A DNA stretch of 32,000 nt from Candidatus Heimdallarchaeota archaeon (lineage in GTDB: Archaea > Asgardarchaeota > Heimdallarchaeia > Heimdallarchaeales > Kariarchaeaceae): the NCBI GenBank assembly GCA_030149205.1, contig JASBSB010000004.1, positions 180,001-212,000 on the forward strand, read 5' to 3'. Shown here piece by piece: positions 1 through 32,000 of this stretch. The notes under the pieces were generated by a model. That model was not told the origin of the DNA, did not search any database, and saw only the letters and a program-made list of their open reading frames with translations. Every line of letters starts with the position of its first letter. Position 1 is the stretch's first letter. The position numbers and the translations under genes were made by a program.

Positions 1-158
1 AGCCCTGGAGCTCCTTCTAAAAGAACATGTCCATCTGAAAGCAGACCTAAAATGACGAAATCTACTATATTCTCTTGCCCCACTATAACCTTACGGATTT
101 CATCCTTTATTTGAGATATTTTTGAATGAACCTCTTTAACCTTTGTGAGATTTGACAC
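1..158 (-). CDS. moxR: MoxR-family AAA+ ATPase, N-terminal fragment (runs off left edge)
   Basis: Not in the ORF track. Manual translation from GTG at 158 gives VSNLTKVKEVHSKISQIKDEIRKVIVGQENIVDFVILGLLSDGHVLLEGAPG, the typical MoxR start (VIVGQ...GHVLLEGxPG leading into Walker A). An in-frame TAG at 194-192 makes this GTG the only available start. Confidence 0.9.
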   Translation of the reverse strand, partial: MSNLTKVKEVHSKISQIKDEIRKVIVGQENIVDFVILGLLSDGHVLLEGAPG

Positions 159-180
159 AAATGATAATTTGATTGAACAA

Positions 181-187
181 TTATAAA
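181..187 (-). promoter_or_regulatory. Putative archaeal TATA box for moxR
   Basis: Minus strand reads TTTATAA 23-29 nt upstream of the GTG start, the spacing expected for a leaderless or short-leader archaeal transcript. AT-rich background limits specificity. Confidence 0.5.
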
Positions 188-232
188 GCTTCTATAATGT
201 CAAAATTAAAGATAAGAATTTTTCACTTTTTA

Positions 233-1309
233 TTAACCACCAAAAGCTGTTAAGATATTTCTATAAGCGTCAATCCCAGTTGTTAAAATTACAACCGTTC
301 CGGCTACCAAAATGAGTAGTGTCGAGATAAAACCTCGCTTGTTTGATGTATAATATTTATTAGCACCAAATCCTGGAAAAACCTCAACAAGGACGTACAT
401 TCCAAGTAAACTTGCAATTAATCTTAAAGTGACAATTAAAGAAGGATCACTAACGCTTGTAGATGTTAGATAAAAGATAAACCCAGCTATAACGATTAAA
501 TAATAAACAAACATACTTTCATCAGGGAATAACTTGGTGTAAAAGTATTCTTTCAAACTATAATCAACCTGTTGTTGTCCTCCCATAGGATTGGAGACAA
601 ATACTGCTACTGCGTCTTGTGTGAATTTCCGGTTTTTAAGATCAGGTTTCAAGTTAAATAATAAAATTGGAACAAAGAAGGAAGAACTTACGAGGGCAAT
701 TATTAAACCAAAGTATGAAATATTAAATTTAATATCAAACCCTTTTTGACGAATTCTATATCTGTATAGGTAAATAATTCCAAATGGAAGGGTTAGGTTT
801 AGCAAAATTGAGTATAAGATAACAAAAAAATTCGGAAAACTATTAATTACAATCATAAACCTAAACCATAATGAAATCCCTAGGATTAATCCAAGAAAAG
901 ACAAAGATTTTATTTCATCATTGGTAAAGAGTGGAGTGTCACCATATTTAGGTATTAGATTGTAAGGAATTGATGTGTCTGAAGCGATATACCACGGTGT
1001 TGTACTCTGGGTTTGCAATTGACTAGGAGGAATCATAGGAGAAGGGGATTCAGAAGGGATATAGCTGTTAGAAGAAGTAGGAGATCCAGATGGGATATAA
1101 CTAGAAGAGGGAGTTCCCTGCCCCCCCTTCAAATCAAATCCACATTTTGGGCAAAAGTTTTGGTTGGGATTTATAGAATTTTGGCAATTAGGACAGATAG
1201 CTTGACCTGCTTGTGGAAGTTCTGGTAGGGAAGAACCACATCTTTGACAAAATCGATCACCCTGTTGGTATATTTTACTACATACAGGGCACTTACCTGA
1301 GCTCAACAA
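233..1309 (-). CDS. Double zinc-ribbon protein with Ser/Pro linker and multi-pass membrane domain (degenerate M50/site-2-protease-like)
   Basis: Four CxxC pairs (CPVC, CQRC, CPNC, CPKC), then an S/P-rich repeat linker, then about 6 hydrophobic segments. The membrane part resembles archaeal M50 peptidases but has no HExxH. TTG start. Confidence 0.75.
   Translation of the reverse strand: MLSSGKCPVCSKIYQQGDRFCQRCGSSLPELPQAGQAICPNCQNSINPNQNFCPKCGFDLKGGQGTPSSSYIPSGSPTSSNSYIPSESPSPMIPPSQLQTQSTTPWYIASDTSIPYNLIPKYGDTPLFTNDEIKSLSFLGLILGISLWFRFMIVINSFPNFFVILYSILLNLTLPFGIIYLYRYRIRQKGFDIKFNISYFGLIIALVSSSFFVPILLFNLKPDLKNRKFTQDAVAVFVSNPMGGQQQVDYSLKEYFYTKLFPDESMFVYYLIVIAGFIFYLTSTSVSDPSLIVTLRLIASLLGMYVLVEVFPGFGANKYYTSNKRGFISTLLILVAGTVVILTTGIDAYRNILTAFGG
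1044..1102. repeat. Intragenic imperfect direct repeat, 36-bp period (SYIPSxSP x2)
   Basis: ggggattcagaagggatatagct (1044-1066) and ggagatccagatgggatataact (1080-1102) match at 19/23 positions. They encode SYIPSESP and SYIPSGSP on the minus strand. Confidence 0.85.
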
Positions 1310-1377
1310 TTCCCTAATTAAAATAAGTATTTTAATAGGTTCTATTCAAGCATCATAAATTTAGATAATTATCAACC

Positions 1378-2571
1378 TTATTTCTCTAAAACTGAGATTC
1401 CAGGCAGTTCCTTGCCAGAAAGTAGTTCAAGAGTTGCTCCTCCACCTGTTGAAAGATGTATTGGTGAATTATCAGGCAGAGTAAGATTTGATTTCTGAAG
1501 CATTTTATTGATTGCATAAACACTGTCACCTCCACCAATTATAGTTCTTACCTGTCTTTGTAGGATGAATTCAGCAACTTGTTCTGTCCCCTTAGCAAAA
1601 TTATCCACCTCAAAAACACCCATTGGACCATTCCAAAATATAGTTTCTGCTTTCTCAATCTCTTTTTTTATAAGGGATAAAGTTTCAGAACCAATATCTA
1701 CACCAATCATCCCTTCTGGAATTTCAGTAACCTTCACATATTTGATTTCTGAAGGCTCTTTAATAGAGTCTGAAACTACCACATCTTTTGGAAGAATAAG
1801 GGTCTTGCTCAATTTCTTGGCTTGGGATATAACCGACTCCGCTTCACCTAACATCTCCGCTTCTAAAAGTGAGTTTTTTACATCAATCCCCTGTGATTTG
1901 AGAAAGGTGAAGGCCATACCTCCACCAATTATAAAGGTATCAGCCTTATTTAGAAAATTTTGCACAACTGGTAGTTTATCAGAAACCTTTGCTCCTCCAA
2001 ATAGAGTTAAGACTGGCTTCTTTGGTTTGTCGAGAGCAGGAAGAATTGCATCTAATTCTTTTTTCACAAGGAGACCTGCGTAGGCTTTAAGATATCTCGC
2101 TATCCCAACTGTTGAAGCATGAGCTCTATGTAAAGAACCAAATGCATCATTGACAAAAATATCTCCAAATTTAGCTAATTGATTGCTAAGGATCGGATCA
2201 TTTTTCTTTTCACCTTCCACAAATCGAGTGTTTTCAAGAACCAAAATCTCACCAAAGCTTAATTCATTGTAAAGTTTTGTTGACTCTTCACCAACTAATT
2301 CTCTGGAAAATTGAACATTAACCTTAAGTAATTCACTCAAACGTTCAGCTACAGGTTTAAGAGATAAAGATAAGTCAATCCCCTTGGGTCTTCCCAGGTG
2401 TGAGATTAATACAATTTTACAATGTTTAGACAATAAGTAGTGAATAGTTGGCAGGGCTGCTTTTATTCTTGTATCATCATTTATGACCCCCTCCTTTATA
2501 GGAACGTTGAAATCCACTCTCATTAAAATAGATTTATTCTCAACATTAATATCCAAAATACTTTTGACCAT
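1378..2571 (-). CDS. pgk: Phosphoglycerate kinase (bacterial-type sequence)
   Basis: Motifs RVDFNVP, DDTRIKAALPTI, SHLGRP, LENTRF, NDAFGSLHRAHAS, GGAKVSDK, WNGPMGVFE, GGGDS and STGGGA...GKELPG. Confidence 0.97.
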   Translation of the reverse strand: MVKSILDINVENKSILMRVDFNVPIKEGVINDDTRIKAALPTIHYLLSKHCKIVLISHLGRPKGIDLSLSLKPVAERLSELLKVNVQFSRELVGEESTKLYNELSFGEILVLENTRFVEGEKKNDPILSNQLAKFGDIFVNDAFGSLHRAHASTVGIARYLKAYAGLLVKKELDAILPALDKPKKPVLTLFGGAKVSDKLPVVQNFLNKADTFIIGGGMAFTFLKSQGIDVKNSLLEAEMLGEAESVISQAKKLSKTLILPKDVVVSDSIKEPSEIKYVKVTEIPEGMIGVDIGSETLSLIKKEIEKAETIFWNGPMGVFEVDNFAKGTEQVAEFILQRQVRTIIGGGDSVYAINKMLQKSNLTLPDNSPIHLSTGGGATLELLSGKELPGISVLEK

Positions 2572-2832
2572 GGTTTTGCTTTGGCAATTTGTATTATAAA
2601 AGTAAAGTTAACCTCCTGATATTTTAATTCATATTCACTAAGATATTGAGAATAGGCTAAAATAGTAGAAATTCCAAATTTGAGTGTGTTTGAAGTTATT
2701 GAAGTTATTACTTTATAGGTTCAACTAATTATACTGCAAGAATAAAATTTAACAATGTTTAACAGATTTTCCTTGAAAAAGTCAAGACTAACAAGTAAGT
2801 TATATTAATGAAGGGTTAATCTTTAGTTAAGA

Positions 2833-5049
2833 ATGAGTGATGGCAAGCTTCACATAGGATATTCTATGAAAAATAATGAAGAGATCAGTTTACCTTTAAA
2901 GACATTAAAAAGACATTTCGCCGCCCTAGGTGCTTCAGGTTCTGGTAAAACGGTATTTGTTAAAGCTGTGCTTGAGGAATGTGTGCGAGAGGGTGTACCC
3001 CTTGTTCTGATTGATATTCAAGGTGATTTGGCAAGTATAGCTCTAATGGGGGATAAAAATACAGTGGAAGCGAAAGGTACCCCTAAATCTTATTGGGATG
3101 ATGTTCAAAAACAGGCGCAAGTCGCGATTTTTACACCTGCTAGCACAAAAGGTATACCTATCTCAATGAATCCACTGAAGGAACCACCAGAAAATTTGGA
3201 ACATGAGGATTTTATCCAGGCTGTGGATAGTGTTGCAGAAGCAATTGCTAGTATCTTAGGTTATAATACAGATAAGGGAAAAGGAAAAGATGTCCATTCT
3301 TATCTCTATCTTTTGTTGGAAGCTATCTGGGAGAAAGGGCGAACAATTAACTCATTTACAACCCTTGCAAATATTATGCTTGAGGATACTGAATTTTTGG
3401 ATCAATCTGCAATTTCAATTTTGAAAGAAAAAGATAAGGATGAGTTAATCAAGCAGGTCAGGTCACTTACAATCGGTACGGATTCTTTAATTTTTAATTT
3501 AGGAATGCCATTGGATATTGAACGGATGATGACTTGGGCTGACCCCGGGAAAACTCCTGTCAATGTTTTATATTTAAACACAATTCGAGATGAGGATACG
3601 AAACGAAATTTCATCGCGGATATTGCTAATCAAACCTATAATTTTATGTTGAGAAATCCCTCAGAAGAAGTACAACTTGTCTTTTTATTAGATGAGTTAG
3701 CAGGTTTAGTTCCACCAATAGGAAACCCACCCACTAAGAAAAGTATCCAATTGCTATTGAAGCAGGCGAGGAAATATGGTGTTTCCCTCCTTTTAGCTAC
3801 TCAAAATATTACTGATGTTGATTACAAATCATTGGGGCAGGTTGGAACATGGGCTTTAGGTAGATTTATGGCTAAACAGGACATTGAAAAGGTTAGAGCA
3901 ATTATTGAGGCAATCAGCCCTAATGAAGTTGAAAAAATAACCTCTGAATTGAGGAGATTAAAAACTGGTCAGTTCATGCTCTTAGCTCCAGATGTATATG
4001 ATCAGGTACAGTTTATGAGAGTCCGATGGTTAGTTACTAACCATATAACATTGGATGAGGAAAAGGTTAAAAGAATCATGGACGAATCTGGTATTAGAAA
4101 CAGATTTCCTGAGCCTAACTTTAAACGAAGAAAACCTGATGAACCAGAAGAAAATGAACAAACACTTGAGGAAGAACTTCAGGAAGATCAACTTATAAAA
4201 ACTAAAGACGAATTGACTGCGATCCCCAAAATGAGCGAAGTTAAGGATTTAGAGAAAACATTAGAAGACGAACCAATCGTATTAAGTATTGAAGATATTT
4301 CATATCAGTTAGATTTACCTGAAAAAGAATCGGAAAAACTAGTTCAAACCCTCCTAAAGGAAAACAAACTTGAAAAAGAAGAGATCGAAGGAGTAACTCT
4401 CTATTGGTCAAAGAAGCATGAGATGGATCCGTCTCGAAATATTGTGGGACCCCTATTTCGAGCACATCTTGAGATACCCAAGGGAAAAGCAGAGTCAATT
4501 GTTGATAAGAATATTCCAAAGGATCTATGGAAAAAGAGGGAAATTATAGTTGATAATAAAACAAAATTGTTCTATCTACCTCTTTGGAGAATATCTACCG
4601 TTGAAATAGTTACAGAGACAAGAGGAGGTGGATTGTTTAAGAAGAAAATAGCAATTCAAAAAGAAGTAAAAGTTGTTCATTATGTTAATGGATTGACCGG
4701 AGAAATCACTCATCTTGAAAAAGATAAAAAAGAGACATCGTTACTGTTTAAAAAATCAGGAATTCAATCAAAGAAAGATATCAATCCTTTGGGAAAGGAA
4801 ATCAAGTTTGAGAAAGAAGTATTATCGGGTTTGACTGCAGCAGACACCCCTCCTAAACTTAATCGTGAACAGGCAAAAAAAGAATTAATTAAACTCCTTG
4901 GTGCTCATATAGATAAAGATACTATTTCTTCTATTGTTTGGTTCCCTATCTGGTCTTTCACCAAATGGGATGAAGCTAAACAGATGAATTCTTACGCATG
5001 GGTAGAAGGAATTTTTGGAACATATTATGAAGATAACCCCCTTAATTGA
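2833..5049 (+). CDS. HerA/FtsK-superfamily ATPase (DUF87/DUF853-like) with winged helix and duplicated C-terminal module
   Basis: RHFAALGASGSGKT (Walker A), LIDIQGD, FLLDE (Walker B) and ARKYGVSLLLATQ (arginine finger and sensor TQ). An acidic linker, an HTH-like segment and a twice-repeated xPxW...V(N/E)GxxG module follow. Confidence 0.85.
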   Translation: MSDGKLHIGYSMKNNEEISLPLKTLKRHFAALGASGSGKTVFVKAVLEECVREGVPLVLIDIQGDLASIALMGDKNTVEAKGTPKSYWDDVQKQAQVAIFTPASTKGIPISMNPLKEPPENLEHEDFIQAVDSVAEAIASILGYNTDKGKGKDVHSYLYLLLEAIWEKGRTINSFTTLANIMLEDTEFLDQSAISILKEKDKDELIKQVRSLTIGTDSLIFNLGMPLDIERMMTWADPGKTPVNVLYLNTIRDEDTKRNFIADIANQTYNFMLRNPSEEVQLVFLLDELAGLVPPIGNPPTKKSIQLLLKQARKYGVSLLLATQNITDVDYKSLGQVGTWALGRFMAKQDIEKVRAIIEAISPNEVEKITSELRRLKTGQFMLLAPDVYDQVQFMRVRWLVTNHITLDEEKVKRIMDESGIRNRFPEPNFKRRKPDEPEENEQTLEEELQEDQLIKTKDELTAIPKMSEVKDLEKTLEDEPIVLSIEDISYQLDLPEKESEKLVQTLLKENKLEKEEIEGVTLYWSKKHEMDPSRNIVGPLFRAHLEIPKGKAESIVDKNIPKDLWKKREIIVDNKTKLFYLPLWRISTVEIVTETRGGGLFKKKIAIQKEVKVVHYVNGLTGEITHLEKDKKETSLLFKKSGIQSKKDINPLGKEIKFEKEVLSGLTAADTPPKLNREQAKKELIKLLGAHIDKDTISSIVWFPIWSFTKWDEAKQMNSYAWVEGIFGTYYEDNPLN

Positions 5050-5178
5050 TAATTTATGTAAGTAAGATAATACAGGTTTTTTTAAAAATGGATAAAATTT
5101 TGGTTGTTCTTACCATTTTTTTAAGTTGAAGCAAACAAGATTTATCAAGCAGTAATCTTTCAGAAACAAGGAAAGCAA

Positions 5179-6189
5179 ATGACTGACAGCAATCAGAGTT
5201 CAGAGACACCTCAAGAGCCCAAGAAATCAAAATATCGATTTGACCCTTCTGACGGGATTGATATGAATGATTTTCTTGGGATTTTTGTTGGAATATACAA
5301 GTTCTTCAAAATTATTGTTTTAATCATTATAAGCCCACTTACCTGGATATTTAATGAAAACATTAGAATGATAAAATTCTTTAGAGCAGAAACAACGACT
5401 GAACCAATGAATACTAATGAGAAGTTGTTTTTTGAATCTATTCCCACAATATTTACAATAACAGGATTGACAAGTGGATTGATATTAGGGATCTTTGTTG
5501 CAATTTCTTTAAGAGATACCATAGACCAGTTTTTTAGAAATATAAATTTCATTGACTTCTTTTATTGGATAGGAGACATCATCAGAAATTTTTGGTTTGG
5601 AATTGTGTGGATATTTACCCAGCTTGATTACTTCTTTAATTCACTTTCAAAACTTGTGACTGACACAATAACATTTGTACAAACTAATTCATTATTGGCT
5701 TTTATTGTATTATTCCTTGTTGGGCTAGTAGTAATTATTCTGTTTGTTGTTTTTAATGAAACTAAAGGTTTTGATTTCGTTATCAACTTTGTTTCGATGA
5801 TCTATAATAAAATCATTGGGTCACCAGAATTATTTAAAATTAGAATGATAAATCTCTATAGGAAATTTAATCATCTAATTTCAAGGATAGTTGTTGGAGA
5901 AGAAAGACTCAACACAAGAACACTTCAATACTTTCAAAAAGTCACATGGTATACCATTTTAGGGTCTGCATGGGCTTATCTGGCGGGATTGATTGTTGCG
6001 ATTAACAATGCTGTGAGTCAGACTAATACATTTGACAAGGTTGCATTTGTAACATTGGTCTTATTCTCTGCAGGCTTTATTTCAGGATTATTTCTATTAG
6101 GTCTTTTTGCAAGATTACTAGATGTCTTCAAAAGAGGTAAATACATTGCAGAATCAACAAAAGGTGGTTCTGAAACAGCAGAAGCATAG
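5179..6189 (+). CDS. Multi-pass membrane protein of unknown function
   Basis: 336-aa ORF with ATG start and about 5-6 hydrophobic segments (e.g. LLAFIVLFLVGLVVIILFVVF). No recognised motif. Confidence 0.75.
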   Translation: MTDSNQSSETPQEPKKSKYRFDPSDGIDMNDFLGIFVGIYKFFKIIVLIIISPLTWIFNENIRMIKFFRAETTTEPMNTNEKLFFESIPTIFTITGLTSGLILGIFVAISLRDTIDQFFRNINFIDFFYWIGDIIRNFWFGIVWIFTQLDYFFNSLSKLVTDTITFVQTNSLLAFIVLFLVGLVVIILFVVFNETKGFDFVINFVSMIYNKIIGSPELFKIRMINLYRKFNHLISRIVVGEERLNTRTLQYFQKVTWYTILGSAWAYLAGLIVAINNAVSQTNTFDKVAFVTLVLFSAGFISGLFLLGLFARLLDVFKRGKYIAESTKGGSETAEA

Positions 6190-6209
6190 GATTAAATTTT
6201 TAATTAGAC

Positions 6210-7481
6210 TTACTTATCTTGTAGATATTCAATCAAATCATCCTTAATTCCTCTTAATATTGCCTTTGAAAGATCTAAAGGCTCATGGACATTAACAAGT
6301 CTTTTCCTGAGAATAAAATTTAATCCTTGATAATTATCAATTATATTTTCAGCTTTCATTTTATAAAAAATGATTATTATTGTGGTTTTGTTAATGTCAA
6401 GATACCCTTCGGTCTTATCACTCAGAATCATGAATATTGAAGAGAGATCTGTTCTATTAGAAACAGGAAGAGGTCCGAATATGTTTCGTTCAAAGCTTTT
6501 GGCTTGGTTTAGAAGAGAAAAATAGAAGATTGCTGATTTTAATAGGTCTTCCTCTGCTATGAATCCCTTCTCTCCAACGAAATATTGAATTGAAGGTCCT
6601 AACTCACCAAAATATGAGGAAGCAATAGCAATACTTGATGAATAATTTTGTTCGATCCTTTGGAGATTCGTGAGAAGTTTATTAAAATTTATTGAGGGGG
6701 GAGTGGGAAGACCGAGCTCCTCAGGTTGAATTTGCATGAAAAACCTCTTTGTTTGATTTCTTGACGTCAATAGCATAACAGCACTTTCAAAAATTGCCTT
6801 GATAAAATCTTCTGGATAAACGTACCTTAATTCTTCTCTTAAATCAAAAGGTATTGTTTTCAATGCATCTAAAACTTCTCTCTCTGAATAATTACCCCAA
6901 ATTTCTTCTTTTGCTGTTAGATCAAAGGTGTCAATACTCAGTTCAAAATATGGTGAAAGCTTAGAAGGGTAACTGTTTAAAATTGAGAAAATTTGGGATT
7001 TGATTACTTTTCTCACATTAATAGAAGTAATCGCCAATAGCTCCTTCAAAAACAAGGATACTACATTTGTACAAAGTTCTATTTTTGATAGGTTCATAGC
7101 CGTTGGTATATAATAAGAATCTCTAATTTTTGTGAGAACAGTCAAAAGAGCTTCATCTTCTATAGGCTTCTTTAAGTAATCAACTGCCCCATAATCCAGG
7201 GCAAGCTTAATTAGTTCATCTTCTGCTAATCCAGAAAGAACGATTACATTTGTGTGAGGTTTTTCCTCTAAAATCTTTTTCAGTACTTCAATCCCAGATT
7301 TCCTTGGTAAAATAATATCTAGGAAGACTAAATCAAAATTTAAATTAAATATTTGAGGAATTGTTGATTCATAACTATCAAAAATCTGTACAACATTGTG
7401 ACCTAATCCCTTTATTTTTTCATTCAATAACTTTTGAATGAACATAGAATCATCAATTACTATACAATTTAATTCTGACAA
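6210..7481 (-). CDS. Response-regulator receiver domain fused to a C-terminal uDENN/longin-like domain
   Basis: Receiver residues are intact: D10-D11, D55 (FLDIILP), S83 and K105-P106. The C-terminus has SYFGELGPSIQY and IFGPLPV, resembling the uDENN first strand (F-x-x-x-x-GP) and, from memory, Asgard uDENN-like proteins. The TTG start is forced by an in-frame TGA two codons upstream. Confidence 0.8.
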   Translation of the reverse strand: MSELNCIVIDDSMFIQKLLNEKIKGLGHNVVQIFDSYESTIPQIFNLNFDLVFLDIILPRKSGIEVLKKILEEKPHTNVIVLSGLAEDELIKLALDYGAVDYLKKPIEDEALLTVLTKIRDSYYIPTAMNLSKIELCTNVVSLFLKELLAITSINVRKVIKSQIFSILNSYPSKLSPYFELSIDTFDLTAKEEIWGNYSEREVLDALKTIPFDLREELRYVYPEDFIKAIFESAVMLLTSRNQTKRFFMQIQPEELGLPTPPSINFNKLLTNLQRIEQNYSSSIAIASSYFGELGPSIQYFVGEKGFIAEEDLLKSAIFYFSLLNQAKSFERNIFGPLPVSNRTDLSSIFMILSDKTEGYLDINKTTIIIIFYKMKAENIIDNYQGLNFILRKRLVNVHEPLDLSKAILRGIKDDLIEYLQDK

Positions 7482-7595
7482 TTTTCATTTTTACTTCGTT
7501 CTTAAAACTACTTAAACTATCGGAAATCTTCACTAATAAATACAGATTCAGACTAAAATATAAGTTTCTCTTTATTTTTGCTTTAATTTAATATT

Positions 7596-9107
7596 TCAAT
7601 CAGTTCCTATCACAGGTTCCTTTTCAGAATTTATTGACGGTTCTTTTTTAAGAGTATGGCTTGGGAGTTTTAAAATTCCAAAAACCAACCCAGCAACAAG
7701 TAGAAGTTCAAACAACACGAACCCCACCAATAATGCAAGATCAGCGTTATGAATTACCCCTAAGAAATTCAATAAAGCAAAGAATCCAATGAAGAGACCA
7801 CCTCCTAAGATCCCTATAATTTCACCTGAAGCTATTACAAAGTGGTATCCGGACATGACATGGCCATCCTCCTTCTCACCATCCTTAGCAGTCTCTCCTA
7901 ATGAACCCATTAAGACGGGTATAAAGGCTGAAAAGAAGAAAATAGATGGAACTAATGACAATAAGAAAGGAATATTGCTAATTATCGATGCTTGTTTTGA
8001 CAATAACCCTGCTCGGTAAAAGGGGAAGCCCACAGCTAAACCAATCACTAAAAATATGGGGGACCCAAATAAGCCAATCTTCATAGTTCTAAACTTATCA
8101 TGACGATCAGCGTACCATCCCCAAAGTGGAGCAGGTAGAGCAAGTGCAACAAGAATGAACATTATAGGCAAGATAGCCTCCAAACCTCTTGAATTTGAAT
8201 GGGCATTTGAGGATCCTGCAACCCTAAATGCAACACTTGGTCCCCAAACGGATGCAGAACCAATCAATGCAGCGATAGAAATCCAAGGTAGTAAAAGATG
8301 TCTTCTATCTTTTTCCATCATGACTGAGTATGCAATCTTCATATCTTTTTTAAGGGAAAATTTGTTTGGAACATCCTTTTTAGGAATATCTTCAATTCCC
8401 CAGTAAATCAAAAGAGTTGCTATTAATAATAGAACTGCCAAAGGAAGATAAGTGGCTGAAATAAGTTCTGATTGCACTGTGAGGTTTTTTGTCCCATCAA
8501 CACCAAACGCAACCCACAGTAGTCCGCCAAGAATCATTCCTCCTGCCCTACCATATAATATTGCATTATCATAATAGGACATATGTAAAGTTCGGTTGCT
8601 AAGATCGGAGTGGTGATTGATAAAACCTAATGTAGGAGCAACTTTTGCCGCAGCAAAAATTCCATGAATAAAGTGTATCAATGCTAAAAAGGCAGTTAAC
8701 ATCAGGATTCCTGTGTAAGGGTGAGCTTGATAACTAAACCTGTATACTATTGATGCCGGAGTGTATAATAAAACAACAAACATGGAACCAAAGGTTGCCC
8801 ATAATACAACAGGTCTTGCACCTATACGATCTGATTTGTTTCCGTAGTAACCGGTAAGCATAATTTCAGCTATCAGATAAGTGATAGCGGCAAATGAGGT
8901 CAAAAGAATTGATTCCACACTAGAATGTGCAGCTACACCTAATGAAAGCTCAATTCCCCAGACCAGCGTCCAATCAAAAATTACTAAGATTGCACCAAAC
9001 CCGACACGCAGTAAAAAGGTTGCAATTATGAGCAACCAAATCTGAGTTGAGATGGGAGTTTTATGATGTGCGACCTCAGCGTTAACTGTAGCCATAATTC
9101 CTCTCAT
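7596..9107 (-). CDS. MFS transporter
   Basis: About 12 hydrophobic segments, with MFS motif A in both halves (GNKSDRIGARPV and GWYADRHDKFR). Substrate not inferable. Confidence 0.85.
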   Translation of the reverse strand: MRGIMATVNAEVAHHKTPISTQIWLLIIATFLLRVGFGAILVIFDWTLVWGIELSLGVAAHSSVESILLTSFAAITYLIAEIMLTGYYGNKSDRIGARPVVLWATFGSMFVVLLYTPASIVYRFSYQAHPYTGILMLTAFLALIHFIHGIFAAAKVAPTLGFINHHSDLSNRTLHMSYYDNAILYGRAGGMILGGLLWVAFGVDGTKNLTVQSELISATYLPLAVLLLIATLLIYWGIEDIPKKDVPNKFSLKKDMKIAYSVMMEKDRRHLLLPWISIAALIGSASVWGPSVAFRVAGSSNAHSNSRGLEAILPIMFILVALALPAPLWGWYADRHDKFRTMKIGLFGSPIFLVIGLAVGFPFYRAGLLSKQASIISNIPFLLSLVPSIFFFSAFIPVLMGSLGETAKDGEKEDGHVMSGYHFVIASGEIIGILGGGLFIGFFALLNFLGVIHNADLALLVGFVLFELLLVAGLVFGILKLPSHTLKKEPSINSEKEPVIGTD

Positions 9108-9189
9108 TTTTGTTCATATTTATACATCACTATAAAGATTGAAGGAAAAACTTGAAATTAAATTTTATCTTGTTTTAATAACTGATATT

Positions 9190-11517
9190 TTAGATTTCTT
9201 TAGTCTCATCAATAAATGAGAGAGGGAGTGATACCATTAATGGATACATTTGGATCATCGAAATTATTGGATCTACATACCTAATAATAGGTAAAGCAAA
9301 GTTATCATCCTGCCAAAAATATGGATGAGTGGCATATCCAATCAAACCGATACTCTGAAATTTAACAATATCAACTAAGGGTGGTAGAGGTTCTGCTTTA
9401 TCAATTTTACCAGTTTCCAAATTCCAAAACAACATACCAATTTGAATTGAAAGTTCCCCCAAATACTTTTTTATAGCAGTGGTATCTGAAAACTCTTCCT
9501 TTTCATTTTCTTCCATTACCATGCCTTCAAAATGTATCATTTGGTTATAGTAATCTTTAGAAACAGAAGAACTGAATGTCCATGATCCTTTAAGTGGATC
9601 TAATATATGTTTAAACAGTTTTGTTCTAATTTTAGATTGTTCCGTGTATAATTCAGAGTGAAGTAATTTCTCTAATGCTGGTAATTTATCTATGTTAAAT
9701 CTTAAGAATTTGTTTGGTTTAAATTCTTTACTCAAATGAAAATCAGAAGATCCTTTGTTGATTAAATATTCAATATAAGTTAGATTGATCATATAGGGAA
9801 TAGCTTTATTTTGTTGATTTCTAGTGAAATTAAACTGAATAACATAAGTGTGAAAATATACTACAATTGGACCTAGAATTAATATAGAGTCGGCCTTATG
9901 TTTTTCAAACTTATATAAAAAACTAAACCAATTCACTAAAAACTTTAAAATTATTTCAGATATTTCAAAATAGCCTATAAGATAATCTGGGATCAAGTCT
10001 CCAAAGTTATCAATATCAACCAAATATAACATTCTCGTTAAAGGGAATAAGATCAACGATTCAAATTGTTCATCAAAATTTTGAGAATTTAAAATCAATT
10101 TAAAATGCTCCTCAAATGGATATTGGTTTAAGAATATCTGTAGAATTAACTCAAACGAACTCTTTACCTCTGATGATTGTATTTCAATTAGTTCAAGGAT
10201 ATTCGAAAATAAATCTGGATCAAAAAATTTTGGCTGTCTAATCAAAAACAATGAATCTAGATATATTCTACGGAGGTAGTTCACAAAAATAGATTGAAAT
10301 TTGATTCTCCTTGAAAGCTCATTAATAAAATTGGGATCTGAAATATCTATTTCAAAGTTCTGTGACACATAAGTCCTACTAAGCTTTATATTAAAATCAA
10401 CTAGTAAATTTAATACTTCATTCCATCTATTCAATATTTCTGTGACAGCTTGTGATGATAATAATTTGTCAATTAACCTAATAAATGAAAATATACCTTG
10501 CATTATAATATCAAGGAACCTGATGTGAACTTTGGATTCCAAAAGAGATGAATGAATTATTGATAATGCTCTATTTAAGGAATAAGTACCTTGAAAAGTT
10601 TCCAAAGTTCGATTTAAAAAATCTGAGAGGATATCAACCCCAATGTTATTTATTAAGAGTGAGTCAACTGTTTTTAATTCAATCATTTTAATCATAAATC
10701 GCAGTTGATCCTTGGTTTTTTCCTCAAAGGTTTTTTGAAGATCATACAAAATTTTAATTCTTTGTTCGATTTTTGGAAGTGAGTTAAGACCAGAAATAAT
10801 CAGACTTCTAATATATAAAATATTTAAACAAACCCACGCAAGATTTGAGATCTTAAGACTTCGCAACGTTTGCTCAAAAAAATTATGAAAATAAGATAAA
10901 ATTGGGGTAAACTTCTCTTGAAGCTCATAATTATAACGGTTCTCTACGAATAACATCCTCAATATTTCATTATAAATTTCAAAAATTTCCAAAATAGATA
11001 TTGGAGTTGCCTCATAGATCTTTTCTGTTAAAAATTGTTTTATTTTATTTTTGTTGACATAGTTTGATTGTTTTGTACTCATTAAAAACTCTTCAACTAG
11101 TTTATAATCTTTAAATGAAGGTTTTTCAAAAACCAATGTTCTTAAAGCCTCTCGAAATCCTTCATCAATTTCAAACTTGGGAATGTTCCACCTGCTTGGT
11201 AACTTTTTGTTTATTAAAGTTAAACAATTATTGATATAATTAATTTCGAGCAAATCAGAGTTTGCAAAAAGTAAATGTCTTAAAAAGTCTCCTACAACAT
11301 CTAATTCCTCATTAATAAGAGAGGTCGAAAGTAAATGATCCTGAAGAATGGTTTGCAACTGATTTTTTATACGGTTTTCTTCTGATTCAGTTTTCAATAA
11401 ATCAATTATACCTTCCAATTTAGATATGTGAATTAAGCCTCTTGTTGGGTATTCATACCTGTTCAAATCCACTTTGTTCTCAACATATTGTATTATTGGA
11501 CAACGAAGAAACACCAA
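9190..11517 (-). CDS. Large hypothetical protein, probably mostly alpha-helical
   Basis: 775-codon stop-free frame in AT-rich DNA, rich in L/I/F/E/K, with no motif recognised. Start uncertain (TTG at 11517 or a GTG about 16 codons downstream). Confidence 0.7.
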   Translation of the reverse strand: MVFLRCPIIQYVENKVDLNRYEYPTRGLIHISKLEGIIDLLKTESEENRIKNQLQTILQDHLLSTSLINEELDVVGDFLRHLLFANSDLLEINYINNCLTLINKKLPSRWNIPKFEIDEGFREALRTLVFEKPSFKDYKLVEEFLMSTKQSNYVNKNKIKQFLTEKIYEATPISILEIFEIYNEILRMLFVENRYNYELQEKFTPILSYFHNFFEQTLRSLKISNLAWVCLNILYIRSLIISGLNSLPKIEQRIKILYDLQKTFEEKTKDQLRFMIKMIELKTVDSLLINNIGVDILSDFLNRTLETFQGTYSLNRALSIIHSSLLESKVHIRFLDIIMQGIFSFIRLIDKLLSSQAVTEILNRWNEVLNLLVDFNIKLSRTYVSQNFEIDISDPNFINELSRRIKFQSIFVNYLRRIYLDSLFLIRQPKFFDPDLFSNILELIEIQSSEVKSSFELILQIFLNQYPFEEHFKLILNSQNFDEQFESLILFPLTRMLYLVDIDNFGDLIPDYLIGYFEISEIILKFLVNWFSFLYKFEKHKADSILILGPIVVYFHTYVIQFNFTRNQQNKAIPYMINLTYIEYLINKGSSDFHLSKEFKPNKFLRFNIDKLPALEKLLHSELYTEQSKIRTKLFKHILDPLKGSWTFSSSVSKDYYNQMIHFEGMVMEENEKEEFSDTTAIKKYLGELSIQIGMLFWNLETGKIDKAEPLPPLVDIVKFQSIGLIGYATHPYFWQDDNFALPIIRYVDPIISMIQMYPLMVSLPLSFIDETKEI

Positions 11518-11688
11518 AGAACAAATTTCATATAACTATAAAAAAATTTTGGGAATTTTGAGTGTTAAAATCTGGTTTTTAGTTATTATTGATTGCGTCA
11601 ATAAATACTATTAGAATTACCCATCCAATTTAACAAATAATCTAATGAAAAAGAAAGAACTCTTAAACTTAGTTTGTTATGAAACCTT

Positions 11689-12249
11689 GTGAACTCTTCT
11701 GAAAATTCAGAAAATTTAACTGCAAAAGCGGTTATAATTGGTGATCCTGCTGTTGGTAAAACTTCAATAAAAAAAAGATATTTTGGGACTGGATTTCATG
11801 AAGAATATATAATGACCCTTGGGGCAGGTTTTTCCGTTAAGAAAATTCATCTCGATGATAATCGAGTATTAAAATTAAATGTATGGGATCTTGCTGGTCA
11901 GGAATCTTTCAATCAAGTTCGACCGGTATTTTATAAAGGAACCTCTGCACTTATTTTGGTCTTTGACCTTACAAACCAAGATTCATTTCAAAACTTAGAA
12001 AAATGGGTTACAGAATTTTGGAGTCACTCCGGAAGTCCAAACAATATCCCAGTAATACTTGTTGGAAACAAGTTAGATCTTCTTTCAAAGGAACCTAAAA
12101 TGGAGGATTATAAAGAATTTTGGAAAAAATTTCAATCGATTCATCCTCAATTTTCAGGTGGAAAGCTCTCGATTTTTACCTCTGCCAAAACTGGAGTAAA
12201 TATTAATGAAATGTTTGATAAACTAAAATCTATGATGAAATTAGATTAG
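11689..12249 (+). CDS. Rab-like small GTPase (Ras superfamily)
   Basis: G1 GDPAVGKT, G2 YIMT, G3 WDLAGQE, G4 NKLD and G5 SAK are all present. RabF-like segments: LGAGF, KLNVW, FYKGT, LVFDLT. No C-terminal cysteines. GTG start. Confidence 0.95.
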   Translation: MNSSENSENLTAKAVIIGDPAVGKTSIKKRYFGTGFHEEYIMTLGAGFSVKKIHLDDNRVLKLNVWDLAGQESFNQVRPVFYKGTSALILVFDLTNQDSFQNLEKWVTEFWSHSGSPNNIPVILVGNKLDLLSKEPKMEDYKEFWKKFQSIHPQFSGGKLSIFTSAKTGVNINEMFDKLKSMMKLD

Positions 12250-13004
12250 TCGTTTTTTATTGATCTTTTGTAAATTTCTCGTTTTGGTATTTTTTTCAAA
12301 GAGCTCCATAAGTGAATGACTGACTGGCCATCAACATAAATTAAATTATTGTCTTCCGCATAGGATATAGCCTTCTCAATGCTTAAGGCTTTATTAGTCT
12401 CAGAATCAAGCATTTCACAGACGGTGATTGACATTGAATTCTTAGTTAGATCACATAAAGCAAGACCAAGTTCTGTGTGTCCAAGTCGAGAACGTAACAA
12501 CCCATTTGCACCTCGAAGCAGGGGGACATGCCCTGGAATTCTAAATGTTTCACCCCAAAGATCCATTAAGTCTATTTTTGAGACAGGTTCACTCTGAAAC
12601 AATCGAGTTATCCTTCCGACCTCAGATATAGTTAGAGACCTATCTATGTCCGTAATTCCGGTGAATGATTTTGTATGGTTGATACTAACAGAGAAAGATG
12701 ACTTTGCACCATAAGGTAGTTGATGGTTATTCATCCTTCTTATAGTTGGAAAAAGTGAGGAAATTCTTTTGTAAATAATATCCATAAATGGAAGTTCTAA
12801 AACCCTGCATAATTCATCGGGGATTGCACAACAAATTAGGCCCCCTGCATCATTACGCATCTGTGCTACAATTTGAGGAGATACATGTTCAGAAGGCATG
12901 ATCATGTCAATCTCTCCCTCCCTATTGTCATCGTCATAAAGAAGTATGGGTTTTCCCTGTGCCCAAGAATCTTTTATTCCTTTTAATGATTCAAAAATAT
13001 TCAT
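12246..13004 (-). CDS. ribB: 3,4-dihydroxy-2-butanone 4-phosphate synthase, archaeal type
   Basis: YDDDNREGEIDM, MRNDAGGLIC, YGAKSSFSVSINH, TGITDIDRSLTI, FRIPGHV, RLGHTE and CEML. The stop codon overlaps the stop of the convergent GTPase gene. Confidence 0.93.
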   Translation of the reverse strand: MNIFESLKGIKDSWAQGKPILLYDDDNREGEIDMIMPSEHVSPQIVAQMRNDAGGLICCAIPDELCRVLELPFMDIIYKRISSLFPTIRRMNNHQLPYGAKSSFSVSINHTKSFTGITDIDRSLTISEVGRITRLFQSEPVSKIDLMDLWGETFRIPGHVPLLRGANGLLRSRLGHTELGLALCDLTKNSMSITVCEMLDSETNKALSIEKAISYAEDNNLIYVDGQSVIHLWSSLKKIPKREIYKRSIKND

Positions 13005-13168
13005 TGATTAATAGCTATTGTGAGACAATCTTTATTAATTTTTGATTCTTTAACAAATTATTATTTCAATAAACTGCAATTATGAAGCGAAGAGTATTTA
13101 AAGGGGGATGACTTTCCTATTCTGTAGGTAGTCCTGTATTTCTTATGGGTTCATGAAGGGTTTAATAT

Positions 13169-14161
13169 ATGGTATTTAGAGAGGAACAAAAAGATATATT
13201 CATCAATAATTTTTTAGCATACATGGAGATTGAAAAAGGAGCGTCAAAAAATACCATCCGTGGCTATGCACATGACTTATACTCTTTAACTGAATTTCTG
13301 TATGCCCATAAGTATATACATTCAAAAGAAATCATAGAGTGGGGAAACATTTCAATTTTTCATTTAAGAGGATTTTTAGCTTATCTCCATACGCAGAAAG
13401 CAAACAAAGCTTCTAGTATTCATAGAAGAGTTTGTTCACTTAAAGGGTTCTTTAAATTTTTAGAGGCTAACAATGCCATTGAGAGTGACCCTGCTAAGGA
13501 TCTTTCATATCCTAAAAGAGCAAAATCACTACCCAAATTTCTTCCAACAACAGATATGCAGTCCCTATTGGATATAGAAGCAAAAACGAAACTTCACAAA
13601 ACAATTATGGAGGTACTATACTCCACTGGAGCGAGATGTAATGAAGTTCGAAATATGAATTTAGTTGATATAGAATTTGGTTTCAAAGATTTCATTAATG
13701 ATACTGGAGAGACAATTAAGGTGTCAACCGGACAAATAATTATACGTGGAGGAAAAGGAGGAAAAGATAGGTTAGTACTTTTGACCCCTAGGGCTGCAAA
13801 TATCCTTAAAGATTACATTAATACAGAAAGAAATTTGATGATCCAGAGAGCTAAGGATAAATTTGGGTCTGTAAATGCCGATACAGAAGAAGCTCTCTTT
13901 CTAAGCAATAGAGGTAAAAGAGTAGCAAATAGGACAATCCAACACTTCATATCAAAGCTCTCAAAAGAAGCAGGAGTTAGACACACCACCCCACACATGA
14001 TTCGGCACTCATTTGCATCTCATTTAGTAATGAATAAAACAAACATCAGAGCTATCCAACAATTATTGGGTCATGCATCATTAGATACTACCCAAATATA
14101 TGCAAACATAACACCAGACTATCTAAGATCAGAATTTGATGGTAATTTACCAATAAAGTGA
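13169..14161 (+). CDS. xerA: Xer-family tyrosine recombinase (XerA-like)
   Basis: N-terminal SKNTIRGYAHDL and SSIHRRVCSLKGFFKFL. Catalytic set: R (STGARCNE), K (GKGGKDR), HxxR (PHMIRHSFASHL), H (LLGHASL) and Y (TTQIY). Confidence 0.9.
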   Translation: MVFREEQKDIFINNFLAYMEIEKGASKNTIRGYAHDLYSLTEFLYAHKYIHSKEIIEWGNISIFHLRGFLAYLHTQKANKASSIHRRVCSLKGFFKFLEANNAIESDPAKDLSYPKRAKSLPKFLPTTDMQSLLDIEAKTKLHKTIMEVLYSTGARCNEVRNMNLVDIEFGFKDFINDTGETIKVSTGQIIIRGGKGGKDRLVLLTPRAANILKDYINTERNLMIQRAKDKFGSVNADTEEALFLSNRGKRVANRTIQHFISKLSKEAGVRHTTPHMIRHSFASHLVMNKTNIRAIQQLLGHASLDTTQIYANITPDYLRSEFDGNLPIK

Positions 14162-14283
14162 CCAATTTTCATTTTCATATCATAAATCAATAAATTAAAC
14201 AATTTTCTTTATATTACGAGGATAATGTCTGACCTAGATACAAATTAATATATTAAATTAAAGTGAGTATTAATTGAGATTTT

Positions 14284-15165
14284 ATGAGTAAAAAAACTCC
14301 AGAGATTGTACTTGATCGTACAACACTCCCTTTAACTTCTTCTGAGGTACCGGTTTCACCACAGATGGCACAAAGAGTTACCCAAGATTTTGAGGTCAAA
14401 AGCACCTTAAAAAAGATTAAGAAAACAATAGTCGTTCAGAGTGGAAAAGGTGGGGTTGGAAAATCCACTGTAACATATAATTTGGCATTAGCATTTGCGA
14501 AAAAGGGTTATACTGTTGGAATTATGGATGCTGATGTCACAGGTCCAAGTATACCTCTCATGGCGGGGTTGGAAAACCAATATGCAAAAATCAATCAAAG
14601 AAAAATTATTCCCACCGAAATTAACGGCATTCATATTATAAGCATGGATTTACTCTTGAATCAAGAAACACCTGTAATATGGAGGGGGCCACTGAAAATA
14701 GCTGCTCTTAAACAATTTTTATCTGATGTTATGTGGCCAGAACTTGATATATTGTTTATAGATCTTCCTCCAGGTACAAGTGATGAACCATTAACTATTG
14801 CTCAATTGTTTGAAAATGTAACTGGAACAGTCATCGTTACCACCCCACAGAAAGTTGCTACTCATGATGTACAAAAATCAATTGGTTTTGCAAATAAAGT
14901 GGGAATGCCCATAATTGGAATTATCGAAAATATGTCTGGTTTAACATGTCCACATTGTGGAGAGTTAGTTCCTGTATTCAAGATAGGTGGAGGAAAAAAA
15001 ATGGCTGAAAAACTAGGATTGGTGTTTTTAGGAGCTATCCCCTTGGAACCTGAGTTGGTTATAAAATCAGATAATGGAGAAAATCTTTTGACCGAGGATA
15101 ACAAATTTGCGGAGTCGTTTGATAAAATAACTGAAAAAGTTGGAAAAATGCTGCAACTCAACTAA
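14284..15165 (+). CDS. mrp: Mrp/NBP35/ApbC Fe-S cluster carrier ATPase
   Basis: SGKGGVGKST, DADVTGPSIP, VIWRGP, DLPPGTSDE, VTTPQ and ENMS..CPHC. Confidence 0.95.
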   Translation: MSKKTPEIVLDRTTLPLTSSEVPVSPQMAQRVTQDFEVKSTLKKIKKTIVVQSGKGGVGKSTVTYNLALAFAKKGYTVGIMDADVTGPSIPLMAGLENQYAKINQRKIIPTEINGIHIISMDLLLNQETPVIWRGPLKIAALKQFLSDVMWPELDILFIDLPPGTSDEPLTIAQLFENVTGTVIVTTPQKVATHDVQKSIGFANKVGMPIIGIIENMSGLTCPHCGELVPVFKIGGGKKMAEKLGLVFLGAIPLEPELVIKSDNGENLLTEDNKFAESFDKITEKVGKMLQLN

Positions 15166-16364
15166 TGTTTAACAGCTTTAATTTCATCAATATCTATTTT
15201 TAAATTTTTAAAAGCATGTTCAAGGTCATCGAGTAAATCTTCAATGTCTTCTATTCCCACACTCAGCCTTACTAAACCATCTTTAATTCCTCGTTCTAAT
15301 CTTTCATCTGGAGTATAAGAACCATGAGTCATTGAAGGAGGGTATTCTGCAAGACTTTCAACACCTCCTAGAGACTCTGCTAAAGTAAAATATTTCAGGT
15401 GAGATAGAAACTCATTGGCCATTTCTTTTCCACCAACAATATCAAATGAAATCATCCCTCCACCAAATTTCATTTGTTTTTTTGCAATATCTGAATTTTT
15501 GTGTGGTGAGTAGAATGGATAATAAAGCTCCTCTACATGACCTTCATCGATTTTACCTTCTAAGAACCTCATAACTTTCTCTGCATTTGAACTATGTCTT
15601 TCCATTCTAATTCCTAAGGTCTTAATCCCCCTTAGAACCAACCAACAATCAAATGGGGAAGGAACAGCGCCACCTGCATTTTGTAAAAATTTTAATCGTT
15701 CATATAACTCAGAATTATTTGTTATCAATGCACCACCAATCACATCTGAATGACCTCCAATGTATTTTGTGGTTGAATGCATTACTATGTCTATCCCCAT
15801 ATCTAAGGGATTTTGTAGAAATGGTGTGGCAAATGTATTATCAACGACGGAAATCAAATTATTGGATTTACAAATGTTTGAAATGGCTTGAATGTCACTA
15901 ATTTTTAGGAGTGGATTTGAAGGAGTTTCAAACCAAACCATTTTAGTTGAGGAGGTGATGGCGTTGGTAATGTTTGTTAATTTTGTTGTGTCTACAAATG
16001 AATATGTAACTCCAAAGTTTTTCATAACTTTATCAAAGAACCTGAATGTCCCTCCATATACATCATCACCAACAATAACATGATCCCCCTTCTTCAGTAG
16101 TAATTGAAGGGTAGTTGTGGTTGCCGAACCAGAGGCAAAAGCTAACGCATATTTTCCATTTTCTAAACTTGCTAAATTAGTTTCTAATATTTGTCGAGTA
16201 GGATTACCAGTTCTACTATATTCAAATCCTTTGTGGTTTCCAACTCCATCTTGTTTGAAGGTGGAAGATAAATGAATAGGAGGAACTACAGCTCCAGTTT
16301 CCTTATCTGCTTCTTGGCCTGAATGAATCGCACGGGTATTAAATTTCACAAATTTACAAATCAT
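15162..16364 (-). CDS. Cystathionine gamma-lyase/synthase family PLP enzyme
   Basis: TRAIHSGQ, YSRTGNPT, VYGGT, WFETPSNP, VDNTFATP, HSTTKYIGGHSD (PLP lysine) and AESLGGVESL. Start trimmed to ATG 16364 (GTG 16349 also possible) because the track's first 25 codons are non-conserved and overlap the next gene. Confidence 0.92.
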   Translation of the reverse strand: MICKFVKFNTRAIHSGQEADKETGAVVPPIHLSSTFKQDGVGNHKGFEYSRTGNPTRQILETNLASLENGKYALAFASGSATTTTLQLLLKKGDHVIVGDDVYGGTFRFFDKVMKNFGVTYSFVDTTKLTNITNAITSSTKMVWFETPSNPLLKISDIQAISNICKSNNLISVVDNTFATPFLQNPLDMGIDIVMHSTTKYIGGHSDVIGGALITNNSELYERLKFLQNAGGAVPSPFDCWLVLRGIKTLGIRMERHSSNAEKVMRFLEGKIDEGHVEELYYPFYSPHKNSDIAKKQMKFGGGMISFDIVGGKEMANEFLSHLKYFTLAESLGGVESLAEYPPSMTHGSYTPDERLERGIKDGLVRLSVGIEDIEDLLDDLEHAFKNLKIDIDEIKAVKH

Positions 16365-16392
16365 AATTTTTACATAAATATATTTATAGCAG

Positions 16393-16698
16393 TTATTTAT
16401 TGAGTAATCTTTTCTTGGTGGTTTCTGCATCAAGTTCAACTTCGATTAGTTTATGGGGATTTGATGAGCCTGAAATGATTCGAATGGAGCTAGATGAGAT
16501 TCCAAGTAATTTCGATAATTTGTTTATGATTTCTTTGTTTGCTTTATTTCGAAATGGAGAACTTTTTACCTCAATAACAATCTGCTGATCCAAAAATTGA
16601 ATGTTAAATTTATTTTTCTGTGTCTTAACAATACAATGAAATCTCGAAAAATTTTCTTTGGTTTCCCAAATGGTATCATCTTTCAACAGATACTTCAA
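16393..16698 (-). CDS. DUF167 (YggU/UPF0235) family protein
   Basis: IEVKSSPFRNKANKEIINKLSKLLGISSSSIRIISGSSNPHKLIEV fits the family pattern V..PP..GKAN.ELI..LA..L.V....I.I..G..S..K.I.I. TTG start. Confidence 0.75.
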   Translation of the reverse strand: MKYLLKDDTIWETKENFSRFHCIVKTQKNKFNIQFLDQQIVIEVKSSPFRNKANKEIINKLSKLLGISSSSIRIISGSSNPHKLIEVELDAETTKKRLLNK

Positions 16699-16734
16699 AG
16701 ATGAATAGATTTTTCAAATTATCGTAAGAAACAT

Positions 16735-16749
16735 CGAAAAGGCTTATAA
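16735..16749 (+). promoter_or_regulatory. Putative BRE and TATA promoter for the profilin gene
   Basis: CGAAAA-GGC-TTATAA. The TATA box is about 30 nt upstream of ATG 16779, favouring that ATG over 16758. Confidence 0.5.
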
Positions 16750-16778
16750 CTGTTAAGATGTTGTGTTATGTGAGTACA

Positions 16779-17141
16779 ATGTCTTTCAACGAATTAGCAC
16801 AAAAAGCAGTAGGCGAAGGTACTATTGGAGTAGGGTTTTTAATAGACCGAACTGGAAATCAATTCTGGACAGTTGGAGAATGGCCAGGTTTTAATCCCCA
16901 AATGATTGTTGATGCTTGGCAAAAGGGGGAAAATGCAGTCCAAGTTGGTGACTTAAGGTTTAGTGTAATCAACAAAGGTGAAGATAGATTTGTAGCTACT
17001 AATCTGGCAGGACAAGGTCATATAATCTTGGCAAAATGTATGTTTTGGGATGGATACCTAATCACATGGTGTCCTGCTACAGTAGATAACCGTGTAGCTT
17101 TTGCAGAAATAGTAAAAATGGCAAATTCAGTAAGAGCATAA
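16779..17141 (+). CDS. Asgard-type profilin
   Basis: About 120 aa. GFLIDRTGNQFWTVGEW, VQVGDLRFSV and EDRFVATNLAGQGHIILAK match the profilin pattern as recalled from Loki profilin (IAII.KDG...TENW; ERKIGTNITGKGHVLI). The ORF track starts 7 codons earlier, at 16758. Confidence 0.85.
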   Translation: MSFNELAQKAVGEGTIGVGFLIDRTGNQFWTVGEWPGFNPQMIVDAWQKGENAVQVGDLRFSVINKGEDRFVATNLAGQGHIILAKCMFWDGYLITWCPATVDNRVAFAEIVKMANSVRA

Positions 17142-17190
17142 GCACTTACCGACTCATAAGACTTAAGTATAAGATTTTCTAAATATATTT

Positions 17191-17751
17191 GTGTCATTCT
17201 TTAAAAGAAAGAAAAAAGAGATTCAACCTTCTTCTATTGCCCATAATTCTTTGATCAAAATTATTCCTAACTATCGAGGATATGAAATATTAAATAATAG
17301 GAAAATAACTGATGAGGCAATTAGAGGATATTTTGCAAGTTTAATACTAGATTTGAAAAATAAATTCACTAAAATCAATACTATTCTTCTTACTAGAAAA
17401 ATGTTGAACGTATGGAATCTCAGTAGTGTTGTCCTGAAAAAGTTGGAAGAAATTAATGTATTAATGACAGCTTCAATGGATGATGTTTATGGACATAGCA
17501 CTTTCTTTGATTCTGAAAAGATTGAAGATTGGATTGAAGTATCTGTATTCTATGTGTTAGAGACAGAATCTCTTTCTTTCATTAATCAAATTCAACAACA
17601 GATTGATGAAGTGTTAGAGTATCTACAACATGATAAAATTTTCAGCATTGAAAAATCTCTTTTAGATCTAAAGAAAAATATTGATGAGGTGTATTATTTA
17701 CTTCATGATAGAGCCGAATTAATTTCATCATTTGAAATAATGATAGTATAA
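17191..17751 (+). CDS. Conserved hypothetical helical protein
   Basis: IPNYRGY and YGHSTFFDSEKIE resemble, from memory, an uncharacterised archaeal/bacterial family (IPGYxGY...YGxxxFFD..KI). GTG start. Confidence 0.6.
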   Translation: MSFFKRKKKEIQPSSIAHNSLIKIIPNYRGYEILNNRKITDEAIRGYFASLILDLKNKFTKINTILLTRKMLNVWNLSSVVLKKLEEINVLMTASMDDVYGHSTFFDSEKIEDWIEVSVFYVLETESLSFINQIQQQIDEVLEYLQHDKIFSIEKSLLDLKKNIDEVYYLLHDRAELISSFEIMIV

Positions 17752-17758
17752 ACTCAAA

Positions 17759-19546
17759 TTACCGCTTTCTACTACCAATTGATAAAGTCTCTCTAATTTC
17801 CAATATCTCAGAAACCTGAGTTACATCCTCAGGGACACTCTTGTCATCACGAATTTTTCCAGTGAACCTAGGAAATCTTAACGCAAGTCCACCACCGTTT
17901 TGATCAAAAACTGTATGACGTGGAGATTCTGTGATTTCAGCAGCTGATACTTCGAGAATTATCTTAGGTTTGACCCAAATATCTGCATTAAAGGTACTGA
18001 CCAAATTAGTTGGCTTAGAGGTTAGCCTTAATTCTTCCATCTGTTGTGTAATTGTCGCTAGATTTTCATCTGTTAGACCTGCTCCAAGTCTACAGAAGGT
18101 ATAATATTTTTCTGTGATTTCATCATAAGCTGCCATAAGCAATGTTCCATATGTATTTGCCCGTTTACCCTTTCCATGAAATCCTCCAACAATAACGAGA
18201 TCAAACGTATCAAGTAATCCTTCAACGTAATCTATTTTGTATTTAATCCAATAAAATGAACGTTTACCGGGTTCATAAACAGCTGATGAACTAAGTGACT
18301 TCACCATAATACCCTCCGATTTATCTTCTTTAGATAACAACAGTTGTTCGTCAATTTCTTCAGCAGTAGAAACTTGAATTTGTGTAGCTAATGATAATAA
18401 TTTTGAGTTAGAAATATATTTTTCTAGTGTTTGTCTTCTGACAGACAAGGGTTCATCTATGTAAGATGTCCCATTTATATAAATCAAATCAAACAAAAAT
18501 ACATGTACCTTGATTTCCTTTATTGCTTCATCAATGTTATGTTTTCGTCTTCGATTAGTAAGAATTTGGAAGTTTAAAATTTGTCCTGATTCATAATCAT
18601 ATGCGACTAATTCACCTTCTATTATAAAAGATAAATTAGGGTAATTTTCAATGAGATGTTGAATTACATCTGGGAATTGGTCATTGTATTTTTCTTGATT
18701 CCTGGACCAGATTGTAACATTATTGTCGGATTTATGAATTTGAACTCTATACCCATCAAATTTTTGCTCTACCACAGAGATTCCACCCATTCGACCCATT
18801 ATTTCTTCTCCTGATGACCCTCGTTGAGCTGTCATCACCTGAATTGGAGTACCAATTTTTGGTTTTAGAAAGGGAGTTAAAGAATCCATATCAGAAGCAT
18901 CTAGAACAAGTTGAATAGTTGATCCAATATCACTCGTTATGTGGAAAATCCGTTCAATAAACTGCTTATCAATTTTATCTTTCACTAATTCAGCTGTGGC
19001 GTCAATAAATGTTGATTCCTGAACTCCAAATCTTAATTTACCAACTAATAATCTTAAATAGTATTTTTGTTCTTCAGTGGTAAGTTTGGTTAATATTTTT
19101 CGTAAGATTGAAATTTTATCTGATTCAGAACCACTCCCTTCTGTTTGAGATAGGTCAACAAGTGATTCCCAAATTTGAGAAACTGTGAGTTCAACTGAAT
19201 CTGGAGGAGACTCATCAAAAAAATTATCTAAACTTCCTTGTGATCCTTGTTTATCAATTTGAGTGACTAAATCTCCAATATCTCCAATTTCATTGAATTT
19301 ATTCTGTAACACTTCTATTGGGACTCCATTTATTGAGGATAATATTTTTAGGGCTAATCTTTCACGAATGCCTAGAACCAATGAATCATAACGTGGCCCC
19401 AATCTTCCAACTGTGATATAAATAGTGTATCTTAACTCATCACCATGAACCTTTCTTAGTAATTCTGCGATGATGTCCCTCATCTCTAATCTTTTTGAGG
19501 TAGATTCAAGTTCACTGTATACCTCACATAGTTGTTTATAATTCAA
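17759..19546 (-). CDS. lig: ATP-dependent DNA ligase, archaeal type
   Basis: Motif I EQKFDGYR, III IIEGEL, IIIa FLFDLIY, IV EGIMVK, V WIKYK and VI LRFPRF..IRDDK. N-terminal DNA-binding domain present (ESTSKRLEM). TTG start with upstream GAGGAG. Confidence 0.97.
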   Translation of the reverse strand: MNYKQLCEVYSELESTSKRLEMRDIIAELLRKVHGDELRYTIYITVGRLGPRYDSLVLGIRERLALKILSSINGVPIEVLQNKFNEIGDIGDLVTQIDKQGSQGSLDNFFDESPPDSVELTVSQIWESLVDLSQTEGSGSESDKISILRKILTKLTTEEQKYYLRLLVGKLRFGVQESTFIDATAELVKDKIDKQFIERIFHITSDIGSTIQLVLDASDMDSLTPFLKPKIGTPIQVMTAQRGSSGEEIMGRMGGISVVEQKFDGYRVQIHKSDNNVTIWSRNQEKYNDQFPDVIQHLIENYPNLSFIIEGELVAYDYESGQILNFQILTNRRRKHNIDEAIKEIKVHVFLFDLIYINGTSYIDEPLSVRRQTLEKYISNSKLLSLATQIQVSTAEEIDEQLLLSKEDKSEGIMVKSLSSSAVYEPGKRSFYWIKYKIDYVEGLLDTFDLVIVGGFHGKGKRANTYGTLLMAAYDEITEKYYTFCRLGAGLTDENLATITQQMEELRLTSKPTNLVSTFNADIWVKPKIILEVSAAEITESPRHTVFDQNGGGLALRFPRFTGKIRDDKSVPEDVTQVSEILEIRETLSIGSRKR

Positions 19547-19682
19547 GCTTAGATTCTCCTCTTAATGTAATTTATAAGATAAACTAACTGATAAATTATG
19601 AAATGATAACTTTTGAATTATTGAGTAAGTAAATTTGATAGTTATGGTTTAATTCTTTTACTTGAAAAATATTGTTCTCTGA

Positions 19683-20768
19683 TTATTCGGATTCTTTGTT
19701 GATGCTGTCTTTGATCTCTTCCAATGTTTTCCCAATGTTATATAGAACCATCAATATTTGATCAAAGCCTTCAATTTGAATATTTTGGAATGATTTTTGT
19801 AATTCTAGATTCCTGGCTTCGTGTAATGCATTTGATAAAAATGCACGTAAAATTCTTGTTGTAACATCCTGAACATCAAAATTATTCATATCCAAATCGT
19901 GAGAAATTTCTGAGACATCAACCTCATCCAGAAATTCATTGATGAGTTTTTGTGAAGTCTTATCAAGAATTTCTTCTTCACTAGAATCGTCCATGAAGTC
20001 ATCATTTTCTTCTAATTGAACCACCCCTATTTTGGGATCGTTACCTGCTTCTATTGGAGGTTTGATTTTGTGTACATCTGTTTCAACAGGATCCTCTTGA
20101 TTTACCAACCACCTAACATACCTTATAAACAGCTCCATATTTGGTTTATATTTCATCCCCACACTTGAATCATTAAGTATTTCATGGGTTCCTATAGCAA
20201 TTAATTTTCCAGACATATTATCTCCACTCCTTACGGCAATCGCTTGAATACCTCCCATAGTTGTGGAAGTGCTTGTCAATAAGATCCGTTGTGGACTGGC
20301 AATAAATGAAACAGTATTAGAAAAGGGATACTCCTCCTCACCAGAATCATTGGGAACTGTCTCTGCTTTCATACCTTTTATGACATTAGGGTCTTCATAG
20401 AAGTTATTTCTTGGGTCAAAAAGCACAGAATCTGTAGTTTGAATTCCAAAATGGTTCAAGATTGAATTTAGGTTTGTTTTGTTTTTAGTGTCTCCACCTG
20501 CACGGCATAACACCAAAAGCGATCCCCCTTCTCTAACATAAGAAATTAATGCATTCACCTCATAAGGTTGATATTTTTTCCCTAAAGGTGAAAGCAAAAT
20601 AAAGAGGTTGTATTTCTCTAAAGTCCTGATTTTAAGGGGGTCCTCTGTTTCAACTGATAACAGATACCCTTTTTGAGTTAATACAGACATCATTAATCTG
20701 TAATATGAGGAAATAAGAGATTCTTGACCTTTAGTTGCATCAATCCCAACAAAAATTGGACGGGTCAC
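19683..20768 (-). CDS. Cytoplasmic GIFT (GldG/IFT52/DUF4350-like) domain protein with acidic, helical C-terminus
   Basis: FILLSP...YEVNALISYVREGGSLLVLCRAGGD...TNLNSILNHFGI and GKLIAIG...D......N...F....RWL fit the GIFT fold pattern. No signal peptide or TM segment. GTG start. Confidence 0.7.
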   Translation of the reverse strand: MTRPIFVGIDATKGQESLISSYYRLMMSVLTQKGYLLSVETEDPLKIRTLEKYNLFILLSPLGKKYQPYEVNALISYVREGGSLLVLCRAGGDTKNKTNLNSILNHFGIQTTDSVLFDPRNNFYEDPNVIKGMKAETVPNDSGEEEYPFSNTVSFIASPQRILLTSTSTTMGGIQAIAVRSGDNMSGKLIAIGTHEILNDSSVGMKYKPNMELFIRYVRWLVNQEDPVETDVHKIKPPIEAGNDPKIGVVQLEENDDFMDDSSEEEILDKTSQKLINEFLDEVDVSEISHDLDMNNFDVQDVTTRILRAFLSNALHEARNLELQKSFQNIQIEGFDQILMVLYNIGKTLEEIKDSINKESE

Positions 20769-20889
20769 AAAATAGAAGTAAACATCTTATTCTTTAATAC
20801 CACTTTTCAAACAAAGACAGAAATCCCAATTTTTTTTGTCTATTCACATCTCAACTTAGAATTCTTAACTAAAGTTTAAATTAATCCAA

Positions 20890-21378
20890 TTGAGAAATTT
20901 GTTCATGAGTCTTCAATCAGCGCCTCCATTGGCTATTTCTTCTTTTATAACCATAGTAATTGGATTCTTCACATTACTCTTAGGATATTATTTTGCTAGA
21001 AATAAAAAAAACTATAGAAGACATTATCAAATCATGATAACCGCTGCTCTTGTTGATTTATTATTTTTAATACAATATGTGATTAGATACCTCACATCGG
21101 GTTCTACTCACTTTAAAGGACCAGCTGATGTTGAACTTTTTATTTATATTCCAATTTTAACAGTACACATAATTACTGCAATAATTGTAATCTTTTTAGT
21201 TGCAAAACAAATATTAGATGGGCTGAAGCATAAACAGGAATCACCCAATCAGGATGTTTATTTTGAAAAACCCTATCGAGCAAAACACAGAGGCTTTGGA
21301 TTTTGGGTTTTTATTCTCTGGTTGCTCTCTTATCTCGGTGGTATCACAATTTTTATCATGTTATATCTCCTATACTAA
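20890..21378 (+). CDS. DUF420 family membrane protein
   Basis: Four TM segments with RRHYQIM, FKGP, ILTVHII and HRGFG..LW pattern. The real start may be the ATG five codons in. Confidence 0.8.
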   Translation: MRNLFMSLQSAPPLAISSFITIVIGFFTLLLGYYFARNKKNYRRHYQIMITAALVDLLFLIQYVIRYLTSGSTHFKGPADVELFIYIPILTVHIITAIIVIFLVAKQILDGLKHKQESPNQDVYFEKPYRAKHRGFGFWVFILWLLSYLGGITIFIMLYLLY

Positions 21379-21485
21379 GTCAAGCCAATGATAGATGATT
21401 TCCAGTTATAAATCCATAAAAGAAGGTAAATTTAAGATTTGATTATGTCTTAAGAGATAAATTTTATTGCACTTTATCCTACCGA

Positions 21486-21956
21486 GTGATAATGTATAAA
21501 ATTGGTATTGCTGATACCACATTTGCAAGGTATGATATGGCAAAAGAGGTTATTAAAACACTAGACAAGTTTTATGGACAGGTGACTTATCAGAGGTACG
21601 TAGTGCCAGGAATTAAAGACCTCCCCGTTGCCTCTTTTATATTGTTCGAGAAATATAACTGTGATCTTGTAATTGCTTTAGGGATGCCTGGCCCAAAGGC
21701 ATATGATAAGGCATCTGCACAAATAGCCAGTGAGGGGTTGATGATGTGTCAACTTAAGTTTGGAAAACATATCCTTGAAGTATTTGTACATGAAGATGAG
21801 GGAAGTACAGATTATGAATTAAAACAGATCATGCAAGATAGATCCATTAAGCATACCTTCAATGCAGTATACTTATTAACAAACCCTCAATGGCTTGTAG
21901 ATAACGCGGGAAGAGGGAAACGACAAGGATTCACTGATGCAAAGGCAATAGAATAA
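21486..21956 (+). CDS. ribC: Riboflavin synthase, archaeal type (lumazine-synthase fold)
   Basis: GIADTTFARYDM, VPGIKDLPVA, ALGMPG, EVFVHEDE and GRGKRQGF. Start probably ATG 21492. Confidence 0.95.
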   Translation: MIMYKIGIADTTFARYDMAKEVIKTLDKFYGQVTYQRYVVPGIKDLPVASFILFEKYNCDLVIALGMPGPKAYDKASAQIASEGLMMCQLKFGKHILEVFVHEDEGSTDYELKQIMQDRSIKHTFNAVYLLTNPQWLVDNAGRGKRQGFTDAKAIE

Positions 21957-21980
21957 TGTAAATTTATCTCAATTACTAAA

Positions 21981-23228
21981 TTATAACCTTAGAACACCAG
22001 CTCTTGGACCCTGCAACAATATATCTTCATAAAACAAATCTAAGTTTGAACCCAATTGTAACTTGGGGAAGAAAAATTTTGTTGCAGTAAAATCATTTCC
22101 TTCAACTAACCCCCATCTACTGAATCCGGAAACTTTCGCTCCACCTAAACTTGCCATGGTTAAGATGTCTCTTGCAGAAAATCCACTTGCATTATCATAA
22201 AAGGCTTTCATTTCTTTCCAAAGAGATATTGAATGCATCATAGCATTATCTGTTCCTAAGCCTATTAATTGAGGGGGTAATCCACTTTCAGCCAGAGCAT
22301 TAAACTCATGAAATTCAGTTTGAGTAAAGGCATTTGATCTCAGACAGATAACTAAACCAACCTCATTTTGTTTCATCTGTTTAAAATCCTCTTCTGTAGC
22401 CAAATTACCATGAATTATAGCTGTAGGATGAAGGTTATTAATAGCCCAATGAACATCGCTTTCCCCCGTTTCTTTCTCCCAGGCTTTAGTTAACTCAGGA
22501 TCTTCCCCTGCATGAATATGAAAAATTCTATGAACTGAATCAGCTGCTTTTCTAATGTTTAATAACACCTCCAAATCATAGGAACGAACATCTCGAATTC
22601 CTAAGCCTGAGAATGTTAATAGCTCTCCGACCTGTTCAAAGTTATCAGGTCTTCCTAAAATTTGAATTGAAGGGACAAAGTTATCAATTACGGTATTTAT
22701 GTCAAACCCATTCTCCCCTACTGTACTATCCCCCAATAGTTCTAATCTGTGTCGATATTTTTCCCATAAACTTGAAACATATGGTGGTGCCTTTCCCAAC
22801 ACCAATTTTTTTGCAAGTTGTACATGATCAAGGTATGCTAGGGATCCATTTAAACCGCCTTCTCTAAAATCGTTGTATGCACGAATTCCAGTTATATTGA
22901 CCTCACGATTGGTGTTCAGTAGATTGACTTTCAATTTTTTTGCATCAAGTTTGTTGAGATACATCATTTTTTTACCCAACGGGCCTATCGTCTCATTTAG
23001 ATTGCCAGAAGGAACCCCTCTTAATCCGTAATCTGCAGCATGTACGTGAGAGTCATAAAACCCTGGGATTAAAATTGACTGCTCTTCAATATCAAACGAA
23101 AGTTCTTGAATATCAATGATTTCCATTTTAGGGTTAATTACCACTTCAACATTTTCTAACACCTCCAAGCTCTTTCCAGTTAAAGCATACTTTGCTTGGA
23201 CATGATAGGTTTGATCGGAGTACAGCAT
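21981..23228 (-). CDS. Metal-dependent amidohydrolase-superfamily enzyme, deaminase-type
   Basis: PGFYDSHVH (HxH), DFREGG, HIHAGE (HxxE), IIHGN and LGTDN. Lies 17 bp downstream of ribH on the same strand. Confidence 0.88.
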   Translation of the reverse strand: MLYSDQTYHVQAKYALTGKSLEVLENVEVVINPKMEIIDIQELSFDIEEQSILIPGFYDSHVHAADYGLRGVPSGNLNETIGPLGKKMMYLNKLDAKKLKVNLLNTNREVNITGIRAYNDFREGGLNGSLAYLDHVQLAKKLVLGKAPPYVSSLWEKYRHRLELLGDSTVGENGFDINTVIDNFVPSIQILGRPDNFEQVGELLTFSGLGIRDVRSYDLEVLLNIRKAADSVHRIFHIHAGEDPELTKAWEKETGESDVHWAINNLHPTAIIHGNLATEEDFKQMKQNEVGLVICLRSNAFTQTEFHEFNALAESGLPPQLIGLGTDNAMMHSISLWKEMKAFYDNASGFSARDILTMASLGGAKVSGFSRWGLVEGNDFTATKFFFPKLQLGSNLDLFYEDILLQGPRAGVLRL

Positions 23229-23245
23229 TTAAGCCCCTACATAAA

Positions 23246-23671
23246 TCATTCTAACTTTTTTAGTTCTTTGAGAAGCTTAACCGCTGCTTCTACTGCTTTA
23301 GTTGCAAAACTCTCAATTCTAGCTTTTGATTGCATCATAGTTAACCCTGGGCCAGAGATACCCAAAGCTACTGGTTTGTTAAATTCCAGGGATAAATCAG
23401 TCACTTTCCTTGCAACCTGTGCGGCGATTAATTCATCATGGTTCGATTCACCTTTAATGATGGTGCCTAAGGTAACGACAGCATCAACAGAATCTAATGA
23501 TAACAGTTTTTTCAAAACAATTGGCATATCATATGCACCAGGGACATGAGCTATCTTCGTAATATTGCACCCTAAAAACTCAGCATGATCCTTAGCACGC
23601 ATCTCCATGAGATAAGTATGGTCATAATTGGTCTGACTAACCAAGAAGGCTAAATTATAAGATTCTTTCAT
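23246..23671 (-). CDS. ribH: 6,7-dimethyl-8-ribityllumazine synthase, archaeal type
   Basis: HAEFLG, VPGAYDMP, DAVVTLG.IIKGESNHDE and KPVALGISGPG..Q...R, closely following methanogen-type RibH. Confidence 0.93.
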   Translation of the reverse strand: MKESYNLAFLVSQTNYDHTYLMEMRAKDHAEFLGCNITKIAHVPGAYDMPIVLKKLLSLDSVDAVVTLGTIIKGESNHDELIAAQVARKVTDLSLEFNKPVALGISGPGLTMMQSKARIESFATKAVEAAVKLLKELKKLE

Positions 23672-23723
23672 CTAAAAACTCAATTTCACATAAATTATAA
23701 AAGATTCACTTAAAGATACAAAA

Positions 23724-23740
23724 TTTACATCACTTGTAAA
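23724..23740. promoter_or_regulatory. Inverted repeat, possible operator between divergent ribH and ABC operon
   Basis: TTTACA-TCACT-TGTAAA, a perfect 6-5-6 inverted repeat in the 85-bp divergent gap. Confidence 0.35.
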
Positions 23741-23756
23741 GTGAAATTTTAATTTA

Positions 23757-24728
23757 TTGAAAAAAGATACAGACACATTGATAATTCGAGCCAGAAATTT
23801 GTCTAAAACCTATTTTTCTGTAACTAGAAAAGTAAATGCTGTTTCTAACCTTAATTTAGATATTGAGAAAGGAGAGATTGTCGGATTATTAGGACCAAAT
23901 GGAGCTGGAAAAACAACTTCAATAAATTTGTTGTCTACCATAATTAAGCCAACTGAAGGAGGAGCAATTGTAAATGGTCGCGATATTCTTTTAGATGATC
24001 TAGAAGTTCGTAGATCTATTGGAATCGTTCCCGATAATCCAGGTTTTTATAAACGACTTACAGCGTCTCAAAATCTAAATTTTTATGGTGCTATTTATGG
24101 TACAGCTAAAGAACTGATTGATGAACGCAAAGAAAAATATCTCAAACAATTTGACCTGCAAGAGGTAGAAAACCAAAAAGTTGGTGGTTTTTCAAAAGGT
24201 ATGAAACAAAAGCTTTCTATTGTCAAAGCACTAATAAATGATCCAGAAATTTTAATCTTTGATGAACCGTGGAGTGGGTTATCCCCTGAGGCGCAAAGAG
24301 AACTGAGGGATTTCCTTCTTGGACTAACTTCAGGTAAAGAAAGAACTGTGATAATCACAACTCATAATTTAAGAATGGCTGAAGAGCTAATTACACGAGC
24401 TGTAATTATCAACCATGGTAGACTTCTCTTGGATAAATCAATAGATGAGTTGAGAAGAGATGGAAAAGCAACCTTAACAATACAACTTGAGTTGAGCAAC
24501 TCTGATCAAAACCAATCAATTATCTCTAAATATGGTGAGGTACTTGATCATGAGGTCAAAGAAAATCGGTCTTATTTTACCTTGAAAATGAAGGACGAAG
24601 AAATTATACCCAACTTGATTGAAACTCTTGTCCATAATAAAATCAAGGTATATAATGTTGCAAGAAGATCAAGTTCTTTGGAAGATGTATACTTTGAAGT
24701 AATTGGTAACCAGGAGGAGTCTGAATAA
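23757..24728 (+). CDS. ABC-2 type exporter ATP-binding subunit
   Basis: GPNGAGKT, FSKGMKQK, ILIFDEP and TTHN, with a C-terminal accessory domain ending SLEDVYF. TTG start. Confidence 0.95.
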   Translation: MKKDTDTLIIRARNLSKTYFSVTRKVNAVSNLNLDIEKGEIVGLLGPNGAGKTTSINLLSTIIKPTEGGAIVNGRDILLDDLEVRRSIGIVPDNPGFYKRLTASQNLNFYGAIYGTAKELIDERKEKYLKQFDLQEVENQKVGGFSKGMKQKLSIVKALINDPEILIFDEPWSGLSPEAQRELRDFLLGLTSGKERTVIITTHNLRMAEELITRAVIINHGRLLLDKSIDELRRDGKATLTIQLELSNSDQNQSIISKYGEVLDHEVKENRSYFTLKMKDEEIIPNLIETLVHNKIKVYNVARRSSSLEDVYFEVIGNQEESE

Positions 24729-25534
24729 TGAATATACAATGGCAAGGTGTACTAGCAATAGTTAAAAAAGACATTCTTGATATGTCCCAATCAAAATATC
24801 TTCTCTTTAGTTTGTTCTTGGTTCCATTGTTGTTTGGGGTACTCTTCCCAGTCATATATTTTTCCCCATACTTATCTGGAGGTTTCCCCTCATCCTCAAA
24901 CCAAAGTTCAATTAATTTTCCGCTAACATCAAATTGGTCTCAGCTAACACCAAACCAACAATCATTTATTCTTCTTGTCGAAATAACCTACTTCTTAATA
25001 TTATTAATGCCAGTAATAATTCCAACCTATCTAGCTGCTGACAGTTTTGTAGGAGAGAAGGATAAAGGAACCTCAGTAAATCTTGTGGCAGCCCCCCTCA
25101 CTGATACAGAAATCTATTTGGGAAAATTATTAGGAGTGGCAATCCCCACAATTACAGCAAGTTTAGCGGGGGATCTTATGTTTTTTGCTTTGACATCTTT
25201 TTATTCTTTGCAGATCCTTGGATTTAATTACGTGCTTAGTTTTAGATTCTTTTATACTATCTTGGTTCTAGCCCCTTTAATGACTTTGGCAGTAATCAAT
25301 CTAATGATTTGGGTATCCACAAAAACAAACTCAACAAGAGATGCTCAGCAATATGGGGGAATTTTAACATTGATAGCTTTTCCCTTTATTGGAACGATCA
25401 TAGCCGTCCCATTGATTTTTGGAGTCGTAGCTCAGGTGATTTTCCTAACTTTATTGTTGATTCTTATAAATTACTTTGCCACTATAATTGGATTAAGGTT
25501 ATTCAATCGAGAAAAATGGATTAGTATGGTCTAA
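24728..25534 (+). CDS. ABC-2 type exporter permease
   Basis: About 6 TM segments and SFVGEKDKGT...APLT..EIYLGK. The start overlaps the ATPase stop (TAATG); AGGAGG at 24712-24717. Confidence 0.9.
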   Translation: MNIQWQGVLAIVKKDILDMSQSKYLLFSLFLVPLLFGVLFPVIYFSPYLSGGFPSSSNQSSINFPLTSNWSQLTPNQQSFILLVEITYFLILLMPVIIPTYLAADSFVGEKDKGTSVNLVAAPLTDTEIYLGKLLGVAIPTITASLAGDLMFFALTSFYSLQILGFNYVLSFRFFYTILVLAPLMTLAVINLMIWVSTKTNSTRDAQQYGGILTLIAFPFIGTIIAVPLIFGVVAQVIFLTLLLILINYFATIIGLRLFNREKWISMV

Positions 25535-25616
25535 GTCACTAAATTTATTTAACTTATCTAATTTTCAGACCTTTGTTATAGTCAATAATTTTAAGTATAG
25601 TTATCTAAATAAAGAT

Positions 25617-26303
25617 GTGTTGTTAAGAGAGGAACTTCTGCTTAATAAGTTAGAACCTAAACAATTCACATTCTATATCAATGTTGCATGTTCCTTGGAT
25701 ACAATAATCGGCAGTCCTTACAAACAGGAGATAATATCAAATATTCATGATTGGAAAGTCGTTCATAACCTTAGAAATGAATCCGTTGCAATTGTGGTTG
25801 GAAGTAACACAATCTTGATTGATAATCCTACTCTGCTTACAAAAGACCAGTACATAGAAAACGAAGAAGTTCATCACCCAGTTCGTGTTGTAATTGACAG
25901 AAGAGGAAGACTTACTGGACGTGAAAACATATTTCAATCGTTAGATAGAGCTCCTCTAGTAATAATTGGAAATAATGACAAAAATAATTTGGACATTGAA
26001 CATCAGAATCTCTATTGTATTGATGTACAAGACACAATACAGAGCACTATCATTCTTGGATTGAAAAAATTTGGGATAAATTCAGGTTTCATAATGATTG
26101 AAGGAGGAGCAACAACAATAACAAATTTTCTTAAAGAAGGTAATATTGCTCGTTTGCGAATTTTCAGATCCACAAAGTTCCTTATTAAAGGGATAAGATT
26201 ATTCCAAGAAGACATCCCCATAAATTTTAAATTGTTAAGCGTTAAAAAATTGGGAGATGGCATTCAGGAGGTCTATCAACCAGTATTGGAATATTCTCCT
26301 TGA
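25617..26303 (+). CDS. arfC: Stand-alone RibD C-terminal domain reductase (ArfC/Rib7-like pyrimidine reductase)
   Basis: NVACSLD, ISN..DW..VHNLR, AIVVGSNTILIDNPTL, PVRVVID, MIEGGAT and KKLGDGI. No N-terminal HAE/PCxxC deaminase domain. Some motifs are divergent. GTG start. Confidence 0.8.
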   Translation: MLLREELLLNKLEPKQFTFYINVACSLDTIIGSPYKQEIISNIHDWKVVHNLRNESVAIVVGSNTILIDNPTLLTKDQYIENEEVHHPVRVVIDRRGRLTGRENIFQSLDRAPLVIIGNNDKNNLDIEHQNLYCIDVQDTIQSTIILGLKKFGINSGFIMIEGGATTITNFLKEGNIARLRIFRSTKFLIKGIRLFQEDIPINFKLLSVKKLGDGIQEVYQPVLEYSP

Positions 26304-26316
26304 TTAGAATTAATTT

Positions 26317-26344
26317 TTTGCGTTTAAGCGGACTTATACGTATT
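26317..26344. other. Candidate dif-like Xer recombination site (11-6-11)
   Basis: TTTGCGTTTAA-GCGGAC-TTATACGTATT in a 75-bp gap between convergent genes. The arms are self-complementary at 7/11 positions and match E. coli dif arms at 7/11 and 6/11. Confidence 0.4.
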
Positions 26345-26378
26345 TAATATGATTCAATATATTATCTGTTTACTATCC

Positions 26379-27143
26379 CTATGGTAATGATTTTTTGAAT
26401 GCGTATTGTGAAAACAACAATCCAAGAATTGCAAAGGCAAATAATACAACAAAGTCAATCCATAGAGCAATATCAGATCCAGGGAAGGTAGATGTCTTGT
26501 ACACCAAGTCTCTGATTCCTGAAATAGCATATGTGGTCGGATTTGCATAAGCAACAATTTGCAACCATGTTGGAAGAATTTTAATTGGATACAATGCATT
26601 GCTTGCAAATAATAGAGGTAAGTTAAGCAATAAAATCATTGTATGAAATCCACCTGGACTATCTGTCAATGATGCAAAAGCAAGAGCGATACCCGAAAAA
26701 CCAATTGTAAATAAGAGTGCAGCCGCTAATCCACCAATTAAATTTATGGGATTATTGCTCAGCGTTGCTCCCATTAAGAGGCTAACAACAAAAATTATAA
26801 TCCCCTGAATCAGACCTTTGGTAACCGTACTTGCAACGTTCCCACCTAAAATACTCAATTTTGGAATGGGAGCCACTAAGTACTCACGCACCATTCCTCT
26901 AAGCCTTTCTGTCTGCCACACAGCTCCACCGGCTGTCGCACCTCCTAAGGCACTTAGAGCTATTATTCCAGGGGCCATAAATCCAATGTATTCACCAGTA
27001 CCCGATGTGGTAACAAGACTAGCCATCCCAACGCCAAACAAAACAAGCCAAAGGATAGGTTGGATTACAAATCCACTTACCTCTGCGCTCTGCATCTTTA
27101 TCATATGTTTTTTCCAAAGTGTATATATTCCATTTGCTAACAT
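26379..27143 (-). CDS. ABC-2 permease (DrrB-like)
   Basis: QPILWLVLFG, FMAPGII, ERLRGMVREYLVAPI, SNALYPI..LPTWLQ..AYANPTTYAI. AGGAGG 7 nt upstream. Confidence 0.93.
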   Translation of the reverse strand: MLANGIYTLWKKHMIKMQSAEVSGFVIQPILWLVLFGVGMASLVTTSGTGEYIGFMAPGIIALSALGGATAGGAVWQTERLRGMVREYLVAPIPKLSILGGNVASTVTKGLIQGIIIFVVSLLMGATLSNNPINLIGGLAAALLFTIGFSGIALAFASLTDSPGGFHTMILLLNLPLLFASNALYPIKILPTWLQIVAYANPTTYAISGIRDLVYKTSTFPGSDIALWIDFVVLFAFAILGLLFSQYAFKKSLP

Positions 27144-27154
27144 AATAATTCCTC

Positions 27155-28099
27155 CTATTCTCTTAGTTCCCTCCCAGTGTATTTGAAAAATACCTCTCCT
27201 AAACTGGGCTTTTTAATATTCAGATTACTTATGCTGTAACCCTGTTGAATCACCGACTGGATCAGGGGAACCACCCTTGTGTCACTGTTATCAACTCCTA
27301 CTTGAATCCATCCATCATGTGAGGTCACCTGATCAACGAAATCTAGAGCCTTTAGTTTCTTAACTAAACTGGCTGAATCTCCAGATATTTCAAGTTTAAT
27401 AATATCTGAACCCAAGCTTTCAATCAATTCTTCAACAGTTCCTTGAGTGATAATTTTTCCATGATCAATTATTTCAACTTTGTCTGCTAGACTCTGTGCT
27501 TCGTCCATATAGTGGGTGGTTAGAATGATTGTCATTCCATATTCCTTTTTTAGTTTGATAATGTAATCCCAGATCTTTGCTCTGGTTTGTACATCAACAC
27601 CCAAAGTAGGTTCATCCAGAAACAATATTTCTGGTTTTGTTAGTAAGGCTCTTCCTAGTTCTAGACGTCTTTTCATTCCACCAGAATATGATTTAACCTT
27701 CTTATTACGAACTTCCTGAAGTTCTATGAGATCAAAAATTTCATCAACAGCTGATTTAAGCTCTGATCCTTTCATTCCATAAAGTTTGCCATGGATCTCA
27801 AGCACCTGTTGTCCCGTTAATTGATCATCAATTGCCATTTCTTGAAAGGTTACCCCAATTTTCTTTCGGATATTTTTAGAATCTTTTGTAAGGTCATAAC
27901 CCAATATTTTTGCTTGACCTGAGCTTGGAGTGATCAGAGTGACTAACATCGATATTGTTGTTGTTTTTCCAGCACCATTTGGACCCAGAAGAGCAAGAAC
28001 CGTGTTTTTTTCAACCTGTAAATCTATACCATCTACAGCATAGATCTTACCATCATATGTTTTTTTCAAATCTTTAGTTTCTATTGCTAATGTGTTCAT
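27155..28099 (-). CDS. ABC exporter ATPase (DrrA-like)
   Basis: GPNGAGKT, YSGGMKRRLE, ILFLDEPTLGVD, TTHYMDEA and C-terminal KPSLGEVF..YTG. AGGAGG 8 nt upstream. Confidence 0.95.
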   Translation of the reverse strand: MNTLAIETKDLKKTYDGKIYAVDGIDLQVEKNTVLALLGPNGAGKTTTISMLVTLITPSSGQAKILGYDLTKDSKNIRKKIGVTFQEMAIDDQLTGQQVLEIHGKLYGMKGSELKSAVDEIFDLIELQEVRNKKVKSYSGGMKRRLELGRALLTKPEILFLDEPTLGVDVQTRAKIWDYIIKLKKEYGMTIILTTHYMDEAQSLADKVEIIDHGKIITQGTVEELIESLGSDIIKLEISGDSASLVKKLKALDFVDQVTSHDGWIQVGVDNSDTRVVPLIQSVIQQGYSISNLNIKKPSLGEVFFKYTGRELRE

Positions 28100-28652
28100 T
28101 CATGTTTCCTCCTTTTTGGTAAAGGTATGTAAGTTCATTGTTCATGATTTTCTCAATTAAGTCTGACAGCCAATTTAAATCTGTCTGAGTGTGAAGTATC
28201 TGATACCGCGTAATAATATCAAAGGCATTGTTATGAGTTGGAGATTGTCTCAGTTTCTGAACCTTTTCTTCAATTTTTTTTCGTTTCTCTTGAAGTAGGT
28301 TTACAGCGGTTTCCTTCGGTATCTCATTTAGAAAGGCTAAAGGAACCAAATCCATATTCATATTAACCTGATAGCTTTGTAGCTCTTTAGCTAACAACTG
28401 CAGAAAATAAGAGTCTCCTTGCTCAGTGATCGTAAAAACCTTTCTTATTGGTCTATTTCCTTCTCTCTCTTCTGTAGAAGAAATGTAACCCTTTTCCTCA
28501 AGTCTTGCTAGTATTCTATACGCAGTTGGTTTTGTGATATGAACTGAAGTTCCTAGATGAGAATCCAACATTTCGTTCAATTGATAGCCATGTAAATCCA
28601 TGTTTTTTAAGAACCCAAGCAAGATTAATTCTCTATTCAATACTTTCACCAT
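28074..28652 (-). CDS. PadR-family transcriptional regulator
   Basis: LILLGFL...LHGYQL, Y.ILARLEEKGYI, RPIRKVFTITEQG and a C-terminal helical dimerisation region. Overlaps the downstream ATPase gene by 26 bp. Confidence 0.92.
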   Translation of the reverse strand: MVKVLNRELILLGFLKNMDLHGYQLNEMLDSHLGTSVHITKPTAYRILARLEEKGYISSTEEREGNRPIRKVFTITEQGDSYFLQLLAKELQSYQVNMNMDLVPLAFLNEIPKETAVNLLQEKRKKIEEKVQKLRQSPTHNNAFDIITRYQILHTQTDLNWLSDLIEKIMNNELTYLYQKGGNMNEHISNRN

Positions 28653-28657
28653 ATAAA

Positions 28658-28701
28658 TAATCCATGTAGAATAATTTTTTTAGATTAATCCAAATGGATT
28701 A
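28658..28701. promoter_or_regulatory. Two tandem palindromic operator-like sites upstream of the PadR gene
   Basis: Perfect TAATCC-AAAT-GGATTA (28686-28701) and imperfect TAATCC-ATGT-AGAATA (28658-28673), identical at 12/16 positions. Confidence 0.6.
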
Positions 28702-28851
28702 TTCAATTTAGACTAGATGCGGAAGTATATTAATCCTTTGGTCTTTTCTACATTTGTTGGCTCTAGATTAAAAAAAATTACATCTCTTTTATACAGGATT
28801 TTGTTCATAATAAGTTAAATACAAATAGAGGATTACAAATTATAATATGTT

Positions 28852-30000
28852 ATGGTAACTATTGCAAATTTGCATATAGCAGATAATTATTTTATTGACT
28901 TAATCGGTTCATTTTTGTTTCTAGTGGTCGCTATCCTCTACTATTATCAAACTAAAAGAAAGAACAGAAATACACCAATGCTCACCTATGGATTTCTAGT
29001 TGCATTTGTATCTCAATTCTCAAATTCTCTCTTGGGTATTGCGATAGATCCTGTGAACAAGCTTATACACCCCTCCTTGGAGGTATTCATAGTCAATATA
29101 ATATTAGTTTCCGGTATAAATGCTATCCTTTTTTTCTTTTGGATTTTCTTAGAAAGGACTGAATCTGTAAGAGTAAACCGATTTATGTCCACTCTTGTGA
29201 CAGTTTTATTGTCGATCTATTTTGTGACAATATTTCTTGGAATTATAGTAAACAAAATTAATGAAACACTATACATTGCAAATTTCATCCTTCCTGTAAC
29301 TATAACATTAGTTGTGGCAAGGTCAATTTATATTCTTTACAAAACCTATGTAGTCACTAATTATGAATATACCGCTCTTTTTCAGTTGTTTTCATTTATA
29401 TTAATTCTCCTTTGGGCTGTGATTGCCTTATTTGTAACTGGAAGTACTATTTTAATTAATTTTTATGGAATGAACTTAAGTACCCCACAACTAGGTATTA
29501 TACCTGATGTTTTGTATTATACTGGACTTACAATATTTATTCTTACAATCTTGGCTAACCCAAATTATATTTACAGAATACCCATGAATATTAGAGATAT
29601 TGTTATTCTCTCAAAAATAGGTGTAGCAGTCTACGGGATCGGTATGACAGCAGAGGAAAAGAGCTTAGATGAGCAGATGCTAGCAGGGTTTCTGAGTGCT
29701 GCCAACTCTTTTGTTCAAGAAATGCAACCTAATTTTGAAAATGAGGAACTGAAGATTATTGAATCAACTCATAGGAAAATTCAGTTGCTATACGGTCGAA
29801 GAATTGGGATTAGTTTGGTATCACTTCAAGAAAATTGGTATCTAAGAAACTCAATTCAGTCTTTCCTGAATTATTTAGAAACAGTCCAGGATCCAAGTGA
29901 TTTACTTGATTCTGGTCAATTTTATGACGATGATGAAATTCGAGTATGGTTAAAACTGTTCTTCCCGTATTTAGATATTGATAAAATGCAAACGTATTAA
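28852..30000 (+). CDS. Seven-TM protein fused to a C-terminal longin-like domain
   Basis: Seven hydrophobic segments in about the first 240 aa, then IVILSKIGVAVY...DEQMLAGFLSAANSFVQEM...LKIIE, the Asgard longin-like pattern. Confidence 0.75.
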   Translation: MVTIANLHIADNYFIDLIGSFLFLVVAILYYYQTKRKNRNTPMLTYGFLVAFVSQFSNSLLGIAIDPVNKLIHPSLEVFIVNIILVSGINAILFFFWIFLERTESVRVNRFMSTLVTVLLSIYFVTIFLGIIVNKINETLYIANFILPVTITLVVARSIYILYKTYVVTNYEYTALFQLFSFILILLWAVIALFVTGSTILINFYGMNLSTPQLGIIPDVLYYTGLTIFILTILANPNYIYRIPMNIRDIVILSKIGVAVYGIGMTAEEKSLDEQMLAGFLSAANSFVQEMQPNFENEELKIIESTHRKIQLLYGRRIGISLVSLQENWYLRNSIQSFLNYLETVQDPSDLLDSGQFYDDDEIRVWLKLFFPYLDIDKMQTY

Positions 30001-30119
30001 ATCAGATCCCCTAGCTCAAAAATACTCTTCTCTAAGAATTTGTAAAATACTCTCTAATAACTACCTTAGATTCTTTGTTCCTGTAAACAATTTTTAATGA
30101 GTCAGAGATATGATACTCT

Positions 30120-30764
30120 ATGAATTTGGAAAAGCAAAAAGCGAATCGAGAAGAAGAGCCTTGGAAGGGCCCAACAGGTGTTTTATTTTTTCTCAATGTT
30201 CTTTTCTATGTTTTTGCATACGGTTTCTCAGTCTTATTAAAATTTGAGGGAAACCCAGTTTATATAGACATTTTTTCAATGCCAAGCACTTCAGTCGTGG
30301 TTTTTGGGCTATCATTCCTTACTTTATCAGATGGCTGGTTTTGGCAAATTATTACTAATATATTTCTACATGCAAATTTGGCACATCTGTTTGGAAATAT
30401 GCTATTTTTGTTTATCTATGGATTTGCTCTTGAAGAGAGAGGATTTTCCGATAATGAAATTTATCTTGGTTTTATTCTAACAGGTATTCTTTCATCCCTC
30501 GTATCAATGTTTTTTTTACCCTATACAAGTTTCTCACTGGGTGCATCAGGAGCAATCTTTGGATTGCTTGGAATGATTATAGCCTGGGCAAAGGTTCATA
30601 GAAGTGACATTTGGAAGCGACAGGTTCTACTTGGAATTCTATTGTTTGTCTTTTCTTCAGCGCAACCAAACGTGAATATTTTTGCACATTTATTTGGTTT
30701 AATTTTTGGTTATCTTATCTATTTTACACCCTTATTCAACAAATCTCTTTCTGTACCTCAATAG
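30120..30764 (+). CDS. Rhomboid intramembrane serine protease
   Basis: WQIITNIFLHANLAHLFGNM, G..LE, GASGAIFG (catalytic Ser) and AHLFG (catalytic His). Confidence 0.95.
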   Translation: MNLEKQKANREEEPWKGPTGVLFFLNVLFYVFAYGFSVLLKFEGNPVYIDIFSMPSTSVVVFGLSFLTLSDGWFWQIITNIFLHANLAHLFGNMLFLFIYGFALEERGFSDNEIYLGFILTGILSSLVSMFFLPYTSFSLGASGAIFGLLGMIIAWAKVHRSDIWKRQVLLGILLFVFSSAQPNVNIFAHLFGLIFGYLIYFTPLFNKSLSVPQ

Positions 30765-32000
30765 TTTGTTCTGAATATACTGACCCTCATTTTTAACCCA
30801 TAGGACCCAAGATAGAATTAAGAATCCAAGGAAAAGAAAACTGAAATTCGTGATTTGATCTTGACCAGTGTAATACTCAAGGTTTGCAAAGATATCAATT
30901 TGAGTGCTTGATACTATTTTCCCATTTTGTAGAATCGGAATCACCAAGGTATAAGCCCCATAAAAATCAAATCTAAACTTATGAAAGAATTCATTGTTGG
31001 TCCTGGTAATATTGAACTGTGTGATAAAGTAAGGGGCTTCCTTGTGGATTAAGAAGGCTTGCGTACTTTGAGGTAAATTCAATTGTGTTTTATTACTGAA
31101 TTGAATTCCTTGTAAATTAAAACGAATATCTTCATACATTTTTACAGTTAACTGATTAGTCCCCGTAATAAGTTTCCCATTCAAAAGCATGTTTGCTATC
31201 GGAACTTGGTCTGAAATCAGCCAATTGACAAGACTGGACGCCATACGATTATAGAAGATAGCATCAGTTTGCGTGCTTCCATAATTTAGCAATTGGCTTG
31301 TGAAGGGTAAAACTGATGAGAATACTGCAACTCGCCCTTTACCTGAATTAGCCGCAGCTGCAAGTGTACTCTGTCCAAATGTAGCCAATTTAATCACGTC
31401 TTTCGATAGTAAATCAAGCTGAGGACCAAAACTAAGAATTGAGCCCTGTGCTGGTATAATTTTTTGAAATTTGTTAATTTGTGCATTAACAGGAACTTTT
31501 GTAAAGTTATAATCTATTCTACCATCATTATTGTTGTCAGTGATTATTCTTATGGGAACATTTTTGTTATTTATATTCATGTTTAAAATTTGATTGACTG
31601 ATTGAACTGCAAATGGTCCTACTGGTTGGTTTTCATTAACAAAGGTGCCTCCGTTAGCTAAAATGAGGAGACTCCCGCCCTGTATGTCAACAAATTTGCG
31701 GATAATTTCGACTTCAACAGGAGAGTATGCATAGTTCGGGTCAGCAATAATAAGTAAATTGACACCATTCAATGTTGATTTAGTAATAGTTTCATGATTC
31801 ACGGCCACACTAAACCCATTTAGTCTTAAAAGATTTCCGAACTCGTTGAATTTTCCCTGAGGTCCATTATTATAATAATATCCTGGTTGGTTAGCAGTCC
31901 CTTCTTTAGATACATCAAACAGAATTTTTCCCCTTTCAAATGTTGATGTGCTAAAATATGTTATATTCATAAATTTCATTTTTTGAGCTGTAGATGATTC
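30732..32000 (-). CDS. GIFT/DUF4350-like surface protein with C-terminal membrane anchor (5' end likely beyond right edge)
   Basis: The frame is open from 31979 to the window edge. ILFDVSK, ITKSTLNGVNLLIIADP, GGSLLILA and GKGRVAVFSS fit a GIFT fold. Several N-x-S/T sequons, a C-terminal TM segment (FSFLFLGFLILSWVLWV) and a basic tail. Confidence 0.7.
   Translation of the reverse strand, partial: ESSTAQKMKFMNITYFSTSTFERGKILFDVSKEGTANQPGYYYNNGPQGKFNEFGNLLRLNGFSVAVNHETITKSTLNGVNLLIIADPNYAYSPVEVEIIRKFVDIQGGSLLILANGGTFVNENQPVGPFAVQSVNQILNMNINNKNVPIRIITDNNNDGRIDYNFTKVPVNAQINKFQKIIPAQGSILSFGPQLDLLSKDVIKLATFGQSTLAAAANSGKGRVAVFSSVLPFTSQLLNYGSTQTDAIFYNRMASSLVNWLISDQVPIANMLLNGKLITGTNQLTVKMYEDIRFNLQGIQFSNKTQLNLPQSTQAFLIHKEAPYFITQFNITRTNNEFFHKFRFDFYGAYTLVIPILQNGKIVSSTQIDIFANLEYYTGQDQITNFSFLFLGFLILSWVLWVKNEGQYIQNKLLRYRKRFVE

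Follow-up and report, generated by a model that had tools for sequence, protein, structure and literature searches.

A CheY-type receiver protein with a predicted folliculin-type longin domain and no arginine loop in a Heimdallarchaeota archaeon

The stretch of 32 000 nucleotides analysed here (the window, C1:180001-212000 in the genome of a Candidatus Heimdallarchaeota archaeon) carries on its minus strand a gene for a protein in three parts, a receiver, a middle domain and a C-terminal longin domain (Table 1), and its orthologs share the identical build at lengths of 420–427 residues. The open reading frame had been proposed in a first-pass annotation made from the DNA letters alone, and it proved to be real. 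The TTG at 7481 is the sole canonical in-frame start downstream of the upstream TGA, which lies in frame immediately 5' of it, and the next ATG encodes M13. Only translation from this TTG yields a complete receiver: the database copy of the protein begins at M13 and is without D10 and D11, while the N-termini of the orthologs read M-x-x-L-x-C-I-I-I-D-D-S. A tRNA scan of the window found none.

Table 1. Features of the receiver–longin gene and its surroundings, in window coordinates
Feature	Position	Strand	Basis or remark
Whole gene: receiver, middle domain and longin, 423 aa	6210..7481 (including stop codon)	-	Open reading frame
TTG start codon	7479..7481	-	Includes strand 1 with D10/D11
CheY-like receiver, residues 7-116, D10/D11/D55/S83/Y102/K105	7134..7463	-	Pfam PF00072
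Middle domain, residues 128-258	6708..7100	-	Helical bundle and one beta hairpin in the predicted model
Leading helix and longin domain, residues 266-423	6213..6686	-	Predicted model and structure matches
GP motif G295-P296, start of strand 2	6594..6599	-	Ortholog alignment and model
Strand 4-5 loop, residues 355-365, DKTEGYLDINK	6387..6419	-	Short, variable, no Arg
R394, C-terminal end of helix 2	6300..6302	-	Sole invariant Arg in the output half, family-specific
MFS transporter gene, directly upstream (context)	7596..9107	-	Pfam MFS_1
Rab/Ras-like small GTPase, 186 aa, candidate partner	11689..12249	+	Pfam Ras, E 1.7e-39

The Pfam family Response_reg matches the N-terminal part with an E-value of 1.1e-21 and 77.5 bits against a cut-off of 30.2. 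In the ortholog alignment D10, D11, D55 and K105 are invariant and S83 is nearly so, and Y102, the aromatic switch of the receiver, is invariant or nearly so. Re-reading the codons of D10, D11, D55, S83 and K105 in the window DNA confirmed each of them. The complete active site described in the first-pass annotation is thus borne out by the Pfam match, the conserved columns and the codons, provided that the TTG start is used, and from its sequence the gene product appears to be a phosphorylatable CheY-type response regulator with a longin output. The helical middle region described in the same annotation is also found, with one beta hairpin added by the predicted model. Folded alone, this domain was modelled at a pLDDT of 81 and a pTM of 0.76, and fold searches of three libraries returned at best a VIA Z of 5.3, a Foldseek E of 0.77 and an atlas TM below 0.5. 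We recognise no fold in this model and claim no new one. The middle domain is confined to the family of the window protein and its paralogue described below.

The predicted model confirms a longin fold for the last ~145–150 residues. Its topology is strand-strand-helix-strand-strand-strand-helix-helix, with strands at model residues 160–168, 171–178, 210–216, 219–230 and 242–249 and helices at 186–201, 251–271 and 282–298 (adding 124 gives protein numbering); the protein stops one residue past helix 3, making the longin its C-terminal domain. The best structural match is 8yqg_B (Z 12.4 over 138 residues, 3.0 Å, 14% identity, Foldseek probability 1.0), the longin of a Lokiarchaeota Roadblock-Longin protein. 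Next to it stand the yeast Lst4 longin (4zy8_C, Z 11.5), the C9orf72-SMCR8 entry 7o2w (Z 10.3 over 137 residues) and folliculin-complex entries at Z 10.0 and 9.5; FLCN-type longins as a whole, including a GATOR1 subunit, fall at Z 8.9–11.5. Thirteen chains reach a Z of at least 8, and the 13 top-ranked matches are all longin folds. DENND10 (Z 8.4) and DENND1A (Z 7.0) rank under the FLCN-type longins, the longin folds of SNAREs, the SRP receptor and adaptor complexes score 7–8, and roadblock chains score 6–7.2. These scores and the two C-terminal helices do not fit a roadblock/LC7 (MglB-like) domain, whose topology is helix-strand-strand-helix-strand-strand-strand. Atlas structure matches comprise SMCR8, NPRL2 and Asgard GTPase-longin fusions, and the DENND11/Avl9 entry appears there at a TM of 0.36. 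The closest solved relatives of the C-terminal domain are therefore longins of GTPase regulators and an Asgard longin, rather than the unrelated fold that the first-pass annotation had allowed for.

These resemblances lie at the level of structure. A search of all PDB sequences with a profile of residues 125–423 (E up to 10) found no match, and 13 longin domains searched against Pfam at E up to 10 gave no longin, Folliculin (PF11704) or NPR2 (PF06218) match, leaving no sequence-level tie to folliculin or NPRL2 in either search. The PF11704 and PF06218 profiles found nothing in the host genome at E up to 1, and an atlas feature search gave weak entries only (0.76–0.78). The longin is not followed by a core DENN/dDENN or an NPRL2-specific C-terminal domain, and there is no DENN Pfam match.

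Two motifs highlighted in the first-pass annotation, the opening SYFGELGPSIQY and IFGPLPV (residues 334–340), are both present, and their cores (G-P and G-P-x-P, respectively) are conserved in the family. The first carries G295-P296 at the onset of strand 2 (model residues 171–172); G295 is invariant, and P296 is kept in 12 of 13 orthologs. This GP motif, located in the loop leading to strand 2 or at its beginning, has been described as specific to FLCN, NPRL2, SMCR8, C9orf72 and a class of Asgard longins, marking GAP-type longins and absent from TRAPP, adaptins and DENND proteins (PMC12290439). The model, in which FLCN, C9orf72-SMCR8, Lst4, GATOR1 and Lokiarchaeal longins outscore DENND, TRAPP, adaptin and roadblock chains, points with this motif to a longin of the FLCN/NPRL2/SMCR8/C9orf72 type rather than to a DENND/AVL9 uDENN. 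Of the uDENN/longin domain originally suggested, the longin fold stands, while the uDENN class is disfavoured by the retained GP motif and the lack of a following DENN core.

The window family has lost an arginine-bearing loop that its paralogues keep. All 13 sampled paralogues of other architectures carry a D-x-R-x-x-G loop (E-x-R-x-x-G in one) between strands 4 and 5, as do, at the level of the Arg position, seven of the nine FLCN-type longins of the host genome. In the 13 orthologs no Arg is conserved in this loop, and the window protein has none there at all. The strand 4-5 loop is probably the position of the eukaryotic Arg finger, judging by the NPRL2 sequence and by the geometry of the fold. 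Without a conserved Arg loop the window family is unlikely to be a self-sufficient GAP. R394 is invariant across the 13 orthologs; the paralogues lack it and carry the loop Arg instead.

One paralogue in the host genome (L035, C2:174808-176223) has the same three-part build and aligns with the window protein over its full length in hhalign (89.7%, E 1.8e-6). In its receiver K105 and S83 are gone and no acceptor Asp is conserved, but its Arg loop is kept. The paralogue occurs in 10 of the 11 other genomes of the archaeal family f1 and in 0 of the 35 other genomes of the order; the window family has a like distribution, with full-length members in 10/10 in f1. A related archaeal family, f4, has a single protein in which receiver and Arg loop are both intact. 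The tree of window family, paralogue and f4 proteins resolves into three clades and is unrooted, so that we claim neither an order of duplication nor an origin of the pair by duplication in f1. In the host genome the paralogue adjoins neither the window gene nor any GTPase gene, and no small GTPase stands beside its orthologs within the loci examined. The host genome's other long receiver protein, of 476 aa (C7:32381-33808), is unrelated to the window longin by hhalign.

The host genome gives six HATPase_c matches, namely two CheA, GyrB, Hsp90, MutL and Topo VI-B, and no HisKA match. Its sole recognisable histidine kinases are thus the two CheA proteins, encoded at C1:128739-130667 and C10:3635-5419, neither of them near the window gene, though with the assembly 93.5% complete an additional kinase could be absent from it. 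Within the window a HATPase_c search found none, in line with the earlier remark that it holds no histidine kinase.

The candidate GTPase partner (motifs GDPAVGKTS, WDLAGQE, NKLD and SAK) is encoded 4.2 kb from the regulator gene on the opposite strand, with two unrelated genes between. A 775-aa ORF in this interval was considered as a conserved partner and rejected, having no likeness to the orthologs' large neighbours and no Pfam match. GTPases adjacent to orthologous regulator genes form one clade (support 90/92), to which the window GTPase attaches (support for the grouping 86/62), and it ranks as the second-best match to them in the host genome. A GTPase gene directly adjoins the ortholog in two of the six genera (g1 and g5); none lies within the ortholog flanks in g2, g3, g4 and g6, and P0004 and P0009, members of the sub-clade that contains the GTPase-linked genes, have none beside them either. 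A family-wide conservation of this neighbourhood is therefore rejected, and the link to GTPase regulation that the first-pass annotation proposed keeps moderate tree support with a patchy neighbourhood. Other genes are conserved elsewhere: the MFS gene also lies upstream of the ortholog in g1 (67% identity), and in g2 and g3 the neighbours are a Zn-ribbon/RING protein of ~405 aa, a 500–731-aa protein and a DCC1-like protein. Across the host genome, one protein fuses a small GTPase to an FLCN-type longin (C4:64794-65819), and four of the nine FLCN-type longin genes have a small GTPase gene at a distance of 4.3 kb or less, compared with 7.4% of the genome (binomial 0.003, for genes that are not independent).

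Complex modelling with this GTPase, which had been suggested as a check, gave a weak pass. Two longin copies with the GTPase, GTP and Mg scored 0.59 against 0.00 for the best of three controls, and passes in this score band are wrong more often than they are right. Of 80 solved complexes 58 reached the mark, as did 2 of 110 mismatched pairs; passes at 0.60 or below account for only 7 of the 80 solved complexes and for both mismatches that passed. At least 87% of contacts agree between runs, and the partner pLDDT is at least 85. As longin-GTPase complexes have already been solved, the pass may reflect memory, and we take the prediction as weak support for a longin-GTPase contact.

The explanation we favour, tentatively and at somewhat less than an even chance, is that the protein is a response regulator whose Arg-less longin forms the regulatory half of a GTPase platform. 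Keeping the GP motif while losing the Arg loop is what leads us to read the longin as the non-catalytic half, which would serve a Rab/Ras-like GTPase and be comparable to C9orf72, FNIP or NPRL3. The family-specific middle domain would link receiver to longin output, and phosphorylation of D55 would alter either the pairing of the longin or its capacity to hold the GTPase, with a small phosphodonor or one of the two host CheA kinases as the most likely source of phosphate. Any stimulation of hydrolysis would draw its catalytic Arg from a partner longin, for which the paralogue with the dead receiver and intact Arg loop is the best candidate. A more specific version, in which the f1 pair with its complementary losses acts on a Rab/Ras-like GTPase as an obligate heterodimeric GAP that is switched when its non-catalytic subunit is phosphorylated on Asp, we consider rather unlikely. 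If true, it would give the asymmetric FLCN-FNIP, NPRL2-NPRL3 and SMCR8-C9orf72 pairs a prokaryotic counterpart that is genetically simple, and would be an example of how the catalytic/non-catalytic asymmetry of longin GAPs arises.

The paralogue would be unnecessary if phosphorylation drove the receivers to dimerise and so assembled a homodimeric longin platform without an Arg finger, serving as an exchange factor, effector or localisation scaffold like Mon1-Ccz1, TRAPP or Ragulator. Longin/roadblock platforms are indeed mostly exchange factors or scaffolds and less often GAPs (PMC10933270), the nearest solved structure, 8yqg, is a longin homodimer, and the lost Arg loop is compatible with a non-GAP role. 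It was also a two-copy model that passed with the GTPase (0.59 against 0.00), albeit in the score band of mostly wrong passes. We nevertheless hold a homodimer to be unlikely, since the family keeps a GP motif that is absent from the non-GAP longins TRAPP, adaptins and DENND (PMC12290439), and since a homodimer would not explain why an Arg-bearing paralogue with the same build co-occurs so strictly. A self-sufficient, phosphorylation-controlled GAP is conceivable if R394 replaces the lost loop Arg: the two arginines are distributed in complementary fashion between the 13 orthologs and the paralogues, and from the connectivity the C-terminus of helix 2 should share an edge with the strand 1-2 and 4-5 loops. 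A conserved helix Arg may equally be structural, however, and we know of no longin GAP whose finger sits on a helix; we regard this reading as highly improbable.

The longin might instead have nothing to do with small GTPases and act as a protein-protein adaptor at the output of a chemotaxis-like pathway, with the upstream MFS transporter, cytoskeletal proteins or the zinc-ribbon/RING neighbour of other genera as example targets. Longins are also found in SNAREs, adaptor complexes and the SRP receptor, a neighbouring GTPase gene is missing from most orthologs, and the neighbours that are conserved are those of g2 and g3 and the MFS gene of g1. We regard such an adaptor as doubtful, as the best structure matches, the GP motif, the GTPase-longin fusion and the enrichment of longin genes near GTPase genes all favour GTPases.

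In eukaryotic nutrient signalling and in disease, Rag and Arf GTPases are under the control of longin GAP pairs such as folliculin, GATOR1 and C9orf72-SMCR8, and the origin of these pairs in Asgard longins has been traced by motif and fold only. To our knowledge, no Asgard longin has yet been matched to a GTPase or an input signal. The locus offers a small, soluble and testable set for this, comprising a receiver-longin whose phospho-switch is clean, a paralogue with an Arg loop, few candidate Rab/Ras-like GTPases and only two candidate kinases. Besides the GTPase at 11689..12249, the candidates are those at C4:161296-161859 and C7:277001-277579. If these parts cooperate, they would show prokaryotic His-Asp signalling feeding eukaryote-type GTPase control; if they do not, the gene is another member of a fusion class already reported.

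That class was described by Liu et al. (bioRxiv 10.1101/2020.10.19.343400), who state that Asgard archaea have many fusions of an NPRL2-like longin with two-component domains. The window protein resembles them in joining a two-component domain to a longin of the NPRL2/folliculin kind in an Asgard. The idea of a hybrid of His-Asp signalling and a eukaryote-like GTPase regulator, proposed in the first-pass annotation, is not new in the light of their general statement. Compared with that statement, the window family has an additional middle domain and no Arg loop, and it occurs only in a single archaeal family (f1) alongside a pseudo-receiver paralogue; we see the Arg-less state and the possible heterodimer as the new points here.

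Receiver control of a GTPase module is found in Myxococcus xanthus, where MglA/MglB/RomR-RomX work under the Frz chemosensory pathway; the host genome likewise has only CheA kinases. There, receiver (RomR) and roadblock (MglB) are separate proteins, whereas receiver and longin are fused in the window gene; MglB is a roadblock rather than a longin (Z 6.7 against the longin model). The uDENN domains of DENND1A (6ekk), DENND10 (8p0v) and AVL9/DENND11 have a longin-like fold but match more weakly than the FLCN-type longins, are followed by core DENN/dDENN, and in the DENND proteins are without the GP motif (PMC12290439). The longin of 8yqg comes, like the window gene, from an Asgard and crystallised as a dimer, but it is fused to a roadblock rather than to a receiver, and its match to the window longin is undetectable by PDB profile search.

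In the C9orf72-SMCR8-ARF1 complex the GTPase is held by the longin of C9orf72, which is Arg-less, and Arg147 comes from the longin of SMCR8 (PMC8213707). Like the window longin, C9orf72 of the C9orf72-SMCR8-WDR41 ARF GAP (7o2w, 7mge) carries its GP motif behind strand 1 and has no catalytic Arg. It differs in that a DENN domain follows its longin and a receiver is absent, and in place of its W33-D34 the window protein has Y290-F291. No sequence-level relationship was detected between the two longins, and the heterodimer here is putative. The longin fold is likewise the same in the FLCN-FNIP2 and GATOR1 NPRL2-NPRL3 pairs (6nzd, 6ulg and 8fw5 for the two together) and in yeast Lst4 (4zy8), and FLCN and NPRL2 share the GP motif. 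FLCN-FNIP2 and GATOR1 act on Rag GTPases at lysosomes and have C-terminal DENN or NPRL2-specific domains, whereas the window protein has no Pfam Folliculin/NPR2 match, and its putative input is Asp phosphorylation. The eukaryotic rule of pairing an Arg-bearing with an Arg-less paralogue, as in FLCN-FNIP and NPRL2-NPRL3, is mirrored by the two paralogues of f1.

The C-terminal domain of the regulator, a 423-aa protein with a receiver, a middle domain and this domain in series, had been described in the first-pass annotation as uDENN/longin-like. An AlphaFold2 model of residues 125–423, built from a 10-sequence alignment (mean pLDDT 79.8), predicts for protein residues 284–422 (160–298 of the model) the succession strand-strand-helix-strand-strand-strand-helix-helix, a longin topology. 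In a structure search of 48,161 PDB representatives, independent of Foldseek and with entry titles as the tool lists them, the highest scores went to the longin of a Lokiarchaeota Roadblock-Longin protein (8yqg_B, Z 12.4 over 138 aa, 3.0 Å) and the K. lactis Lst4 longin (4zy8, Z 11.5), followed by entries for the C9orf72-SMCR8 complex (7o2w, Z 10.3), folliculin complexes (6nzd_H and 6ulg_N, Z 10.0 and 9.5) and the GATOR1 complex (8fw5_B, Z 8.9); CPLANE, TRAPP, DENND10, adaptin sigma/mu and SNARE longins (Z 7–8.7), DENND1A (Z 7.0) and roadblocks (Z 6–7) scored lower. An unrelated fold, the outcome named earlier as counting against the first reading, is thus disfavoured, the best structural matches being longins and Foldseek returning the same set, yet with a best E-value of only 2.6e-3. 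Shape searches of the ESM Atlas matched Asgard GTPase-longin fusions, SMCR8, DENND11/Avl9 and NPRL2, as well as a Heimdall cluster partly annotated as Folliculin. At the sequence level, neither a PDB profile search, nor Pfam, nor PF11704 and PF06218 run on the own genome gave a link to known longin families.

The class of longin is indicated by the GP motif, which closes the loop preceding strand 2 or opens the strand itself, and which is present in FLCN, NPRL2, SMCR8 and C9orf72 and absent from FNIP2, NPRL3, adaptins, TRAPP and DENND proteins (PMC12290439). Here G295-P296 falls exactly at the strand 2 start (model residues 171–172), with G295 invariant and P296 kept in all but one of the 13 orthologs; the longin is not followed by a DENN core. 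Because the motif is conserved at this position, the domain is a longin of the FLCN/NPRL2/SMCR8/C9orf72 type rather than a DENND/AVL9 uDENN; of the earlier description the longin fold therefore stands, on topology and its best structural match, and the uDENN class does not, given the GP motif and the missing DENN core.

One class of Asgard longins combines the GP motif with an arginine finger, and GAP activity of GP-motif Asgard longins has been raised as possible (PMC12290439). We aligned 13 orthologs with 13 paralogous longin domains of other architectures. All 13 paralogues carry R-x-x-G in the strand 4–5 loop, with Asp or Glu two positions ahead of the Arg; the ortholog loop is shorter, variable and devoid of a conserved Arg, reading DKTEGYLDINK in the window protein. 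Within the own genome, the loop Arg is present in seven of nine such longins. Given how the strands are ordered in a longin sheet, the loop would adjoin the GP-bearing loop between strands 1 and 2; R78 of NPRL2 presumably lies just ahead of strand 5. Only one Arg in the output half is invariant: R394, which sits where helix 2 ends and is specific to the window protein's family.

That family is narrow. An exhaustive phmmer search with residues 125–423 against 1.84 billion representatives found about 10 relatives, all of 420–427 aa with a receiver in front, and word-indexed searches added four; in a survey of 301 genomes from the phylum, proteins with the full-length build were confined to the own genome's archaeal family (f1; 10/10 genomes besides the own). 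The last ~145 residues alone match many other proteins, in 59 of the 301 genomes. Pfam scans of the matched proteins distinguished stand-alone domains (165–174 aa), PAS-longin-GAF (606 aa), TPR-longin (468–672 aa) and a second receiver-longin group of 429–434 aa in another archaeal family, f4. Since such varied architectures carry it across these genomes, the domain is a mobile Asgard signalling module without a Pfam model. Modelled alone, residues 128–258 (pLDDT 81, pTM 0.76) are predicted to form a helical bundle plus one hairpin, in keeping with the helical middle region described earlier; no fold library searched gave this domain a convincing match, and we found no description of it in the literature.

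At the N-terminus, Pfam Response_reg matches residues 7–116 (E 1.1e-21), and residues 125–423 have no Pfam match. Re-reading the window DNA confirmed the codons for D10, D11, D55, S83 and K105, so the complete active site claimed at first reading holds; across orthologs S83 is nearly invariant and the other four fully so, and Y102 occupies the aromatic switch position. A complete receiver requires TTG at 7481 as the start codon, which gene callers probably missed: an in-frame TGA lies immediately upstream, the following ATG is M13, and ortholog N-termini read M-x-x-L-x-C-I-I-I-D-D-S. In this start region (window 7445–7481, minus strand) the public database copy (411 aa) begins at the internal ATG and so lacks the acidic pair.

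The statement that the window holds no histidine kinase is upheld, HATPase_c having no match in C1:180001–212000. The own genome is that of an Asgard archaeon (3.3 Mb, 12 contigs) and has eight receiver matches and six HATPase_c matches (two CheA, GyrB, Hsp90, MutL and Topo VI-B); HisKA is without a match in this 93.5%-complete assembly. Both CheA are built as Hpt-P2-dimerisation-HATPase-CheW, and each of their genes adjoins a single-domain receiver gene. As these two are the only recognisable histidine kinases, the window receiver is an orphan, its likeliest phosphate donors being a CheA or a small phosphodonor. The receiver-longin fusion as such is already known in Asgard archaea. Liu et al. 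(bioRxiv 10.1101/2020.10.19.343400) describe many proteins there in which NPRL2-like longins are joined to two-component domains, and propose two-component systems as feeding such regulators.

Positions of the regulator, its neighbours and related loci
Feature	Position	Strand	Details
Receiver-longin gene	window 6210-7481	minus	open frame, 423 codons
ORF without Pfam match	window 9190-11517	minus	775 aa
Rab/Ras-like GTPase	window 11689-12249	plus	Pfam Ras 1.7e-39
Protein with GIFT-domain match	window 19683-20768	minus	361 aa; IFT52 match, PF23355, E 8e-15
CheA genes	C1:128739-130667; C10:3635-5419
GTPase-longin fusion	G000 C4:64794-65819		342 aa; small-GTPase profile E 6e-41; longin profile, residues 184-336, E 4e-13; DER loop
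Pseudo-receiver paralogue	G000 C2:174808-176223 (locus L035/L045)		472 aa; receiver-like N-terminus, middle domain, longin
Regulator loci, genera g2/g3	L025 4751-8500; L026 6273-9440; L029 9258-12487
Rearranged synteny	window 233-12249; L002 6452-17281 (genus g1)

The window GTPase lies 4.2 kb from the regulator on the opposite strand, beyond an MFS gene and the 775-aa ORF. In genus g1 the MFS gene comes first, then the regulator and, after ~100 bp, the GTPase; in a second lineage (L004, along with L013 from genus g5) a GTPase overlaps the regulator's end convergently. Regulator-adjacent GTPases form one clade (90/92), which the window GTPase joins with moderate support (86/62), although by score it ranks only second among own-genome matches to them. 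No GTPase occurs in the ortholog flanks in g2, g3, g4 or g6, or beside orthologs P0004 and P0009. The g2/g3 regulators adjoin a ~405-aa protein with a Zn-ribbon/RING-finger C-terminus (32–35% mutual identity), and the same three loci hold a 500–731-aa protein without Pfam match and, at L025 and L026, a 113-aa DCC1-like protein. The own genome has 28 small-GTPase genes, and 7.4% of its bases lie no more than 4.3 kb from one; four of its nine longin genes of this type lie within that distance, one being the GTPase-longin fusion.

The 775-aa ORF, flanked by the MFS gene and the divergent GTPase, sits in the window's lowest-GC stretch (0.284 at 10001–12000). It looks like an insertion separating regulator from GTPase, because it is missing from the syntenic g1 locus and resembles none of the large proteins beside orthologous regulators. 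The g1 locus reads MFS, regulator, GTPase, Zn-ribbon protein, PGK, TPR protein, HerA-like ATPase, membrane protein; in the window, the genes next to the 3' end of the regulator are those for the HerA-like ATPase and the membrane protein, with the GTPase on the far side.

A complex prediction with two longin copies, GTP, Mg and the window GTPase, the partner suggested in the first-pass annotation, scored 0.59 (best of three controls 0.00), with at least 87% of contacts agreeing between runs and a partner pLDDT of at least 85. It passes a mark that 58 of 80 solved complexes attain, as do 2 of 110 mismatches; at scores up to 0.60, just seven of the 80 attain it, along with both of the passing mismatches. 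As similar complexes have been solved, memory of them may explain the pass, and the model lends weak support to the longin pair binding this GTPase.

A candidate heterodimer partner is encoded elsewhere in the genome. The pseudo-receiver paralogue shares the middle domain and aligns full length with the window family (hhalign probability 89.7%, E 1.8e-6). In six of its orthologs the receiver has lost K105 (all six) and S83 (five), with no conserved acceptor Asp; the longin retains both the GP motif and the Arg loop, the latter reading TDERMGG in the own-genome protein. Ten of the 11 remaining f1 genomes have the paralogue, compared with none of 35 from the rest of the order, a distribution matching that of the window family. 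The single f4 receiver-longin (L014–L016, 429–434 aa) keeps both its receiver (Pfam E 1e-21 to 1e-23 in L014 and L015) and its D-P-R-M-x-G loop intact, and may represent the undivided state. The window family, the paralogue and the f4 proteins form three clades in an unrooted tree, and we therefore claim no order of events.

We found no published description of Arg-loop loss in a receiver-bearing longin family, or of such a family strictly co-occurring with a paralogue that has a pseudo-receiver and bears the Arg; all that we say of the window protein's function is inferred. In the solved C9orf72-SMCR8-ARF1 complex the GTPase is held by the Arg-less C9orf72 longin (PMC8213707). The pattern of window family and paralogue recalls such eukaryotic longin pairs, in which one longin supplies the Arg while its partner contributes none.

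What the first reader, a model, noticed from the sequence alone, without database searches (positions are those of the whole stretch)
21981..23228. Candidate missing deaminase of archaeal riboflavin biosynthesis
Sequence: an amidohydrolase with HxH, H, D metal ligands and an HxxE motif (HIHAGE). It lies 17 bp behind ribH (likely co-transcribed) and ends 24 bp from the convergent ribC stop. The window's RibD homolog is reductase-only. Established: HxxE marks heteroaromatic-amine deaminases in this superfamily. The archaeal/fungal route needs a separate deaminase for 2,5-diamino-6-ribitylamino-4(3H)-pyrimidinone 5'-phosphate (Rib2 in fungi), and to my knowledge the archaeal enzyme is not firmly assigned. 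Inference: this enzyme fills that gap by non-orthologous displacement. It also seems to carry a roughly 40-aa insertion after DFREGG.
Basis: partly seen in the sequence, partly recalled or inferred. Interest (0 to 1): 0.8.

Follow-up and report, generated by a model that had tools for sequence, protein, structure and literature searches.

The report
Predicted archaeal riboflavin pyrimidine deaminase gene

Summary
Window 21981-23228 (-) encodes a 415-aa amidohydrolase with intact HxH, HxxE, H and D residues. It lies 17 bp behind ribH and 24 bp from the convergent ribC stop, and it carries a 42-45 aa insertion after DFREGG.

The genome (93.5% complete) has RibA, RibB, a reductase-only RibD homolog, RibH and RibC. 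I found no RibD/Rib2-type deaminase.

The protein belongs to the DFREGG amidohydrolase family that includes MJ0699 (Q58110). Some annotations already call this family "Pyrimidine deaminase archaeal predicted". Rodionova et al. 2017 cite a 2010 proposal of this archaeal deaminase, which they call "PyrD"; Pfeiffer et al. 2021 list it as still unconfirmed.

In 151 Asgard genomes:
- The family occurs in 64 of 66 genomes that have lumazine synthase or FO synthase CofH, and in 0 of 85 that have neither.
- All 64 also have the reductase, and in 55 it lies directly downstream.
- None of the 151 has a full RibD.
- The family persists in lineages that use GTP cyclohydrolase II, which argues against an ArfB-like role.

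The most likely function is deamination of 2,5-diamino-6-ribitylamino-4(3H)-pyrimidinone 5'-phosphate. This is a rediscovery, and this scan has noted the same family on other DNA several times. I found no published assay.

The parts
21981..23228 (-). Gene for the 415-aa DFREGG-type amidohydrolase (P0001), the predicted riboflavin-pathway pyrimidine deaminase
   Evidence: ORF. Pfam Amidohydro_1 5.5e-21. Best NCBIfam is NF005552 at 1.3e-40, next family 1e-7. It sits in one clade with MJ0699, apart from the five paralogs in its own genome.
23040..23048 (-). H61-x-H63, metal ligands from barrel strand 1
   Evidence: Translated. Invariant in 121 family members.
22854..22871 (-). DFREGG, the family signature at the end of barrel strand 3 (residues 120-125)
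   Evidence: Absent from the five paralogous amidohydrolases of the same genome.
22695..22820 (-). Genus-specific insertion, residues 137-178 (42 aa by the model, about 45 aa by alignment)
   Evidence: No counterpart outside genus g1. A shorter form of about 32 aa occurs in three genus relatives. pLDDT below 50.
22503..22514 (-). H239-A-G-E242 (HxxE): metal ligand plus the catalytic glutamate typical of amidohydrolase-fold deaminases
22410..22412 (-). H273, the catalytic histidine of barrel strand 6
   Evidence: Invariant. Translated.
22245..22256 (-). G-T-D327-N328, with the strand-8 aspartate metal ligand
   Evidence: G325, D327 and N328 are invariant. Translated.
23246..23671 (-). ribH (6,7-dimethyl-8-ribityllumazine synthase), 17 bp upstream on the same strand and probably co-transcribed
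   Evidence: TIGR00114 120.6 bits, over the cut-off. The ribH-amidohydrolase pair is conserved in genus relatives.
23694..23701 (-). TATA-like TTTATAAT, 22 nt before the ribH ATG; a candidate archaeal promoter for a ribH-amidohydrolase transcript (inferred)
   Evidence: Sequence read. There is no comparable box in the 17-nt spacer.
21486..21956 (+). ribC, archaeal-type riboflavin synthase, convergent; its stop is 24 bp from the amidohydrolase stop
   Evidence: TIGR01506 159.7 bits, over the cut-off. Spacer measured.
25617..26303 (+). Reductase-only RibD homolog (ArfC/Rib7 type) with Asn at the position of E. coli RibD Lys152
   Evidence: Pfam RibD_C 7.6e-21. No deaminase domain. N22 aligns with K152.
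12246..13004 (-). [quoted passage not shown]
   Evidence: PF00926 6.7e-43.

Best explanation
P0001 is a mononuclear metal-dependent aminohydrolase of the amidohydrolase superfamily (inferred from the fold and conserved residues). I read it as the pyrimidine deaminase of the pathway to 5-amino-6-ribitylaminouracil.

**Proposed pathway in this organism**
1. GTP cyclohydrolase II (RibA) makes 2,5-diamino-6-ribosylamino-4(3H)-pyrimidinone 5'-phosphate.
2. The stand-alone reductase (window 25617-26303) reduces the ribosyl side chain.
3. P0001 then hydrolyses the 2-amino group of 2,5-diamino-6-ribitylamino-4(3H)-pyrimidinone 5'-phosphate to give 5-amino-6-ribitylamino-2,4-pyrimidinedione 5'-phosphate. 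This is the job done by cytidine-deaminase-fold Rib2 in fungi.
4. After dephosphorylation, RibH and RibC (the flanking genes), with RibB, finish riboflavin.

**Proposed catalysis (inferred)**
H61, H63, H239 and D327 would hold the metal-bound water. E242 and H273 would shuttle protons, as in guanine, cytosine and isocytosine deaminases.

**Shown:** fold, conserved residues, family membership, gene linkage, the phyletic pattern, and that no other deaminase was found.
**Inferred:** the substrate, the order of the steps, and co-transcription with ribH.
For: **1. Catalytic kit and fold**
- The catalytic residues are intact and invariant across 121 relatives.
- The AlphaFold2 model has pLDDT 87.9 and pTM 0.87.
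- Its best PDB matches are all amino- or chloro-hydrolases acting on heteroaromatic rings. They include isocytosine deaminase Vcz and guanine deaminase, which remove the same 2-amino group from a 2-amino-4-oxopyrimidine ring.

**2. A pathway gap exists**
- The genome has RibA, RibB, the reductase, RibH and RibC.
- Its only cytidine-deaminase-fold proteins are a dCMP deaminase and a cytidine deaminase.
- None of 151 Asgard genomes has a full-length RibD.

**3. Gene linkage in three arrangements**
- ribH then the amidohydrolase, in this window and in genus relatives.
- The amidohydrolase then the reductase, same strand and adjacent, in 55 of 64 genomes. In the Heimdall contig of P0007 a convergent ribA follows.
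- ribH, arfA, amidohydrolase, reductase, for example G006:C1:368309-371256.

**4. Phyletic profile**
- The family is in 57 of 57 CofH+ genomes and 27 of 29 RibH+ genomes.
- It is in 64 of 66 genomes with either enzyme and 0 of 85 with neither.
- All 64 genomes with the family also carry the reductase.

**5. Independence from the entry route**
- 21 genomes with the family use RibA and show no ArfA. 17 use ArfA.
- The function is therefore a step common to both routes.

**6. Order of steps**
- The reductase has Asn where E. coli RibD has Lys152.
- PMC3631187 reports Lys for enzymes that take the deaminated substrate, Thr in fungal enzymes and Asn in archaeal ones; it groups the fungal and archaeal reductases as acting on the non-deaminated substrate.

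**7. Other deaminase jobs are covered**
- Separate paralogs resemble 5'-deoxyadenosine and MTA/SAH-type deaminases.

**8. Orthology to MJ0699**
- MJ0699 (P0335) finds this gene as its clear best hit in the genome: 2.6e-19 against 1.9e-5 for the next.
Against: - I found no enzyme assay or genetic test for any member of the family.
- P0001 is a divergent member. It shares 25% identity with MJ0699. Its 139.5 bits against NF005552 is far below the equivalog cut-off of 294. The branch uniting the whole family has only 91/88 support.
- The 42-45 aa insertion has unknown effect.
- In several euryarchaeal members the gene lies next to Usp, CBS and ProRS genes rather than rib genes.
- The genomes compared are related, so the phyletic counts overstate independence.
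- The profile and linkage would equally fit another step common to both routes, such as the unassigned phosphatase. Only the deaminase-type residues argue against that.
- The assembly is 93.5% complete, so a deaminase in the missing part cannot be excluded.
Confidence: 0.75

Rival explanations
1. Same pathway, bacterial order. The enzyme deaminates the ribosyl intermediate 2,5-diamino-6-ribosylamino-4(3H)-pyrimidinone 5'-phosphate (EC 3.5.4.26) before the reductase acts.
For: The amidohydrolase gene usually precedes the reductase gene in the operon. With RibA, its product would be directly available as substrate. No biochemical data fix the order in Asgard archaea.
Against: The reductase has Asn, not Lys, at the E. 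coli RibD K152 position. PMC3631187 ties Lys to recognition of the deaminated substrate and Asn or Thr to the non-deaminated one. PMC5397151 and PMC3631187 report that archaea, as described for M. jannaschii, reduce first. Gene order does not fix reaction order.
Confidence: 0.1
2. It performs another hydrolytic step of the same pathway. Either it replaces ArfB (formamide hydrolase after GTP cyclohydrolase III), or it is the unassigned 5-amino-6-ribitylaminouracil 5'-phosphate phosphatase.
For: In four Asgard families the gene lies between arfA and the reductase. The linkage and the phyletic profile fit any step on the way to 5-amino-6-ribitylaminouracil.
Against: This genome and 20 other genomes with the family use GTP cyclohydrolase II and show no ArfA, so they have no formamide intermediate to hydrolyse. 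The invariant HxH, HxxE, H and D residues and the nearest structures are those of deaminases, not phosphatases. If it were the phosphatase, the deaminase step would be left with no candidate at all.
Confidence: 0.06
3. It is an unrelated salvage deaminase acting on a purine, nucleoside, pterin or similar substrate, and its position among rib genes is coincidental.
For: The nearest solved structures act on nucleobases and nucleosides. Some euryarchaeal members are not next to rib genes. One public annotation calls a relative '5'-deoxyadenosine deaminase'.
Against: Adjacency to the reductase in 55 of 64 genomes. Three different rib-linked arrangements. Presence in 64 of 66 genomes against 0 of 85. 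The family-specific motifs DFREGG and K87 are absent from the nucleoside-type paralogs that the same genome also has.
Confidence: 0.05

Closest known systems
MJ0699 (UniProt Q58110) / HVO_2483 family. This is the 'PyrD' candidate of Rodionova et al. 2017 (PMC5397151, citing a 2010 proposal), the 'RIB2 candidate' of Pfeiffer et al. 2021 (PMC8305020), NCBIfam NF005552 (PRK07213 'chlorohydrolase'), and the annotation 'Pyrimidine deaminase archaeal predicted'.
   Same: Same protein family. It is the best NCBIfam hit by 33 orders of magnitude. DFREGG/DFRENG, K87 and all catalytic residues are shared. MJ0699's best hit in this genome is this gene. They share a clade that excludes the paralogs. The same rib-gene linkage was used for the published prediction.
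   Different: Only 25% identical to MJ0699 and below the NF005552 equivalog cut-off (139.5 against 294 bits). It belongs to a long-branched Heimdall-type subclade (100/100 support). It carries a genus-specific 42-45 aa insertion. It follows ribH instead of preceding the reductase. It works downstream of GTP cyclohydrolase II rather than ArfA/ArfB. No member of the family has been assayed.
Fungal Rib2 deaminase domain and the bacterial RibD N-terminal deaminase (EC 3.5.4.26, cytidine-deaminase fold, Pfam PF00383)
   Same: Same predicted reaction: hydrolytic removal of the 2-amino group of the diaminopyrimidinone intermediate. Like Rib2, it would act after the reductase.
   Different: Unrelated fold and catalytic machinery: a zinc site in a cytidine-deaminase fold against a TIM-barrel amidohydrolase. 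The window's genome has no such deaminase assignable to riboflavin, and no full RibD was found in 151 Asgard genomes.
cog0402-type amidohydrolase deaminases with solved structures: isocytosine deaminase Vcz / 8-oxoguanine deaminase (7ww2, 8is4), guanine deaminase (2uz9, 2i9u), MTA/SAH deaminase TM0936 (1p1m), atrazine chlorohydrolases
   Same: Same fold and the same HxH, HxxE, H, D catalytic set. TM-scores 0.64-0.72. Profile matches up to 7.8e-27. Guanine and isocytosine deaminases attack the same 2-amino-4-oxopyrimidine moiety.
   Different: 12-17% identity. Sequence similarity is limited to the C-terminal half of the barrel. The N-terminal half carries family-specific motifs (D66, K87, DFREGG, R193). 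The proteins are shorter (about 350-380 aa against 420-480). The predicted substrate is a phosphorylated ribityl-pyrimidine.

Membership tests
DFREGG amidohydrolase family (MJ0699 / HVO_2483 / NF005552, predicted archaeal pyrimidine deaminase) | Sequence membership: the best family model is NF005552, and the gene groups with MJ0699 rather than with other amidohydrolases | tested here: met
   NF005552 E 1.3e-40, next family 1e-7. MJ0699 was identified as P0335 (Q58110). Its best hit in this genome is this gene, 2.6e-19 against 1.9e-5. One clade with 20 family members, apart from 5 paralogs of the same genome, support 91/88.
DFREGG amidohydrolase family (MJ0699 / HVO_2483 / NF005552, predicted archaeal pyrimidine deaminase) | NCBIfam equivalog-level score (at least 294 bits) | tested here: not met
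   139.5 bits. The cut-off is met by Methanococcales-type and some Njord/Jord members, for example P0082 at 582.6 bits. Many clear family members also fall below it, so the model is narrower than the family.
DFREGG amidohydrolase family (MJ0699 / HVO_2483 / NF005552, predicted archaeal pyrimidine deaminase) | Family signature residues: D66, K87, [DE]FRE[GN]G, G128, R193, R297, N299, N328 | tested here: met
   All are present in P0001. D66, K87, G128 and N328 are invariant among 121 members; D120, F121, R122, E123, G125, R193, R297 and N299 are at least 90% conserved. The motif is absent from the genome's five paralogs.
DFREGG amidohydrolase family (MJ0699 / HVO_2483 / NF005552, predicted archaeal pyrimidine deaminase) | Genomic association with riboflavin/FO genes, the basis of the published prediction | tested here: met
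   Here it sits between ribH and ribC. In 55 of 64 Asgard genomes it lies next to the reductase. Present in 64 of 66 against 0 of 85 genomes.
DFREGG amidohydrolase family (MJ0699 / HVO_2483 / NF005552, predicted archaeal pyrimidine deaminase) | Deaminase activity on the riboflavin pyrimidine intermediate | not testable with these tools
   No assay found for any member. PMC8305020 states that experimental confirmation is required.
Amidohydrolase-superfamily deaminases (cog0402 type, mononuclear) | HxH (strand 1), H plus E in HxxE (strand 5), H (strand 6), D (strand 8), in a TIM barrel with an N/C-terminal beta-sandwich | tested here: met
   H61, H63, H239, E242, H273 and D327 are invariant. The model has pLDDT 87.9. 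The 50 listed Foldseek matches are all amidohydrolase-superfamily structures; the named ones are amino-, imino- or chlorohydrolases, most acting on heteroaromatic rings.
RibD / Rib2 deaminase (cytidine-deaminase fold, EC 3.5.4.26) | PF00383 cytidine/dCMP deaminase zinc-binding domain | tested here: not met
   P0001 has no such domain. The genome's two PF00383 proteins are ComEB-type dCMP deaminase and cytidine deaminase. P0001 would be an analogue, not a member.

The most novel reading that the evidence does not exclude
In this Heimdallarchaeial genus the enzyme may have been re-wired for riboflavin-only duty. The gene has left the widespread amidohydrolase-reductase(-cofH) operon and now follows ribH. 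This genome shows no FO synthase CofH, although its genus relatives do. The protein has also gained a genus-specific 32-45 aa insertion of no predictable structure. The insertion could be a functional adaptation, for example a docking element toward lumazine synthase or another pathway partner, rather than a neutral surface loop. Nothing tested here supports binding.
Probability: 0.08. Interest if true: 0.45.

Novelty: new member of a known kind. Interest (0 to 1): 0.35.

Why it matters
The deaminase step is one of the enzyme gaps still open in archaeal riboflavin and F420 (FO) biosynthesis, alongside the phosphatase and, in haloarchaea, ArfB. If the MJ0699 family fills it, a TIM-barrel amidohydrolase has replaced a cytidine-deaminase-fold enzyme for the same reaction.

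This window does not open that question, because the family has been a published candidate since 2010 and 2017. It does sharpen it in three ways:
- Across Asgard archaea the family follows the need for 5-amino-6-ribitylaminouracil almost perfectly.
- It persists in lineages that use GTP cyclohydrolase II, which separates a deaminase role from an ArfB-like role.
- The partner reductase carries the residue reported for archaeal, reduce-first enzymes.

In practice, current annotations ("amidohydrolase family protein", "chlorohydrolase", "5'-deoxyadenosine deaminase") are uninformative or wrong for this family in Asgard genomes.

Tried and rejected
- **Related loci in species genomes.** The search with alignment A1 failed because no stretch was conserved enough. 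I used whole-genome searches instead.
- **Solved structures.** No member of the family has a solved structure.
- **Expression.** No RNA holder was listed for the stretch, so co-transcription with ribH could not be checked with reads. I did not lay reads.
- **Promoter and terminator scan.** The bacterial-type scan gave numbers no different from shuffled sequence and was not used. The archaeal TATA-like box was read by eye.
- **Link to HVO_2483 by synteny.** A haloarchaeal family member (P0024) lies near asd and cofD. In H. volcanii these are HVO_2487 and HVO_2479, which flank HVO_2483. The gene order differs, so this is only circumstantial. The firm link to the literature is through MJ0699 itself.
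- **Artefact check on the insertion.** I considered an intron, intein or frameshift. I rejected this because the frame is continuous and the insertion recurs at different lengths in three other genomes.
- **Complex prediction.** I ran none, because I make no binding claim.
- **Published assay.** Six full-text searches found no published assay.
Full report
**1. The observation**

The minus-strand ORF at 21981-23228 encodes 415 residues (P0001). It matches Pfam Amidohydro_1 at 5.5e-21.

- ribH at 23246-23671 (-), TIGR00114 120.6 bits, lies 17 bp upstream on the same strand.
- The archaeal riboflavin synthase ribC at 21486-21956 (+), TIGR01506 159.7 bits, converges on it with 24 bp between the stops.
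- The RibD homolog at 25617-26303 (+) is reductase-only.
- ribB lies 9 kb away at 12246-13004.

Translating the exact coordinates confirms H61-V-H63, DFREGG (120-125), H239-A-G-E242, H273 and D327.

The insertion is also real. Residues about 137-178 have no counterpart in family members outside this genus. Three genus relatives have a version of about 32 aa with little sequence conservation. It is the only internal part of the AlphaFold2 model with pLDDT below 50. The model as a whole has pLDDT 87.9 and pTM 0.87.

**2. The organism and its pathway**

The window lies in a 3.31-Mb, 12-contig assembly that is 93.5% complete. Earlier notes of this scan call it a Heimdallarchaeia (Kariarchaeaceae) Asgard archaeon. 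I did not test that label. It fits the closest named homolog, which is from Heimdallarchaeota.

The genome has GTP cyclohydrolase II, RibB, the reductase, RibH and RibC. I found no ArfA. Its only cytidine-deaminase-fold proteins are a ComEB-type dCMP deaminase and a tetrameric cytidine deaminase. The riboflavin route is therefore complete except for the deaminase and the phosphatase, which is generally unassigned.

**3. What family it is**

The best NCBIfam model is NF005552 (PRK07213, "chlorohydrolase") at 1.3e-40. The next family scores 1e-7. The 139.5-bit score is below the 294-bit equivalog cut-off.

An alignment of 23 and then 121 relatives defines a family. Its invariant residues are H61, H63, D66, K87, G128, H239, E242, H273, G325, D327 and N328. 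DFREGG, R193, R297 and N299 are nearly invariant. A full-library profile search finds 532 representative clusters (at 50% identity) at E up to 1e-30.

I then traced the family to the literature candidate:
- A Methanotorris member scores 582.6 bits on NF005552.
- Among its relatives is a cluster containing MJ0699 itself (Q58110, WP_010870204.1, "Uncharacterized protein MJ0699").
- A neighbouring cluster contains Methanocaldococcus lauensis proteins annotated "Pyrimidine deaminase archaeal predicted".

MJ0699 is 25% identical to P0001 (E 4e-21). Its best hit in this genome is this gene, 2.6e-19 against 1.9e-5 for the next.

In a maximum-likelihood tree all 21 DFREGG-type sequences group together (support 91/88). 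The genome's five other amidohydrolases fall outside. P0001 sits in a long-branched Heimdall-type subclade with 100/100 support. Those paralogs lack DFREGG. Four of them best match, below the equivalog cut-offs, models for 5'-deoxyadenosine deaminase, N-ethylammeline chlorohydrolase (TRZ/ATZ type), formimidoylglutamate deiminase and imidazolonepropionase.

**4. What was already published**

- Rodionova et al. 2017 (PMC5397151) state that orthologs of the RibD deaminase domain are apparently missing in Archaea. [quoted passage not shown]
- Pfeiffer et al. 2021 (PMC8305020) list HVO_2483, 34% identical to MJ0699, as that candidate and say it requires experimental confirmation.
- Six full-text searches found no assay.
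- This scan has also reached the same conclusion on other DNA, including Nitrosopumilus, Pyrodictium and another Asgard genome. I formed my reading before seeing those notes and re-tested its elements here.

**5. Independent comparative evidence**

I searched the same 151 genomes of the window's phylum six times.

(a) The family profile gives a bimodal result. 64 genomes have a family-level match, full-length at 204-381 bits, or in four draft genomes truncated or split pieces at 104-194 bits. Paralogs score 101 bits or less, and nearly all match only the C-terminal half.

(b) No genome has a full RibD. 67 have a reductase-only match, and these include all 64 genomes with the family.

(c) By my tally of the coordinates, the reductase lies directly downstream on the same strand in 55 of the 64. 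The exceptions are:
- the window's genus (three genomes, where the gene follows ribH);
- five genomes of families f20 and f25;
- one genome with a 4-kb gap.

A genome of the same family but another genus still has the amidohydrolase-reductase pair. The ribH position is therefore a recent rearrangement.

(d) Lumazine synthase is found in only 29 genomes. FO synthase CofH is found in 57. The family is present in 57 of 57 CofH+ genomes and 27 of 29 RibH+ genomes. It is present in 64 of 66 genomes with either enzyme and in none of the 85 with neither. It thus tracks the need for 5-amino-6-ribitylaminouracil, the shared precursor of riboflavin and of the F420 chromophore.

(e) In four families the order is ribH, arfA, amidohydrolase, reductase, for example G006:C1:368309-371256.

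(f) 21 genomes with the family (the Heimdall class, including this one) have RibA and no ArfA. 17 have ArfA.

These genomes are related, so the counts are not independent events. The three distinct gene arrangements are the more robust evidence.

Outside Asgard, some euryarchaeal members lie next to Usp, CBS and ProRS genes rather than rib genes.

**6. Mechanism**

The nearest solved structures have TM-scores of 0.64-0.72 and 12-17% identity. They are cog0402-type hydrolases that attack an exocyclic amino or chloro group on a heteroaromatic ring. Examples are isocytosine and 8-oxoguanine deaminase, guanine deaminase, MTA/SAH deaminase and atrazine chlorohydrolase.

By homology, H61, H63, H239 and D327 bind one metal ion with the attacking water. 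E242 and H273 are the proton shuttles.

The family-specific basic residues K87, R122, R193 and R297 lie in a loop after strand 1 or at or just past the C-terminal ends of predicted strands 3, 4 and 7 (secondary structure). In this fold that is the side where the substrate pocket lies. I infer that they hold the phosphate and ribityl tail. This is inference only, because I could not inspect coordinates.

The reductase has Asn where E. coli RibD has Lys152. PMC3631187 reports Lys in enzymes that take the deaminated substrate, Thr in fungi and Asn in archaea. I therefore predict reduction first and deamination of the ribityl intermediate second.

A TATA-like TTTATAAT lies 22 nt before the ribH ATG. 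The 17-nt spacer before the amidohydrolase has none, and it has an AGGGG that could serve as a ribosome-binding site. This suggests one ribH-amidohydrolase transcript. No RNA data were available to test it.

**7. Rivals**

- **An ArfB-like formamidase role.** It is disfavoured because the gene persists where GTP cyclohydrolase II makes the formamide step unnecessary.
- **A phosphatase role.** It fits the profile but not the deaminase-type catalytic set, and it would leave the deaminase step with no candidate.
- **An unrelated salvage deaminase.** It fits neither the linkage nor the 64-of-66 against 0-of-85 pattern.
- **The bacterial order of steps.** It cannot be excluded without an assay.

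**8. Verdict**

It is a rediscovery of a published but untested prediction.

Specific to this window:
- a divergent Heimdall-type copy;
- a genus-specific insertion;
- relocation behind ribH;
- a genome in which no CofH was found, so the enzyme would serve riboflavin alone here.

Novelty: a new member of a known (predicted) kind. Interest is moderate to low.

Noticed in passing
Other genomes of the phylum (handles G005, G012, G023, G027, G046 and others): Asgard families f10 (20 of 26 genomes) and f17 (3 of 3) carry GTP cyclohydrolase II. None of them shows lumazine synthase, the RibD_C reductase, the DFREGG amidohydrolase or CofH. Four f10 genomes have a RibD-N-like deaminase domain inside 359-540 aa ORFs. 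This is an orphan GCH II with no visible downstream pathway.
   Followed up: no
Other genomes of the phylum, mostly family f13: 26 of the 64 genomes that have the amidohydrolase, the reductase and usually CofH show neither RibA nor ArfA at E up to 1e-15. The GTP cyclohydrolase feeding their FO/riboflavin branch is not identified.
   Followed up: no
Own genome G000: No FO synthase CofH was found in this assembly (best hit E 7e-4), although both genus relatives have one about 8 kb from their ribH-amidohydrolase pair. A CofD-family gene is present at C7:237651-238433. This is either a loss of FO synthesis or a gap in the 93.5%-complete assembly.
   Followed up: partly
window 25617-26303 (+), and genus relatives G015, G036: The reductase of this genus is among the most divergent in the phylum: 64-77 bits on TIGR00326, against 85-124 in all other lineages but two (about 62). 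The usual SLDGK motif reads SLDTIIG in the window. Both pathway partners seem to evolve fast in this genus.
   Followed up: partly
window 23757-25534 (+): An ABC-2 type exporter pair (ATPase plus permease) lies between ribH and the reductase. The reductase starts 83 bp after the permease on the same strand, so it may be co-transcribed with a transporter. A second ABC-2 pair with a PadR regulator is at 26379-28652 (-).
   Followed up: no
window 11689-12249 (+), 19683-20768 (-), 30732-31979 (-), 13169-14161 (+): A Ras-family small GTPase abuts ribB. There are two proteins with an IFT52 GIFT domain. A tyrosine recombinase (phage-integrase family) lies next to ribB.
   Followed up: no
L015, L016, L017: In Methanonatronarchaeales-, haloarchaeon- and Methanomassiliicoccus-type contigs the family gene is followed by a universal stress protein gene, and in two of them then by CBS-domain and prolyl-tRNA synthetase genes. 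This neighbourhood is conserved, is not a rib neighbourhood, and has no obvious explanation.
   Followed up: no
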